49,277 bases of DNA from a virus (Duplodnaviria > Heunggongvirae > Uroviricota > Caudoviricetes). The stretch lies in IMG/VR virus record IMGVR_UViG_2534682330_000007; one strand, written 5' to 3'. Below are positions 1 to 49,277 of the stretch, one piece after another. The translations under genes were made by a program, and so were the position numbers. The notes beneath the pieces are model-generated. The model did not search any database, was not told where the DNA came from, and was given only the letters and a program-made list of their open reading frames with translations. How positions within the stretch are numbered: the stretch's first letter is position 1; each line of letters opens with the position of its first letter.

Positions 1-1284
1 TTACTTCTTCGCCTCTGCAACCACTTTACTACCCACGCCGCGGTTATTGTATTCCCACATGCGGTTGTAGTTAGTGTCATTCAGATTGCGCTGTATTTCG
101 TCGTTATCATCTACGCTGCCGGTATTACCCGCAAACGGACGATTAGAGATCACCGCATCGGCCCACGGTTTAGCCATGTTAAAACCTTCGTTGATGGCGC
201 TATCACGGATCACCACCTGACCGTTGGTATTGGCATCAACATCCAGCGAGCGGCCCAGTTGCGCCACACCATCACCGAAAGCATTGAAACGGCTGTTTAC
301 GGCGAGGAAACCGTAGTAAATGTTGGACAGCGTAGCCGGTGCAAACACATACGCTTCTTGCTGAGTACGTGAGTTCACCACGCGGAATTCGGTGTTATCG
401 AACACCACTGCGCCGCGACCAGAAACGATATCCACATCCCCTTCAATGTAGCTGTTGGTCACCAGCGTACGCGGCTGACGATTCGTTTCCAGACGGTTCT
501 GCACACCGCTGTTGGTGACAAAGAAGGTGTTCTGACGACCGAGAATGTTAACGTTGTTAATCTGTACCTGGTCACCATCAGTACGCAGTGCCACCGCCGG
601 ATGGTTACCTGCATCTACGCTATCGCCCAGCGTGTTTTCGATGGTCAGATTTTGCAGTTGCAGGCCATTGTTTTGTGACCAGAAGACCGCAGAGCAGAGA
701 ACACCGATACTGTCGCTGCGTTTGCTCTGGCAGCTATCGTACATATACCACGCTGGTTTACCTGGCATATATTTGCCGCGCGGGTTGACGTCGTGACGCC
801 AGTCGGCAGGGCTCATGCCACCATCAAGGGAAAGCCCAATCTTCACATCAATCGGTTTTTCACCTGTACCGTACAGAGTAATTCCACCCGGAGCGGCAGG
901 GACATATCCCGTTCCCTGATACTCACCAGGCATCACGGCAATATACTGGCGCTTGTTGGTACGCTTGATAATTGCCGCATCTACCGCCGCCTGAATCGTG
1001 GTATGCGTTACACCTTGAGTGCCCGCCGGGCCGACAACAAAGTCAGGTTGCGCAGGCAGGGTAATCGGGGAAGGATTCCACGCTGCAGCACCTGGTGTCA
1101 GGGATGCAAAATAGTGTTGAGCATCGAAATTCTGCGCTTCTTTTGCCGACAGAATCGGGCGAGAAGAGGTACCAGGCGCGGTTTGATCAGAAGGACGTTG
1201 ATCGGGCGGGGTTGAGCTACAGGCGGTCAGCGTCACGCCAAAAGCCAATGCCAGCGCCAGACGGGAAACTGAAAATGTGTTCAC
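1..1284 (-). CDS. ybhC: Host outer-membrane lipoprotein YbhC (pectinesterase-family), complete 427 aa
   Basis: ORF track 427 aa with N-terminal lipoprotein signal (LTACSS); recalled match to E. coli YbhC, which flanks attB of lambda. Confidence 0.85.
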   Translation of the reverse strand: MNTFSVSRLALALAFGVTLTACSSTPPDQRPSDQTAPGTSSRPILSAKEAQNFDAQHYFASLTPGAAAWNPSPITLPAQPDFVVGPAGTQGVTHTTIQAAVDAAIIKRTNKRQYIAVMPGEYQGTGYVPAAPGGITLYGTGEKPIDVKIGLSLDGGMSPADWRHDVNPRGKYMPGKPAWYMYDSCQSKRSDSIGVLCSAVFWSQNNGLQLQNLTIENTLGDSVDAGNHPAVALRTDGDQVQINNVNILGRQNTFFVTNSGVQNRLETNRQPRTLVTNSYIEGDVDIVSGRGAVVFDNTEFRVVNSRTQQEAYVFAPATLSNIYYGFLAVNSRFNAFGDGVAQLGRSLDVDANTNGQVVIRDSAINEGFNMAKPWADAVISNRPFAGNTGSVDDNDEIQRNLNDTNYNRMWEYNNRGVGSKVVAEAKK

Positions 1285-1330
1285 AGGTTGCTCCGGGCTA
1301 TGAAATAGAAAAATGAATCCGTTGAAGCCT

Positions 1331-1430
1331 GCTTTTTTATACTAAGTTGGCATTATAAAAAAGCATTGCTTATCAATTTGTTGCAACGAACAGGTCACTA
1401 TCAGTCAAAATAAAATCATTATTTGATTTC
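1331..1430. other. attL: lambda att core GCTTTTTTATACTAA (1331-1345) followed by P' arm with Int arm-type sites
   Basis: Exact 15-bp lambda core, then GTTGGCATTATAAAAAAGCATTGCTTATCAATTTGTTGCAACGAACAGGTCACTATCAGTCAAAATAAAATCATTATTTG as recalled for lambda attP right arm; int lies immediately adjacent. Confidence 0.9.
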
Positions 1431-2489
1431 AATTTTGTCCCACTCCCTGCCTCTGTCATCACGATACTGTGATGCCATGGTGTCCGACTTATGCCCGAGA
1501 AGATGTTGAGCAAACTTATCGCTTATCTGCTTCTCATAGAGTCTTGCAGACAAACTGCGCAACTCGTGAAAGGTAGGCGGATCCCCTTCGAAGGAAAGAC
1601 CTGATGCTTTTCGTGCGCGCATAAAATACCTTGATACTGTGCCGGATGAAAGCGGTTCGCGACGAGTAGATGCAATTATGGTTTCTCCGCCAAGAATCTC
1701 TTTGCATTTATCAAGTGTTTCCTTCATTGATATTCCGAGAGCATCAACATGCAATACTGTTGGGATGGCAATTTTTACGCCTGTTTTGCTTTGCTCGACA
1801 TAAAGATATCCATCTACGATATCAGACCACTTCATTTCGCATAAATCACCAACTCGTTGCCCGGTAACAACAGCCAGTTCCATTGCAAGTCTGAGCCAAC
1901 ATGGTGATGATTCTGCTGCTTGATAAATTTTCAGGTATTCGTCAGCCGTAAGTCTTGATCTCCTTACCTCTGATTTTGCTGCGCGAGTGGCAGCGACAGG
2001 GTTTGTTGTTATATGGCCTTCAGCTATTGCCTCTCGGAATGCATCGCTCAGTGTTGATCTGATTAACTTGGCTGACGCCGCCTTGCCCTCGTCTATGTAT
2101 CCATTGAGCATTGCCGCAATTTCTTTTGTGGTGATGTCTTCAAGTGGAGCATCAGGCAGACCCCTCCTTATTGCTTTAATTTTGCTCATGTAATTTATGA
2201 GTGTCTTCTGCTTGATTCCTCTGCTGGCCAGGATTTTTTCGTAGCGATCAAGCCATGAATGTAACGTAACGGAATTATCACTGTTGATTCTCGCTGTCAG
2301 AGGCTTGTGTTTGTGTCCTGAAAATAACTCAATGTTGGCCTGTATAGCTTCAGTGATTGCGATTCGCCTGTCTCTGCCTAATCCAAACTCTTTACCCGTC
2401 CTTGGGTCCCTGTAGCAGTAATATCCATTGTTTCTTATATAAAGGTTAGGGGGTAAATCCCGGCGCTCATGACTTCGCCTTCTTCCCAT
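1419..2489 (-). CDS. int: Integrase (tyrosine recombinase), lambda Int
   Basis: 356 aa, begins MGRRRSHERRDLPPNLYIRNNGYYCYRDPRTGKEFGLGRD as in lambda Int; adjacent to att P' arm. Confidence 0.97.
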   Translation of the reverse strand: MGRRRSHERRDLPPNLYIRNNGYYCYRDPRTGKEFGLGRDRRIAITEAIQANIELFSGHKHKPLTARINSDNSVTLHSWLDRYEKILASRGIKQKTLINYMSKIKAIRRGLPDAPLEDITTKEIAAMLNGYIDEGKAASAKLIRSTLSDAFREAIAEGHITTNPVAATRAAKSEVRRSRLTADEYLKIYQAAESSPCWLRLAMELAVVTGQRVGDLCEMKWSDIVDGYLYVEQSKTGVKIAIPTVLHVDALGISMKETLDKCKEILGGETIIASTRREPLSSGTVSRYFMRARKASGLSFEGDPPTFHELRSLSARLYEKQISDKFAQHLLGHKSDTMASQYRDDRGREWDKIEIK

Positions 2490-2685
2490 TTCTGATCCTC
2501 TTCAAAAGGCTACCTGTTACTGGTCGATTTAAGTCAACCTTTACCGCTGATTCGTGGAACAGATACTCTCTTCCATCCTTAACCGGAGGAGGGAATATCC
2601 TGCACTCGCGTACCCATCGACGAACTGTTTCAAGGCTTCTTGGGCGTCGCTGGCGTGCGTTCCACTCCTGAAGTGTCAAGTACAT
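2467..2685 (-). CDS. xis: Excisionase, lambda Xis
   Basis: 72 aa MYLTLQEWNARQRRPRSLETVRRWVRECRIFPPPVKDGREYLFHESAVK; overlaps int 3' end as in lambda. Confidence 0.95.
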   Translation of the reverse strand: MYLTLQEWNARQRRPRSLETVRRWVRECRIFPPPVKDGREYLFHESAVKVDLNRPVTGSLLKRIRNGKKAKS

Positions 2686-2979
2686 CGCAAAGTCTCCGCA
2701 ATTACACGCAAGAAAAAACCGCCATCAGGCGGCTTGGTGTTCTTTCAGTTCTTCAATTCGAATATTGGTTACGTCTGCATGTGCTATCTGCGCCCATATC
2801 ATCCAGTGGTTATAACAGTCGTTGATGTTCTCTGCTTCGATAACCCTGTTGAATGGCTCTCCATTCCATTCACCTGTGACTCGGAAGTGCATTTATCATC
2901 TCCATAAAACAAAACTCGCCGTAGCGAGTTCAGATATAATTTCCACCAAAGGCAGTAGTTGCTTGATGCTAAGAATTAT

Positions 2980-3411
2980 TCAATATCTATTCCTGTAATA
3001 TCTTTTATCTTTTATCTTTTTCCTTGCAAAGCCTTTTGCTAGTGATTTTGAAACACTCATAAGTGTACTAATTCCCTCATCCTTAAAGTTTGTTTTTATA
3101 GCTTGCCAGACATCCTTTTGACGTAAGTCAGCAATAAAATCATGCCCTCTTGCTGTCAACCTCAGTGGTACTTCGATCCAACTATATCCAACCCCTTCCC
3201 CTAACGCTTTGGACAATATATGACCGAACCCAGGTTTTCCATCAACCCTGACTATTAATTCGTAGTCACATAATAATCGCATATGGAAAATAAAATCTTG
3301 GTCATATCTATTAAAGCCATTATCCTCTAGTTCACTAAGCATCGTGTCAGGGCCACGAGTTTTTTCGAATGCGATAAGTAGATCTTTTAGATATTGCTGG
3401 TCTAATTTCAT
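2980..3411 (-). CDS. Hypothetical protein, 143 aa (AT-rich accessory island)
   Basis: ORF track; AT-rich codon usage unlike flanking lambda genes; lysine-rich C-terminal tail; no confident family assignment. Confidence 0.6.
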   Translation of the reverse strand: MKLDQQYLKDLLIAFEKTRGPDTMLSELEDNGFNRYDQDFIFHMRLLCDYELIVRVDGKPGFGHILSKALGEGVGYSWIEVPLRLTARGHDFIADLRQKDVWQAIKTNFKDEGISTLMSVSKSLAKGFARKKIKDKRYYRNRY

Positions 3412-3439
3412 TGCCGCCTCCGTGACATGTCACAGAGAT

Positions 3440-3778
3440 TTATATCATTAATTTTGTTTCGTGCCAGCCTTTGGTCACCCAGCATTGTGAGTCACCATTA
3501 CACGGGCATGAATTAACAGGAACTCTCTCGCCGCACTTACCGCACCGTTTTCTGCTGATCGATTTTATACGCCAGCGCACACGTGCATCATCCTGGCGGC
3601 TCAGTAACGCGATGTACTCACCAAACTCGCAAGGCGCACGCCTGAAGCGACGCGTGGCACAGTTACGCTCCAGCATTTCAATTTCCTGAGCATCAAGTAC
3701 AAGCTCCAGCTTACGCATACCGGATGATGCTTGCTTGGCTCTCTGATCGGCTTTGTGCTCTGTTGCTGATTTAGCCAT
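3440..3778 (-). CDS. Hypothetical Cys-rich zinc-ribbon protein, 112 aa (possibly Ea8.5-like)
   Basis: C-terminal CGKCGERVPVNSCPCNGDSQC cysteine cluster; 28 bp upstream of the 143-aa ORF on the same strand; occupies the lambda ea8.5 slot. Confidence 0.55.
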   Translation of the reverse strand: MAKSATEHKADQRAKQASSGMRKLELVLDAQEIEMLERNCATRRFRRAPCEFGEYIALLSRQDDARVRWRIKSISRKRCGKCGERVPVNSCPCNGDSQCWVTKGWHETKLMI

Positions 3779-3973
3779 TCTGCTTTTCCTGCATCAGGAG
3801 AAAGACAATCATGGCGGCGCGGATACTTCCGGTATCTTTTTACGCGATATTCCCCTTCAATGGCACATACAAGAAGAGAGCCATCAACAGGAGTGATTGA
3901 GGAATCGACAACCAGCAACGCTTAATTATCTATAGTGTCGTATTTGCTTCATAAAATATGGCGAATAACACAA

Positions 3974-4007
3974 AGCCCGCAGCAGCTCATTGTGCGGGCT
4001 TTTCTTA
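3974..4007. terminator. Stem-loop (AGCCCGCA-N11-TGCGGGCT) followed by TTTCTT; possible bidirectional terminator
   Basis: Perfect 8-bp inverted repeat read from sequence, located just 3' of the 204-aa minus-strand gene. Confidence 0.45.
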
Positions 4008-4071
4008 TACCTACTTCCTAGAGATAATTCTATGGAGGCATTAAATCAATACTGTCATTGGTAATATCATA

Positions 4072-4686
4072 TTATCTAAAAGTCTTTCCACTTTTAACAT
4101 CTAGGTATATTCTGTTCGACAACGTCATTCCTCCGCAATATGTGAAATAGATGTTTTCACCCTTATTGCTTGATGCCATCCACCCTCCGATTTCCTTAAA
4201 ATCGCTTTCCGTGCAGACCCCTTCATTTATTAACTTCCTAGCTGCCGAAGAAAACTCTTTTTTGTATATACGGTAGTCATCAGATCCTTTGATTAAAGTA
4301 TCATCTCCGCTCGCATTTTCAGCAGGATCTGATGGCCTTTCACTGCTAAGATCACTAAGTTTAACCCATTCTGAAAACTTGCCATTAACGATTCCATTTT
4401 TTCTTGTGCAGGATTTATTACCTTCTTTAATATATTCGCTTTCCCCTCCAACACATGAGGCTGAATATGGCTCAGTTATACGAACCCATTCACCTTTTTT
4501 TTCTAGAAAATCTACGCCTTCCCTGAAAAATATTTTCCCAGCCACTCCACATTTACTTGAAGGGCAGGTATGTCTTTCCGTTCGATCAACAACAACCCAT
4601 AGTTTTGATTCATTTTTTGCCATTGCCGATGGTATTTGAGATGAGACAATTAACGTAAGCCCTAAAATTAGTATTGATTTTTTCAT
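4072..4686 (-). CDS. Secreted Cys-rich hypothetical protein, 204 aa (signal peptide)
   Basis: N-terminus MKKSILILGLTLIVSSQIPSAMA is a typical Sec signal with AxA cleavage site; 8 cysteines in mature part; AT-rich DNA. Confidence 0.65.
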   Translation of the reverse strand: MKKSILILGLTLIVSSQIPSAMAKNESKLWVVVDRTERHTCPSSKCGVAGKIFFREGVDFLEKKGEWVRITEPYSASCVGGESEYIKEGNKSCTRKNGIVNGKFSEWVKLSDLSSERPSDPAENASGDDTLIKGSDDYRIYKKEFSSAARKLINEGVCTESDFKEIGGWMASSNKGENIYFTYCGGMTLSNRIYLDVKSGKTFR

Positions 4687-4984
4687 TGTAATTTCCTTTT
4701 ACTTTTTACAAAGCGTTTAATCATGGCTGATTATCTCTAAGTGTAGTAACAGCCTTGTGCGAAACATGTTACCAAATCGCCATTTCAGTGTATCCGCAGT
4801 TAGGCTGCCACTTCAAGGATTCCTAATTACATGGTACGTAAGCGTAAAATCCCGTTGGTTGGCGGGTAATAACTCTGATCAAATCTCCCTTGTCTTTTGC
4901 TCTTACGTATGCAGCTCTTGTGTATTCAACCCAGGCCTCCAGTTCAGCAATACGCTTACTTCCATCCGAGATAACACCTTCTAC

Positions 4985-5236
4985 TCACGCTGCTCGTTGA
5001 GTTTTGATTTTTGCTGTCTCCAGCTCAACACGCAGTTTCCCCACCGTTAGCGCAATATCCTCGTTCTCCTGGTCGCGGCGTTTGATGTATTGCTGGTTTC
5101 TTTCCCGTTCATCCAGCAGTGTCAGCACAATCGATGGTGTTACCAGCTCATGGAAAAGGTCCGCGTCAAATCCCCAGTTGTCAGGCATTGCCTGCTCTGC
5201 CGCTTCACGCAGTGCCTGAGAGTGAATTACGCTCAC
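4985..5236 (-). CDS. Small early-left protein, 83 aa (possibly the C-terminal part of an Ea22-like protein)
   Basis: ORF track; GTG start overlapping the stop of the upstream gene (GTGA); coiled-coil-like sequence; Ea22 relation is a guess. Confidence 0.45.
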   Translation of the reverse strand: MSVIHSQALREAAEQAMPDNWGFDADLFHELVTPSIVLTLLDERERNQQYIKRRDQENEDIALTVGKLRVELETAKIKTQRAA

Positions 5237-5454
5237 TTCGAACCTCTCTGTTTACTGATAAGCTCCAGATCTTCCTGGCAACTTGCACAAGTCCGACAAC
5301 CCTGAACGGCCAGGCGTCTTAGCTCATCTATGGGATCGCCACACTCACAACAATGAGTGGCAGATACAGCCTGGTGGTTCAGGCGGCGCATTTTTATTGC
5401 TGTGTTGCGCTGTAATTCTTCAATTTCTGATGCTGAATCAATGATGTCTGCCAT
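5233..5454 (-). CDS. TraR/DksA-family C4 zinc-finger protein (lambda Orf73-like)
   Basis: 73 aa with CCECGDPIDELRRLAVQGCRTCASCQ, the four-cysteine pattern of the TraR/DksA C4 zinc finger. Confidence 0.75.
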   Translation of the reverse strand: MADIIDSASEIEELQRNTAIKMRRLNHQAVSATHCCECGDPIDELRRLAVQGCRTCASCQEDLELISKQRGSK

Positions 5455-5552
5455 CTTCCATTAATCCCTGAATTGTTGGTTAATACGCTTGGGGGTAAAT
5501 GCGAGCAATAAAAAAGGAGCCTGTAGCTCCCTGATAATTTTGCTTTTCATGT

Positions 5553-5768
5553 TCATCGTTCCTTAAAGACGCCGTTTAACATGCCGATTGCCAGGCTTAA
5601 ATGAGTCGGTGTGAATCCCATCAGCGTTACCGTTTCGCGGTGCTTCTTCAGTACGCTACGGCAAATGTCATCGACGTTTTTATCCGGAAACTGCTGTCTG
5701 GCTTTTTTGATTTCAGAATTAGCCTGACGGGCAATGCTGCGAAGGGCGTTTTCTTGCTGAGGTGTCAT
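5553..5768 (-). CDS. Small early-left hypothetical protein (about 71 aa from ATG at 5768)
   Basis: ORF track 5553-5834; internal ATG at 5768 (MTPQQENALRSIARQ) is the more plausible start. Confidence 0.5.
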   Translation of the reverse strand: MTPQQENALRSIARQANSEIKKARQQFPDKNVDDICRSVLKKHRETVTLMGFTPTHLSLAIGMLNGVFKER

Positions 5769-5844
5769 TGAACAAGCCCCATGTCGGCAAGCATAAGCAC
5801 ACAGAATATGAAGCCCGCTGCCAGAAAAATGCATTCAGTGGTTG

Positions 5845-6036
5845 TCATACCTGGTCTCTCTCATCTGCTTCTGCTTTCGCCACCATCATTTCCAGCTTTT
5901 GTGAAAGGGATGCGGCTAACGTATGAAATTCTTCGTCTGTTTCTACTGGTATTGGCACAAACCTGACTCCAATTTGAGCGAGGCTATGTGCCATCTCGAT
6001 ACACGTTCTTAACTCAACAGGAGATGCTTTGTGCAT
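5845..6036 (-). CDS. Small early-left hypothetical protein, 63 aa
   Basis: ORF track; sits between the TraR-like gene and exo where lambda carries small orfs. Confidence 0.5.
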   Translation of the reverse strand: MHKASPVELRTCIEMAHSLAQIGVRFVPIPVETDEEFHTLAASLSQKLEMMVAKAEADERDQV

Positions 6037-6187
6037 ACAGCCCCCCGTTTATTATTTATCTCCTCAGCCAGCCGCTGTGCTTTCAGGGGATTTCTGATAA
6101 CAGAAAGGCCGGGAAATACCCAGCCTCGCTTTGTAACGGAGTAGACGAAAGTGATCGCACCTACCCGGATATTATCGTGAGGATGCT

Positions 6188-6868
6188 TCATCGCCATTGC
6201 TCCCCAAATACAAAACCAATTTCAGCCAGTGCCTCGTCCATTTTTTCGATGAACTCCGGCACCATCTCGTCAAAACTCGCCATGTACTTTTCATCCCGCT
6301 CAACCACGACATAATGCAGGCCTTCACGCTTCATACGCGGGTCATAGTTGGCAAAGTACCAGGCATCTTTTCGCGTCACCCACATGCTGTACTGCACCTG
6401 GGCCATGTAAGCCGACTTTATGGCCTCGAAACCACCGAGCCGGAACTTCATGAAATCCCGGGAGGTAAACGGGCATTTCAGCTCAAGGCCATTGCCGTCA
6501 CTGCATAAACCATCGGGAGAGCAGGCGGTACGCATACTTTCGTCGCGATAGATGATCGGGGATTCAGTAACATTCACGCCGGAAGTGAATTCAAACAGAG
6601 TTCTGGCGTCGTTCTCGTACTGTTTTCCCCATGCCAGCGCCTTAGCATTAACTTCCGGAGCCACACCGGTGCAAACCTCAGCCAGCAGGGTGTGGAAGTA
6701 GGACATTTTCATGTCAGGCCACTTTTTTCCGGAGCGGGGTTTTGCTATCACATTGTGAACTTCTGAAGCGGTGATGACGCCGAGCCGTAATTTGTGCCAC
6801 GCATCATCCCCCTGTTCGACAGCTCTCACGTCGATTCCGGTACGCTGCAGGATAATGTCCGGTGTCAT
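6188..6868 (-). CDS. exo: Lambda exonuclease (Red alpha)
   Basis: 226 aa [69 protein letters not shown] matches lambda Exo. Confidence 0.97.
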
Positions 6869-7650
6869 GCAGCCACCTTCTGCTCAGTGGCTTTCTGTTT
6901 CAGGAATCCAAGAGCTTTCACTGCTTCGGCCTGTGTCAGTTCTGACGATGCGCGAATGTCGCGGCGAAATATCTGGGAACAGAGCGGCAATAAGTCGTCA
7001 TCCCATGTTTTATCCAGGGCAATCAGCAGAGTGTTAATCTCCTGCATGGTTTCATCGTTAACCGGAGTGATGTCGCGTTCCGGCTGACGTTCTGCAGTGT
7101 ATGCGGTATTTTCGACAATGCGCTCGGCTTCATCCTTGTCATAGATACCAGCAAATCCGAAGGCGAGACGGGCACACTGAATCATGGCTTTATGCCGTAA
7201 CATCCGTTTGGGATGCGACTGCCACGGCCCCGTGATTTCTCTGCCTTCGCGGGTTTTGAATGGTTCGCGGCGGCATTCATCCATCCACTCGGTAACGCAG
7301 ATCGGATGATTGCGGTCTTTGCGGTAAATCCGGCATGTGCAGGATTCATTGTCCTGCTCAAAGTCCATGCCATCAAACTGCTGGTTTTCATTGATGATAC
7401 GGGACCAGCCATCAACGCCCACCACCGGAACGATGCCGTTCTGCTTGTCAGGGAAGGCGTAAATTTCTTTCGTCCACGGATTAAGGCCGTACTGGTTGGC
7501 GACGATCAGCAATGCGATGAACTGCGCATCGCTGGCATCACCTTTAAATGCCGTCTGGCGAAGAGTGGTGATCAGTTCCTGTGGGTCGACAGAATCCATG
7601 CCGACGCGTTCAGCCAGCTTCCCAGCCAGCGTTGCGAGTGCTGTACTCAT
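6865..7650 (-). CDS. bet: Red beta single-strand annealing protein
   Basis: 261 aa [66 protein letters not shown] matches lambda Bet. Confidence 0.97.
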
Positions 7651-7655
7651 CCGTT

Positions 7656-8072
7656 TTATACCTCTGAATCAATATCAACCTGGTGGTGAGCAATGGTTTC
7701 AACCATGTACCGGATGTGTTCTGCCATGCGCTCCTGAAACTCAACATCGTCATCAAACGCACGGGTAATGGCTTTTTTGCTGGCCCCGTGGCGTTGTAAA
7801 TGATCGATGCAGAGTGATTCAAACAGGTGCTGGGGCAGACCTTTTTCCATGTCGTCTGCCAGTTCTGCCTCTTTCTCTTCACGGGCGATCTGCTGGTAGT
7901 GACGCGTCCAGCTCTGAGCCTCAAGACGATCCTGAATGTAATAAGCGTTCATGGCTGAACTCCTGAAATAGCTGTGAAAATATCGCCCGCGAAATGCCGG
8001 GCTGATTAGGAAAACAGGAAAGGAGGTTAGTGAATGCTTTTGCTTGATCTCAGTTTCAGTATTAATATCCAT
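7656..8072 (-). CDS. gam: Gam, RecBCD inhibitor
   Basis: 138 aa [55 protein letters not shown] matches lambda Gam. Confidence 0.97.
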
Positions 8073-8170
8073 TTTTTATAAGCGTCGACGGCCTCACGAA
8101 ACATCTTTTCATCGCCAATAAAAGTGGCGATAGTGAATTTAGTCTGGATAGCCATAAGTGTTTGATCCAT
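8027..8170 (-). CDS. kil: Kil (host killing/FtsZ inhibitor), 47 aa
   Basis: Internal ATG at 8170 gives [47 protein letters not shown] as in lambda Kil. Confidence 0.85.
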
Positions 8171-8303
8171 TTTTTGGGACTCCTGGCTGATTAAGTATGT
8201 CGATAAGGCGTTTCCATCCGTCACGTAATTTACGGGTGATTCGTTCAAGTAAAGATTCGGAAGGGCAGCCAGCAACAGGCCACCCTGCAATGGCATATTG
8301 CAT
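8139..8303 (-). CDS. cIII: cIII (FtsH inhibitor), 54 aa; below the ORF-track size cutoff
   Basis: Hand translation of the minus strand from ATG at 8303: MQYAIAGWPVAGCPSESLLERITRKLRD, as recalled for lambda cIII; overlaps kil as in lambda. Confidence 0.85.
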   Translation of the reverse strand: MQYAIAGWPVAGCPSESLLERITRKLRDGWKRLIDILNQPGVPKNGSNTYGYPD

Positions 8304-8375
8304 GGTGTGCTCCTTATTTATACATAACGAAAAACGCCTCGAGTGAAGCGTTATTGGTATGCGGTAACGCCGCGC

Positions 8376-8744
8376 TCAGGCGGCTTTGATAGTCATATCA
8401 TCTGAATCAAATATTCCTGATGTATCGATATCGGTAATTCTTATTCCTTCACTACCATCCATTGGAGGCCATCCTTCCTGACCATTTCCATCATCCCAGT
8501 CGAACTCACAAACAACACCATATGCATTTAAGTCTTTCGAAATTGCTATAAGCAGAGCATGTTGCGCCAGCATGATTAATACAGCATTTAATAAAGAACC
8601 GTGTTTATTTAGTCGGTATTCAGAGTCTGACCAGAAATTATTAATCTGGTGAAGTTTTTCCTCTGTCATTACGTCATGGTCGATTTCAATTTCTATTGAT
8701 GCTTTCCAGTCGTAATCAATGATGTATTTTTTGATGTTTGACAT
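8376..8744 (-). CDS. ea10: Ea10 (lambda early gene, ssb-like)
   Basis: 122 aa ORF at the lambda ea10 position with the lambda length. Confidence 0.85.
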   Translation of the reverse strand: MSNIKKYIIDYDWKASIEIEIDHDVMTEEKLHQINNFWSDSEYRLNKHGSLLNAVLIMLAQHALLIAISKDLNAYGVVCEFDWDDGNGQEGWPPMDGSEGIRITDIDTSGIFDSDDMTIKAA

Positions 8745-8939
8745 CTGTTCATATCCTCACAGATAAAAAATCGCCCTCACATTAGAGGGCAAAGAAGATT
8801 TCCAATAATCAGAACAAGTCGGCTCCTGTTTAGTTACGAGCGACATTGCTCCGTGTATTCACTCGTTGGAATGAATACACAGTGCTGTGTTTATTCTGTT
8901 GTTTATGCCAAAAATAAAGGCCGACTATGCGGCCTGAAA

Positions 8940-9389
8940 TTACTTAACCAATGATGCTGCATATTCGATAAGGTAAAGCTTTGGGGCCAGCCAAATTTTT
9001 AACCAAGTCATATTGGTTACTACACCAATAATAAAAATCCCCCACAGAGTCAAAACTCCAACCAATGGCATGATAAGAAGGTTAATATCTCCTTTGCTAT
9101 CCCAAACCATTGTCGGCCTGTATTTGGGATTTCCCCTCTCCCATGAGTATCCTTCATCACCGATTTTACCTGTCTCAACTCTTTGGCACTGCTTCTTCAT
9201 AAACCAGAAAACCAGTGGGATTGTTAGAATGGCTATTAATGTTTTAATCAGACTGTCAACCATATTCCATAGCAGCAACTGATGAACAACATCAGGAATC
9301 TGCGCTTGGCTGAATGAAACAGCCGCGTCTATTCCATTGCTGGCTTTTTGCAGTAGTTCTACGAGAATCTTGTTTGCTTGTTCTTCCAT
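8940..9389 (-). CDS. Hypothetical inner-membrane protein, 149 aa (insertion relative to lambda)
   Basis: Two long hydrophobic segments (LIKTLIAILTIPLVFWFM and INLLIMPLVGVLTLWGIFIIGVV); lies between ea10 and ral where lambda has only a short spacer. Confidence 0.6.
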   Translation of the reverse strand: MEEQANKILVELLQKASNGIDAAVSFSQAQIPDVVHQLLLWNMVDSLIKTLIAILTIPLVFWFMKKQCQRVETGKIGDEGYSWERGNPKYRPTMVWDSKGDINLLIMPLVGVLTLWGIFIIGVVTNMTWLKIWLAPKLYLIEYAASLVK

Positions 9390-9448
9390 ATATCCCCTTG
9401 ATTGTAATAAGCATGAAATTATTTACGGCCAAAAAATAAAGGCCACCA

Positions 9449-9649
9449 TCAGGCAGCCTTGTTATTCTGTTTACCAAGTTCTCTGGCAATCATTGCCGTC
9501 GTTCGTATTGCCCATTTATCGACATATTTCCCATCCTCCATTACAGGAAACATTTCTTCAGGCTTAACCATGCATTCCGATTGCAGCTTGCATCCATTGC
9601 ATCGCTCGAATTGTCCACACCATTGATTCTTATCAATAGTCGCAGTCAT
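9449..9649 (-). CDS. ral: Ral (restriction alleviation)
   Basis: 66 aa MTATIDKNQWCGQFERCNGCKLQSECMVKPEEMFPVMEDGKYVDKWAIRTTAMIARELGKQNNKAA matches lambda Ral. Confidence 0.9.
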   Translation of the reverse strand: MTATIDKNQWCGQFERCNGCKLQSECMVKPEEMFPVMEDGKYVDKWAIRTTAMIARELGKQNNKAA

Positions 9650-9777
9650 ACGGATAGTCCTGGTATTGTTCCATCACATCCTGAGGATGCTCTTCGAACT
9701 CTTCAAATTCTTCTTCCATATCTCACCTCAAATAAGTGGTTTGCTGCCTAATTTCATTTTCTGGCGACCAACACAAG

Positions 9778-10050
9778 TCATCTTGCTGTCAGCTGTTTGG
9801 ATTTCCTGTAGCCTGCCGCGTAAATGGCTACATTTGGAAGACAAGTTGAGCCTTCATATTTTCTGGTCAACGTTGTCAGTGTTATTACTTCTGCTCTCAT
9901 TACTGGTTTGCGTTTGCATTGTAAGACCACTCGTGAAGGGGTTGGCCTGTGTAGCTTGTCAGAGCTGATCGCCTCCTGACTTTGCAGGTTTGCACGACGA
10001 GCTCTACGGCGAGAAGCTGCGGTGCCTTTAAATTCTGTTTTTCTGGACAT
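9778..10050 (-). CDS. N-like transcription antiterminator (non-lambda type), about 91 aa
   Basis: ATG at 10050 preceded by GGAGG; N-terminal arginine-rich motif KGTAASRRRARRANLQ like the RNA-binding motif of N proteins; first gene downstream of pL and nutL. Confidence 0.7.
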   Translation of the reverse strand: MSRKTEFKGTAASRRRARRANLQSQEAISSDKLHRPTPSRVVLQCKRKPVMRAEVITLTTLTRKYEGSTCLPNVAIYAAGYRKSKQLTAR

Positions 10051-10148
10051 AGATTCCTCCCGAATAAACTTTGGCGATGCAATCTCGAAGCTCCTCCTGA
10101 GACGGTTGCTTCGGCATTGCATCCCACAGCTTATGTGGTTGGGTGGTC

Positions 10149-10195
10149 TGGCTTTTCAGCCACGTAGTCGAGTGTTCGACGTTGTTTAAAGAGCC
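10149..10195 (-). promoter_or_regulatory. nutL candidate: boxA (GGCTCTTTA) then 24 nt then boxB hairpin (TGGCT-GAAA-AGCCA)
   Basis: Read on the minus strand between pL and N; same boxA-24 nt-boxB architecture as the nutR candidate at 12106-12151. Confidence 0.55.
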
Positions 10196-10240
10196 TGCCA
10201 GTCTGTTCCATTTGGCTTCCAGCGTCCTGCTGATGACTAA

Positions 10241-10269
10241 ATAGTACGATATGTACTTTACTTGGTCAA
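10241..10269 (-). promoter_or_regulatory. pL candidate (-35 TTGACC, 17-bp spacer, -10 TACTAT) overlapped by palindromic operator AGTACGATATGTACT (10243-10257)
   Basis: Sigma-70-like hexamers with ideal spacing on the minus strand about 180 nt upstream of N; perfect 15-bp palindrome in the spacer. Confidence 0.55.
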
Positions 10270-10454
10270 TACGATTTGTTCTATTGAGGAGTGGTTTTTT
10301 ACAACGCTTTGTATTTTATAGTGTTGTTTTTTAGCGTGGGTGTATTGCCTCGGCGATGTAGGGAGAGATCAGAATTGCGTTGTTTAGTGAGTTGTATCTA
10401 TTAATTTTGAAATAAATACAATTGGTTATGCGTTTTTTGGGGGGCGTTAGGCAA

Positions 10455-10485
10455 AGAAAACCCGGCGCTGAGGCCGGGTTATGTA
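10455..10485 (-). terminator. Intrinsic terminator candidate ending the cI operon (CCCGGC-loop-GCCGGG then U-run)
   Basis: Minus-strand hairpin followed by TTTTCTTTG, located just 3' of the small ORF and before the pL/oL region. Confidence 0.5.
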
Positions 10486-10489
10486 GGCA

Positions 10490-10591
10490 TTATGCGGCTT
10501 TTTTGGTGTGTGCTGACGAGCGAGCCAGAATCTCGTTGATGAGAGATCTCAGGGTCATTGCATCTTTGTGCAGAGTGGACATGGTTTTCAT
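10490..10591 (-). CDS. Small ORF, 33 aa, with Shine-Dalgarno; below ORF-track cutoff
   Basis: Hand translation: MKTMSTLHKDAMTLRSLINEILARSSAHTKKAA; GAGG 7 nt upstream of ATG; followed directly by a terminator. Confidence 0.35.
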   Translation of the reverse strand: MKTMSTLHKDAMTLRSLINEILARSSAHTKKAA

Positions 10592-10660
10592 TGCGTTTCC
10601 TCGGTTTATTTTATGGTACTAGCCTAGTTCAAATAGACTATATGAAATCTTGATTTACTA

Positions 10661-11041
10661 TTAAGGCCATTGGGTTGGTGGAAGATCGTGGGTTTTTATC
10701 TGCGTATTTGCTTCCACACATTTATCATAGTCTAATTTCTCTACAGCAAGCAATAGTGATTCAGCATACATCAATCCTTGTTTGATGTTCATAACATTTA
10801 TGCTTGCACTTGCGGCATCCATATCCTTTGCTGTCTCTACCATGTGCTCAAAGCTTTGAGCAATAGAGTCAACACCGTTTTTCATCCTTGTAAACACTAA
10901 TTTTAGCTCATCAAGGCTTGGATTCGTTAGATCATACATCCCATGCATTCCATGGGCTTCGAATAACTCTGACAACGATCTAAGGGCGAAGTTCACAGAA
11001 TCAATAACTTGGTCGTACTTTTTCTTATCAAGATCATTCAT
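10661..11041 (-). CDS. Hypothetical protein, 126 aa, in the rexAB slot downstream of cI
   Basis: ORF track; same strand as cI, 66 bp downstream of the cI stop; no resemblance to RexA/RexB noticed. Confidence 0.65.
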   Translation of the reverse strand: MNDLDKKKYDQVIDSVNFALRSLSELFEAHGMHGMYDLTNPSLDELKLVFTRMKNGVDSIAQSFEHMVETAKDMDAASASINVMNIKQGLMYAESLLLAVEKLDYDKCVEANTQIKTHDLPPTQWP

Positions 11042-11107
11042 TAAAAATATAACCTTTTAACTAATTGATATTGCTGCATTTATATCAATATATGCATTTC
11101 ACATATA

Positions 11108-11767
11108 TCACCCAAACGTCTCTTCAGGCCACTGGCTAGCGATAACTTTCCCCACAACGGAACAACTCTCATTGCATGGGATCATTGGGTACTGTGGGTT
11201 TAGTGGTTGTAGAAACACCTGACCGCTATCCCTGATCAGTTTCTTGAAGGTAAACTCATCACCACCAAGTCTGGCTATGCAGAAATCGCCGGGCTCAACA
11301 GCTTGCTCTGGGTCAACCAGAATTAACATCCCGTCAGGAAAACTAGGTTTGGAACCTGTTGGTGCGGTCATTGAGTTACCTTCAACCTCAAGCCAGAATG
11401 CAGAGTCACTGGCTTTTTTGGTTGTGCTTACCAATCTCTCCGCATCGCCTTTGGTAAAGGTTCTGAGTTCTGGAGAGAACATCCCAGCCTGAACATGAGA
11501 AAAAACAGGGTACTCATATTGTTTTTTAACTGGGGCCGATGAGTATTCGCCAACAGGTGAAAATGTCCCGTCGTGGTTGAATGATATGTTATCAATACCA
11601 AGGTATTTAAACACCACACCAATATCACTAAGAGATGGATGACGAGATCCGCGCAACCAGTGTCCAATTCCACCCTGCGTCATACCTAGCTCTTCGGCTA
11701 ACTTCTCTTGAGTTATGCCGAGCTCTTTCATTCTGGATCTAGCCAGTTCATACCATTTCATTTTCAT
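11108..11767 (-). CDS. cI: CI repressor, hybrid: heterologous HTH N-terminal domain plus lambda-type C-terminal dimerisation/autocleavage domain
   Basis: C-terminal 130 aa ([28 protein letters not shown] ... SQWPEETFG) matches lambda CI; N-terminal HTH ([25 protein letters not shown]) does not; start taken at ATG 11767 (ATG 11761 also possible). Confidence 0.9.
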
Positions 11768-11879
11768 GTCCTTATTATTACGCTCTGTACTGGAACCATC
11801 CATGCACAATGTGTATTTTTTGCTTGTGTTTAAGAAGTACATATTGTATTTTTTTATTTGTGGTTACTATGGAGGGCAT
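11768..11879. promoter_or_regulatory. oR region with divergent pRM and pR and operator-like sites of form TAC-N-GTA (e.g. ATTACGCTCTGTACT 11778-11792, AGTACATATTGTATT 11836-11850)
   Basis: 112-bp cI-cro intergenic region; operator-like sequences resemble the oL palindrome; cI start has almost no leader, consistent with a pRM-type transcript. Confidence 0.55.
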
Positions 11880-12095
11880 ATGAGCAACCTACGAAAATAT
11901 CGAGAGTCACTGAATATCTCTCAAACAACACTTGCTAAGGCAGTTGGATGCACACAGGGAGCTATCGGACATTGGGAATCTGGTCGTCGCTTCCCAGACC
12001 TTAAAACATGCCGTGCTCTTGTTGCGTGTCTAAACAAGTTAGGCGCAAAAGTAAGTCTTGATGATGTGTTTCCGCCGGAGCACAAAGCTGCGTAA
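11880..12095 (+). CDS. cro: Cro-like repressor (HTH, non-lambda immunity), 71 aa
   Basis: ATG at 11880 after GGAGGG; HTH motif ISQTTLAKAVGCTQGAIGHWESG; first rightward gene of the immunity region. Confidence 0.85.
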   Translation: MSNLRKYRESLNISQTTLAKAVGCTQGAIGHWESGRRFPDLKTCRALVACLNKLGAKVSLDDVFPPEHKAA

Positions 12096-12105
12096 TAAGC
12101 GGAGC

Positions 12106-12151
12106 CGCTCTTTGTAACAACGGACATTCGTCCTACGTCGCTGAAAAGCGA
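12106..12151 (+). promoter_or_regulatory. nutR candidate: boxA CGCTCTTT then 24 nt then boxB hairpin TCGCT-GAAA-AGCGA
   Basis: Located between cro and cII; boxA matches the lambdoid consensus; GAAA-loop hairpin. Confidence 0.55.
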
Positions 12152-12236
12152 GTCCCAAGATATCTGACCAACTAAGGCCATATGCGTTTCCACGCATACC
12201 TTTCAACTAACTATTCACTATTGGAAATCTTAAGAA

Positions 12237-12533
12237 ATGGAACGAACAAGTTACAGCAAACTATCACAGCGTGACGTTGATCGCGCAGAAACAGATTTAC
12301 TCATCAACCTATCAACTCTTACCCAGCGCGGTCTGGCAAAGATGATTGGCTGTCATGAATCGAAGATAAGCAGAACGGACTGGAGATTTATTGCTTCGGT
12401 CTTGTGTGCTTTCGGAATGGCATCAGACATCAGTCCGATTAGCAGGGCTTTTAAGTATGCGCTTGCTGAAATCACAAAGAAAAAATCCCCGGCCGCCACC
12501 GAGGATTTTAAGCAAATTGATATGCAATTCTGA
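12237..12533 (+). CDS. cII: CII-like transcriptional activator
   Basis: 98 aa; C-terminus ITKKKSPAATEDFKQIDMQF resembles lambda CII C-terminus; position between cro and O. Confidence 0.85.
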   Translation: MERTSYSKLSQRDVDRAETDLLINLSTLTQRGLAKMIGCHESKISRTDWRFIASVLCAFGMASDISPISRAFKYALAEITKKKSPAATEDFKQIDMQF

Positions 12534-12565
12534 GGGAATTACTGGATCTATCAACAGGAGTCATT

Positions 12566-13465
12566 ATGACAAATACAGCAAAAATACTCAACTTCGGCAG
12601 AGGTAACTTTGCCGGACAGGAGCGTAATGTGGCAGATCTCGATGATGGTTACGCCAGACTATCAAATATGCTGCTTGAGGCTTATTCGGGCGCAGATCTG
12701 ACCAAGCGACAGTTTAAAGTGCTGCTTGCCATTCTGCGTAAAACCTATGGGTGGAATAAACCAATGGACAGAATCACCGATTCTCAACTTAGCGAGATTA
12801 CAAAGTTACCTGTCAAACGGTGCAATGAAGCCAAGTTAGAACTCGTCAGAATGAATATTATCAAGCAGCAAGGCGGCATGTTTGGACCAAATAAAAACAT
12901 CTCAGAATGGTGTATCCCTCAAAACGAGGGAAAATCCCCTAAAACGAGGGATAAAACATCCCTCAAATTGGGGGATTGCTATCCCTCAAAACAGGGGGAC
13001 ACAAAAGACACTATTACAAAAGAAAAAAGAAAAGATTATTCGTCCGAGAATTCTGGCGAATCCTCTGACCAGCCAGAAAACGATCTTTCTGTGGTTAAAC
13101 CGGATGCTGCAATTCAGAGCGGCAGTAAGTGGGGAACAGCAGAAGACCTGACCGCCGCAGAGTGGATGTTTGACATGGTGAAGACCATCGCGCCATCAGC
13201 CAGAAAACCGAATTTTGCTGGGTGGGCTAACGATATCCGCCTGATGCGTGAACGTGACGGACGTAACCACCGCGATATGTGTGTGCTTTTCCGCTGGGCC
13301 TGCCAGGACAACTTCTGGTCCGGTAACGTGCTGAGTCCGGCCAAACTCCGCGACAAGTGGACCCAGCTCGAAATCAACCGTAACAAGCAACAGGCTGGCG
13401 TGACAGCCGGAAAACCAAAACTCGACCTGACAAACACTGACTGGATTTACGGGGTGGATCTATGA
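12566..13465 (+). CDS. O: Replication initiator O (lambda type)
   Basis: 299 aa MTNTAKILNFGRGNFAGQERNVADLDDGYARLSNMLLEAYSGADLTKRQFKVLLAILRKTYGW matches lambda O. Confidence 0.97.
   Translation: MTNTAKILNFGRGNFAGQERNVADLDDGYARLSNMLLEAYSGADLTKRQFKVLLAILRKTYGWNKPMDRITDSQLSEITKLPVKRCNEAKLELVRMNIIKQQGGMFGPNKNISEWCIPQNEGKSPKTRDKTSLKLGDCYPSKQGDTKDTITKEKRKDYSSENSGESSDQPENDLSVVKPDAAIQSGSKWGTAEDLTAAEWMFDMVKTIAPSARKPNFAGWANDIRLMRERDGRNHRDMCVLFRWACQDNFWSGNVLSPAKLRDKWTQLEINRNKQQAGVTAGKPKLDLTNTDWIYGVDL
12913..13045. other. Replication origin: four iterons (TCCCTCAAAACGAGGGA-like) plus AT-rich region inside O
   Basis: Four direct repeats at about 12915, 12935, 12957 and 12982 followed by an A/T-rich stretch, as in ori lambda. 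Confidence 0.9.
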
Positions 13466-14163
13466 AAAACATCGCCGCACAGATGGTTAACTTTGACCGT
13501 GAGCAGATGCGTCGGATCGCCAACAACATGCCGGAACAGTACGACGAAAAGCCACAGGTACAGCAGGTAGCGCAGATCATCAACGGTGTGTTCAGCCAGT
13601 TACTGGCAACTTTCCCGGCGAGTCTGGCTAACCGTGACCAGAACGAACTGAACGAAATCCGCCGCCAGTGGGTTCTGGCTTTCCGGGAAAACGGGATCAC
13701 CACAATGGAACAGGTTAACGCAGGAATGCGCGTAGCCCGTCGGCAGAATCGACCATTTCTGCCATCACCCGGGCAGTTTGTTGCATGGTGCCGGGAAGAA
13801 GCATCCGTTATCGCCGGACTGCCAAACGTCAGCGAGCTGGTTGATATGGTTTACGAGTATTGCCGGAAGCGAGGCCTGTATCCGGATGCGGAGTCTTATC
13901 CGTGGAAATCAAACGCGCACTACTGGCTGGTTACCAACCTGTATCAGAACATGCGGGCCAATGCGCTTACTGATGCGGAATTACGCCGTAAGGCCGCAGA
14001 TGAGCTTGTCCATATGACTGCGAGAATTAACCGTGGTGAGGCGATCCCTGAACCAGTAAAACAACTTCCTGTTATGGGCGGTAGACCTCTAAATCGTGCA
14101 CAGGCTCTGGCGAAGATCGCAGAAATTAAAGCTAAGTTCGGACTGAAAGGAGCAAGTGTATGA
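13462..14163 (+). CDS. P: Replication protein P (DnaB loader)
   Basis: 233 aa MKNIAAQMVNFDREQMRRIANNMPEQYDEKPQVQQVAQIINGVFSQLLATFPASLANRDQNELNEIRRQW matches lambda P. Confidence 0.97.
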   Translation: MKNIAAQMVNFDREQMRRIANNMPEQYDEKPQVQQVAQIINGVFSQLLATFPASLANRDQNELNEIRRQWVLAFRENGITTMEQVNAGMRVARRQNRPFLPSPGQFVAWCREEASVIAGLPNVSELVDMVYEYCRKRGLYPDAESYPWKSNAHYWLVTNLYQNMRANALTDAELRRKAADELVHMTARINRGEAIPEPVKQLPVMGGRPLNRAQALAKIAEIKAKFGLKGASV

Positions 14164-14450
14164 CGGGCAAAGAGGCAATTATTCATTACCTGGGGACGCA
14201 TAAGAGCTTCTGTGCGCAGGACGTTGCTGCGGTAACAGGCGCAACAGTAACCAGTATAAATCAGGCTGCGGTTAAAATGGCACGGGCAGGTCTTCTGGTT
14301 ATCGAAGGTAAGGTCTGGCGAACGGTGTATTACCGGTTTGCTACCAGGGAAGAACGGGAAGGAAAGATGAGCACGAACCTGATTTTTAAGGAGTGTCGCC
14401 AGAGTGCCGCGATGAAACGGGTATTGGCAGTATATGGAGTTAAAAGATGA
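14160..14450 (+). CDS. ren: Ren (Rex exclusion resistance)
   Basis: 96 aa MTGKEAIIHYLGTHKSFCAQDVAAVTGATVTSINQAAVKMARAGLLVIEGKVWRTVYYRFATREEREGK matches lambda Ren. Confidence 0.95.
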   Translation: MTGKEAIIHYLGTHKSFCAQDVAAVTGATVTSINQAAVKMARAGLLVIEGKVWRTVYYRFATREEREGKMSTNLIFKECRQSAAMKRVLAVYGVKR

Positions 14451-14475
14451 CCATCTACATCACTGAGCTAATAAC

Positions 14476-14507
14476 AGGCCTGCTGGTAATCGCAGGCCTT
14501 TTTATTT
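14476..14507 (+). terminator. Rho-independent terminator (tR2-like) between ren and ninB
   Basis: AGGCCTGC-N8-GCAGGCCT stem-loop followed by TTTTATTT. Confidence 0.7.
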
Positions 14508-14523
14508 GGGGGAGAGGGAAGTC

Positions 14524-14964
14524 ATGAAAAAACTAACCTTTGAAATTCGATCTCCAGCACATCAGCAAAACGCTATTCACGCGGTACAGCAAATTCTTCC
14601 AGACCCAACCAAACCAATCGTAGTAACCATTCAGGAACGCAACCGCAGCTTAGACCAGAACCGAAAGCTATGGGCCTGCTTAGGTGACGTCTCTCGTCAG
14701 GTTGAATGGCATGGTCGCTGGCTGGATGCAGAAAGCTGGAAGTGTGTGTTTACCGCAGCATTAAAGCAGCAGGATGTTGTTCCTAACCTTGCCGGGAATG
14801 GCTTTGTGGTAATAGGCCAGTCAACCAGCAGGATGCGTGTAGGCGAATTTGCGGAGCTATTAGAGCTTATACAGGCATTCGGTACAGAGCGTGGCGTTAA
14901 GTGGTCAGACGAAGCGAGACTGGCTCTGGAGTGGAAAGCGAGATGGGGAGATCGGGCTGCATGA
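14524..14964 (+). CDS. ninB: NinB (recombination mediator), 146 aa
   Basis: ATG at 14524 gives MKKLTFEIRSPAHQQNAIHAVQQILPDPTKPIVVTIQERNRSLDQNRKLWACLGDVSRQVEWHG, matching lambda NinB. Confidence 0.95.
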   Translation: MKKLTFEIRSPAHQQNAIHAVQQILPDPTKPIVVTIQERNRSLDQNRKLWACLGDVSRQVEWHGRWLDAESWKCVFTAALKQQDVVPNLAGNGFVVIGQSTSRMRVGEFAELLELIQAFGTERGVKWSDEARLALEWKARWGDRAA

Positions 14965-15492
14965 CTATCAAATCAAATACGCCAGCACACGACAAGGACT
15001 GCTGGCAAACGAACGCCGCTTTGGCTTTTTGATGCACTGGATATTGAGTTTGGATTCTGGCTGGATTCGGCAGCGAGCGACAAAAATGCTCTGTGTGCTC
15101 ACTGGCTAACTGAGGCCGACGACGCGCTCAATTCTGAGTGGGTAAGCCACGGTGCAATCTGGAATAACCCACCGTACAGCAATATCAGGCCGTGGGTGGA
15201 AAAAGCTGCTGAGCAGTGCATACAACAGCAACAGACGGTAGTTATGCTTGTGCCAGAGGATATGTCAGTCGGATGGTTCAGCAAGGCTCTGGAGAGTGTC
15301 GACGAAGTTCGCATTATCACTGATGGACGGATTAATTTTATCGAACCATCGACAGGGCTGGAGAAGAAGGGAAACAGCAAAGGCTCCATGCTGCTGATTT
15401 GGCGACCGTTCATCAGTCCTCGACGGATGTTTACTACCGTATCCAAAGCGGCATTGATGGCGATCGGGCAGGGCGTCAGGAGGGCGGCATGA
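14961..15492 (+). pseudogene. Phage Dam-type DNA N6-adenine methyltransferase, disrupted by a +1 frameshift in a T5 run (15026-15030)
   Basis: ATG 14961 overlaps ninB stop (ATGA); frame 0 reads MTIKSNTPAHDKDCWQTNAALAF then stops at 15030-15032; the next frame continues DALDIEFGFWLDSAAS...IWNNPPYS (NPPY catalytic motif) to 15492; removing one T restores a single 177-codon ORF. Confidence 0.6.
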
Positions 15493-15665
15493 GGCGACAG
15501 CGACGAAGTTTCACCGACATCATCTGCGAAAACTGCAAATACCTTCCAACGAAACGCTCCAGAAATAAACGCAAGCCAATCCCAAAAGAATCTGACGTAA
15601 AAACCTTCAATTACACAGCTCACCTGTGGGATATCCGGTGGCTAAGATATCGTGCGAGGAAATGA
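15489..15665 (+). CDS. ninE: NinE-like small basic protein, 58 aa
   Basis: ATG 15489 overlapping the upstream stop; [58 protein letters not shown] resembles lambda NinE. Confidence 0.75.
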
Positions 15666-16009
15666 CAATGGATTATTCACAGTTAAGTGATTTTGAAATT
15701 AACAGAATGGTAGGAGACATAATTTTTAAAGGCCTTTGGGCAAGTAAACCGGAAACATCAGGGAATAACACCAACAAATGGTATTACGGAAATGCTGATA
15801 CAACTTTTGAGCCATTAAATCATTTGCCTGACTACTGCAATGATCCGAGCGCTTCATGGCCGATTATTGAGAAATACAGGATTTCTATCTTAGACCAGTT
15901 AACTGAATGGTGTGTGGATGCAAAAGGCGTAAGCCCAATATTTGATACCAGACCTCTCCGCGCCGCCATGATTGTCTTTCTCCTGATGCAGGAGGCCAAT
16001 AATGCTTAG
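15662..16009 (+). CDS. Nin-region protein, 115 aa (NinX/DUF2591-like; family call tentative)
   Basis: ATG 15662 overlapping ninE stop; [22 protein letters not shown] ... [12 protein letters not shown]. Confidence 0.55.
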
Positions 16010-16196
16010 CCCATCTCAATCCCTTCAATACCTGAAAGGAAGCATAGAGCGGGCTTCAATGTGCACAGAGTGGATTCTATCTAGGTTTAGCGCATACAGA
16101 AGATTGCCGGTAAAGGGCATGCCAAGCAAGTCGATGCTGCATATGCAAAAGAATGCGCGCTGGAAGGTATGGCGAGAACACAGGTTATCTGGCTGA
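16002..16196 (+). CDS. Small nin-region ORF, 64 aa (doubtful; an alternative frame is open for 42 codons up to the rusA start)
   Basis: ORF track; start overlaps the upstream stop; the region may be a mosaic junction, so the true reading frame is uncertain. Confidence 0.3.
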
Positions 16197-16215
16197 AAGA
16201 GGGGGTTATTAAGGC

Positions 16216-16578
16216 GTGAATACCTACAGCATCACATTACCCTGGCCTCCGAGCAATAATCGCTATTACCGCCATAATCGCGGGCGCACGCACGTCAGCG
16301 CAGAGGGGCAGGCATACCGCGATAACGTCGCCCGAATCATTAAAAACGCAATGCTGGATATCGGCCTGGCTATGCCTGTGAAAATCCGCATTGAGTGCCA
16401 CATGCCGGATCGCCGTCGCCGTGACCTGGATAATCTGCAAAAAGCCGCTTTTGACGCACTCACCAAAGCAGGTTTCTGGCTGGATGATGTTCAGGTCGTT
16501 GATTACCGTGTTGTGAAGATGCCCGTTACCAAAGGTGGGAAGCTGGAGCTGACCATCACCGAACTGGGGAATGAATGA
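16216..16578 (+). CDS. rusA: RusA Holliday-junction resolvase
   Basis: 120 aa [74 protein letters not shown] matches E. coli DLP12 RusA; GTG start. Confidence 0.92.
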
Positions 16579-16593
16579 TGTTTGAGTCTTAAT

Positions 16594-16716
16594 ATGGCAG
16601 AACGTATTCGCCACCGCTGGATACGCCTGCGCTTATATCGTTTCCCCGGTTCTGTTTTGACCGATTACCGGATACTGAAGAATTACGCCAAAACACTGAC
16701 AGGAGCAGGAGTATGA
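16594..16716 (+). CDS. ylcG: Small protein, 40 aa, YlcG-like (DLP12); below ORF-track cutoff
   Basis: Hand translation MAERIRHRWIRLRLYRFPGSVLTDYRILKNYAKTLTGAGV between rusA and Q, the position of ylcG in DLP12. Confidence 0.5.
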   Translation: MAERIRHRWIRLRLYRFPGSVLTDYRILKNYAKTLTGAGV

Positions 16717-16801
16717 AGTCAGAGATAACAATCAACTAATACTGTTTTGTTGATTTTTGCTTGTAATTGGCGTTCTGGTCTGAGTTTTGTGGAGTAAGTT
16801 G

Positions 16802-17185
16802 ATGCGTGATATTCAGATGGTTCTTGAGCGTTGGGGAGCGTGGGCGGCTAATAATCATGAAGATGTGACCTGGTCGTCCATTGCCGCCGGTTTTAAGGGA
16901 TTAATTCCTTCAAAAGTAAAATCTCGCCCACAATGTTGTGACGATGACGCGATGATCATTTGCGGGTGCATGGCCCGTCTGAAAAAGAACAACAGCGATT
17001 TGCACGATTTATTAGTAGATTATTATGTAGTCGGTATGACATTCATGTCACTGGCAGGTAAGCATTGCTGCTCTGATGGTTATATCGGGAAAAGGTTACA
17101 GAAGGCTGAGGGCATAATTGAAGGGATGTTAATGGCATTAGATATCCGGTTAGAGATGGATATCGTTGTTAATAACTCTAATTAA
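16802..17185 (+). CDS. Q: Late-gene antiterminator Q (phage 82 / DLP12 QuuD type), 127 aa
   Basis: ATG 16802; [75 protein letters not shown] as recalled for QuuD/Q82, unlike lambda Q. Confidence 0.9.
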
Positions 17186-17325
17186 TATGCCAATTGTTTA
17201 CTAAAAATTATTAAAAATGGGGCGTTGAGACGCCCCCAAAAATAAAGGGTAATATATAACAGAAGGTTTATATAGTTAGAAGCAAGGTTGTGCTTCTAAA
17301 GGAAGTGGCTTGAGGGAGCCACTTA

Positions 17326-17365
17326 TATGTTGGGGAGGCAATGCCTCCCGCAACATATCTTTTTC
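17326..17365. terminator. Long inverted repeat (ATATGTTGGGGAGGC-AAT-GCCTCCCGCAACATAT) then CTTTTTC; terminator between Q and the convergent porin gene
   Basis: Read from sequence immediately 3' of the porin stop codon and downstream of Q. Confidence 0.5.
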
Positions 17366-17374
17366 GTAATCAGA

Positions 17375-18472
17375 TTAGAACTGGTAAACCAGACCTACAG
17401 CAACGATGTCATCAGTGCTTACACCGAGTGCTTTAGTGAAGTCATTTTTGTCAAGCAGGTTGATTTTGTAATCAACGAAAGTAGACATATTTTTGTTGAA
17501 GTAATAGGTTGCACCTACATCAACATATTTGACTAAGTCCTGATCGCCCCATACTCCAAGATCCTTACCTTTAGATTGCAGGTAAGCAACGGACGGACGC
17601 AGACCGAAATCGAACTGATATTGTGCAACAGCTTCGAAGTTTTGGGCTTTATTAGCAACGAAGTGATCAGCAAATACAGTCATATTCTGGGTTTCAGAAT
17701 AGGTAGTGGCCAGGTAAATGTTGTTAGCGTCATATTTCAGACCTGCGGCCCAAACTTCTGCATTTTTACCGGAAGCAAATACTTCAGGAAGAACTTTCCC
17801 TGCATTAACTTGAGTGTCGGTACGATCAGATTTTGCATAAGTTGCACCGATACCGAATCCTTCGTATTCATAGGTAGCAGAGAAACCGAAGCCATCACCG
17901 TTACCTTCGGTGTAGTTATCGAAATCGCTACGATCGTTTTTGCCTTGGTACTGAGCAGCAAAGTTCAGACCATCAACCAGGCCAAAGAAGTCGTTGTTAC
18001 GATAGGTTGCAACACCAGTGGTGCGACCAGTCATGAACACATCTGTTTGGGTCCAGGTATCGCCACCGAATTCTGGCAGAACGTCAGTCCACGCACCGAT
18101 GTCGTATGCTCCACCGTAGTTACGGCCGTAATCGATTGAGCCGTAGTCACCGAATTTCAGGCCTGCAAATGCAAGACGGGTTTTGTCTTTGGAGGAACCT
18201 TGAGATTCAGCGCGGTTGCCTTTGAATTCATATTCCCACTGACCGAAACCAGTCAGTTGATCGTTGATTTGGGTTTCACCTTTGAAGCCAAGACGGGCAT
18301 AAGTAGTATCACCATCATCTGCATCATTAGAGGAGAAGTAGTGCTTAGCATTAACTTTCCCGTACAGATCCAGCTTGTTACTGTCTTTATTATAAATTTC
18401 AGCTGCCTGAGCAGACATCGCCATCAGTACTGATGCAGCTACAGCAGAAATTGCCACTGTTAATTTTTTCAT
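17375..18472 (-). CDS. nmpC: Outer-membrane porin of the OmpC/OmpF family (phage Lc / NmpC type), intact 365 aa
   Basis: Signal peptide [23 protein letters not shown], porin beta-barrel signature with C-terminal ...VAVGLVYQF; same position and orientation as nmpC in DLP12 and lc in phage PA-2. Confidence 0.92.
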
Positions 18473-18900
18473 CGTGAGCCCTTTTTTTTGAACTATTATT
18501 AAAAAATGATGTCACTGCGCGATAAATATTCATCTAATCAATGTGATTATTTCAAGATGTAAGTTTTGGTTTCTCGTTTGATTTGTGAAGTAGATCTCTA
18601 TTTTTATCTGAACTTTTTTCTATCGAATCCTATTCATGGCTCTTGGCTGAATAAAAATAAATCTATTAGCCAATTTATATTAACGGCTATTATTTATAAG
18701 TGCTCTATAATTTGAAGGTTCAATTTAAACCAGCTAAAAATAACACTGGAAATTATTTGTTGGTTATTTGTTGAGATTTGCTTATGTATTTGTAGTGGTG
18801 TTTTCAATACTCGGTAGCATTCTCGCAAATATCATTTAGTGGTTTACGTACGTAAAAAATTGGTTATGCTGTTAAGAGTGGTTACTTCGTCACACAGCTT

Positions 18901-18934
18901 AAACCCGCCGTCGAGCGGGTTTTTCCATTTTTTG
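18901..18934 (+). terminator. Intrinsic terminator, candidate tR' of the late operon, about 130 bp upstream of the holin
   Basis: AAACCCGC-CGTCGA-GCGGGTTT stem-loop followed by TTCCATTTTTT; the late promoter pR' and the Q utilisation site were not located. Confidence 0.5.
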
Positions 18935-19061
18935 AGTCTCGATATTAGCTGATAACCCAATACCTGAGTTATTCACTGACTCCGAGTCTGTTACGTTTCT
19001 GCTTTTTTGCGATACGTTGTATTCCCTCAATTTACACCCGCTTTGTCTGCGAGGTGGGGTT

Positions 19062-19277
19062 ATGAAATCCATGGATAAGTTAACAACGGGTGTCGCCTAT
19101 GGCACCTCAGCAGGTAGTGCCGGGTACTGGTTTTTACAGCTGCTAGATAAAGTCACGCCCTCACAGTGGGCGGCAATTGGAGTGCTGGGTAGCCTGGTAT
19201 TTGGCCTGCTGACGTACCTGACAAACCTTTATTTCAAGATTAAAGAAGACAAGCGTAAGGCTGCACGGGGAGAGTAA
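19062..19277 (+). CDS. S: Pinholin, phage 21 S21 type, with dual-start motif (MKSM)
   Basis: 71 aa [71 protein letters not shown], matching S21 as recalled. Confidence 0.92.
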
Positions 19278-19281
19278 TTCA

Positions 19282-19626
19282 ATGACTCAAAACTATGAAC
19301 TGATTGTGAAAGGGATCCGCAATTTTGAGAATAAAGTTACGGTAACTTTAGCGTTACGGGACAAAAAACGCTTTGACGGTGAAATTTTTGACCTGGACAT
19401 CTCGCTGGACCGTGTTGAAGGTGCCGCGCTGGAGTTTTATGAGGCAGCAGCCAGAAGGAGCATCAGACAGGTCTTCCTGGATGTTGCTGCCGGGTTATGT
19501 GAAGGGGATGAGCTGTCGCCGGAAAAGCGCCCCATAATTTTAGAGGCGCAGAATGTGTGGATAACCTACAAAGGAAAGCTACCGGGAAGAATTACTGGTT
19601 CTCTGAAGACTCCGCCGAAATGGTAA
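19282..19626 (+). CDS. Hypothetical protein, 114 aa, inserted between holin and endolysin
   Basis: ATG 5 nt after the holin stop with GGGGAGAG upstream; no family recognised; absent from the phage 21 and lambda lysis cassettes. Confidence 0.55.
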   Translation: MTQNYELIVKGIRNFENKVTVTLALRDKKRFDGEIFDLDISLDRVEGAALEFYEAAARRSIRQVFLDVAAGLCEGDELSPEKRPIILEAQNVWITYKGKLPGRITGSLKTPPKW

Positions 19627-19864
19627 TTTCACCAGCATATTTTTCTTCCAGTAATACCGCCAGCCACTTGAAAGAATTTTGTTGTTGCTGGGACCATTTG
19701 GGGTTGAGTGATTCAAGCTGGAGCGATGCCAGTGTTGGTTGCATTTGTTCCTTGGGAATTGAGAATGCCAGATATGAAAATGCGACAGTAAGGGCATTTA
19801 CATCATCCCGAAGCCTGGAAATGCAGTCGAGCAACTCCTGTAGAGAAATGGTGCTATTGTCCAT
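19592..19864 (-). CDS. Hypothetical protein, about 90 aa, convergent with and overlapping the 114-aa gene
   Basis: ATG at 19864 preceded by AGAGAGGA; 3' ends of the two genes overlap by 35 nt; an alternative plus-strand ORF (19557-19889) covers the same DNA. Confidence 0.45.
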   Translation of the reverse strand: MDNSTISLQELLDCISRLRDDVNALTVAFSYLAFSIPKEQMQPTLASLQLESLNPKWSQQQQNSFKWLAVLLEEKYAGEITISAESSENQ

Positions 19865-19969
19865 AAACAATCCTCTCTATTGTATTTAACTATTCCTTGC
19901 CTGATTCAACAGGCCGGGACAGATAAACATATCCAGGGTTCAGAAACCGATAAATCCTGATAAATATCC

Positions 19970-20503
19970 ATGAACGCAAAAATCAGATACGGCCTGTCGG
20001 CTGCCGTTCTGGCACTGATTGCCGTCGGTGCGCCTGCGCCTGATATTCTCGACCAGTTTCTGGATGAAAAAGAAGGTAACCACACAACGGCATACCGCGA
20101 TGGTTCCGGCATCTGGACCATCTGTCGGGGTGCCACGGTGGTGGATGGAAAACCCGTTTTTCCCGGTATGAAACTGTCGAAGGAAAAATGCGACCAGGTT
20201 AACGCCATTGAACGGGATAAGGCGCTGGCATGGGTGGAGCGCAATATTAAAGTGCCACTGACCGAACCACAGAAAGCGGGTATCGCGTCATTTTGTCCCT
20301 ATAACATTGGCCCCGGTAAGTGTTTCCCGTCGACGTTTTATAAGCGGCTGAATGCCGGTGATCGTAAAGGTGCATGCGAGGCGATTCGCTGGTGGATAAA
20401 AGATGGTGGGCGCGATTGCCGCATACGTTCAAATAACTGCTATGGACAGGTTATTCGTCGTGACCAGGAAAGCGCATTAGCCTGTTGGGGGATAGATCAG
20501 TGA
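19970..20503 (+). CDS. R: SAR endolysin (T4-lysozyme family with N-terminal signal-anchor-release domain), phage 21 R21 type
   Basis: 177 aa; N-terminal hydrophobic segment [16 protein letters not shown] then catalytic E...D...T motif region ([20 protein letters not shown]). Confidence 0.92.
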
Positions 20504-20958
20504 GCAGAGTCGCCGCGATTATTTATGCTCTGGTTATCTGCATCATCGTCTGCCTGTCATGGGCTGTTAATCATTACCGTGATAACGCAATCGCCTACAA
20601 AGAGCAGCGCGATAACAAGGCCAGTGAACTGGAGAAGGCGAACGCCACCATCGCTGACATGCGGAAGCGTCAACGTGATGTAGCAGAACTCGACGCAAGA
20701 TACACAAAGGAGCTTGCTGATGCTAACGCGACTATCGAAAGTCTCCGTGTTGATGTTTCTGCTGGGCGTAAGCGCCTGCAAGTCGCCGCCACCTGTGCAA
20801 AGTCAACGACCGGAGCCAGCGGCATGGGCGATGGAGAAAGCCCAAGACTTACAGCAGATGCTGAACTCAATTATTACCGTCTCCGAAGTGGAATCGACAA
20901 GATAACCGCGCAGGTTAACTACCTGCAGGAATACATCAGGACGCAATGCCTGAAATAA
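20500..20958 (+). CDS. Rz: Rz i-spanin (GTG start overlapping the endolysin stop)
   Basis: [65 protein letters not shown] resembles lambda Rz; single N-terminal transmembrane helix. Confidence 0.85.
20720..20905 (+). CDS. Rz1: Rz1 o-spanin lipoprotein, embedded in the +1 frame of Rz
   Basis: ATG 20720 with AAGGAG 7 nt upstream; [33 protein letters not shown] has a lipobox-like LGVSAC and a proline-rich stretch. Confidence 0.7.
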
Positions 20959-20989
20959 TTTTTTTGCAAATCACAAAGTCCATTTAATG

Positions 20990-21047
20990 AGCCTCGCGAT
21001 GCGGGGCTTTTTTGCAATAAATGCGTACCGCAACGCATGTTTTTTTT
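20990..21047 (+). terminator. Two tandem intrinsic terminators after the lysis genes
   Basis: GCCTCGCG-AT-GCGGGGC plus T6 (20990-21013) and ATGCGT-ACCGCA-ACGCAT plus T8 (21021-21047). Confidence 0.55.
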
Positions 21048-21162
21048 ACACCGAACCTGCCCCTTTGGAATGGGCCTTTGAGGATACCAGTTAGTGCTGG
21101 CGAGCCTCGGTGGGCTGGTTTCCTGTGCGGCAAAGGTTCATTTCAAATGGTAGGTAAACGTT

Positions 21163-21684
21163 ATGAATATCGTGCCACTTAATTACAAAGGTGAAATTGT
21201 CAGTTTCAACACTGATGGTTGGATCAACGTCACAGGTGTTGCTGAGAGATTTGGGAAACGCATTGATAACTGGATGCGTTTGGCAGAAACGCTTGAATAC
21301 GTTCGTGCTTTAGACGAAGCGTTGACCGGGAAAGAATCTCAAATTTTACATCCCTCACAATCGAGGTATGTAAAAACCAGCAAGGCACGAAAGGACAGGG
21401 GTGGTGGTACGTGGCTACATCCAAAACTTTCAGTTGCATTTGCCCGTTGGTGTGATGCTCGTTTTGCTGTGTGGTGCGACCTGCACATTGATAGTCTGCT
21501 TCGCGGTGAACTGACTGAGCAGCAGAAATATGAGCAAGCATGTCGCATTCGCGATGACCGGAAATCAAAAGCCAGCAATGGGGCAAGAGAGATGGCTCGC
21601 TGGCGATGGGATAAGCCGGTTATTGAAGCAAATGTTGAGTACTGGCGCGAGCAACTGCAGTTGACTCTCGATATCGCGTGCTGA
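21163..21684 (+). CDS. KilA-N domain protein, 173 aa
   Basis: N-terminus MNIVPLNYKGEIVSFNTDGWINVTGVAERFGKRIDNWMRLAETLEYVRAL typical of the KilA-N DNA-binding domain. Confidence 0.7.
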   Translation: MNIVPLNYKGEIVSFNTDGWINVTGVAERFGKRIDNWMRLAETLEYVRALDEALTGKESQILHPSQSRYVKTSKARKDRGGGTWLHPKLSVAFARWCDARFAVWCDLHIDSLLRGELTEQQKYEQACRIRDDRKSKASNGAREMARWRWDKPVIEANVEYWREQLQLTLDIAC

Positions 21685-22393
21685 TGGCAAACGCAAAACT
21701 GCGTTATCGAAAAAATCAAAGCATTACTAGAACTGAGCAACGGCTATCCATTACAAAGCCCATCTACGGGTGGGCTTGATAATGAAACCGTGATTTACAT
21801 CCCCACAATCCGGGTATGTAAAAGATAGTTCAGGCGAGAACGGATTTAACTAAATCTGTGCGCCACCAGTTAACGGCAGTACCACGAAACAACCCAAGCC
21901 AGTAAGTGGGGAAATAACACCGGCAGCCACTGAAAGATGAACCTCCTGCCTTATGGCAAAAAGGATTCTTTGTGGTGGCGGACTGATGGAAAGACATCCT
22001 AATTTCAGCCAAACATTGAAGGAGTTGTTATGTCAGCAGAAGGTTTCAATAACCCATCAAAATTCCGGGATGAGTGGGATAGCAGCGTAAAGAGTAAGTG
22101 ATGCCATCACAAAAGCCATTCCCTACAGAGTGGCTTTGATAATGGCTTATACCCTACACGGGATAACTTAACTGATATCCCTTTTAAAGGATAAAGGTAT
22201 TCAAGCCTGACACATCATGCGCTGTATCGTCGCCGTATTCCCGTATTAACAGAGACCGTAGCCCGACGGGGAACTCCTTCTGCGCGAGTGTGCGGGAATA
22301 ATCAAAAACGATGCACACCGGGGTTACCGGGTACACATATTTCATCATGCCAGCGAGTCCGGTTCTGGCACGGAAGAAACCGGACGTTATGAT

Positions 22394-22804
22394 TTAGTGC
22401 GGAAATATTTGTGTAGTGTTCTGAATGTTCTCAGTAAAGAGTAATGAATTATCAAAGGTATAGTAATACCTTTTGTTTTCGTGGATATTTGTAATCCATC
22501 TGAAAACCCCTGCTGTAGCAAGATTTTTCCTGTATTCGTAAAATGATAACTCTCCTGATTTGAATCCTTTTAATGTGGCTTCTATAAGGCATTTATTTTT
22601 TGAAAATCTTACATTTACAACCTTACCCTGTCCTTTTATTAAAACCGTATTATCGTTTTCAAGAACAAGATGAATATTCTCTGTGGCTAAATAGTAAATG
22701 TAATGTGAGACATTGTGACGTTTTAGTTCAGAATAAAACCAGTGATAGTTTAAATTATTTCGCACTTTATCGAATATTTGTTTAAAAATGGCAACCTGAG
22801 CCAT
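22394..22804 (-). CDS. ybcV: YbcV-like protein (DUF1398), 136 aa
   Basis: ATG at 22804 gives [58 protein letters not shown], as recalled for DLP12 YbcV. Confidence 0.65.
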
Positions 22805-22861
22805 TGTAGTACCTTCCATGTGATATGAAGGTACCTAGTCTGCACGATTATCTAAATTGCT

Positions 22862-23095
22862 TCAATCTGGTCTGACCTGCTTTCTGAGCAATTCAGTAAT
22901 GTCACTCTTTTCTTTGTTTGCTTCAGGCGAAACTCTTTTTTCTGAGCACAGTCTTCGGCGGCAGGCTTCAATGACCCAGGCTGAGAAATTCCCAGACCCT
23001 TTTTGATCAAGAGCGATGTTAATTTGTTCAATCATTTGGTTAGGAAAGCGGATGTTGCGGGTTGTTGTTCTGCGGGTTCTGTTCTTCGTTGACAT
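22862..23095 (-). CDS. Small DNA-binding protein, 77 aa, probable ribbon-helix-helix (Arc/MetJ-like)
   Basis: Basic N-terminus then RFPNQMIEQINIALDQKGSGNFSAWVIEACRRRL, a pattern typical of RHH regulators. Confidence 0.5.
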   Translation of the reverse strand: MSTKNRTRRTTTRNIRFPNQMIEQINIALDQKGSGNFSAWVIEACRRRLCSEKRVSPEANKEKSDITELLRKQVRPD

Positions 23096-23293
23096 GAGGT
23101 TGCCCTGTATTCAGTGTCGCTGATTTGTATTGTCTGAAGTTGTTTTTACGTTAAGTTGATGCAGATCAATTAATATGATACCTGCGTCATAATTGATTAT
23201 TTGACGTGGTTTGATGGCGTAGATGCACGTTGTGACATGCAGATGATAATTATTATCATTTTGCGGGTCATTTCCGGCGATCCGACAGGTTAC

Positions 23294-23305
23294 GGGGCGG
23301 CGACC
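23294..23305. other. cosN cohesive-end site (GGGCGGCGACCT); cosB/terminase binding region extends to about 23480
   Basis: The 12-nt lambda cohesive end, preceded by ...CGACAGGTTACG (lambda right end) and followed by the lambda left-end sequence up to nu1. Confidence 0.92.
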
Positions 23306-23483
23306 TCGCGGGTTTTCGCTATTTATGAAAATTTTCCGGTTTAAGGCGTTTCCGTTCTTCTTCGTCATAACTTAATGTTTTTATTTAAAATACCCTCTGA
23401 AAAGAAAGGAAGCGACAGGTGCTGAAAGCGAGCTTTTTGGCCTCTGTCGTTTCCTTTCTCTGTTTTTGTCCGTGGAATGAACA

Positions 23484-24003
23484 ATGGAAGTCAACAAAAA
23501 GCAGCTGGCTGACATTTTCGGTGCGAGTATCCGTACCATTCAGAACTGGCAGGAACAGGGAATGCCCGTTCTGCGAGGCGGTGGCAAGGGTAATGAGGTG
23601 CTTTATGACTCTGCCGCCGTCATAAAATGGTATGCCGAAAGGGATGCTGAAATTGAGAACGAAAAGCTGCGCCGGGAGGTTGAAGAACTGCGGCAGGCCA
23701 GCGAGGCAGATCTCCAGCCAGGGACTATTGAGTACGAACGCCATCGACTTACGCGTGCGCAGGCCGACGCACAGGAACTGAAGAATGCCAGAGACTCCGC
23801 TGAAGTGGTGGAAACCGCATTCTGTACTTTCGTGTTGTCGCGGATCGCAGGTGAAATTGCCAGTATTCTCGACGGGCTCCCCCTGTCGGTGCAGCGGCGT
23901 TTTCCGGAACTGGAAAACCGACATGTTGATTTCCTGAAACGGGATATTATCAAAGCCATGAACAAAGCAGCCGCGCTGGATGAACTGATACCGGGGTTGC
24001 TGA

Positions 24004-24029
<26 letters not shown>
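23484..24029 (+). CDS. nu1: Terminase small subunit Nu1
   Basis: 181 aa MEVNKKQLADIFGASIRTIQNWQEQGMPVLRGGGKGNEVLYDSAAVIKWYAERD matches lambda Nu1. Confidence 0.97.
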
Positions 24030-27710
<3,681 letters not shown>

Positions 27711-27730
<20 letters not shown>

Positions 27731-29030
27731 TCTCCCGCATATTGCCAGCATGGCTTTTAATGAGCCGCTGATGCTTGAACCCGCCTATGCGCGGGTTTTC
27801 TTTTGTGCGCTTGCAGGCCAGCTTGGGATCAGTCGCCTGACGGATGCAGTATCCGGCGACAGCCTGACTGCCGGAGAGGCACCCGCGGCGCTGGCGTTAT
27901 CCGGTGATGATGACGGACCACGACAGGCCCGCAGTTATCAGGTCATGAACGGCATCGCCGTGCTGCCGGTGTCCGGTACGCTGGTCAGCCGGACGCGGGC
28001 GCTGCAGCCGTATTCGGGAATGACCGGTTACAACGGCATTATCGCTCGTCTGCAACAGGCTGCCAGCGATCCGATGGTGGACGGCATTCTGCTCGATATG
28101 GACACACCGGGCGGGATGGTGGCGGGAGCATTTGACTGTGCTGACATCATCGCCCGTGTGCGTGACATAAAGCCGGTATGGGCGCTGGCCAACGACATGA
28201 ACTGCAGTGCAGGTCAGCTGCTTGCCAGCGCCGCCTCCCGGCGTCTGGTCACGCAGACCGCCCGGACAGGCTCCATCGGCGTCATGATGGCTCACAGTAA
28301 TTACGGCGCTGCGCTGGAGAAACAGGGCGTGGAAATCACGCTGATTTACAGCGGCAGCCATAAGGTGGATGGCAACCCCTACAGCCATCTACCGGGTGAT
28401 GTCCGGGAGACACTGCAGTCCCGGATGGATGCAACCCGCCGGATGTTTGCGCAGAAGGTGTCGGCATATACCGGCCTGTCCGTGCAGGCTGTGCTGGATA
28501 CCGAGGCTGCAGTGTACAGCGGTCAGGAGGCCATTGATGCCGGACTGGCTGATGAACTTGTCAACAGCACCGATGCGATCACCGTTATGCGTGATGCACT
28601 GGATGCACGTAAATCCCGTCTCTCAGGAGGGCGAATGACCAAAGAGACTCAATCAACAACTGTTTCAGCCACTGCTTCGCAGGCTGACGTTACTGACGTG
28701 GTGCAAGCGACGGAGGGCGAAAACGCCAGCGCGGCGCAGCCGGACGTGAACGCGCAGATCACCGCTGCGGTTGCGGCAGAAAACAGCCGCATTATGGGGA
28801 TCCTCAACTGTGAGGAAGCTCACGGACGCGAAGAACAGGCCCGCGTGCTGGCAGAAACCCCCGGTATGACCGTGGAAACGGCCCGCCGCATTCTGGCAGC
28901 TGCACCACAGAGTGCACAGGCGCGCAGTGACACTGCTCTGGATCGTCTGATGCAGGGGGCACCGGCACCACTGGCTGCAGGTAACCCGGCATCTGATGCC
29001 GTTAACGATTTGCTGAACACACCAGTGTAA
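27711..29030 (+). CDS. C: Head maturation protease C (GTG start)
   Basis: GTG 27711 after GGAGGAGAAGA; VTAELRNLPHIASMAFNEPLMLEPAYARVFF matches lambda gpC; 439 codons. Confidence 0.93.
28425..29030 (+). CDS. nu3: Scaffold protein Nu3, in-frame internal start within C
   Basis: ATG 28425 in the C reading frame, 201 codons to the shared stop, as in lambda. Confidence 0.65.
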   Translation: MDATRRMFAQKVSAYTGLSVQAVLDTEAAVYSGQEAIDAGLADELVNSTDAITVMRDALDARKSRLSGGRMTKETQSTTVSATASQADVTDVVQATEGENASAAQPDVNAQITAAVAAENSRIMGILNCEEAHGREEQARVLAETPGMTVETARRILAAAPQSAQARSDTALDRLMQGAPAPLAAGNPASDAVNDLLNTPV

Positions 29031-29039
29031 GGGATGTTT

Positions 29040-29372
29040 ATGACGAGCAAAGAAACCTTTACCCATTACCAGCCGCTGGGCAACAGTGACCCGGCACATA
29101 CGGCAACCGCGCCCGGCGGATTGAGTGCGAAAGCGCCTGCAATGACCCCGCTGATGCTGGACACCTCCACCCGTAAGCTGGTTGCGTGGGATGGCACCAC
29201 CGACGGTACTGCCGTTGGCATTCTGGCGGTTGATGCTGACCAGACCAGCACCACGCTGACGTTCTACAAGTCCGGCACGTTCCGTTATGAGGATGTGCTC
29301 TGGCCGGAGGCTGCCAGCGACGAGACGAAAAAACGGACCGCGTTTGCCGGAACGGCAATCAGCATCGTTTAA
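29040..29372 (+). CDS. D: Head decoration protein D
   Basis: 110 aa [43 protein letters not shown] matches lambda gpD. Confidence 0.95.
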
Positions 29373-29427
29373 CCTTACCCTTCATCACTAAAGGCCGCCT
29401 GTGCGGCTTTTTTTACGGGATTTTTTT

Positions 29428-30453
29428 ATGTCGATGTACACAACCGCCCAGCTGCTGGCGGCAAATGAGCAGAAATTTAAGTTTGATCCGCTGTTTCTGC
29501 GTCTCTTTTTCCGTGAGAGCTATCCCTTCACCACGGAGAAAGTCTATCTCTCACAAATTCCGGGACTGGTAAACATGGCGCTGTACGTTTCGCCGATTGT
29601 TTCCGGTGAGGTTATCCGTTCCCGTGGCGGCTCCACCTCTGAATTTACGCCGGGATATGTCAAACCCAAGCATGAGGTGAATCCGCAGATGACCCTGCGT
29701 CGCCTGCCGGATGAAGATCCGCAGAATCTGGCGGACCCGGCTTACCGCCGCCGTCGCATCATCATGCAGAACATGCGAGACGAAGAGCTGGCCATTGCTC
29801 AGGTCGAAGAGATGCAGGCAGTTTCTGCTGTGCTTAAGGGCAAATACACCATGACCGGTGAAGCCTTCGATCCGGTTGAGGTGGATATGGGCCGCAGTGC
29901 GGCGAACAACATCACACAGTCCGGTGGTACGGAGTGGAGCAAGCGTGACAAGTCCACGTATGACCCGACCGACGATATCGAAGCCTATGCGCTGAACGCC
30001 AGCGGCGTGGTGAATATCATCGTGTTTGATCCGAAAGGCTGGGCGCTGTTCCGTTCCTTCAAAGCCGTCAGGGAGAAGCTGGATACCCGTCGCGGCTCTC
30101 ATTCCGAACTGGAGACAGCGGTAAAAGACCTGGGCAAAGCGGTGTCTTATAAGGGAATGTATGGCGATGTGGCCATCGTCGTGTATTCCGGACAGTACGT
30201 GGAAAACGGCGTCAAAAAGAACTTCCTGCCGGACAACACGATGGTGCTGGGTAACACTCATGCACGCGGTCTGCGCACCTATGGCTGTATTCAGGATGCG
30301 GATGCATTGAGTGAGGGTATTAATGCGTCTCCCCGTTATCCGAAAAACTGGAAGACATCCGGCGATCCGGCGCGAGAGTTCACCATGATTCAGTCAGCAC
30401 CGCTGATGCTGCTGGCTGATCCTGATGAGTTCGTGTCCGTTCAACTGGCGTAA
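29428..30453 (+). CDS. E: Major capsid protein E
   Basis: 341 aa from MSMYTTAQLLAANEQKFKFDPLFLRLFFRESYPF, lambda gpE. Confidence 0.97.
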   Translation: MSMYTTAQLLAANEQKFKFDPLFLRLFFRESYPFTTEKVYLSQIPGLVNMALYVSPIVSGEVIRSRGGSTSEFTPGYVKPKHEVNPQMTLRRLPDEDPQNLADPAYRRRRIIMQNMRDEELAIAQVEEMQAVSAVLKGKYTMTGEAFDPVEVDMGRSAANNITQSGGTEWSKRDKSTYDPTDDIEAYALNASGVVNIIVFDPKGWALFRSFKAVREKLDTRRGSHSELETAVKDLGKAVSYKGMYGDVAIVVYSGQYVENGVKKNFLPDNTMVLGNTHARGLRTYGCIQDADALSEGINASPRYPKNWKTSGDPAREFTMIQSAPLMLLADPDEFVSVQLA

Positions 30454-30494
30454 TCATGGCCCTTCGGGGCCATTTTCTCTCTGTGGAGGAGTCC

Positions 30495-30890
30495 ATGACG
30501 AAAGATGAACTGATTGCCCGTCTCCGTTCGCTGGGTGAGCAACTGAACCGTGATGTCAGCCTGACGGGGACGAAAGAAGAACTGGCGCTCCGTGTGGCAG
30601 AGCTGGAAGAGGAGCTTGATGACACGGATGACGCAGCCGGTCAGGACACGTCTGTCAGCCCGGAAAATGTGCTGACCGTGCATGAAAATGAGGTTGTATC
30701 AGCGCAGCCGGATACCGTGACTGATACGGCTGATCTGGTCACGGTTGTGGCACTGGTGACGCTGCATACTGATGCACTTCACGCCACGCGGGATGAGGCT
30801 GTGGCATTTGTGCTGCCGGGAACGGCGTTTCGTGTCTCTGCCGGTGTGGCAGCTGAAATGACAGAGCGCGGCCTGGCCAGAATGCAATAA
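30495..30890 (+). CDS. FI: DNA packaging protein FI
   Basis: 131 aa from MTKDELIARLRSLGEQLNRDVSLTGTKEELALRVAELEEELDD, lambda FI. Confidence 0.9.
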   Translation: MTKDELIARLRSLGEQLNRDVSLTGTKEELALRVAELEEELDDTDDAAGQDTSVSPENVLTVHENEVVSAQPDTVTDTADLVTVVALVTLHTDALHATRDEAVAFVLPGTAFRVSAGVAAEMTERGLARMQ

Positions 30891-30901
30891 CGGGAGGCGC
30901 T

Positions 30902-31255
30902 GTGGCTGATTTCGATAACCTGTTCGATGCTGCCATTGCCTGCGCCGATGAAACGATACGCGGGTACATGGGAACGTCAGCCACCATGACATCCGGTGAG
31001 CAGTCCGGTGCTGTGATACGTGGTGTTTTTGATGACCCTGAAAATATCAGCTATGCCGGACAGGGCGTGCGCGTTGAAGGCTCCAGCCCGTCCCTGTTTG
31101 TCCGGACTGATGATGTGCGGCAGCTGCGGCGCGGCGACACGCTGACCATCGGTGAGGAAAACTTCTGGATAGACCGGATTTCGCCGGATGATGGCGGAAG
31201 CTGTCATCTCTGGCTTGGGCGTGGCGTGCCGCCTGCCGTTAACCGTCGCCGCTGA
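30902..31255 (+). CDS. FII: Head completion protein FII (GTG start)
   Basis: 117 aa MADFDNLFDAAIACADETIRGYMGTSATMTSGEQSGAVIRGVFDDPENISYAGQG, lambda FII. Confidence 0.93.
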   Translation: MADFDNLFDAAIACADETIRGYMGTSATMTSGEQSGAVIRGVFDDPENISYAGQGVRVEGSSPSLFVRTDDVRQLRRGDTLTIGEENFWIDRISPDDGGSCHLWLGRGVPPAVNRRR

Positions 31256-31266
31256 AAGGGGGATGT

Positions 31267-31845
31267 ATGGCCATAAAAGGTCTTGAGCAGGCCGTTGAAA
31301 ACCTCAGCCGTATCAGCAGAACGGCGGTGCCTGGTGCCGCCGCAATGGCCATTAACCGCGTTGCGTCATCCGCGATATCGCAGTCGGTGGCACAGGTTGC
31401 CCGTGAGACAAAGGTACGCCGGAAACTGGTAAAGGAAAGGGCCAGGCTGAAAAGGGCCACGGTCAAAAATCCGCAGGCCAGAATCAGGGTTAACCGGGGG
31501 GATTTGCCCGTAATCAAGCTGGGTAACGCGCGGGTTGTCCTTTCCCGCCGCAGACGTCGTAAAAAGGGGCAGCGTTCATCCCTGAAAGGTGGCGGCAGCG
31601 TGCTTGTGGTGGGAAACCGTCGTATTCCCGGCGCGTTTATTCAGCAACTGAAAAATGGCCGGTGGCATGTCATGCAGCGTGTGGCCGGGAAAAACCGTTA
31701 CCCCATTGATGTGGTGAAAATCCCGATGGCGGTGCCGCTTACCACGGCGTTTAAACAGAATATTGAACGGATACGGCGTGAACGTCTTCCGAAAGAGCTG
31801 GGCTATGCGCTGCAGCATCAACTGAGAATGGTAATAAAGCGATGA
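31267..31845 (+). CDS. Z: Tail completion protein Z
   Basis: 192 aa MAIKGLEQAVENLSRISRTAVPGAAAMAINRVASSAISQSVAQVARETKVRRKLVKERARLKRATV, lambda gpZ. Confidence 0.95.
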   Translation: MAIKGLEQAVENLSRISRTAVPGAAAMAINRVASSAISQSVAQVARETKVRRKLVKERARLKRATVKNPQARIRVNRGDLPVIKLGNARVVLSRRRRRKKGQRSSLKGGGSVLVVGNRRIPGAFIQQLKNGRWHVMQRVAGKNRYPIDVVKIPMAVPLTTAFKQNIERIRRERLPKELGYALQHQLRMVIKR

Positions 31846-32237
31846 AACATACTGAACTCCGTGCAGCCGTACTGGATGCACTGGAGAAGCATGACACCGG
31901 GGCGACGCTTTTTGATGGTCGCCCCGCTGTTTTTGATGAGGCGGATTTTCCGGCAGTTGCCGTTTATCTCACCGGCGCTGAATACACGGGCGAAGAGCTG
32001 GACAGCGATACCTGGCAGGCGGAGCTGCATATCGAAGTTTTCCTGCCTGCTCAGGTGCCGGATTCAGAGCTGGATGCGTGGATGGAGTCCCGGATTTATC
32101 CGGTGATGAGCGATATCCCGGCACTGTCAGATTTGATCACCAGTATGGTGGCCAGCGGCTATGACTACCGGCGCGACGATGATGCGGGCCTGTGGAGTTC
32201 AGCCGATCTGACTTATGTCATTACCTATGAAATGTGA
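31842..32237 (+). CDS. U: Tail terminator U
   Basis: 131 aa [70 protein letters not shown], lambda gpU. Confidence 0.95.
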
Positions 32238-32244
32238 GGACGAT

Positions 32245-32985
32245 ATGCCAACACCAAATCCTCTGGCACCGGTGAAAGGGGCCGGGACCACCCTGTGGGT
32301 TTATAACGGGAGCGGCGACCCTTATGCAAACCCGCTTTCAGACAATGACTGGTCGCGTCTGGCAAAGGTTAAAGACCTGACGCCCGGCGAACTGACCGCT
32401 GAGTCCTATGACGACAGTTATCTCGATGATGAAGATGCAGACTGGACCGCGACCGGACAGGGGCAGAAATCCGCCGGAGATACCAGCTTCACGCTGGCGT
32501 GGATGCCCGGAGAGCAGGGGCAGCAGGCGCTGCTGGCGTGGTTTAATGAAGGTGATACCCGTGCCTATAAAATCCGCTTCCCGAACGGCACGGTCGATGT
32601 GTTCCGCGGCTGGGTCAGCAGTATCGGTAAGGCGGTGACGGCGAAGGAAGGGATCACCCGCACGGTGAAAGTCACCAATGTGGGACGTCCGTCGATGGCA
32701 GAAGATCGCAGCACGGTAACAGCGGTAACCGGTATGACCGTGACGCCAGCCAGCGCTTCCGTAGTGAAAGGGAAGAGCACCACGCTGACCGTGGCATTCC
32801 AGCCGGAAGGCGCAACCGACAAGAGCTTCCGTGCGGTGTCAGCGGATAAAACAAAAGCCACCGTGTCGGTCAGTGGTATGACCATCACCGTGAATGGCGT
32901 TGCTGCAGGCAAGGTCAACATTCCGATTGTATCCGGTAATGGTGAGTTTGCTGCGGTTGCAGAAATCACCGTCACCGCCAGTTAA
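32245..32985 (+). CDS. V: Major tail tube protein V
   Basis: 246 aa from [57 protein letters not shown], lambda gpV. Confidence 0.95.
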
Positions 32986-33000
32986 TCCGGAGAGTCAGAG

Positions 33001-33423
33001 ATGTTCCTGAAAACCGAATCATTTGAACATAACGGTGTGACCGTCACGCTTTCTGAACTGTCAGCCCTGCAGCGTATTGAGCATCTCGCCCTGATGAAAC
33101 GGCAGGCAGAACAGGCGGAGTCAGACAGCAACCGGAAGTTTACTGTGGAAGACGCCATCAGAACCGGCGCGTTTCTGGTGGCGATGTCCCTGTGGCATAA
33201 CCATCCGCAGAAGACAAAGCAGCCTTCCATGAATGAAGCCGTTAAACAGATTGAGCAGGAAGTGCTTACCACCTGGCCCACAGAGGCAATTTCTCATGCT
33301 GAAAACGTGGTGTACCGGCTGTCTGGTATGTATGAGTTTGTGGTGAATAATGCCCCTGAACAGGCAGAGGACGCCGGGCCCGCAGAGCCTGTTTCTGCGG
33401 GAAAGTGTTCGACGGTGAGCTGA
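33001..33423 (+). CDS. G: Tail assembly chaperone G
   Basis: 140 aa MFLKTESFEHNGVTVTLSELSALQRIEHLALMKRQAEQAESDSNRKFTVEDAIRTGAFLVAMSLWHNHPQK, lambda gpG. Confidence 0.95.
   Translation: MFLKTESFEHNGVTVTLSELSALQRIEHLALMKRQAEQAESDSNRKFTVEDAIRTGAFLVAMSLWHNHPQKTKQPSMNEAVKQIEQEVLTTWPTEAISHAENVVYRLSGMYEFVVNNAPEQAEDAGPAEPVSAGKCSTVS
33399..33405 (+). promoter_or_regulatory. Programmed -1 ribosomal frameshift slippery heptamer G GGA AAG (G to G-T fusion)
   Basis: Heptamer sits in the G frame 6 codons before the G stop; the -1 frame opens into T. Confidence 0.85.
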
Positions 33424-33839
33424 GTTTTGCCCTGAAACTGGCGCGTGAGATGGGGCGACCCGACTGGCGTGCCATGCTTGCCGGGATGTCATCCACGGAG
33501 TATGCCGACTGGCACCGCTTTTACAGTACCCATTATTTTCATGATGTTCTGCTGGATATGCACTTTTCCGGGCTGACGTACACCGTGCTCAGCCTGTTTT
33601 TCAGCGATCCGGATATGCATCCGCTGGATTTCAGTCTGCTGAACCGGCGCGAGGCTGACGAAGAGCCTGAAGATGATGTGCTGATGCAGAAAGCGGCAGG
33701 GCTTGCCGGAGGTGTCCGCTTTGGCCCGGACGGGAATGAAGTTATCCCCGCTTCCCCGGATGTGGCGGACATGACGGAGGATGACGTAATGCTGATGACA
33801 GTATCAGAAGGGATCGCAGGAGGAGTCCGGTATGGCTGA
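33405..33839 (+). CDS. T: T portion of the G-T tail assembly chaperone (expressed by -1 frameshift from G)
   Basis: -1 frame ORF of 144 codons with no independent ATG start; FDGELSFALKLAREMGRPDWRAMLAGMSSTEYADWHRFYSTHYFHD, lambda gpT. Confidence 0.85.
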   Translation: MFDGELSFALKLAREMGRPDWRAMLAGMSSTEYADWHRFYSTHYFHDVLLDMHFSGLTYTVLSLFFSDPDMHPLDFSLLNRREADEEPEDDVLMQKAAGLAGGVRFGPDGNEVIPASPDVADMTEDDVMLMTVSEGIAGGVRYG

Positions 33840-36393
33840 ACCGGTAGGCGATCTGGTCGTTGATTTGAGTCTGGATGCGGCCAGATTTGACGAGCAGATG
33901 GCCAGAGTCAGGCGTCATTTTTCCGGTACGGAAAGTGATGCGAAAAGAACAGCGGCAGTCGTTGAACAGTCGCTGAGCCGACAGGCGCTGGCTGCACAGA
34001 AAGCGGGGATTTCCGTCGGGCAGTATAAAGCCGCCATGCGTATGCTGCCTGCACAGTTCACCGACGTGGCCACGCAGCTTGCAGGCGGGCAAAGTCCGTG
34101 GCTGATCCTGCTGCAACAGGGGGGGCAGGTGAAGGACTCCTTCGGCGGGATGATCCCCATGTTCAGGGGGCTTGCCGGTGCGATCACCCTGCCGATGGTG
34201 GGGGCCACCTCGCTGGCGGTGGCGACCGGTGCGCTGGCGTATGCCTGGTATCAGGGCAACTCAACCCTGTCCGATTTCAACAAAACGCTGGTCCTTTCCG
34301 GCAATCAGGCCGGGCTGACGGCAGATCGTATGCTGGTCCTGTCCAGAGCCGGGCAGGCGGCAGGGCTGACGTTTAACCAGACCAGCGAGTCACTCAGCGC
34401 ACTGGTTAAGGCGGGGGTAAGCGGTGAGGCTCAGATTGCGTCCATCAGCCAGAGTGTGGCGCGTTTCTCCTCTGCATCCGGCGTGGAGGTGGACAAGGTC
34501 GCTGAAGCCTTCGGGAAGCTGACCACTGACCCGACGTCGGGGCTGACGGCGATGGCACGCCAGTTCCATAACGTGACGGCGGAGCAGATTGCGTATGTTG
34601 CTCAGTTGCAGCGTTCCGGCGATGAAGCCGGGGCATTGCAGGCGGCGAACGAGGCCGCAACGAAAGGGTTTGATGACCAGACCCGCCGCCTGAAAGAGAA
34701 CATGGGCACGCTGGAGACCTGGGCAGACAGGACTGCGCGGGCATTCAAATCCATGTGGGATGCGGTGCTGGATATTGATCGTCCTGATACCGCGCAGGAG
34801 ATGCTGATTAAGGCAGAGGCTGCGTTTAAGAAAGCAGACGACATCTGGAATCTGCGCAAGGATGATTATTTTGTTAACGATGAAGCGCGGGCGCGTTACT
34901 GGGATGATCGTGAAAAGGCCCGTCTTGCGCTTGAAGCCGCCCGAAAGAAGGCTGAGCAGCAGACTCAACAGGACAAAAATGCGCAGCAGCAGAGCGATAC
35001 CGAAGCGTCACGGCTGAAATATACCGAAGAGGCGCAGAAGGTTTACGAACGGCTGCAGACACCGCTGGAGAAATATACCGCCCGTCAGGAAGAACTGAAC
35101 AAGGCACTGAAAGACGGGAAAATCCTGCAGGCAGATTACAACACGCTGATGGCGGCGGCGAAAAAGGATTATGAAGCGACGCTGAAAAAGCCGAAACAGT
35201 CCGGCGTGAAGGTGTCTGCGGGCGATCGTCAGGAAGACAGTGCTCATGCTGCCCTGCTGACGCTTCAGGCTGAACTCCGGACGCTGGAGAAGCATGCCGG
35301 AGCAAATGAGAAAATCAGCCAGCAGCGCCGGGATTTGTGGAAGGCGGAGAGTCAGTTCGCGGTACTGGAGGAGGCGGCGCAACGTCGCCAGCTGTCTGCA
35401 CAGGAGAAATCCCTGCTGGCGCATAAAGATGAGACGCTGGAGTACAAACGCCAGCTGGCTGCACTTGGCGACAAGGTTACGTATCAGGAGCGCCTGAACG
35501 CGCTGGCGCAGCAGGCGGATAAATTCGCACAGCAGCAACGGGCAAAACGGGCCGCCATTGATGCGAAAAGCCGGGGGCTGACTGACCGGCAGGCAGAACG
35601 GGAAGCCACGGAACAGCGCCTGAAGGAACAGTATGGCGATAATCCGCTGGCGCTGAATAACGTCATGTCAGAGCAGAAAAAGACCTGGGCGGCTGAAGAC
35701 CAGCTTCGCGGGAGCTGGATGGCAGGCCTGAAGTCCGGCTGGAGTGAGTGGGAAGAGAGCGCCACGGACAGTATGTCGCAGGTTAAAAGTGCAGCCACGC
35801 AGACCTTTGATGGTATTGCACAGAATATGGCGGCGATGCTGACCGGCAGTGAGCAGAACTGGCGCAGCTTTACCCGTTCCGTGCTGTCCATGATGACAGA
35901 AATTCTGCTTAAGCAGGCAATGGTGGGGATTGTCGGGAGTATCGGCAGCGCCATTGGCGGGGCTGTTGGTGGCGGCGCATCCGCGTCAGGCGGTACAGCC
36001 ATTCAGGCAGCTGCGGCGAAATTCCATTTTGCGACCGGGGGATTTACGGGAACCGGCGGCAAATATGAGCCAGCGGGGATTGTTCACCGTGGTGAATTTG
36101 TCTTCACGAAGGAGGCAACCAGCCGGATTGGCGTGGGGAATCTCTACCGGCTGATGCGCGGCTATGCCACCGGTGGTTATGTCGGTGGCACCGGAAGTCC
36201 GGCGCAAATGCGGCGTTCAGAGGGTATCAGGTTTGAGCAGAACAACAACATGGTGATTCAGAACGACGGTACGAATGGTCTGCCAGGTCCACAGATGATG
36301 AAAGCAGTGTATGACATGGCCCGCAAGGGTGCCCGTGATGAAATTCAGACACAGATGCGTGATGGTGGCCTGTTCTCCGGAGGTGGACGATGA
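33832..36393 (+). CDS. H: Tail tape measure protein H
   Basis: 853 aa, lambda gpH match. Confidence 0.97.
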   Translation: MAEPVGDLVVDLSLDAARFDEQMARVRRHFSGTESDAKRTAAVVEQSLSRQALAAQKAGISVGQYKAAMRMLPAQFTDVATQLAGGQSPWLILLQQGGQVKDSFGGMIPMFRGLAGAITLPMVGATSLAVATGALAYAWYQGNSTLSDFNKTLVLSGNQAGLTADRMLVLSRAGQAAGLTFNQTSESLSALVKAGVSGEAQIASISQSVARFSSASGVEVDKVAEAFGKLTTDPTSGLTAMARQFHNVTAEQIAYVAQLQRSGDEAGALQAANEAATKGFDDQTRRLKENMGTLETWADRTARAFKSMWDAVLDIDRPDTAQEMLIKAEAAFKKADDIWNLRKDDYFVNDEARARYWDDREKARLALEAARKKAEQQTQQDKNAQQQSDTEASRLKYTEEAQKVYERLQTPLEKYTARQEELNKALKDGKILQADYNTLMAAAKKDYEATLKKPKQSGVKVSAGDRQEDSAHAALLTLQAELRTLEKHAGANEKISQQRRDLWKAESQFAVLEEAAQRRQLSAQEKSLLAHKDETLEYKRQLAALGDKVTYQERLNALAQQADKFAQQQRAKRAAIDAKSRGLTDRQAEREATEQRLKEQYGDNPLALNNVMSEQKKTWAAEDQLRGSWMAGLKSGWSEWEESATDSMSQVKSAATQTFDGIAQNMAAMLTGSEQNWRSFTRSVLSMMTEILLKQAMVGIVGSIGSAIGGAVGGGASASGGTAIQAAAAKFHFATGGFTGTGGKYEPAGIVHRGEFVFTKEATSRIGVGNLYRLMRGYATGGYVGGTGSPAQMRRSEGIRFEQNNNMVIQNDGTNGLPGPQMMKAVYDMARKGARDEIQTQMRDGGLFSGGGR

Positions 36394-36719
36394 AAACCTT
36401 CCGCTGGAAAGTGAAACCCGGTATGGATGTGGCTTCGGCCCCTTCTGTAAGAAAGGTGCGCTTTGGTGATGGCTATTCCCAGCGAGCGCCTGCCGGGCTG
36501 AATGCCAACCTGAAAACGTACAGCGTGACGCTTTCTGTCCCCCGTGAGGAGGCCACGGTACTGGAGTCGTTTCTGGAAGAGCACGGGGGCTGGAAATCCT
36601 TTCTGTGGACGCCGCCTTATGAGTGGCGGCAGATAAAGGTGACCTGCGCAAAATGGTCGTCGCGGGTCAGTATGCTGCGTGTTGAGTTCAGCGCAGAGTT
36701 TGAACAGGTGGTGAACTGA
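36390..36719 (+). CDS. M: Minor tail protein M
   Basis: 109 aa MKTFRWKVKPGMDVASAPSVRKVRFGDGYSQRAPAGLNANLKTYSVTLSVPREEATVLESFLEEHGGWKSFLWTPP, lambda gpM. Confidence 0.95.
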   Translation: MKTFRWKVKPGMDVASAPSVRKVRFGDGYSQRAPAGLNANLKTYSVTLSVPREEATVLESFLEEHGGWKSFLWTPPYEWRQIKVTCAKWSSRVSMLRVEFSAEFEQVVN

Positions 36720-37417
36720 TGCAGGATATCCGGCAGGAAACACTGAATGAATGCACCCGTGCGGAGCAGTCGGCCAGCGTGGTGCTATGGGAAATCGACC
36801 TGACAGAGGTCGGTGGAGAACGTTATTTTTTCTGTAATGAGCAGAACGAAAAAGGTGAGCCGGTCACCTGGCAGGGGCGACAGTATCAGGCGTATCCCAT
36901 TCAGGGGAGTGGTTTCGAACTGAATGGCAAAGGCACCAGTACGCGCCCCACGCTGACGGTTTCTAACCTGTACGGTATGGTCACCGGGATGGCGGAAGAT
37001 ATGCAGAGTCTGGTCGGCGGAACGGTGGTCCGGCGTAAGGTTTACGCCCGTTTTCTGGATGCGGTGAACTTCGTCAACGGAAACAGTTACGCCGATCCGG
37101 AGCAGGAGGTGATCAGCCGCTGGCGCATTGAGCAGTGCAGCGAACTGAGCGCGGTGAGTGCCTCCTTTGTACTGTCCACGCCGACGGAAACGGATGGCGC
37201 TGTTTTTCCGGGACGTATCATGCTGGCCAACACCTGCACCTGGACCTATCGCGGTGACGAGTGCGGTTATAGCGGTCCGGCTGTCGCGGATGAATATGAC
37301 CAGCCAACGTCCGATATCACGAAGGATAAATGCAGCAAATGCCTGAGCGGTTGTAAGTTCCGCAATAACGTCGGCAACTTTGGCGGCTTCCTTTCCATTA
37401 ACAAACTTTCGCAGTAA
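36719..37417 (+). CDS. L: Minor tail protein L
   Basis: 232 aa, lambda gpL match. Confidence 0.95.
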   Translation: MQDIRQETLNECTRAEQSASVVLWEIDLTEVGGERYFFCNEQNEKGEPVTWQGRQYQAYPIQGSGFELNGKGTSTRPTLTVSNLYGMVTGMAEDMQSLVGGTVVRRKVYARFLDAVNFVNGNSYADPEQEVISRWRIEQCSELSAVSASFVLSTPTETDGAVFPGRIMLANTCTWTYRGDECGYSGPAVADEYDQPTSDITKDKCSKCLSGCKFRNNVGNFGGFLSINKLSQ

Positions 37418-37422
37418 ATCCC

Positions 37423-38166
37423 ATGACACAGACAGAATCAGCGATTCTGGCGCACGCCCGGCGATGTGCGCCAGCGGAGTCGTGCGGCTTCGTGGTAAGC
37501 ACGCCGGAGGGGGAAAGATATTTTCCCTGCGTGAATATCTCCGGTGAGCCGGAGGCGTATTTCCGTATGTCGCCGGAAGACTGGCTGCAGGCAGAAATGC
37601 AGGGTGAGATTGTGGCGCTGGTCCACAGCCACCCCGGTGGTCTGCCCTGGCTGAGTGAGGCCGACCGGCGGCTGCAGGTGCAGAGTGATTTGCCGTGGTG
37701 GCTGGTCTGCCGGGGGACGATTCATAAGTTCCGCTGTGTGCCGCATCTCACCGGGCGGCGCTTTGAGCACGGTGTGACGGACTGTTACACACTGTTCCGG
37801 GATGCTTATCATCTGGCGGGGATTGAGATGCCGGACTTTTATCGTGAGGATGACTGGTGGCGTAACGGCCAGAATCTCTATCTGGATAATCTGGAGGCGA
37901 CGGGGCTGTATCAGGTGCCGTTGTCAGCGGCACAGCCGGGCGATGTGCTGCTGTGCTGTTTTGGTTCATCAGTGCCGAATCACGCCGCAATTTACTGCGG
38001 CGACGGCGAGCTGCTGCACCATATTCCTGAACAACTGAGCAAACGAGAGAGGTACACCGACAAATGGCAGCGACGCACACACTCCCTCTGGCGTCACCGG
38101 GCATGGCGCGCATCTGCCTTTACGGGGATTTACAACGATTTGGTCGCCGCATCGACCTTCGTGTGA
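37423..38166 (+). CDS. K: Tail tip assembly protein K (MPN/JAB and NlpC/P60-like)
   Basis: MTQTESAILAHARRCAPAESCGFVVSTPEGERYF and HSHPGG metal-binding motif; ORF-track length 247 aa overlaps I by about 100 nt. Confidence 0.9.
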   Translation: MTQTESAILAHARRCAPAESCGFVVSTPEGERYFPCVNISGEPEAYFRMSPEDWLQAEMQGEIVALVHSHPGGLPWLSEADRRLQVQSDLPWWLVCRGTIHKFRCVPHLTGRRFEHGVTDCYTLFRDAYHLAGIEMPDFYREDDWWRNGQNLYLDNLEATGLYQVPLSAAQPGDVLLCCFGSSVPNHAAIYCGDGELLHHIPEQLSKRERYTDKWQRRTHSLWRHRAWRASAFTGIYNDLVAASTFV

Positions 38167-38735
38167 AAACGGGGGCTGAAGCCATCCGGGCACTGGCCAC
38201 ACAGCTCCCGGCGTTTCGTCAGAAACTGAGCGACGGCTGGTATCAGGTACGGATTGCCGGGCGGGACGTCAGCACGTCCGGGTTAACGGCGCAGTTACAT
38301 GAGACTCTGCCTGATGGCGCTGTGATTCATATTGTTCCCAGAGTCGCCGGGGCCAAGTCAGGTGGCGTATTCCAGATTGTCCTGGGGGCTGCCGCCATTG
38401 CCGGATCATTCTTTACCGCCGGAGCCACCCTTGCAGCATGGGGGGCAGCCATTGGGACCGGTGGTATGACCGGCATCCTGTTTTCTCTCGGTGCCAGTAT
38501 GGTGCTCGGTGGTGTGGCGCAGATGCTGGCACCGAAAGCCAGAACTCCCCGTACACAGACAACGGATAACGGTAAGCAGAACACCTATTTCTCCTCACTG
38601 GATAACATGGTTGCCCAGGGCAATGTTCTGCCTGTTCTGTACGGGGAAATGCGCGTGGGGTCTCGCGTGGTTTCTCAGGAGATCAGCACGGCAGACGAAG
38701 GGGACGGTGGTCAGGTTGTGGTGATTGGTCGCTGA
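38064..38735 (+). CDS. I: Tail tip assembly protein I
   Basis: 223 aa MAATHTLPLASPGMARICLYGDLQRFGRRIDLRVKTGAEAIRALATQLPAFRQKLSDGWYQVRIAGRDV, lambda gpI. Confidence 0.93.
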   Translation: MAATHTLPLASPGMARICLYGDLQRFGRRIDLRVKTGAEAIRALATQLPAFRQKLSDGWYQVRIAGRDVSTSGLTAQLHETLPDGAVIHIVPRVAGAKSGGVFQIVLGAAAIAGSFFTAGATLAAWGAAIGTGGMTGILFSLGASMVLGGVAQMLAPKARTPRTQTTDNGKQNTYFSSLDNMVAQGNVLPVLYGEMRVGSRVVSQEISTADEGDGGQVVVIGR

Positions 38736-38753
38736 TGCAAAATGTTTTATGTG

Positions 38754-38775
38754 AAACCGCCTGCGGGCGGTTTTG
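38754..38775 (+). terminator. Stem-loop (AAACCGCC-TGCG-GGCGGTTT) between I and J; weak terminator/attenuator candidate
   Basis: Perfect 8-bp stem read from sequence, followed by TGTCATTT. Confidence 0.4.
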
Positions 38776-38795
38776 TCATTTATGGAGCGTGAGGA

Positions 38796-41700
38796 ATGGG
38801 TAAAGGCAGCAGTAAGGGGCATACCCCGCGCGAAGCGAAGGACAACCTGAAGTCCACGCAGCTGCTGAGTGTGATCGATGCCATCAGCGAAGGGCCGGTT
38901 GAAGGTCCGGTGGATGGATTAAAAAGCGTGCTGCTGAACAGTACGCCAGTGCTGGACACTGAGGGGAATACCAACATCTCCGGTGTCACGGTGGTGTTCC
39001 GTGCCGGTGAGCAGGAGCAGACACCGCCGGAGGGGTTTGAATCCTCCGGCTCCGAGACGGTGCTGGGTACGGAAGTGAAATATGACACGCCGATCACCCG
39101 CACCATTACGTCTGCAAACATCGACCGACTGCGCTTTACCTTCGGTGTGCAGGCACTGGTGGAAACCACCTCAAAGGGGGACCGGAATCCGTCGGAAGTT
39201 CGCCTGCTGGTTCAGATACAGCGTAATGGTGGCTGGGTGACGGAAAAAGACATCACCATTAAGGGCAAAACCACCTCGCAGTATCTGGCCTCGGTGGTGG
39301 TGGATAATCTGCCGCCGCGCCCGTTCAACATCCGGATGCGCAGGATGACGCCGGACAGCACCACAGACCAGCTGCAGAACAAAACGCTCTGGTCGTCATA
39401 CACCGAAATCATCGATGTGAAACAGTGCTACCCGAACACGGCACTGGTCGGCGTACAGGTGGATTCGGAGCAGTTCGGCAGCCAGCAGGTGAGCCGTAAT
39501 TATCATCTTCGCGGGCGTATTCTGCAGGTGCCGTCGAACTATAACCCGCAGACGCGGCAATACAGCGGTATCTGGGACGGAACGTTTAAGCCAGCATACA
39601 GCAACAACATGGCCTGGTGTCTGTGGGATATGCTGACCCACCCGCGCTACGGCATGGGTAAACGTCTTGGTGCGGCAGATGTGGATAAATGGGCGCTGTA
39701 TGTCATCGGCCAGTGTTGCGACCAGTCGGTGCCGGACGGTTTTGGCGGCACGGAGCCGCGCATCACCTGTAATGCGTACCTGACCACACAGCGTAAGGCG
39801 TGGGATGTTCTCAGTGATTTCTGCTCGGCGATGCGCTGTATGCCGGTATGGAACGGGCAGACGCTGACGTTCGTGCAGGACCGACCATCAGATAAGGTGT
39901 GGACCTATAACCGCAGTAATGTGGTGATGCCGGATGATGGCGCGCCGTTCCGCTACAGCTTCAGCGCCCTGAAGGACCGCCATAATGCCGTTGAGGTGAG
40001 CTGGATTGACCCGAACAACGGCTGGGAGACGGCGACAGAGCTTGTTGAAGATACGCAGGCCATTGCCCGTTACGGTCGTAATGTCACGAAGATGGATGCC
40101 TTTGGCTGTACCAGCCGGGGGCAGGCACACCGCGCCGGGCTGTGGCTGATTAAAACGGAACTGCTGGAGACGCAGACCGTGGATTTCAGCGTGGGTGCTG
40201 AAGGGCTTCGCCATGTACCGGGCGATGTCATTGAAATCTGCGATGATGACTATGCCGGTATCAGCACCGGTGGTCGCGTGCTGGCGGTAAACAGCCAGAC
40301 CCGGACGTTGACGCTCGACCGTGAAATCACGCTGCCATCCTCCGGTACCACGCTGATAAGCCTGGTTGACGGAAGTGGTAATCCGGTCAGCGTGGAGGTT
40401 CAGTCCGTCACCGACGGCGTGAAGGTGAAAGTGAACCGGGTTCCTGACGGCGTTGCAGAATACAGCGTGTGGGGGCTGAAGTTGCCGACGTTGCGTCAGC
40501 GCCTGTTCCGCTGTGTGAGTATCCGTGAGAACGATGACGGCACGTATGCCATCACTGCCGTGCAGCATGTACCGGAAAAAGAAGCCATCGTGGATAACGG
40601 GGCGCACTTTGACGGCGACCAGAGCGGCACGGTGAATGGTGTCACGCCGCCAGCGGTGCAGCACCTGACCGCCGAAGTCACCGCAGACAGTGGGGAATAT
40701 CAGGTGCTGGCCCGCTGGGACACGCCGAAGGTGGTGAAGGGCGTGAGCTTCCTGCTTCGCCTGACCGTGGCAGCGGATGACGGCAGTGAGCGGCTGGTCA
40801 GCACGGCCCGGACGACGGAAACCACATACCGCTTCACGCAACTGGCGCTGGGGCGTTACATGCTGACGGTCCGGGCGGTAAATGCGTGGGAGCTGCAGGG
40901 CGATCCGGCATCGGTATCGTTCCGGATTGCCGCACCGGCAGCGCCGTCTCGGATTGAGCTGACACCGGGCTATTTTCAGATAACCGCCACGCCACATCTT
41001 GCGGTTTATGACCCGACGGTACAGTTTGAGTTCTGGTTCTCGGAAAAACGGATTGCGGATATCAGGCAGGTTGAAACCACAGCCCGCTATCTTGGTACGG
41101 CGCTGTACTGGATAGCCGCCAGTATCAATATCAAACCGGGCCATGATTATTACTTTTATATCCGCAGTGTGAACACCGTTGGCAAATCGGCATTCGTGGA
41201 GGCCGTCGGTCGGGCGAGCGATGATGCGGAAGGTTACCTGGATTTTTTCAAAGGCAAGATAACCGAATCCCATCTTGGTAAAGAGCTGCTGGAAAAAGTC
41301 GACCTGACGGAGGATAACGCCAGCAAACTGGAGCAGTTTTCGAAAGAGTGGAAGGATGCTAACGATAAGTGGAATGCCATGTGGGGCGTCAAAATTGAGC
41401 AGACCAAAGACGGTAAACATTATGTCGCGGGTATTGGCCTCAGCATGGAGGACACGGAGGAAGGCAAACTGAGCCAGTTTCTGGTTGCCGCCAATCGTAT
41501 CGCGTTTATTGACCCGGCAAACGGGAATGAAACGCCGATGTTTGTGGCGCAGGGCAACCAGATATTCATGAACGACGTGTTCCTGAAGCGCCTGACGGCC
41601 CCCACCATTACCAGCGGTGGAAATCCACCGGCATTTTCCCTGACACCGGACGGAAAGCTGACCGCTAAAAATGCGGATATCAGTGGCAGTGTGAATGCGA

Positions 41701-42209
41701 ACGCCGGGACGCTCAACAATGTCACGGTAAATGAAAACTGTACGATTAAGGGCATGCTGGAGGCGACTCAGGTCAGAGGTGACTTCGTTAAAGCTGTATC
41801 CAAATCATTCCCGAAACAGGCTGGTACGTGGGGTAATACGGAAACACCAAACGGGACGGTTACAGTCACCATCAGCGATGATCATAACTTTGACCGTCAA
41901 ATCATTATTCCGCCCATTATCTTTAACGGAATAGCGTATAGCGATCCGGGAAGTGGTAATAACCCGGGAGGTACAAGATACACGGGTTATGGTTTTGAAG
42001 TTCGCAAAAACGGTGTATTAATCGCATCCAGAGAAACTAAAGGGGCCATTCCCGGTAGCTACAGTGCGGTTATTGATATGCCGAGTGGCAGGGGAAGCGT
42101 CACTCTGGAGTTTAAGGTTTTCCATAAAGGCAATCAGCGGGCAGGTAATATCACCGACTGTACGGTGATTGTGACCAAAAAAGCGGCTTCAGGCATCAGT
42201 ATTCGTTGA
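38796..42209 (+). CDS. J: Tail tip/central fibre protein J with a non-lambda C-terminal receptor-binding region
   Basis: 1137 aa; lambda gpJ-like through about residue 970, C-terminal about 150 aa (...[32 protein letters not shown]...) differ from the lambda LamB-binding end as recalled. Confidence 0.93.
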
Positions 42210-42231
42210 AATATTTATAACCCCAATAAAT

Positions 42232-42258
42232 GGCGTCAGGAATGACGCCTTTTTTATT
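42232..42258 (+). terminator. Intrinsic terminator after J
   Basis: GGCGTCAGG-AAT-GACGCC stem-loop followed by TTTTTTATT. Confidence 0.65.
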
Positions 42259-42279
42259 GCAGAAAAGCGAGAGGTAATT

Positions 42280-42879
42280 ATGCGTAAAGTTTGTGCAGCC
42301 ATTTTGTCCGCAGCCATTTGTCTGGCCGTATCCGGTGCGCCTGCATGGGCGTCTGAACATCAGTCCACGCTGAGCGCGGGGTATCTTCATGCCCGGACCA
42401 ACGTTCCCGGCAGTGATGATCTGAACGGGATTAACGTGAAATACCGTTATGAGTTTACGGATACGCTGGGGCTGGTGACGTCATTCAGCTATGCAGGAGA
42501 CAAGAATCGCCAGCTGACCCATTACAGCGATACCCGCTGGCATGAAGATTCCGTTCGTAACCGCTGGTTCAGCGTAATGGCGGGGCCGTCTGTGCGCGTG
42601 AATGAATGGTTCAGCGCGTATGCGATGGCGGGTGTGGCTTACAGCCGTGTGTCGACTTTCTCCGGGGATTATCTCCGCGTAACTGACAACAAGGGGAAAA
42701 CGCACGACGTGCTGACCGGAAGTGATGACGGTCGCCACAGCAACACGTCTCTGGCGTGGGGAGCTGGCGTGCAGTTTAACCCGACCGAATCCGTGGCCAT
42801 TGATATTGCTTATGAAGGCTCCGGCAGTGGCGACTGGCGCACTGACGGTTTCATCGTGGGTGTCGGTTATAAGTTCTGA
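42280..42879 (+). CDS. lom: Lom outer-membrane protein (Ail/OmpX family)
   Basis: 199 aa with signal peptide MRKVCAAILSAAICLAVSGAPAWA and C-terminal ...GFIVGVGYKF; lambda lom position. Confidence 0.9.
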   Translation: MRKVCAAILSAAICLAVSGAPAWASEHQSTLSAGYLHARTNVPGSDDLNGINVKYRYEFTDTLGLVTSFSYAGDKNRQLTHYSDTRWHEDSVRNRWFSVMAGPSVRVNEWFSAYAMAGVAYSRVSTFSGDYLRVTDNKGKTHDVLTGSDDGRHSNTSLAWGAGVQFNPTESVAIDIAYEGSGSGDWRTDGFIVGVGYKF

Positions 42880-42905
42880 TTAGCCAGGTAACACAGTGTT
42901 ATGAC

Positions 42906-42933
42906 AGCCCGCCGGTTCAGGCGGGCTTTTTTG
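42906..42933 (+). terminator. Intrinsic terminator after lom
   Basis: AGCCCGCC-GGTTCA-GGCGGGCT stem-loop followed by TTTTTTG. Confidence 0.65.
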
Positions 42934-42943
42934 TGGGGTGAAT

Positions 42944-45900
42944 ATGGCAGTAAAGATTTCAGGTGTACTGAAAGACGGCACAGGAAAACCGGTACAGAAC
43001 TGCACAATCCAGCTGAAAGCAAAACGTAACAGCACCACGGTGGTGGTGAACACGCTGGCCTCAGAAAATCCGGATGAAGCCGGGCGTTACAGCATGGACG
43101 TTGAGTACGGTCAGTACAGCGTTATTCTGTTGGTGGAAGGATTCCCGCCGTCACATGCCGGGACCATCACCGTGTATGAAGATTCCCGACCCGGTACGCT
43201 GAATGATTTTCTCGGTGCCATGACGGAGGATGATGCCCGTCCTGAGGCACTGCGCCGTTTTGAACTGATGGTGGAAGAGGTGGCGCGTAACGCGTCCGCG
43301 GTGGCACAGAACACGGCAGCCGCGAAGAAGTCAGCCAGCGATGCCGGCACATCAGCCCGTGAGGCGGCAACCCATGCGACTGATGCTGCAGGCTCAGCAC
43401 GCGCAGCCAGCACGTCAGCCGGACAGGCTGCTTCGTCGGCTCAGTCAGCGTCTTCCAGCGCAGGAACGGCATCAACAAAGGCCACTGAAGCATTAAAAAG
43501 TGCTGCCGCTGCAGAGTCCTCAAAAAGCGCGGCGGCTACCAGTGCCGGTGCGGCGAAAACGTCAGAAACGAATGCGGCAGCGTCACAACAATCAGCAGCC
43601 ACTTCTGCATCCACCGCGACTACGAAAGCGTCAGAAGCAGCCACTTCAGCACGGGATGCGTCGGCTTCAAAAGAGGCGGCAAAATCATCAGAAACGAACG
43701 CAGCCTCGAGCGCCAGCAGCGCAGCTTCCTCGGCAACGGCGGCAGCAAATTCTGCGAAGGCGGCAAAAACGTCTGAGACAAACGCCAGGTCTTCTGAAAC
43801 GGCAGCGGAACAGAGTGCCTCAGCTGCGGCAGGCTCAAAAACAGCGGCTGCGTCGTCTGCCAGTGCAGCGTCAACAAGTGCCGGGCAGGCCTCAGCCAGT
43901 GCCACCGCCGCCGGAAAATCGGCAGAAAGCGCCGCATCGTCTGCTTCAACAGCCACAACGAAGGCTGGCGAAGCCACTGAACAGGCCAGCGCAGCAGCGA
44001 GGTCTGCTTCCGCAGCGAAGACATCCGAAACGAACGCGAAAGCGTCGGAAACCAGCGCAGAATCCTCAAAAACGGCTGCCGCATCGTCCGCCAGTTCGGC
44101 GGCGTCATCGGCATCATCTGCGTCTGCTTCAAAAGATGAGGCGACCAGACAAGCGTCAGCAGCGAAGAGCAGCGCCACGACGGCATCCACGAAGGCAACA
44201 GAGGCGGCAGGCAGTGCGACGGCAGCATCTCAGAGCAAAACTACTGCTGAATCCGCTGCGACCCGTGCGGAAGCTGCTGCTGATCGTGCTGAAGAGATTG
44301 CCGGTGCAGTTGCGATGGAAGACGCAAGCCTTACAACTAAAGGTGTTGTGAAACTTAGCAGTGCTGTTGATAGCACCAGTGAATCGCTGGCCGCAACGCC
44401 AAAAGCAGTTAAAGCAGCCAATGACAATGCGAATAGCAGGGTGCCATCTAACCGAAAAGTTAACGGAAAAGCACTGACTGCGGATATAACATTAACGCCG
44501 AAAGATATTGGTACTTTAAATTCAGTAACGATGTCTTTCTCTGGCGGGGCTGGGGGGTTCAAACTGGCTACGGTTACCATGCCACAAGCGAGTTCCATCG
44601 TTTACATCGCATTGATTGGTGGCGCTGGTTACAACGTCGGTTCCCCACATCAGGCAGGCATTTCAGAACTGGTTCTACGAGCAGGCAATGGAAACCCCAA
44701 AGGAATTACCGGGGCTTTGTGGAAGCGTACAGCCGTCGGATTAACGAATTTCGCCTGGATCAACACATCCGGCGATACATATGATATTTACGTTGAGATT
44801 GGCAATTATGCGACGAGTGTAAATATCCATTGGGATTGTACTGCAAATGCGTCAGTTTCTGTTTATACCTCGCCAACATATTCAGCGAGTAAGCCTTCCA
44901 GCGTTACCTATGGTGTTGTTTATACGATGTATAGCTCACATCAGAAACCTACACCATCAGATATTGGAGCACTGCCAACAACCGGAGGAACAGTTTCAGG
45001 TCCGTTGTCTGTTACAGGTGGATTAACTGGTTCATTGAATGGTAATGCAAGTACAGCCACGAAATTGCAGACGGCAAGATCTATCGGTGGAGTTGTTTTC
45101 GACGGTTCTGCAAATATTAACCTTCCAGGTGTAAACACTACGGGTAATCAGAACACCACTGGTAATGCTGCAACTGCTACAAAACTTCAGACTGCAAGAA
45201 AAATATCCGGTGTTCCATTTGATGGTTCTACTGATATCACTTTAACCGCCGCGCATGTGGCTGCTTTTGCCAGAAGGGCAACGGATACATATGCCGATGC
45301 GGATGGTGGCGTTCCCTGGAATGCCGAATCAGGCGCTTACAATGTCACCCGCTCTGGCTACACCTATATTCTGGTTAACTTCTATACCGGAGTCGGAAGT
45401 TGCCGGACCCTGCAGATGAAGGCGCATTACAGAAATGGAGGTCTGTTCTACCGTTCCTCAAGAGATGGCTATGGTTTTGAGGAAGGCTGGGCAGAAGTTT
45501 ATACCTCGAAAAATCTTCCACCAGAAAGCTACCCAGTTGGCGCACCAATCCCGTGGCCATCAGATACCGTTCCGTCTGGTTATGCCCTGATGCAGGGGCA
45601 GACTTTTGACAAATCTGCTTACCCGAAACTTGCAGCGGCTTATCCGTCAGGCGTGATCCCTGATATGCGTGGCTGGACGATTAAGGGCAAGCCCGCCAGT
45701 GGTCGTGCCGTATTGTCTCAGGAACAGGATGGCATTAAATCGCATACCCACAGCGCCAGCGCATCCAGTACGGATTTGGGGACGAAAACCACATCGTCGT
45801 TTGATTACGGCACTAAATCCACGAATAACACCGGGGCGCATACCCATAGTATTAGCGGGACCGCAAATAGTGCCGGTGCGCACCAACACAAGAGTTCCGG

Positions 45901-46222
45901 TGCATTTGGTGGCACGAACACGAGCATTTTCCCTAATGGTTATACCGCGATTTCAAATCCAAGCGCGGGGATTATGAGCACAACAAGCGGTAGTGGCCAG
46001 ACTCGTAATGCAGGGAAGACATCATCAGATGGTGCTCATACCCACTCGCTGTCCGGCACAGCAGCATCTGCAGGTGCACATGCACATACTGTCGGTATTG
46101 GTGCGCATACGCACTCGGTTGCGATTGGTTCACATGGACACACCATCACCGTTAACGCTGCTGGTAACGCGGAAAACACCGTCAAAAACATCGCATTTAA
46201 CTATATTGTGAGGCTTGCATAA
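42944..46222 (+). CDS. stf: Side tail fibre protein Stf (long form with expanded Ala/Ser-rich repeat region)
   Basis: ATG 42944 gives [69 protein letters not shown] (lambda Stf N-terminus); C-terminal His-x-His repeats (GAHTHS, GAHAHT) typical of Stf/gp37-type fibres. Confidence 0.9.
43290..44270 (+). repeat. Low-complexity coding repeats in stf (reiterated motif around AKTSETNA in an Ala/Ser-rich tract)
   Basis: Motif KTSETNA or SSETNA occurs at least four times in the protein; the DNA is GC-rich and repetitive, which generates many spurious overlapping ORFs in other frames. Confidence 0.8.
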
Positions 46223-46803
46223 TGGCATTCAGAATGAGTGAACAACCACGGACCATAAAAATTTATAATCTGCTGTCCGGAACTAATGAATTTATTGGTG
46301 AAGGTGATGCATATATTCCGCCTCATACAGGTCTGCCAGCAAACAGTACCGACATTGCACCGCCAGATATTCCAGCTGGCTTCGTGGCTGTTTTCAACAG
46401 TGATGAGTCATCGTGGCATCTCGTTGAAGATCATCGGGGTAAAACGGTTTATGACGTGGCTTCCGGCGACGCGTTATTTATTTCTGAACTCGGCTCATTA
46501 CCGGAAAATGTCACCTGGTTATCCCCGGAAGGGGAGTTTCAGAAGTGGAACGGCACAGCCTGGGTGAAAGATGCAGAAGCAGAAAAACTATTCCGGATCC
46601 GGGAGGCGGAAGAAACAAAAAACAGCCTGATGCAGGCAGCGAATGAGCATATTGCGCCACTTCAGGATGCTGTAGATCTGGAGATCGCAACGGAGGAAGA
46701 AACTTCGTTGCTGGAAGTCTGGAAAAAGTATCGGGTGTTGCTGAACCGTGTTAATACAACAACTGCTCCGGATATTGAATGGCCAGTAGCACCTATAGGG
46801 TAA
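46222..46803 (+). CDS. tfa: Tail fibre assembly protein Tfa
   Basis: 193 aa [78 protein letters not shown]; start overlaps the stf stop. Confidence 0.9.
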
Positions 46804-46886
46804 ATTCGTAATGATTACCTAAATACGTTATTCTTTTGTTCAAAAAGTGATTTTGCTATAGGTAGGGAGTATGTTCTTGGATTAAG

Positions 46887-46920
46887 AATAAAAAATCGCC
46901 ATGAAAGAGCTTCATGGCGA
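46887..46920 (-). terminator. Minus-strand intrinsic terminator (TCGCCATGAA-AGAGC-TTCATGGCGA then U-run) with no annotated gene upstream
   Basis: Perfect 10-bp stem; the T-run (plus-strand AATAAAAAA) lies on the minus-strand 3' side, so it terminates leftward transcription from the AT-rich right arm. Confidence 0.5.
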
Positions 46921-47662
46921 GTACATAAACGTACAAAATGTGATGAAAGTAGAGTGGCGTAAGCCACTATATTAAGATGTGACAATAGCGAACAAAAGTA
47001 AATAATATTTTATGGACGTTTAATTGTTAATTATAAAAACTAGAGTGCCCGATATTGTTTATCTTGCTTTAAAATAATGTACTCAAACCAAATTTTTGAG
47101 CTAAAAGCTCAAATAATATAAATGCAATGATAATGTTTAATAAGACAATTAGCTTGCTTTGTATTTTCATTTCGGAATACTGTTAAGTAACTTTGATGAC
47201 CCTAACAATAGATCGGAATTTTCTTAGAGTCAATGGTCACTGTTTTTGTTTGCAAAGCAAATGTTTTGGTGGTTATAAGTTGTCTTAATATAGTCACGCA
47301 TGCAACTTGCTCCATGCGGAGATTAAAGATTGGAATATAACGCGAAGATGGAATTAAATTACATTTGCAATAATCAATTTATTATTACTCAATAATTACC
47401 GATATTATTATTGTAAATTAATCATTAGAGTGCAAAAAGAAATGTAACGGCAAAATAAGAGGACGATAGCTGAGAAAAAAGCGTGCTTTCCCAATCTGGG
47501 GCAAATCACGTCTGAATGACACCTGAAAACAGGTAGTAGCCTCAAGAAGGCTTGGAATATTCTTCTTTAATGTTATGTAATTCATTGATTTTTCGTGTAC
47601 GATTTTAAGACATTTATTCCAAGAAAAATTTTTAACTCTTTGATTTTTCGACTCTGTATCAT

Positions 47663-47724
47663 CGGTCTCGAAAACCGGAGTAGGGGCAACTCTACCGGGG
47701 GTTCAAATCCCCCTCTCTCCGCCA
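47663..47724 (+). tRNA. Partial tRNA: 3' two-thirds of a class II tRNA-Ser(CGA)-like gene (anticodon arm, long variable arm, T arm, acceptor 3' strand, CCA); 5' part absent
   Basis: GGTCTCGAAAACC anticodon stem-loop with CGA anticodon, long variable arm, GGGGGTTCAAATCCCCC T arm, TCTCTCCGCCA 3' end; no matching 5' acceptor strand or D arm upstream. Confidence 0.7.
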
Positions 47725-48306
47725 CTTTATCAATGACTTATCTCCCGACTTCCCGCCTTGCTTTTCCTAAACAGAACAATCGTAGAATATTCTTGAAGGG
47801 TTAGATCGTCACTGTTTTCTGTTCGATACTGTGACATTCAGCACTTGATTCGCTATGGATCTGACAGGAAGGTTTTGAGCGAAAATTTGCAGTTATTCAG
47901 TCGTTTTCTTATCGGTCACCATTATTCTTTTAGACATTGATCCTACAAAGCTGCCGCAAAGTTGGTGGTAGGAACTGAAGTTGCGTAGAGAAGGGGTCAA
48001 TACCCGGAGGCAAACATGGGCTGGCAAAAGTGTAGCGGTATTAGGCGCAGCTATTTAGCCTAGTTATGTTTTATGAAAACTTGATATCATATAAGTGTCT
48101 TACTTATTGGCTGTAAATAAGTTTTTCCTAAGGAATTGTTTCTTGAGTATCATTTGTAACTGTAACGGAATTTATAATCCTTTGCTTTATTGTTACGGTA
48201 TTTTTTATCACACCCTATTTTTAGTGGTTTTTTATACTGAAGTTTGGCAAAGTGAACTTTATATACATATACTTCATCCTGGTTTCAGTTAAATTGGGTG
48301 GATGAT

Positions 48307-49050
48307 ATGGCAACTACATGTTCAGTTATATTGATTTTGGAGTCCTTTGATGTTTATTTCGGAAAAGAGAGTGTGTTTCTGGAGAGAGGTTCATCTGTAC
48401 TTGTCGACTCTAGCTCTAGAGATTTTTTCCTGACATATCCTGAAAGAGTGATAGTGGCGGATTTTGGCGCTGAGTTTATTAGTCGCTATTTGAAAGCTAA
48501 TAACTTAAGGGATATTTCTGATTGTAGGGAATATCCATCTTATTTAAAAATAAACTTTGCTGACTTCAGTTTAATTAAAGGATTAATTAGTTGGGCTAAT
48601 CACTGTGCTGAATACATAGAAATTTTTGATGAGTCTATTGCTTTTACATGTCTCTCTGCATTTTCTTCTGAAAAACAATTTGGAGTATTTCTGTTTGAAT
48701 GTTTGAAAAGCACAGGGGCTAAAGTTAAAACGATTATTCATACGGATTTATCTGCACCATGGCGTCTTAAGGATATATCATCAAGATTATATCTCAGCGA
48801 AAGTTTACTAAAGAGGAAATTGAAAGAAGAGGGGGTATCATTCAGTAAGATCATACTTGATGAGAGGATGCAAATGGCTGAATATTTACTCTGCACTCGT
48901 TGTTATCCTATTAGTAAAGTAGCTAAGGTCTGTGGTTATGCCAGTGTCTCATACTTTACTTATGTATTTAGACGTTATTTTGGTGTTTCTCCAAGTCAAT
49001 ACTCTCAGAGGAGTTCAGAAAGTAAAATTCTTACTCACCAGGGAATCTGA
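48307..49050 (+). CDS. AraC/XylS-family transcriptional regulator (prophage cargo; AppY/PatE-like position)
   Basis: ATG 48307; C-terminal tandem HTH region (ISKVAKVCGYASVSYFTYVFRRYFGVSPSQY) typical of AraC family; AT-rich gene downstream of the tail fibre genes. Confidence 0.8.
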   Translation: MATTCSVILILESFDVYFGKESVFLERGSSVLVDSSSRDFFLTYPERVIVADFGAEFISRYLKANNLRDISDCREYPSYLKINFADFSLIKGLISWANHCAEYIEIFDESIAFTCLSAFSSEKQFGVFLFECLKSTGAKVKTIIHTDLSAPWRLKDISSRLYLSESLLKRKLKEEGVSFSKIILDERMQMAEYLLCTRCYPISKVAKVCGYASVSYFTYVFRRYFGVSPSQYSQRSSESKILTHQGI

Positions 49051-49054
49051 TCAT

Positions 49055-49277
49055 TGTTCTTGCCCCCTTATTTCCAGACAGGGGGTGTATCTTAAGTTAA
49101 CGTTACCCGCTGACGTCGATATTCTCGCGGAGAGCGATAACCCAACGCACTGTGCGGATGGTTTTCATTGTAATGTTCGATCGCCACTGCAAGATTATGC
49201 AATGCCGTTCTTACATTCGGTTTCGGCATGAACGCGATGTAGTCTTCCTTCATCGTTTTCACGAACCTTTCTGCCAT
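49055..49277 (-). mobile_element. IS2-like (IS3 family) insertion sequence, end only; continues beyond the window
   Basis: Terminus reads (reverse complement) TGTCTGGAAATAAGGGGGCAAGAACA, resembling the IS2 right end as recalled; begins 5 bp after the AraC-family stop codon. Confidence 0.6.
49092..49277 (-). CDS. IS2-type transposase OrfB, C-terminal 61 codons only (truncated by window edge)
   Basis: [55 protein letters not shown], the C-terminal motif of IS3-family DDE transposases, closest in memory to IS2 InsD; the leading M in the track is an edge artefact. Confidence 0.7.

Follow-up and report, generated by a model that had tools for sequence, protein, structure and literature searches.

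Several described systems resemble parts of the locus presented here. Phage lambda carries bor, a moron next to Rz that is transcribed against the late operon. In Bacillus prophages, txpA/RatA and bsrG/SR4 are type I toxin-antitoxin (TA) systems with convergent transcripts that overlap at their 3' ends. Dip (gp37) of phage phiKZ binds the C-terminal scaffold of RNase E. In prophage lysis modules of Clostridioides difficile, AbiF/Abi_2 is an accessory system with RNA-level control that lies beside the holin and endolysin genes (bioRxiv 10.1101/2025.04.15.648962). For YdfR of the Escherichia coli prophage Qin, two-hybrid and co-purification experiments have shown that residues 1-72 mediate contact with the N-terminal catalytic half of RNase E; the bound fragment comprises RNase E residues 1-597, and DNase-resistant nucleic acid (RNA) co-purifies with the protein (PMC13232886, RNA Biol 2026). 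Qin YdfR was not expressed under standard growth, and its overproduction altered few transcripts and left growth unimpaired (PMC13232886). A screen quoted in that article ties ydfR to envelope integrity. Literature on ybl58, and on ydfR together with essQ, yielded nothing useful.

We analysed a stretch of 49,277 nucleotides (IMG/VR virus record IMGVR_UViG_2534682330_000007), called the window below, which represents a complete lambdoid E. coli prophage. Its lysis cassette (19062-20958) has the order S – ydfR – X – R – Rz/Rz1, where X denotes a small gene on the minus strand. The features of the region are as follows:

18901..18922, plus strand: terminator-like hairpin (stem of 8 bp, then a run of T), candidate tR' of the late operon
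19062..19277, plus strand: phage-21-type class II holin (pinholin), 71 aa (PF04971, E=2e-35; PGAP essD)
19282..19626, plus strand: ydfR (DUF1327), 114 aa, late-strand accessory gene (PF07041; PGAP 'YdfR family protein')
19592..19864, minus strand: gene X, 90 aa, opposing late transcription (PHROG 2411)
19592..19626, no strand: 35-nt 3'-3' overlap of ydfR and X, from the ORF coordinates
19622..19910, no strand: indel of about 290 bp comprising X minus its last codons, from the alignment with 611R1 and BP-4795
19865..19969, no strand: intergenic region from X to R, with the ribosome-binding site of X, a small palindrome and the upstream region of R
19970..20503, plus strand: SAR endolysin (R21-type lysozyme), 177 aa (PF00959, E=1e-24; PGAP lysozyme)
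20500..20958, plus strand: Rz i-spanin (PF03245, E=3e-40; PGAP lysis protein)
about 20714-20905, +1 frame: Rz1 o-spanin lipoprotein ORF, embedded in Rz (lipobox ...LLGVSAC)

Since the hairpin comes behind the Q gene and the porin gene, it is taken to be the late terminator. The holin has the dual start MKSM, the endolysin begins with a hydrophobic SAR segment, and the joint occurrence of a class II (pin)holin, a SAR endolysin and Rz/Rz1 spanins identifies the cassette as one of the phage 21 type. PGAP calls the genes from S to R essD, 'YdfR family protein', 'hypothetical protein' and lysozyme, and the identical arrangement exists in E. coli S1-CAM-01-C. A first-pass annotation had described, between the pinholin (19062-19277) and the SAR endolysin (19970-20503), convergent ORFs of 114 and 90 aa with good ribosome-binding sites and a 3' overlap of 35 nt; all coordinates check, and the arrangement is confirmed. 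It had also stated that such cassettes run S-R-Rz without interruption. This is correct for some of them (such as K-12 DLP12), but not for K-12 Qin, where the order is essQ-ydfR-rrrQ; an interrupted S-R junction is thus normal for this cassette type. Nor is the pair a peculiar insertion: Of 5426 complete E. coli genomes, 3579 (66%) have the ydfR N-domain and 1053-1106 (~19%) have the pair, where 1106 is the number of genomes with at least 80% coverage by a 1551-bp query across the region and 1053 is the count for the X region. In E. coli B, the pair lies inside the Rac prophage. Because the pair is common in E. coli and recurs in other phages, as described below, we interpret it as a mobile cassette and not as a rare insertion: The two genes probably form a widespread, mobile accessory cassette, and the lysis cassette around them is otherwise of the standard phage-21/Qin type.

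The variable part of the locus is flanked by the conserved YdfR N-domain on one side and by the last ~45 nt before R on the other; these final ~45 nt of the X-R intergenic region, which also contains the palindrome GCCTG-N6-CAGGC (19899-19914), are common to phages lacking X. The phages 611R1, BP-4795 and PhiR47 as well as Qin carry ydfR only, with several different YdfR C-termini. 2H10 and PhiR12_1 combine a long YdfR (183 or 169 aa) with a different antisense ORF of 86 aa (PHROG 2572; type B, 294 genomes), and Perceval combines a YdfR of 104 aa with an antisense ORF of 79 aa (PHROG 21218; type C, 102 genomes). By BLASTP and hhalign, neither of these two ORFs is similar to X. The label 'DUF1823', which one phage record attaches to the type-B ORF, was dismissed as not significant (E=0.11).

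Several of these properties are shared with morons, and they bear on the main rival of our interpretation. It says that the two genes are incidental neighbours: X would be a single-gene moron in a permissive slot beside ydfR, the overlap would be an insertion junction without functional link, and the pairing would stem from shared ancestry of this junction. The slot indeed holds at least two other small antisense ORFs dissimilar to X, namely those of types B and C. A comparison of the X form with 611R1 and BP-4795 revealed a clean presence/absence difference of ~290 bp between homologous neighbours, with alignment boundaries at ~19621 and ~19905-19912, as is typical of morons, and the GC content of the indel is 42.6% versus 50-52% in the neighbouring genes, which likewise fits a moron. 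The overlap is not specially conserved: Among 40 variants, 6 of its 35 columns vary, and its conservation is no better than that of the flanks. X takes its final 11 codons from the antisense of the YdfR tail; in a plasmid copy of X, the last codons are different. In addition, each gene is also found alone, YdfR without X in Qin, BP-4795 and 611R1, and X without a partner in Serratia and on an IncF plasmid; a YdfR with the same tail as in the window but without X is common (611R1, BP-4795). The evidence on the other side comes from the contexts of X and from the C-termini of its partners, which are described further below.

According to the first-pass annotation, neither protein has a recognisable family. 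However, YdfR belongs to DUF1327 (PF07041, E=4e-42, 142.8 bits at a cut-off of 25), its residues 1-112 aligning to positions 1-92 of 93, and X matches PHROG 2411 over its full length (residues 1-90 of 90, E=1.6e-59). With its ATG 4 nt past the holin stop and behind the ribosome-binding site GGGGAGAG, ydfR is a late-operon gene directly behind the pinholin, and it occupies the location expected of a YdfR, between the S21-type holin and the SAR endolysin of a lambdoid prophage. In the AF2 model, the N-domain (residues 1 to ~70) consists of three beta strands and a long helix; the C-terminal tail ends ...RITGSLKTPPKW. The pI of the protein is 7.8, which is near-neutral/basic. Note that the RNase E data cited above were obtained with the Qin variant, whose C-terminus is unlike that of YdfR in the window.

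X comprises 90 aa if translated from the ATG and 92 aa from a TTG at 19870; its ribosome-binding site is AGAGAGGA-N6-ATG. The product is acidic (pI 4.3) and soluble and has no membrane segment. The AF2 model is a compact arrangement of four helices (pLDDT 71.5), for which fold and PDB searches gave nothing specific; by sequence, there was no match in the PDB, and none in Pfam, NCBIfam or PADLOC. The query P0187 gave no matches in the viral scan. Relatives were collected by two profile searches, one over 1.8 billion representatives and a further one with names. They are full-length (81-106 aa), 28-45% identical and occur in Serratia (many species), Chimaeribacter, Chania, Gibbsiella, Sodalis, Acerihabitans and Citrobacter. 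Their common motif is ELL..I..LR..vN.L..AFSYLaF...E......L.fES.N, and the relatives from Citrobacter, from Serratia and from the phage-type context L101 likewise match PHROG 2411. The 692-bp segment was compared in 40 distinct sequences: None differs by an indel, and X is intact in 37.

Overlapping reading frames require some care at this point, as the minus ORF could be a spurious shadow, with ydfR being the only gene. A plus-strand shadow frame at 19557-19889 has, among close variants, a pN/pS of 0.22, which is lower than the 0.37 of X. The third-position excess and the pN/pS of X look coding, but codon-position counts and pN/pS cannot discriminate between the two, because the frame 19557-19889 shares third positions with X. 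The decision therefore follows from distant homologues, the plasmid copy and codon usage. Relatives with 28-45% identity at the protein level exist in other genera and contexts. In the copy on the IncF plasmid p4422IncF, which is 74% identical, the minus frame is open (92 aa) and the shadow frame is broken; it is broken too in an 86%-identical variant, in which X stays 90-92 aa long. Codon usage favours the minus frame, and the compact four-helix model is a further argument for a real protein. The shadow-ORF explanation is effectively refuted and is almost certainly wrong. Both ORFs are real, as had been assumed, given the family matches, the distant relatives and the frame kept open in the plasmid copy; judged from its sequence, the minus ORF X is a genuine, independent small gene.

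The chromosomal copies of X show a conserved neighbourhood. In Serratia marcescens, S. fonticola, S. odorifera, Chania, Chimaeribacter and a Sodalis, the gene order is pyrC-dinI-X-bssS-solA; a scan with one genome per species detected X in about 22 Serratia and Chimaeribacter species, and further chromosomal sites exist in Sodalis ligni and another taxon. For these chromosomal copies and the IncF plasmid copy, no convergent partner was found. The Serratia gene is monocistronic and lies behind dinI's own strong terminator; the SOS box belongs to dinI, and the region upstream of X retains only weak -35/-10-like elements. No relationship links X to BssS or DinI, the products of the genes beside it in Serratia. 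Palindromes and LexA-like boxes upstream of X in some contexts were discarded, as they are not conserved in six aligned chromosomal loci.

The situation is different in phages. In seven of seven phage-type contexts, which are not fully independent phylogenetically, X has a convergent partner on the late strand with overlapping 3' ends (overlaps of 4-35 nt):

Window: partner YdfR, 114 aa; overlap 35 nt; between S and R
Citrobacter freundii (L095-97): partner of 63 aa; overlap 14 nt; directly upstream of holin and lysozyme
C. meridianamericanus (L119): partner of 238 aa; overlap 14 nt; upstream of a different holin and endolysin
L101/102: partner of 62 aa; overlap 20 nt; adjoining terminase
L113/114 (IMG/VR): partner of 71 aa; overlap 4 nt; between the lambda-like tail genes M and L
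L117: partner of 60 aa; overlap 15 nt; between the lambda-like tail genes M and L
L115/116: partner of 85 aa; overlap 17 nt; on a short contig beside a membrane-protein gene, putatively phage

In these sequences, there is a chance of ~0.086 per context that some ORF of 60 aa or more will end within a given interval of 40 nt. A partner in all seven contexts, at four genome positions and with a chance of ~0.09 each, argues against incidental neighbours and bears out the view of the first-pass annotation that the convergent overlapping pair is a unit.

A second argument against incidental neighbours comes from the partner C-termini. In four sequence-distinct contexts, the window included, the partners end with the motif (I/L)(T/F)G(S/D)(L/I)xxP-x3-stop. 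The following C-termini were compared:

E. coli (window): ...YKGKLPGRITGSLKTPPKW
C. freundii (L095): ...TKINGETRNEKITGSLRAPIKL
C. meridianamericanus (L119): ...KIEGKIRNEKITGSLRVPMKL
L101: ...IKGGQLRYKRLTGDILIPLES
L113: ...IKGNIFSDQIFGDLKKPPSY

The listed matches from outside E. coli all lie three residues before the stop, and so does the one in the window (ITGSLKTPPKW, then stop). In all DNA fetched (1.47 M six-frame residues), the pattern [ILV][TF]G[SD][LIV]xxP occurs 100 times, in each case in a partner ORF. The partners of L115/116 and L117 fit the motif poorly. In distant partners, the motif codons differ at synonymous and other positions; thus, selection appears to act on the protein and not on a DNA element. 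The N-terminal parts of the partners are dissimilar: In E. coli this part is the beta3-alpha domain of DUF1327, the L119 partner is a 238-aa protein, and several others are coiled coils (MTLEQRVEILE..., MSLDNKVELLN..., SLEERVTVLEK...). Outside the tail, hhalign detected no similarity between YdfR/DUF1327 and the other partners. The partner-specific motif is retained while X diverges to ~30-36% identity, an observation that speaks against a chance neighbourhood. All in all, we assign to the incidental-neighbour explanation a real but minor chance of being correct.

The first-pass annotation had further suggested a toxin-antitoxin-like module. More generally, the genes might constitute a toxin-antitoxin or an abortive-infection/exclusion module, with control perhaps exerted by the convergent antisense overlap, in the manner of type I TA systems. 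The convergent, overlapping architecture would fit, as would the pairing of a small acidic protein with a near-neutral/basic one, and such systems are known to have settled in prophage lysis modules, e.g. AbiF in C. difficile (bioRxiv 10.1101/2025.04.15.648962). However, no toxin, antitoxin or defence model in PADLOC, Pfam or NCBIfam matched either protein; a search of PADLOC-DB 2.0 gave 0 families for both at E<=1. A type II system would be co-transcribed, whereas these genes are convergent, with neither a toxin or antitoxin domain nor a co-directional bicistronic operon; with respect to type I, both strands encode conserved soluble proteins, and neither product is a small hydrophobic peptide (maximum 19-residue hydropathy <0.9). 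Moreover, chromosomes throughout Serratia conserve X without a partner. Overproduced Qin YdfR was non-toxic (PMC13232886), which is a weak argument here because the Qin variant is without the tail motif. Taken together, these findings make a toxin-antitoxin or exclusion function improbable.

Similarly, the pair had been proposed to be a lysis-timing module, which would target either the pinholin or the SAR endolysin. In line with this idea, the pair lies between S and R here and directly upstream of a holin in two Citrobacter prophages, and a spacer of only 4 nt separates holin and ydfR; the envelope-integrity screen cited in PMC13232886 also fits. On the other hand, the YdfR partners reported are RNase E and RNA, and no lysis proteins. 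Neither protein has a transmembrane or signal segment, and neither ORF matches a holin family, as might be expected of an antiholin-like holin regulator. Many S21-type cassettes, such as those of phage 21 and DLP12, function without the pair, which counts against a timing function. The pair also occurs between the tail genes M and L and beside terminase; because it is thus found outside lysis cassettes, a dedicated role in lysis timing is disfavoured, and we regard it as very unlikely. Overall, the interpretation given in the first-pass annotation is borne out in part.

Signals for the expression of X were searched for in the window. A consensus scan gave no sigma-70 promoter and no terminator for X; a pair of hexamers (TTGAAT/TACAAT) was considered as promoter and set aside due to its spacer of 19 nt. 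Inside ydfR, there is a weak 5-bp GC stem followed by TTTT (z=-0.39).

Returning to the mobile accessory cassette, we propose the following mechanism. X would face against Q-antiterminated late transcription; as it opposes late transcription, X can be regarded as the member expressible from the resident prophage, like lambda bor. YdfR would be made only together with the lysis genes. Any transcript of X should necessarily run antisense into the 3' end of ydfR. The overlap may permit antisense regulation. In the lysogen, the acidic X protein and/or the X transcript might keep the YdfR-type partner silent or inactive. After induction, late transcription would override X, and YdfR could then act in the cytoplasm on RNA or RNase E, not on the holin. 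For this full explanation, i.e. a mobile cassette in which a lysogeny-side X restrains a late YdfR-type partner acting on RNase E/RNA, we see about an even chance.

The families as such are already known, namely DUF1327/YdfR and PHROG 2411; in contrast, the tail motif and the recurrence of the convergent pair seem to be reported here for the first time. It is conceivable, but rather unlikely, that they represent an undescribed two-component phage module, in which X checks a late factor that binds RNase E/RNA and carries the YdfR tail, or in which both proteins form an exclusion/defence switch. The conserved (I/L)(T/F)G(S/D)(L/I)xxP-x3 tail would then dock X, and the Serratia gene between dinI and bssS would be a cellular ancestor or a target mimic.

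About one fifth of the complete E. coli genomes have the pair, the laboratory B lineage among them, and the link from ydfR to RNase E is very recent. Should the genes cooperate, they would offer a simple example, amenable to experiments, of a prophage gene pair with one member in the lysogenic and the other in the lytic transcription programme, and a first handle on a small-protein family that is conserved chromosomally across Serratia. If they do not, the locus is another moron slot in a lysis cassette; the antisense ORF is real all the same, which matters for annotators.

In order to place the locus among the known systems, we compared it with each of them. For phiKZ Dip, an inhibitor of RNase E and the degradosome, the match to the YdfR model is in the generic beta3-alpha range, the model is of low confidence (pLDDT 58), and Dip has 255 aa versus 114 aa of YdfR in the window; the two also differ in their site on RNase E, which is the C-terminal scaffold for Dip and lies within residues 1-597 for Qin YdfR. 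The modelled likeness may serve as a lead only. With C. difficile AbiF/Abi_2, the pair shares the insertion beside prophage holin/endolysin genes, but there is no sequence or domain relationship and no Abi domain. The systems txpA/RatA and bsrG/SR4 are similar in their convergent orientation, overlapping 3' ends and prophage location; they differ in that ydfR and X encode conserved soluble proteins of 90-114 aa instead of a small hydrophobic toxin and a non-coding antitoxin RNA. X resembles lambdoid morons, being a small gene by the lysis region, on the opposite strand, with presence/absence variation and lower GC content, although no promoter or terminator was recognisable in the consensus scan; unlike bor, which specifies a lipoprotein, it has a cytoplasmic acidic product and a conserved convergent partner. 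The comparison with Qin YdfR of K-12 revealed differences and a close kinship. The Qin protein has 103 aa, an unrelated C-terminal helix and no ITGSLKTPP tail; the Qin locus has no antisense gene, and the ydfR stop overlaps the rrrQ start. However, both proteins belong to the PF07041 family, both genes are placed after an S21-type holin and before a SAR endolysin, and the ~69 N-terminal residues are 89% identical at the DNA level.

In other phages, the slot between ydfR and the SAR endolysin gene R holds small antisense ORFs of two families other than that of X, the 90-aa minus-strand gene; they may or may not be very distant analogues of X. Examples from three phages are listed here, with coordinates referring to the fetched loci.

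L089 2002-2268, minus strand: PHROG 2572 (type B) antisense ORF of 86 aa, phage 2H10; 294 E. coli genomes
L090 1816-2055, minus strand: PHROG 21218 antisense ORF of 79 aa, phage Perceval; 102 E. coli genomes
L093 1835-2095: type B antisense ORF, phage PhiR12_1 (PV340549.1), labelled 'DUF1823 containing protein' in the record

The ORFs of 2H10 and Perceval both overlap the 3' end of their own ydfR variant, and the C-terminus of Perceval YdfR (...SITGC) is a truncated version of the tail motif of the ORFs convergent with X. The DUF1823 label of PhiR12_1 is unreliable, because the underlying Pfam match (E=0.11) falls far short of the threshold.

Opposite X itself lies a further reading frame, which shares its third codon positions.

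Window 19557-19889, plus strand: shadow ORF of 110 aa, antisense to X

The pN/pS value of this shadow ORF is 0.22, versus 0.37 for the real gene X; codon-position statistics are thus unable to choose between such antisense frames.

Homologues of X were also found outside phages, and one partner-X pair has a toxin-like ORF as its neighbour.

L084 3960-4238, minus strand: X homologue of 92 aa, E. coli plasmid p4422IncF (NZ_CP076283.1); 74% nucleotide identity
L094 5001-5282: chromosomal X homologue, Serratia marcescens
L119 2587-2814, plus strand: HicA-like toxin ORF (...GGSHQIWWSPITGKTFPVPHPKKDLPLGT...), Citrobacter meridianamericanus prophage

In Serratia, Chimaeribacter, Chania and one Sodalis (L094, L099, L107-L110), the homologue is a syntenic chromosomal gene, flanked by the SOS gene dinI on one side and the biofilm regulator gene bssS on the other; in E. 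coli K-12, dinI adjoins bssS, with no X homologue known between them. In S. marcescens (L094) and Chimaeribacter (L099), rne, which encodes RNase E, is found some 2 kb upstream. On the IncF plasmid, the lone homologue is flanked by transposase remnants and an autotransporter gene, with no phage context. The HicA-like ORF of the Citrobacter prophage, recognised solely by eye, is located directly upstream of the partner-X pair.

In a few database proteins (P0065, P0067, P0099, P0154), the holin (PF04971) and YdfR (PF07041) are joined as a single ORF. As the two genes occupy different reading frames in the window, these fusions, in short contigs, probably reflect frameshift variants or assembly errors of a single base.

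The surroundings of the lysis region and two Rfam elements scoring above the gathering score complete the description of the window.

8258-8316, minus strand: Lambda cIII thermoregulator element (88.5 bits)
17375-18472, minus strand: OmpC/NmpC-like porin gene, 365 aa
18901-18922: tR'-like terminator, after the porin gene
21163-21684, plus strand: KilA-N domain protein gene
46565-46763, plus strand: IS009 RNA (212.9 bits), close to the prophage's tail-fibre end

The KilA-N gene, immediately 3' of the spanin genes and ahead of the DUF1398, YlcI/YnfO and terminase genes, marks a further accessory slot in the late region. The porin gene has the Q antiterminator gene on one side and the lysis cassette on the other; in DLP12, a porin gene is likewise found on the opposite strand between these two elements.

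Follow-up and report, generated by a model that had tools for sequence, protein, structure and literature searches.

Phage morons, a concept developed by Hendrix and Juhala, are exemplified by lom and bor of lambda and gp15 of HK97, and the gal and bio specialised transducing phages of lambda arise by imprecise excision. Small proteins of fewer than 50 residues are systematically overlooked by annotation. PatE is a prophage-encoded AraC-like activator of acid resistance, carried on OI-8/CP-933H of Escherichia coli O157:H7. YncL (b4598) is a stress-induced inner-membrane protein of E. coli K-12 and is only 31 aa long. Production of YncL partly depolarises the inner membrane and condenses the nucleoid (PMC12542507), and PatE corresponds to z0321 on OI-8 (PMC10877973).

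The window analyzed here is the whole 49,277-nucleotide stretch of a Caudoviricetes genome (IMG/VR record IMGVR_UViG_2534682330_000007), a lambda-like prophage that occupies the lambda attachment site adjoining ybhC; its left flanking gene is of the ybhC type. The gene order of int, tail fibre, tfa and an AraC-family gene is that of the isolated temperate phages ev099, mEp332 and PhiR70_1, in all three of which the entire tract between tfa and the AraC gene (46804-48306) is present with 98.5-99.3% identity. The tract is AT-rich, as originally described (34.5% GC versus 50.2% across the whole window). The original prediction saw in it only a terminator, smaller hairpins and a tRNA fragment, and that list proves too short, with a conserved promoter-like site, a conserved 33-codon open reading frame (ORF), a stretch of E. 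coli chromosomal DNA (278 bp) and the end of an IS630-family element also present. The tract is a mosaic and is not empty; it comprises a cassette (46888 to about 47381), a putative fossil attR (47468-48002), an IS630-family end and the upstream region of a PatE-type gene (48059-48306). We consider it likely that the b region of this lambda-like prophage, which is non-essential, here holds a mosaic of three parts, including a YncL-like moron and a fossil of serU integration. The features are as follows.

46804-46887, unstranded: spacer from the tfa stop codon to the terminator; two diverged alleles, outside the conserved cassette
46888-46920, minus strand: intrinsic terminator
46921-46975, minus strand: conserved distal 3'UTR, with the hairpin AGUGGC-UUAC-GCCACU (46968-46953) and then a 33-nt unpaired U/A/C-rich stretch
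46976-47068, minus strand: variable proximal 3'UTR, 33% divergent from locus L007, with indels
47069-47170, minus strand: 33-codon ORF for a YncL-like predicted single-pass small membrane protein
47171-47204, minus strand: predicted 5'UTR (about 28 nt) and transcription start region, placed from the sequence
47205-47233, minus strand: sigma-70-type promoter-like site
47234-47381, unstranded: upstream rest of the shared post-tfa cassette
47382-47467, unstranded: 86-bp junction filler (25.6% GC) between the cassette and the serU-type arm
47468-47662, plus strand: putative phage-side arm of a serU-type attR, of which 47547-47662 is shared with the right end of SerU-LTIIb
47663-47724, plus strand: 3' 62 nt of tRNA-Ser(CGA), serU, a putative former att core
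47725-48002, plus strand: 278 bp of E. coli chromosome from the serU-yodB intergenic region, by alignment to K-12
48003-48058, unstranded: right terminal fragment of an IS630-family insertion sequence, cutting off the captured chromosomal DNA
48059-48306, plus strand: AT-rich upstream region of the AraC-family (PatE-type) gene, with a promoter-like site at 48244-48273 (TTGGCA, 18 nt, TATACT)
48307-49050, plus strand: flanking gene for an AraC/XylS-family regulator, YdeO/GadX-like (NCBIfam YdeO, 2.7e-43; Pfam HTH_AraC and HTH_18)

The edges of the cassette are defined by comparison with other prophages. The spacer to its left is 32-36% divergent between the window and loci L007 and L052 versus less than 10% in the neighbouring terminator block, with the similarity break exactly at the end of the U-tract. 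To the right, similarity stops at either 47349 or 47381, breakpoints that recur among 55 homologous loci, and 47234-47381 is the most variable part of the cassette, with 61% of alignment columns varying. The filler at 47382-47467 is confined to about 273 genomes that have the arrangement of the window, and one locus (L034) has in its place about 1 kb of decayed tfa 3'-end fragments.

Several other candidate features were set aside. The tract had been described as lacking any ORF of 60 aa or more; once the alternative start codons of bacteria are allowed, two such mechanical ORFs appear, beginning with GTG at 47595-47804 (69 aa) and 48095-48292 (65 aa), although neither matches an NCBIfam family at E≤1 and their exact sequences are absent from the public protein collection, and we do not regard them as genes. 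A 55-aa ORF at 47418-47585 (ev099 gp28) crosses the recombination junction at 47468 and has no family match, and a 37-aa ORF at 47202-47315, annotated in PhiR70_1, falls where the cassette varies most and has a frameshift in L007; both were rejected. Finally, a 12-nt perfect inverted repeat (46966-46977 / 47283-47294) flanks the promoter-like site and the 33-codon ORF but was rejected as an invertible or mobile unit, being about what is expected by chance in AT-rich DNA; it is not kept in L007.

The terminator has a stem at 46920-46896 (TCGCCATGAAG/CTC/TTTCATGGCGA) with ten perfect pairs and one G.U pair, a 3-nt loop, and TTTTTT immediately following at 46895-46890. The perfect 10-bp minus-strand stem that was originally reported is recovered by our scan, and the arrangement of a G+C-containing stem-loop directly before a U-tract is that of a Rho-independent terminator. 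On the plus strand there is no T-run behind the hairpin. The scan found five terminator-like sites between 46500 and 48600, compared with 1.2 ± 1.1 in shuffled sequences. The terminator is also found at the homologous place in the divergent loci L009 and L007; the changes in its variants retain or lengthen the stem (for example, G.U to A-U), and in several alleles the U-tract is broken (TTTCTT). The terminator was thought to have no gene upstream of it, and this is not so: the conserved 33-codon ORF, too short to have been noticed, ends 150 nt before it.

It could be argued that the terminator does no more than insulate the edge of the late operon, halting leftward transcription from b-region cargo (sitABCD in other prophages, or pL/int read-through here) before it reaches the tail genes in antisense, and that the ORF is not expressed as protein. 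The terminator acts in the minus direction only, with 84 nt separating it from the stop codon of tfa; in prophages that carry sit, the scan finds no other intrinsic-terminator-like site between sitD and tfa. Lambda likewise has terminator clusters at the ends of operons. However, an insulator would account neither for the conservation of the ORF at the amino acid level, nor for the conserved promoter-like site directly upstream of it, nor for its similarity to the YncL family, and in the window there is no leftward gene upstream for at least 2 kb; we therefore think this explanation distinctly unlikely. As a separate matter, given its distance of 150 nt from the stop codon, the terminator may be part of another RNA, or its main role may be to end cargo operons that lie upstream, for example sitABCD.

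The 33-codon ORF encodes the peptide MKIQSKLIVLLNIIIAFILFELLAQKFGLSTLF, in which K2 and K6 are followed by a 19-residue hydrophobic core and then by K26. It matches the NCBIfam YncL model NF000537 (E 1.3e-5, 25.0 bits) over positions 1-28 of 30, and because this score is below the curated cutoff of 35 we refer to the peptide as YncL-like and not as an equivalog. A precomputed match to Pfam PF28073 (YncL) is flagged as weak. Alignment with K-12 YncL is ungapped from Met1, with 11 of 28 residues identical (39%) and 64% positives, and none of ten composition-matched shuffled peptides matches any NCBIfam family at E≤10. The peptide has both the hydrophobic helix flanked by basic residues and the similarity beyond composition that are characteristic of YncL. 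The match is one to a short hydrophobic peptide.

YncL is the one relative of the peptide that can be recognised. There is no PHROGs family for it, a phmmer search of 1.84 billion representatives returned only the peptide itself and one frameshifted allele (P0018, in a public protein library), and a literature search with the peptide string gave no match. A degenerate DNA pattern for the YncL family found only the four alleles of this peptide in IMG/VR, and only the chromosomal yncL of E. coli and Citrobacter in species-representative genomes, and no wider phage family was therefore uncovered.

The substitution pattern of the ORF is that of a coding sequence. In each of the 55 homologous loci compared it is intact and unchanged in length; these loci have six nucleotide alleles and four protein alleles, and the variable sites of the ORF are distributed 8:2:13 among codon positions 1, 2 and 3. 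The most divergent allele (78% identity) has 19 nucleotide changes yet only five amino acid changes, with eight synonymous and five conservative non-synonymous codon changes; when 19 substitutions were placed at random, five or fewer amino acid changes were seen in 2 of 100,000 simulations (p ~2e-5). The ORF thus bears the signature of purifying selection at the amino acid level, to the extent that substitutions from two diverged lineages can reveal it. Nearly all of the substitution signal comes from one divergent lineage (L007/L031) and a second, mildly divergent one. The suggestion in the original prediction of an unannotated small protein transcribed leftward is well supported by these comparisons, with a YncL-like ORF, a promoter-like site of its own and coding-type substitutions across alleles.

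The cassette is widespread, with copies in 828 of the 5426 complete E. coli genomes (about 15%); in 12 genomes the copy falls within the band of 60-80% identity. In the phage collection it is found in three distinct phages (four records), and in 24 further records the match is confined to the neighbouring end of tfa or to the tRNA region. Its neighbours differ by prophage and include sitABCD, ydfJ or the putative serU fossil. There is no annotation under the cassette in any of the 60 records listed, so that a 33-codon gene with a purifying-selection signature, spread through E. coli genomes and temperate phages, is unannotated in the records inspected.

Most of the copies are 95-100% identical, which together with the many IS insertions and breakpoints in the region is compatible with the whole tract being a neutral, decaying remnant whose conservation reflects recent ancestry and recombination among prophages. 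The right two-thirds of the tract is demonstrably remnant DNA (the putative fossil serU attR, the captured chromosomal DNA and the IS630 end), and here the decayed remnants that had been offered as an alternative to a small gene are indeed found. As an account of the cassette, a neutral remnant is nonetheless extremely improbable, as the alleles with 78% identity diverge non-uniformly, following the predicted functional elements and with a bias to third codon positions, and the cassette stays whole while its neighbours change.

The predicted promoter of the ORF, at 47233-47205, consists of TTGACT, a 17-nt spacer and TATTGT, with 9 of 12 matches to consensus. Such promoter-like matches are equally common in shuffled sequences (nine found versus 7.0 ± 2.4), but this one is present at the homologous position in L009 (TATTGT) and L007 (TATCGT), its -35 hexamer and the surroundings are conserved, and the sequence just upstream diverges. 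Both the promoter-like site and the terminator are kept in alleles that are 78% and 93% identical. No Shine-Dalgarno motif precedes the ORF (ttccgaaATG), the upstream sequence being acagtattccgaaATG in the window and caatctttcgaaATG in L007; the chromosomal yncL has AGGTGG ahead of its ATG.

The lack of a Shine-Dalgarno motif and the long structured 3'UTR raise the possibility of a type I toxin-antitoxin-like module, in which translation of a membrane-depolarising peptide would be restrained by the structure of its mRNA or by antisense RNA, and which would stabilise the prophage or abort infection. The peptide is small and hydrophobic, and its homologue YncL depolarises the membrane on production (PMC12542507). 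In the minimum-free-energy fold the conserved stretch of the 3'UTR is paired with the region of the start codon, in a manner like the fold-back inhibition of hok, and a plus-strand promoter-like site (46979-47008) is directed into the ORF. However, the 5'-3' pairing is weak, AU-rich and missing from the centroid structure, the -35 hexamer of the plus-strand site varies between alleles with no plus-strand terminator behind it, and searches of Pfam and NCBIfam give no match to the known families of type I toxins, nor does Rfam give one for the RNA. To our knowledge YncL itself belongs to no toxin-antitoxin pair, and we judge a module of this type very unlikely.

The distal 3'UTR and terminator form the most conserved block of the cassette, with six differences in 88 nt (6.8%) between the window and L007 versus 33-36% in both flanks and 20.6% in the ORF. 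A folding energy of -27.2 kcal/mol is predicted for the 115-nt 3' region (z = -5.4 versus shuffles), and three independent changes in the hairpin of the distal 3'UTR, two of them wobble changes and one in the loop, all preserve pairing. A plus-strand 24-aa ORF on this block (46901-46975) was rejected, having four non-synonymous changes versus one synonymous and no Shine-Dalgarno motif, and we therefore read the constraint on the block as not being that of an opposite-strand protein. A second promoter-like site at 47030-47002, in the proximal 3'UTR, was considered as the start of a stand-alone sRNA of about 105 nt. This was rejected because its -10 element loses an invariant A in most alleles (TATTAT to TGTTAT); its spacing is also altered in L007.

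These properties would suit an alternative in which the functional product is RNA, an option that the original prediction also offered. The 88-nt block (46975-46888) would act as a base-pairing sRNA, released from the 3'UTR by cleavage or made as a transcript of its own, and would have a hairpin at its 5' end, a conserved, unpaired, seed-like stretch (UCUACUUUCAUCACAUUUUGUACGUUUAUGUAC) and a terminator whose U-tail could bind Hfq; the ORF would be secondary or the transcript dual-function. The greater conservation of the block than of the ORF, the pair-preserving hairpin changes, the strong fold and the absence of coding constraint on the opposite strand all agree with this, and small RNAs derived from 3'UTRs have an architecture that the block resembles. 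There are also points against it. In an Rfam search of 46000-49277 the block has no match even at E≤1 (no family is found in the tract, and the only matches are to IS009 within tfa and partial tRNA-like matches on the serU fragment), and it is not PasB. The sole internal promoter-like site in the vicinity lacks conservation, two-sided compensatory changes are absent, the U-tract is interrupted in several alleles, and complementarity to the rest of the prophage is limited to an 11-mer and a 13-mer that includes an A-run, which is at chance level. Moreover, a functional RNA would leave the coding-type substitution pattern of the ORF unexplained. An RNA product is thus a genuine possibility though an unlikely one, and it and the protein-coding explanation are not mutually exclusive.

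We favor the explanation that the cassette (46888 to about 47381) is a self-contained leftward moron, its transcription and translation being predicted from sequence features. It would be an autonomous AT-rich leftward transcription unit placed behind the tail-fibre assembly gene, in which the sigma-70-type promoter-like site directs synthesis of a predicted mRNA of about 310 nt encoding a 33-residue single-pass membrane peptide akin to the E. coli stress protein YncL. The mRNA would then run on through a 3'UTR of about 150 nt, with its highly conserved distal hairpin and unpaired stretch, and end at the strong intrinsic terminator, which would also spare the tail genes from leftward antisense transcription. 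If the analogy with YncL holds, the most likely site of action of the peptide is the membrane of the lysogen, where, to judge from the phenotypes of YncL overproduction, it might alter the stress physiology of the cell or keep out superinfecting phage. Because YncL depolarises the membrane when produced, a phage-borne relative would be a plausible lysogenic-conversion or phage-defence factor. A bolder version, that this is a dual-function gene of many E. coli lambdoid prophages with a YncL paralogue tuning membrane potential and a regulatory sRNA released from the 3'UTR, seems to us rather unlikely. If it were true, the dual-function cassette could confer superinfection exclusion, abortive infection or stress dormancy, and would add a first phage-encoded member to the enterobacterial class of 'small stress membrane proteins', together with a prophage sRNA family that is new.

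To the right of the cassette, the tRNA fragment that was originally noted lies at 47663-47724 and matches the final 62 nt of K-12 serU (positions 29-90) at every base; ARAGORN calls no complete tRNA. Together with the adjoining spacer it forms a 340-nt segment (47663-48002) that is 97% identical to and collinear with K-12 coordinates 2043529-2043190. The idea that homology to the serU-yodB segment is absent from the serU loci of the species is contradicted by this alignment. Some part of a query spanning 46700-48400 matches 5424 of 5426 genomes, and this part is presumably the captured chromosomal segment. The serU-integrated prophage SerU-LTIIb matches 47547-48002 with 95% identity at its right end, where the homologous sequence sits between tfa and a pseudo-tRNA adjoining yodB. 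Hundreds of E. coli genomes match 47468-47560 (the query ending at 47560); in many of them the match lies at about 2.0-2.2 Mb, which probably corresponds to the serU region. Among the IMG/VR loci compared, 14 have an IS1 insertion at 47552. With the 3' part of a tRNA, a chromosomal flank and the arm of a known serU phage all in place, we consider 47468-48002 likely to be the fossil attR of an ancestral serU-integrated prophage, made up of a phage arm, tRNA core and chromosomal spacer.

The captured chromosomal DNA ends at 48003-48058, which has 92-98% matches to the ends of IS630/ISEc33 copies; in one locus (L070) the match spans the last 33 nt of the transposase coding sequence and 23 nt beyond it. 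The region that follows (48059-48306) accompanies the AraC gene in 645 genomes. The segment 47662-49277, including the AraC gene, matches the CP-933H/OI-8-like remnant of O157:H7 strain ATCC 43894 with 99.5% identity, and the shared block consists of the regulator gene, tRNA fragment, chromosomal spacer, IS630 end and an IS3 fragment. In that strain the similarity begins at window position 47662, one base before the core, with different sequence leftward. The regulator is of the PatE type, and is equated with z0321 by its genomic position and product description. Because the fossil and the PatE-type gene travel as one block, entry into phage genomes by imprecise excision or recombination at serU is suggested, in the manner of lambda gal and bio phages. 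The serU junction would then be a rare sequence-level record of a virulence-linked PatE-type regulator cassette joining phage genomes by capture of host DNA.

Comparison with described systems places these elements as follows. The terminator-ended element is like PasB, AgvB and AsxR, which are Hfq-dependent sRNAs encoded by prophages of pathogenic E. coli, in being short and structured, in ending at a terminator and in lying in intergenic DNA of lambdoid structural regions. Identity with PasB of E2348/69 was considered for the link to IS009, as PasB neighbourhoods are rich in this Rfam element and IS009 also adjoins the tract, within tfa. It was rejected by location and by absence of the sequence: PasB lies between the gpI-like (tail assembly protein) and gpJ genes, whereas the I-J spacer of the window is only 60 nt, and a 23-mer derived from a PasB probe is absent from the window even with three mismatches. 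No Rfam sRNA family, including AgvB and AsxR, has a match in the tract. The likeness to PatE (z0321) lies in the adjoining regulator within the 99.5%-identical block, of which only the region upstream of the gene falls within the tract.

The fossil block resembles a specialised transducing phage in its succession of phage arm, att core and host DNA, which is collinear with the serU-yodB locus and with the SerU-LTIIb attR. It differs from the gal and bio phages in that the captured host DNA is only 278 bp long, non-coding, truncated by IS630 and fused to a regulator of foreign composition; moreover, the present phage integrates at a different site, that of lambda type, and the capture is a putative event.

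The phage peptide and YncL are of similar length (33 and 31 aa) and share the same layout, with a basic residue at position 6, a 19-residue hydrophobic core containing Asn12, and [KR]FG at positions 26-28, and each is encoded by a stand-alone monocistronic unit with its own terminator, as predicted on the phage side. They differ at the C-terminus (LSTLF in the phage peptide, WFI in YncL), in the location of the gene (prophage-borne versus the chromosomal patD-ortT locus), in the Shine-Dalgarno motif that only yncL has, and in the distance from stop codon to terminator (150 nt versus about 20 nt). Like a moron, the cassette lies between conserved phage modules, behind the tail genes, its composition is atypical (30.4% GC versus 50.2% in the window) and it is present in only some related phages; its promoter-like site, ORF and terminator would make up an autonomous unit of the moron kind. 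Its product is far smaller than the classical moron proteins, and its 3'UTR is more conserved than its coding part. Both the cassette and the fossil fit known mechanisms, and neither overturns current understanding.

The tract (46804–48306) lies in a lambda-like prophage, between the end of the rightward late genes and an AraC-family regulator gene.

Genes bordering the tract and at the left end of the prophage
1–1284, left flank: ybhC-type host gene (NF007822, 727 bits)
1419–2489, minus strand: tyrosine integrase gene (356 aa), adjoining the ybhC-type gene
42938–46222, rightward: side tail fibre gene (1094 aa), a late gene
46222–46803, rightward: tfa, the last of the late genes before the tract
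48307 (RefSeq start) to 49050 (stop): AraC-family gene, next after the tract
After the AraC-family gene: IS3-family fragment

The ybhC-type flank and the 356-aa integrase place the prophage at the classical lambda attB region, despite the fossil serU att junction within it. The order tfa, tract, AraC-family gene, IS fragments and attP/int is common to the isolated phages ev099, mEp332 and PhiR70_1, and the whole 1.7 kb is present in them at 98.5–99.3% identity; the tract therefore belongs to the non-essential b region of phages that are real and viable. Its closest copy (99.9%) is in E. coli UK_Dog_Liverpool (locus L001 1–11924), where the tract is preceded by a P4-like satellite-type element rather than a full lambdoid prophage. 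The products of this element include an integrase, a primase, a ClpP-like prohead protease/capsid fusion protein and a tail-fibre-domain protein. Low-complexity, Ala/Ser/Thr-rich repeats form a long region in the N-terminal third of the tail fibre (43300–44200, plus strand), with ~60% GC, strong AT skew and long spurious ORFs on both strands. The Rfam family IS009 (RF02111) is matched full-length at 46565–46763 on the plus strand (212.9 bits, where the gathering score is 117), wholly within the tfa coding sequence, and this 'sRNA family' here coincides with the conserved protein-coding 3' end of tfa, of which decayed duplicates occur in other prophages.

The original prediction of an AT-rich tract holds (34.5% GC compared to 50.2% for the window), as does that of a minus-strand terminator, which has a stem at 46920–46896 with 10 perfect pairs and a G.U pair, a 3-nt loop and TTTTTT; it is oriented, because there is no T-run after the hairpin on the plus strand. 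The region contains more terminator-like sites than shuffles do (five compared to 1.2 ± 1.1). The reported tRNA fragment, at 47663–47724, matches the final 62 nt of serU, tRNA-Ser(CGA), without a mismatch, and ARAGORN found no whole tRNA in the tract. The claim that there are no ORFs of 60 aa or more is correct for ATG starts only, as two ORFs, of 65 and 69 aa, begin with GTG; these have no family match and are absent from the public protein collection. The analysis establishes a leftward cassette, with a defined anatomy, family similarity, a signature of selection and modular mobility, and the origin of the fossil att junction.

Elements of the leftward cassette
47233–47205, minus strand: promoter-like site (TTGACT, 17 nt, TATTGT)
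Between the promoter-like site and the ATG, minus strand: leader of ~28 nt
47170 (ATG) to 47069, minus strand: ORF of 33 codons, product MKIQSKLIVLLNIIIAFILFELLAQKFGLSTLF, with stop codon TAA at 47071–47069
After the TAA, minus strand: variable stretch of 93 nt
46968–46953, minus strand: hairpin
Between the hairpin and the terminator, minus strand: unpaired stretch of 33 nt
46920–46888, minus strand: terminator

The ORF is unannotated in the RefSeq, phage and IMG-derived records inspected, and a literature search did not find the peptide sequence. Its product matches the NCBIfam YncL equivalog model (E = 1.3e-5, 25 bits, positions 1–28 of 30), and ten shuffled peptides gave no match at E ≤ 10; because the score falls short of the 35-bit cutoff we refer to the peptide as YncL-like rather than as YncL. 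A Pfam YncL match (PF28073), marked as weak, is on record for an identical product. Alignment with K-12 YncL (MNVSSRTVVLINFFAAVGLFTLISMRFGWFI) is ungapped from the initiator methionine with 39% identity and 64% similarity, and inclusion of a Citrobacter orthologue brings the identity count to about 13/28 by hand count. Chromosomal yncL has a Shine-Dalgarno sequence (AGGTGG), whereas the phage ORF lacks such a motif.

The ORF is kept in all 55 homologous loci (35 distinct sequences), with six nucleotide and four protein alleles, and the variable sites are distributed 8:2:13 among codon positions 1, 2 and 3. The most diverged allele, present in loci L007 and L031, has 78% identity across the cassette and differs at 13 codons, eight of them silently and five conservatively (V9I, I15F, F17L, E21K and S30Y). 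With 19 substitutions placed at random the ORF stays open in 11% of trials, and five or fewer amino-acid changes arise in 2 of 100,000. The public-collection protein P0018 (MKIQSKLIVLLNIIIAFILFELLAQKIWFEYIILKQDKQYRAL, 43 aa) is a frameshifted allele that retains the transmembrane part and has a replaced C-terminus. The predicted promoter matches the consensus weakly, and such matches are frequent in AT-rich DNA; this site, like the terminator, is found again by the scanner at homologous positions in L009 and L007, and the -35 hexamer lies inside a conserved island, just upstream of which the sequence diverges.

Conservation within the cassette is highest at 46888–46975 rather than in the ORF, with 6 differences in 88 nt relative to L007; divergence in the same comparison is 21% in the ORF, 33% in the proximal 3'UTR and 36% in the spacer beyond the terminator. 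The 115 nt at the 3' end form a much more stable fold than shuffled sequences do (z = -5.4). In the hairpin, independent alleles carry a C to U change that makes a G.U pair, an A to G change that makes U.G, and one loop change; in the terminator the G.U pair becomes A-U and one allele lengthens the stem to 13 pairs. A plus-strand 24-aa ORF coinciding with the block accumulates mainly non-synonymous changes and was rejected as the conserved element, which points to constraint on the RNA (or DNA) itself. This is compatible with a regulatory RNA derived from the 3'UTR, or with an element in mRNA stability or translation control. No Rfam family matches the block, and identity with PasB, considered because PasB neighbourhoods are enriched for IS009 (here inside tfa), was rejected.

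Comparison with 5426 complete E. coli genomes, a phage collection and 48 IMG/VR loci gives recurrent breakpoints at 46887, 47349/47381, 47468, 47547–47552, 47662 and 48002, and by this alignment evidence the tract is a mosaic. Segment A (46804–47381) lies directly after tfa in hundreds of prophages, and its next neighbour varies: a truncated ydfJ, the sitABCD operon, an MFS transporter gene followed by sit, or IS1 at 47552. Of the IMG/VR contigs compared, 14 (L014, L016, L017, L021 and others) have the left end of IS1 at the equivalent of 47552, and several of these stop a few tens of bases past the junction. In L008 and L009 (4706–8155) and in L007 (4810–8356) the sitABCD iron/manganese transporter operon is directly followed by the cassette, in the same orientation, and L007 also has a Bcr/CflA MFS transporter gene. 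In sit-carrying prophages the cassette terminator is the only intrinsic-terminator-like site found by the scan between sitD and tfa. In L034 (9323–10344) about 1 kb, containing two decayed copies of tail-fibre-assembly 3' ends, replaces the 86-bp filler at 47382–47467, and in L007 and L031 a copy of the tfa 3' end is also present to the right of the cassette. These copies hint either at movement of the cassette through recombination between tfa ends or at its origin in an old invertible tail-fibre segment.

To the right, 47547–48002 shares 95% identity with the right end of SerU-LTIIb, a prophage integrated at serU, where the counterpart sits between tfa and a pseudo-tRNA-Ser adjoining the host gene yodB. 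The segment 47663–48002 is 97% identical to and collinear with K-12, and comprises the serU 3' end and 278 bp of the serU-yodB spacer.

Features at the right of the tract
48003–48058: right end of an IS630-family element
47662–49277 (4660–6275 in locus L062): block containing the tRNA-Ser fragment, serU-yodB DNA, IS630 end, AraC-family gene and IS3 fragment

This order, of a phage arm also present in a genuine serU prophage, a tRNA core and serU-collinear host DNA, is attR-like, and its presence inside packaged phage genomes indicates that host-flanking DNA was captured. Either imprecise excision or inter-prophage recombination could account for the capture, and IS630-mediated truncation would then have fused the captured DNA to the regulator cassette. 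The block 47662–49277 is 99.5% identical in a CP-933H-like (OI-8-like) remnant of O157:H7 ATCC 43894, and ETEC H10407 has the same gene arrangement. From this O157 genome position and annotation we infer that the regulator is PatE-type; its route into phage genomes appears to have been capture at serU. In ATCC 43894 the sequence to the left of the block is unrelated, and as the boundary, at 47662, falls one base short of the tRNA core, a later exchange through the core in O157-type remnants is suggested. As a prophage scar, the fossil att site is of an ordinary type, if unusually legible.

We propose that the cassette is transcribed in the lysogen from its own predicted promoter, with transcription ending at 46890, and that the peptide inserts in the inner membrane; the terminator would also shield the tail operon from antisense transcription. 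The finding as a whole is of moderate interest, and would be of substantially more only if the peptide or the 3'UTR has a phage-defence or regulatory role. Morons are phage genes transcribed from their own promoter in the lysogen, and the cassette would work like one, encoding a YncL-like peptide. Production of YncL leads to sublethal depolarisation, a phage-shock response and nucleoid condensation (PMC12542507), and by analogy with these effects the phage copy may alter membrane energetics, to the benefit of the lysogen or the exclusion of other phages.

Follow-up and report, generated by a model that had tools for sequence, protein, structure and literature searches.

A probable fossil of a serU attachment junction carried as cargo in a lambda-site prophage

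A 49,277-nt stretch of viral DNA (IMG/VR record IMGVR_UViG_2534682330_000007, Caudoviricetes), analysed over its whole length and hereafter called the window, carries at positions 47468-48002 what we take, with a probability of about 0.88, to be the fossil attR of a lambdoid phage once integrated in the tRNA gene serU. The relic comprises a phage P arm, a 62-nt core made of serU itself and the host B' flank, with captured host spacer. A preliminary description of the window had noticed an orphan 3' fragment resembling tRNA-Ser(CGA), and had interpreted it as the footprint of an integrative element that targets a tRNA gene, left as cargo of a second element in the right arm of a prophage inserted at the lambda att site. 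This interpretation now gains names and limits: the target is serU, the adjoining 195 bp are the right end of serU lambdoid prophages, and the cargo is an attR with 278 bp of the spacer that separates serU from yodB.

The tRNA-like fragment is real. Window positions 47663-47724 (plus strand) match nucleotides 29-90 of the 90-nt Escherichia coli serU gene for tRNA-Ser(CGA) at 62 of 62 positions, an exact suffix match to serU of the K-12-like genome L003, and form the att core (identity block) in attR configuration. All of the anticodon arm but its first base is there, with the loop CUCGAAA, and so are the long variable arm, the T arm, the 3' acceptor strand and CCA. The 5' acceptor strand and the D arm are absent, as had been observed, and the 100 nt upstream of the fragment have no resemblance to the 5' half of serU. 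The tract is indeed AT-rich, with 29-33% GC over 46750-47650, upstream of the fragment, and 40-43% in the fragment and in the DNA that follows it. Only the limits first proposed for the feature, 47595-47804, must be abandoned, as they belong to a mechanical 69-aa ORF with a GTG start that reads through the 62 nt.

A complete functional tRNA at this place, or a fragment matching no tRNA-Ser 3' end, had been named as observations that would speak against the footprint; neither was made. ARAGORN finds no tRNA gene in the whole window, and Rfam at gathering thresholds, again over the whole window, calls no tRNA and reports only IS009 and the lambda cIII thermoregulator. A permissive Rfam scan gives only partial matches at the level of the T arm (plastid psbI-rps4 antisense, sX4, tmRNA T arm), which arise because the T and variable arms of the fragment are tRNA-like. 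A functional class II tRNA-Ser has a complete cloverleaf with a 5' acceptor strand and a D arm, and the fragment has not. Furthermore, some copies of the fragment are decaying at other loci, through loss of 1 nt from the T stem (L020, L022), an insertion sequence inside the T arm (L026) or substitutions in the T loop (L053), which argues against selection for tRNA function. Judged from its sequence, the serU relic makes no tRNA.

On the element side, the 195 bp at 47468-47662 (plus strand) are the P arm, i.e. the attR-proximal right end of serU lambdoid prophages. The comparison with islands integrated at tRNA-Ser genes, which had been suggested at the outset, matched 47468-48002 to the attR of serU prophages in ST131 and O111:H8 strains and in phage SerU-LTIIb: over its full length the block shares 97% identity with the serU attR regions in the ST131 (L004) and O111:H8 (L005) strains, and 47540-48002 shares 95% with SerU-LTIIb. 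The point where the fragment starts is the same as at the native serU attR in three genomes (L004, L005, L008). In the ST131 and O111:H8 serU prophages the order of genes is gpJ, lom, stf, tail genes, cargo (NleC at the right end of the O111:H8 prophage), the 195-bp arm, the 62-mer, the spacer, then yodB or zinT. The GenBank record of SerU-LTIIb (KU052038) annotates the same 62 nt as a pseudo-tRNA-Ser at attR, just before yodB.

On the host side, positions 47725-48002 (278 bp, plus strand) are intergenic DNA between serU and yodB, the B' side of attR, which natively follows serU. They are about 97% identical to, and colinear with, the DNA that comes after the intact gene in the K-12-like genome (window 47663-48002 aligned with L003 2938-3277). 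With a 277-nt query (47726-48002), 5405 of 5426 E. coli genomes gave matches of 96-98% identity, usually at one place per genome, adjoining serU. At the attL end of the ST131 lysogen, serU is intact with a tyrosine integrase gene within 28 bp, and the displaced 62-mer lies at attR. Residence of prophages at this locus is well documented: Sp14 of O157 Sakai is located between yodB and tRNA-Ser(cga) (PMC8190617), and serU is listed among the integration sites of Stx phages (PMC8065619). The fossil shares with the attR of serU prophages (Sp14/CP-933U, the ST131 serU prophage, SerU-LTIIb KU052038) the 62-nt segment, a P arm of about 95-97% identity and the flank towards yodB. By contrast with a native serU attR, it lies away from serU, inside a lambda-site prophage, an IS630 remnant truncates its flank after 278 bp, and the element that carries it has no serU-type int.

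Three of the features expected of an attR are thus present, a 3' copy of the target, homology on the element side to the right ends of serU residents and native DNA on the host side, whereas a matching attL and a cognate integrase on the same element are not. The left end of the window shows instead what the preliminary description had recognized as a prophage at the lambda att site. It begins with ybhC (1-1284, 727 bits to the equivalog PRK10531), followed by the lambda att core GCTTTTTTATACTAA at 1331-1345 (plus strand; one exact match, where chance would give 0.01), which is that of attL, and by a 356-aa tyrosine recombinase (Int, 1419-2489). The core at 1331, between ybhC and int, is the site actually used by the prophage, so that the serU relic is not its integration module; with a lambda core and an Int of lambda length at the left end, the serU junction is an orphan fossil and not a boundary of the window's prophage.

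The relic is an attR and not an attP, because the 278 bp of native serU-yodB spacer adjoin its 3' side. We considered the attP of a serU-specific phage and rejected it: host spacer comes after the core, with neither a P' arm nor a serU-type int, while true serU P' arms have three TTGGAAT repeats next to int. The motif TTGGAAT[AT][AT], which occurs three times in tandem in the P' arm beside the serU-type int, has four occurrences in the 49-kb window, three of them at 47330-47622. Two sites in the P arm, TTGGAATAT at 47552 (plus strand) and TTGGAATAA at 47614-47622 (minus strand), are candidate arm-type binding sites of the integrase. Two of the three motifs at 47330-47622 are conserved in the otherwise unrelated arm of the espJ type, and there is no obvious TTGGAAT motif in the left arm of the GIY-YIG type, both of which are met below; not every left arm fits one integrase.

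Directly after TCAATA at 48002 the window and the native serU-yodB sequence diverge, and the chromosome does not run on into yodB. What follows, at 48003-48058 (plus strand), is the last 56 bp of an IS630-family element, with 93-98% matches to the 3' ends of IS630/ISEc33-family copies. In strain Nissle (L012) the matching DNA consists of the last 33 nt of a transposase coding sequence and of 23 further nt, which presumably make up the terminal repeat. The host flank is therefore joined to an internal point of the element, not to an IS end at a TA target, and since it ends inside the remnant, an IS-associated rearrangement may have made the junction instead of a simple aberrant excision. [quoted passage not shown] The stretch 47662-49274 is 99.6% identical to a copy at about 313 kb, in a CP-933H-like remnant, of O157:H7 strain TR01. 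The gene patE is z0321 on OI-8, and PatE activates acid resistance and represses the LEE (PMC10877973). As both the position of the copy at about 313 kb and its identity correspond to z0321/patE, the regulator is probably the orthologue of PatE of O157:H7. The cassette is closed by the C-terminal remnant of an IS3-family (IS2/ISEc48-like) transposase at 49092-49277 (minus strand; NCBIfam IS2 TnpB 5e-24, IS3 family 2e-12), which runs off the window; all related loci have it annotated as a partial integrase-core pseudogene.

This arrangement travels. The block 46800-49277 is found, 98.9-99.4% identical, in the isolated phages PhiR70_1, ev099 and mEp332, and in ev099 its neighbours are tfa on one side and, some 0.9 kb away on the other, a lambda-type int-xis pair. 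The module is thus carried by viable, packaged phages, in the genomes of which host DNA is contiguous with an att junction, as in a specialised transducing phage. With the window-type left arm the block is present in about 220 complete E. coli genomes, and 536 E. coli genomes cover at least 80% of 47726-48290, which spans the junction between flank and IS630 remnant. Its chromosomal loci include the lambda/bio site (APEC O78), the pao/yagU end of a prophage of the thrW region, and places beside P4-like satellites. The same truncated flank, IS630 remnant and AraC gene recur at several loci, together with two main left arms. Among the 29 IMG/VR contigs that hold the junction, the window-type left arm is present in eight, and the other 21 show a second arm that ends in a LEM-3-like GIY-YIG gene. 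Both arms join the core at the identical nucleotide, and both also occur at native serU attR sites.

The constancy of this assembly, in which flank, IS630 remnant, AraC gene and IS3 remnant always stand together with identical breakpoints, invites a variant of the capture. An island made of IS630, the PatE-like AraC gene and IS3 could once have been chromosomal, just downstream of serU in an unsampled ancestor, and the whole piece of at least 1.6 kb could have been taken in one aberrant excision, which would make the regulator itself transduced host DNA and not cargo that the phage acquired afterwards. IS remnants on both sides of the regulator fit this account. However, a chimeric query that joins the intact 5' side of serU to the flank, the IS630 remnant and the AraC gene has no counterpart in any of 5426 complete E. 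coli genomes, and the host flank meets the insertion sequence at an internal point and not, as said, at its end. A search for the flank/IS630 junction in one genome per species found none either. The sole match there, a 21-mer in a Methylobacter metagenome-assembled genome, was discarded as a chance match, with no further similarity and about as expected for a database of that size. We therefore regard capture of the entire island as unlikely, though it is the best of the alternatives.

The relic has also been occupied by other prophages. Using chimeric queries made of a left arm, the core, and the P' arm with int from the ST131 serU prophage, we found occupied fossil sites in three genomes (2013C-3264, CD45 and Z1323HEC0067) among several hundred carriers. 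Junctions with only the 195-bp arm, e.g. in strain noe1104 (L016), may be ordinary tandem lysogens at the native serU and were left out of this count of ectopic sites. In strain 2013C-3264, the left junction shows in succession lambdoid tail genes, tfa, DNA matching window 46054-47662 (96%), the core, the P' arm, a serU-type int, a xis-like gene and exo. Some 50 kb further on comes the right junction, with an arm of the espJ side, the core, the 278-bp flank, the IS630 remnant, the AraC gene and the IS3 remnant, matching window 47660-49277 at 99.1%. The inserted prophage, of about 50 kb, carries tccP/espJ and is Sp14-like; its espJ arm was seen at an ectopic site in this genome only, and it stands at the native serU in many O157:H7 genomes. 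The layout is repeated in strains CD45 and Z1323HEC0067, where the left arm is of the GIY-YIG type and the inserted lambdoid prophage codes for NleB2, NleC', NleH and NleF; their right junction displays the window-type P arm (from 47541), the core, the flank and the AraC gene. In CD45 this junction is at the pao locus; in Z1323HEC0067 some 8 kb separate it from yagU, and the annotation shows no pao genes in that interval. All three genomes thus hold both recombinant junctions on either side of a complete prophage, as is expected of a secondary attachment site. At least two of the occupied sites are independent; two may share ancestry.

Markers in the variable arm tell where the exchange took place. 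The core at the left junction has, in all three genomes, the phage-type variant (G..C), GTGGGGGCAACTCCAC, and the core at the right junction has, again in all three, the native form (A..T), GTAGGGGCAACTCTAC; in 2013C-3264 the first base of the core derives from the incoming arm. The partition of these markers between the two junctions places the crossover within the first 18 nt or so of the core, i.e. in the anticodon stem-loop, which is the usual place of crossover for tyrosine integrases that target tRNA genes. An identical partition is found between attL and attR of the native ST131 serU lysogen, which argues that the relic still serves as a landing site. In five genomes, the serU-type int ORF (about 345 aa) is uninterrupted, even though PGAP flags a frameshift. 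Taken together, these comparisons suggest that Int catalysed the nested insertions.

To be sure, RecA-mediated recombination through the 62-bp core would be expected to give the same products, but the crossover position agrees in all three nested insertions. A broader form of this objection holds that the relic is inert, and that the left arms and the nested prophages come solely from RecA-dependent recombination via the 340-bp repeat (core plus flank) shared with the native serU attR. Such homology on the right, with kilobases of tail-gene homology on the left, is sufficient for arm swaps, and arm boundaries at the start of the core are expected either way. Yet junctions that run from arm to core to P' arm to int call for recombination within the 62-bp core, with attP or attL as the partner, and a crossover in the 340-bp repeat does not provide this; the exchange lies 5' of the variable-arm markers in three cases of three, as at the native serU, and the int ORFs are intact. 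We hold an inert relic to be quite improbable. For 2013C-3264 alone, a complex double rearrangement may be considered: its native serU locus was not located, and the genome is rearranged, with the potC/mfd region about 0.5 Mb from fadL.

Large prophage-mediated rearrangements such as those evident in related STEC genomes, 2013C-3264 among them, could also be thought to have produced the junction itself, through an inversion or translocation between a serU prophage and a lambda-site prophage in one strain, with no phage-carried DNA involved. This is excluded in practice, and we grant it very little credit, because isolated phages have the module, with the identical 278-bp truncation at several chromosomal loci; the same block is present in the 29 viral contigs, and beyond the 278 bp there is no continuation into yodB. 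As for a live alternative attP of the window's phage or a functional tRNA or tRNA-like gene, it is scarcely credible despite a core conserved at 62 of 62 positions in most copies, against which stand host DNA in the place of a P' arm or serU-type int, the lambda core at 1331 used by the prophage, a missing 5' half with no tRNA predicted, and the copies that decay elsewhere.

The fossil attR would then have the following history. A lambdoid phage would have been integrated in the serU tRNA-Ser(CGA) gene, and an imprecise excision of the lambda-bio type, or some equivalent illegitimate or IS-associated joining, is the most likely origin of what followed: through this event the phage genome would have gained the right prophage-host junction together with 278 bp or more of the serU-yodB spacer. 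We infer this lambda-bio-like mode of capture from the structure of the junction. The lineage would later have acquired a lambda-type attP-int-xis module by recombination, leaving the serU junction as passive cargo of the b region, beside the IS630 remnant and the PatE-like AraC regulator. Because the P arm, the B' side and the complete core are all preserved, the relic would remain a substrate for serU-specific integrases. Insertion of an incoming serU phage there could give rise to tandem prophages at ectopic positions of the chromosome, and later homologous recombination between the tandem lambdoid prophages could replace the arm and the cargo to the left of the relic; such recombination is a simple route to the alternative left arms. 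Carried one step further, this makes the relic a transmissible landing pad, with which a lambda-type phage brings a full serU target to new hosts and positions and there recruits, in tandem, serU-specific phages that encode effectors (TccP/EspJ, NleB2/NleH/NleF). We propose this last reading tentatively, granting it somewhat less than an even chance.

Several parts of this picture are already established: 3' footprints in tRNA genes, serU as a site for lambdoid phages, specialised transduction, and secondary or tandem integration. In the specialised transducing phages lambda-bio and lambda-gal, which still form virions, the genome contains host DNA that adjoins an att junction, and host DNA with an att junction is likewise present in the isolated phages mEp332, ev099 and PhiR70_1. 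In contrast to lambda-bio/gal, the fossil keeps only 278 bp of non-coding spacer, its event is ancient and fixed in a lineage, with an excision that we infer, and it is combined with an integration module of another specificity. The prophages e14 and Rac of E. coli K-12 end in duplicates of their target genes (icdC and ttcC, respectively), and islands leave 3' tRNA fragments as footprints; there as here, a partial copy of the target marks the boundary of an element. Those of icdC and ttcC, however, stand at the active boundary of their own element, whereas the serU fossil is an orphan displaced to another element and to other loci. SGI1 is reportedly an example of a secondary attachment site and of tandem integration, and off-site integration of lambda is said to be an example of an integrase that uses a non-primary site. 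The likeness is that an integrase uses a site other than its primary chromosomal attB, which leads to tandem or ectopic arrays; the difference is that the secondary site is here a full-length copy of the primary core on a mobile phage, and hence itself transmissible. In the limited literature that we searched, we found no prior description of this fossil, or of a phage-borne serU target used by other phages.

An odd half-tRNA is thus given a precise explanation, and what looks like 'junk' in the b region of a phage can record earlier integration sites. As a mobile phage carries the serU target, and prophages encoding type III effectors have landed in this copy, the chromosome alone does not determine where such phages integrate in pathogenic E. 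coli. Typing of prophages by 'insertion site' can accordingly mislead, because effector prophages have landed in the phage-borne copy of serU. As the relic lies directly upstream of a PatE-like regulator of acid resistance and of the LEE, the history of its recombination is also the history of the spread of this regulator among prophages. If the relic does act as a transmissible landing pad, it would drive the exchange of right-arm cargo beside the PatE regulator, from which co-mobilisation could follow, and the diversity of the left arms would be the record of repeated, integrase-mediated visits.

The AraC/XylS regulator encoded downstream of the serU attR relic, a YdeO/GadX-like protein of 250 aa (48298-49050, + strand), is probably PatE. 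The DNA block around its gene is 99.6% identical to the O157:H7 copy, located in a CP-933H-like remnant, and wherever the gene occurs, the IS630 and IS3 remnants and the serU fossil accompany it. A few hundred bp past the IS3 remnant closing this cassette, both O157:H7 TR01 and strain 103605 have the start of a P4-like satellite (retrieved loci L006, 9014-10195, and L010, 7750-8919), with its genes in the order integrase, defence-type cargo (e.g. SIR2 or ABC-three-component genes), psu and ogr/delta. In strain 2013C-3264 (NZ_CP027544.1; L017/L018), the cassette adjoins intS-argW, not ybhB, and fadL lies ~0.5 Mb away from the potC-mfd region. Together, these two displacements point to large prophage-associated rearrangements. 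Among species representatives, a 21-nt probe spanning the junction between host flank and IS630 remnant had a sole match in the 596 Gb searched, in a Methylobacter MAG (L019, NZ_SCTW01000028.1). This record shows no similarity to the window beyond the probe itself, and the match is consistent with a chance 21-mer in a search of that size.

The fossil is decaying in other copies: in L026 the T arm is interrupted by ~1.3 kb of inserted DNA (5274-6664), in L020 (13353) and L022 (10581) the T stem has lost 1 nt, GGGGG becoming GGGG, and in L053 (minus strand) the T loop of the core carries two substitutions. In APEC E956 (L011), homology to the window ends at 47552 and restarts at 48103, with IS1A occupying the expected position of the fossil (5288-5985), so that the serU core and its flank have been deleted. 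Upstream of the fossil, shortly after the tail-fibre-assembly gene (tfa), AT-rich DNA at 46990-47381 matches at 93-95% the post-tail-fibre-assembly region of a Qin-like prophage that adjoins ydfJ in many genomes; this is a common post-tfa segment, with no relation to serU. In an Rfam scan of the window, a full-length match to IS009 (46565-46763, + strand; 213 bits vs a gathering score of 117) falls wholly within the tail-fibre-assembly ORF (46222-46803), and this sRNA candidate family therefore appears to have been modelled on a tfa coding segment. The preceding side tail fibre gene (42938-46222, 1094 aa) has an Ala/Ser/Thr-rich repetitive middle (43100-44600) that yields many spurious long ORFs, up to 283 aa, on both strands.

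In each of five genomes (L014, 7249-8299; L015, 9490-10540; L016, 9286-10336; L051, 7490-8540; L052, 7487-8537), PGAP labels the serU-type integrase 'frameshifted', yet a single frame gives an uninterrupted ORF of ~345 aa, MGRRRKNPEHEK...PRKYSK, with C-terminal codons that overlap the P' arm's tandem TTGGAATATTTTC repeats. In the prophages carrying NleB2, NleH and NleF that are nested at the fossil site, the right arm contains a YkgJ-annotated fragment between nleF and the P arm (L050, 8092-8180; L053, 17609-17697). The YkgJ gene is chromosomal, a neighbour of yagU, and the fragment may be a further captured host-flank fossil within the cargo region.

Follow-up and report, generated by a model that had tools for sequence, protein, structure and literature searches.

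An allele of the acid-resistance regulator gene patE as likely cargo of a lambda-like prophage, beside a truncated ISEc48-like element

The window, as we call the whole 49,277-nt stretch of viral DNA analysed here, begins with ybhC, a lambda att core and a lambda-type integrase gene, a combination that places the prophage at the classical lambda attachment site (Table 1). Its opposite end carries an AraC/XylS-family regulator gene, preceded by a fragment of a tRNA gene with adjoining chromosomal DNA and followed, after a very short spacer, by the end of an insertion sequence that runs off the window.

Table 1. Features at the two ends of the window, with the basis on which each was assigned
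Feature	Positions	Strand	Basis
ybhC	1-1284	-	annotation in near-identical genomes
lambda att core GCTTTTTTATACTAA, attL, between ybhC and integrase	1331-1345	+	pattern match
lambda-type integrase	1419-2489	-	annotation in near-identical genomes
AT-rich right arm (b-region) from a serU-type lambdoid phage	46804-47662	.	GC 0.28-0.34
tRNA-Ser(CGA) serU 3' fragment, anticodon stem to CCA; fossil attR core	47663-47725	+	identical to K-12 serU 3' part
core E. coli chromosome, serU-yodB spacer, 277 bp	47726-48002	+	K-12 alignment
region upstream of patE, conserved alongside the gene in all contexts	48003-48306	+	alignments
patE, AraC/XylS-family regulator, 247 aa	48307-49050, stop included	+	ORF, Pfam, O157:H7 match
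spacer TCAT, patE stop to IS end	49051-49054	.	direct reading; identical in all aligned contexts
truncated ISEc48-like IS3-family right end: terminal inverted repeat and orfB 3' end	49055-49277	-	rve_3, alignments

The regulator gene consists of 247 uninterrupted codons that start at an ATG and are closed by a TGA at 49048-49050. A GTG three codons upstream would yield an alternative product of 250 aa, but in genomes whose DNA is identical PGAP annotates the product of 247 aa. AraC/XylS-family regulators are recognised by a C-terminal DNA-binding domain of ~100 aa with two helix-turn-helix motifs. The window protein has this architecture, its C-terminal part matching the Pfam models HTH_AraC (E 1.1e-16, 60.9 bits against a cut-off of 26.6) and HTH_18 (E 1.5e-15, 57.7 bits against a cut-off of 33.6, residues 158-235), and a tblastn search of the window revealed no second AraC paralogue of the same subfamily. 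The first-pass annotation had described the gene as AT-rich, and its GC content is indeed 0.34-0.35; the tail-fibre genes that precede it have values of 0.46-0.62, and the prophage has ~50%. It had also considered that the gene might turn out to be a decayed pseudogene in a longer context. This reading is ruled out, the ORF being intact, of full length and free of frameshifts in comparison with all of its relatives.

The protein shares 245 of its 247 residues, without gaps, with WP_000246059.1 of E. coli O157:H7 TW14359, and the two genes are 99.7% identical at the nucleotide level. The window allele encodes E131 and C196 where the O157 allele encodes G131 and S196, the residue C196 falling within the DNA-binding half of the protein. 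WP_000246059.1 is also annotated in EDL933 (309,101-309,844), and its counterpart in Sakai is ECs_0287, a 'transcription regulator' at the same coordinates within the feature 'prophage Sp1, lambda-like phage'. The similarity extends well beyond the coding sequence, with 99.4% identity between window positions 47662-49277 and the O157 locus, and the exact window protein occurs on 198 contigs in public databases. A 2024 review identifies PatE with z0321 on O-island 8. We equate z0321 with the O157 counterpart of the window gene on the strength of its position and because patE is the sole AraC-family gene of the thrW-linked O157 prophage. Judged by full-length near-identity and a common genomic module, the window gene belongs to the PatE orthologue group. 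It represents an allele of patE, a gene whose original description comes from EHEC O157:H7 (z0321, OI-8/CP-933H; ECs_0287, Sp1 in Sakai). It is an already known and characterised regulator, and the finding is real but ordinary.

For the place of patE within the prophage we relied on related genomes. NCTC9008 is 98% identical to window positions 44000-49277 and displays the order J, lom, side tail fibre, tfa, patE, IS stub, second transposase fragment, att core and ybhB, with an attR (TTTTTTATACTAA) that lies ~1 kb past the patE stop and adjoins ybhB. The window ends 227 bp past patE, before attR, so that the assignment of patE to the inside of the prophage rests on such near-identical genomes. 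The gene is also present in three sequenced lambdoid phages, PhiR70_1, mEp332 and ev099, with 98.4-99.2% protein identity. The ev099 genome is arranged as tfa, patE, IS stub, att core, int and xis; in PhiR70_1 and mEp332, as in ev099, patE and the stub lie between tfa and attP/int. PhiR70_1 matches, in addition, most of the late and tail region of the window at 94-99% identity. Two marks of a cargo gene are thus found together, namely a location between the tail-fibre genes and attP/int in packaged phage genomes and a GC content of its own (34% against ~50%). By this genomic context, we consider patE to be non-essential cargo (a 'moron') that would ride in the b region, the lambda-like prophage being inserted at att-lambda between ybhC and ybhB, after the side tail fibre gene and tfa and before the expected attR. 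Since related phages lack patE, the gene is probably dispensable for the phage. The proposal of an AraC-family regulator as lambdoid prophage cargo, made in the first-pass annotation, is in this way borne out by the Pfam matches and, as to placement, by the att core, NCTC9008 and the three phages.

Elsewhere in the prophage, a 365-aa ORF (17375-18472, minus strand) lies between Q and the lysis genes, and this segment is 94% identical to a region of PhiR70_1 whose annotation reads outer-membrane porin OmpD. The prophage thus has another cargo gene of the lysogenic-conversion type besides patE.

The insertion-sequence terminus (TGTTCTTGCCCCCTTATTTCCAGACA...) starts at 49055, four bases past the patE stop, and aligns with the terminal inverted repeat of the IS2 group. 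Other independent ISEc48-type copies begin to align exactly at this position (position 206 of a query starting at 48850), which fixes the end of the element there and agrees with the earlier reading of a terminus starting 5 bp past the stop codon, whose last base is 49050. The element is oriented opposite to patE and 223 bp of it are visible before it runs off the window, positions 49092-49277 (minus strand) encoding the C-terminal end, 61 aa long, of a transposase from the IS3 family (Pfam rve_3, E 2.9e-13). It shows ~71% identity over 480 bp to the IS2 copies of K-12 and 96-97% nucleotide identity to copies annotated by PGAP as 'IS3-like element ISEc48 family'; in the curated Sakai record, the stub next to patE is entered as 'ISEc48 Family: IS3 partial'. 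The description of the element as IS2-like consequently holds at the level of the subgroup, whereas IS2 itself is excluded, ~71% standing against an isoform level of roughly 90% or more. What lies beside patE is, moreover, a truncated stub and not a whole IS. Its length is ~250 bp in UK_Dog_Liverpool, ~478 bp in O157 and ~505 bp in NCTC9008, and PGAP flags its transposase as 'missing N-terminus'. A functional IS is excluded, as the right 250-505 bp alone remain in all contexts and a stub without orfA and the left end cannot transpose. Going by the PGAP labels and the Sakai feature, we classify the element as a truncated ISEc48-like relic of the IS3 family, IS2 group. A comparable arrangement occurs on the enterohaemolysin plasmid NZ_CP124820.1, where an ISEc48 right end located downstream of ehxD (locus L005, 2360-2540) cuts short an ORF annotated as 'transcriptional regulator'; this IS end is thus met beside a regulator gene for a second time, in an unrelated setting.

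The 744-bp patE gene is present in 658 of 5426 complete E. coli genomes, those of O157:H7 among them, and its sequence is nearly invariant, with at least 99% nucleotide identity in 615 of the 660 matching records. The right junction is of the att-lambda type in 176 genomes and of one thrW type in 109. Scans of the GTDB species representatives outside E. coli, carried out with the protein and with the family alignment, did not find patE. The gene therefore occurs in ~12% of complete E. coli genomes, far beyond O157, and also in plaque-forming lambda-like phages. As for the thrW locus, what comes after the patE module varies: in some strains (locus L001, 14120-14190) it is a thrW-derived pseudo-tRNA (ptwF-like) and a yagP remnant, in O157 (locus L002, 15707 onward) another mobile element, the P4-like Sp2, so that mobile elements stand in tandem at thrW.

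These genomes also date the IS insertion relative to the spread of the gene. A 428-bp probe spanning the patE-IS junction detected it in 649 complete E. coli genomes, compared with 654 that contain at least 80% of patE. The junction, with its TCAT spacer, is found at two chromosomal sites (thrW and att-lambda) and in the three phage genomes. Its presence in nearly all patE genomes, at two loci and in phages, implies that the insertion predates the spread of the module. The position of the IS terminus just 4 nt past the patE stop had suggested a mark of recent rearrangement, and one that might truncate or destabilise the 3' end of patE. We regard this as highly improbable, in view of the distribution of the junction and of a coding sequence that is complete in comparison with all relatives; the recency of the insertion is already refuted. 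Instead, an inert ISEc48-like stub would have become fixed beside patE before the module spread, and would travel with the gene in viable phages. All in all, we assign a probability of roughly 90% to the reading that the locus holds an allele of patE as cargo of a prophage at att-lambda, beside an inert and fixed ISEc48-like stub.

The DNA on the left of patE points to an attachment site other than att-lambda. Positions 47663-48002 are 97% identical to K-12 2,043,529-2,043,190 and comprise the final 62 nt of serU and, from the spacer between serU and yodB, a further 277 bp, a sequence that exists in nearly all genomes. ARAGORN detected no complete tRNA at the serU fragment, and the search for RNA families returned just tRNA-like matches on this fragment and a partial, sub-threshold match to Rfam IS009 (59.7 bits against a gathering score of 117) at 46700-46763 (plus strand), in the 3' end of tfa. 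A chimeric probe that joined window positions 47000-48002 to the K-12 continuation into yodB was fully covered, with ~99% identity, in 82 genomes. In O177:H21, the locus of this kind runs from J through lom, stf, tfa, the AT-rich arm and the serU fragment to yodB. From these alignments, we identify the arm-serU fragment-yodB locus as a genuine attR, belonging to a lambdoid prophage that is integrated at serU and shares its right arm with the window. The AT-rich arm contains, in addition, a 33-aa hydrophobic ORF (MKIQSKLIVLLNIIIAFILFELLAQKFGLSTLF; 47069-47170, minus strand), unannotated in the related genomes inspected, whose similarity to the small stress-response membrane protein YncL is sub-threshold (NCBIfam E 1.3e-5; 25 bits, the cut-off being 35).

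A prophage at att-lambda that carries in its b region a serU attR with host DNA bears the mark to be expected of an imprecise (bio-type) excision and a later exchange of arms. The O157 module starts exactly at the serU fragment, with unrelated DNA to its left, and this edge fits recombination at the serU att site. The fossil attR and the 277 bp of chromosome, which form the left edge of the module, show that the phage arm at one time left the serU site by imprecise excision. patE may have been picked up in the same imprecise-excision event. That it was captured along with the serU host flank, as opposed to being joined later at the 48002/48003 breakpoint, is a tentative idea to which we give somewhat less than an even chance; intact serU followed by patE was found, using a chimeric query, in none of the 5426 genomes. 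The serU attR fossil is only a mildly new element, of value as a clean natural example of a phage acquiring host-side DNA beside its attachment site.

What patE does for its carriers can be anticipated from the O157 allele. According to the 2024 review, a patE mutant shows decreased expression of gadB, gadC, gadE and hdeAB (Bender et al. 2012). In the published work PatE is presented as an activator of gadE, gadBC and hdeAB that increases acid survival, its binding site is reported at -132 to -45 of the hdeA promoter, and LEE expression is lowered by PatE in LEE-positive strains. The expected action of the window allele follows by analogy with this O157 literature, as conveyed by reviews. Its C-terminal double helix-turn-helix would bind AT-rich DNA in promoters of the acid-fitness island (hdeA, gadE), gadE, gadBC and hdeAB would be transcribed more strongly, and the lysogen would survive acid better; in LEE-positive strains, LEE expression would decrease. 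Expression of patE would probably be highest in stationary phase. A gene for which automatic annotation says only 'AraC family transcriptional regulator' hence receives a name, and its likely phenotype is an increase in glutamate-dependent acid resistance and in the expression of hdeAB.

The region upstream of patE (48003-48306) is 99-100% identical among the thrW-type, att-lambda-type and phage copies, and an SD-like GGTGGA stands 4 nt ahead of the ATG. A sigma-70-like site, TTGGCA-18-TATACT, is located at 48244-48273 with a score of 10/12, and such sites are no more numerous in the region than in shuffled sequences; as a patE promoter it is a prediction no better than chance. Scanning for an intrinsic terminator after patE produced no convincing candidate, and the 8-bp hairpin in the IS terminal repeat is not more stable than shuffled sequences (z = 0.42). 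With a GC content of 34%, silencing of patE by H-NS is plausible. These observations feed the main rival to a functional role in the host, in which patE is silent here, an H-NS-silenced passenger without effect on the host that has been kept by hitch-hiking on a successful phage. The low GC in a 50% GC background, the promoter-like site that does not rise above chance and the terminator not found 3' of the gene all speak for it, as does the dependence of its prophage relative appY on H-NS and RpoS, known from the literature. Against it stands an ORF that is intact and nearly invariant (at least 99% nucleotide identity in 615 of 660 records). The module also persists while its flanks decay, the IS stub being cut at three different points, and the O157 allele has, according to the review, a mutant phenotype. 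We consider the silent-passenger explanation unlikely, though worth keeping in mind.

It might also be imagined that patE serves the phage, for instance as a regulator of further genes in the b region or of lysogenic-conversion genes, lom and the YncL-like ORF being examples. The gene is constantly linked to the same ~640 bp of upstream DNA and sits in the b region, beside other conversion-type genes. Yet in CP-933H of O157 the phage neighbours are entirely different and patE has been kept with the serU fragment and the IS stub only, and the PatE targets reported in the review are chromosomal acid-resistance genes, all of which makes a service to the phage quite improbable. There is also a wider hypothesis, which we advance with reservation and rate a little below even odds: patE could be a transducible acid-resistance switch instead of a peculiarity of EHEC, having entered lambdoid phages by bio-type excision at serU and then passed by arm exchange to phages of att-lambda and thrW. 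If this is true, viable phages like ev099, mEp332 and PhiR70_1 could, on lysogenising an E. coli of any kind, make it more tolerant of acid.

Among known acid-resistance regulators, BLASTP relates PatE over its full length to YdeO (34.7% identity), GadW (33.5%) and AppY (28.4%), and to GadX over the C-terminal 160 aa only (35%). PatE scores 148 bits with the NCBIfam equivalog model of YdeO, which has a cut-off of 348, and 112 bits with that of GadX, which has a cut-off of 500. Its best solved relative is the DNA-binding domain of GadX (3mkl, E 1.9e-24), with CsvR, Rns and ToxT coming next. An N-terminal CSV(I/V) motif common to PatE, YdeO, GadW and AppY, together with the full-length similarity, could make patE appear as a phage-borne duplicate, an orthologue of the core AppY, YdeO, GadW or GadX. 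Against this, identity to the core regulators is just 28-35% and both equivalog scores fall far under their cut-offs, so that we hold such orthology to be extremely improbable. In terms of sequence similarity it is refuted, a distant paralogue relationship remains, and PatE is a distinct member of the GadX/YdeO/AppY subfamily and the orthologue of no core regulator. The first-pass annotation had thus named the right group of acid-resistance regulators: of the proteins that it proposed for comparison, PatE is the gene itself (245/247 aa), whereas AppY (28.4%) and GadX (35%, C-terminal) fail as orthologues.

YdeO, GadW and GadX, at 33-35% identity, belong to the same subfamily as PatE and are chromosomal regulators of GAD acid resistance. 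PsrA and PsrB (OI-50/OI-57 of O157:H7) are, like PatE, prophage-borne AraC/XylS regulators of gadE and hdeA, a comparison drawn from their description in reviews, which have PsrA, PsrB and PatE bind the same segment of the hdeA promoter. Two 50-kb stretches of TW14359, chosen by a guess at the location of OI-50, contained no AraC gene. In other lambdoid phages, a family of 243-aa AraC-type paralogues, 52% identical to PatE, is encoded between the Q antiterminator gene and the holin gene (locus L011, 6001-6732; phages Lambda_ev203, 1H12 and others) and occurs in ~700 complete E. coli genomes. The Q-holin interval is the position of stx in Stx phages. This paralogue family is possibly of the Psr type.

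AppY, from the cryptic prophage DLP12 of K-12 and tied to acid resistance in the literature, offers a parallel in position that the first-pass annotation had already drawn and that stands: it is likewise an AraC/XylS regulator located at the right end of its prophage, after a tail-fibre assembly gene and before attR. The appY gene comes after tfaD/tfaX, and tfa of the window is 94% identical to tfaD of DLP12. AppY differs from PatE by its 28.4% protein identity and by an attachment site at argU. PatE in O157 (CP-933H/Sp1) shares with the window the ~640 bp upstream of the gene, beginning at the serU fragment, as well as the 4-nt spacer and the ISEc48 stub. The O157 gene, in contrast, resides in a decayed prophage at thrW, and that of the window in a full-length lambda-like prophage at ybhC/ybhB.

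The bio-type transducing phages of lambda resemble the window in retaining within the phage genome a right arm, an attR core and adjoining host DNA. The window phage departs from them in that it now has a lambda-type integrase and att, and its proven host DNA amounts to just 277 bp, a host origin of patE being only a tentative extension of this. Lastly, the terminal repeat of the stub (TG...TTGCCCC..TATTTCCAGACA) resembles the end of IS2, from which the stub differs in showing ~71% identity, and of ISEc48 it keeps only the right-hand 223 bp or more.
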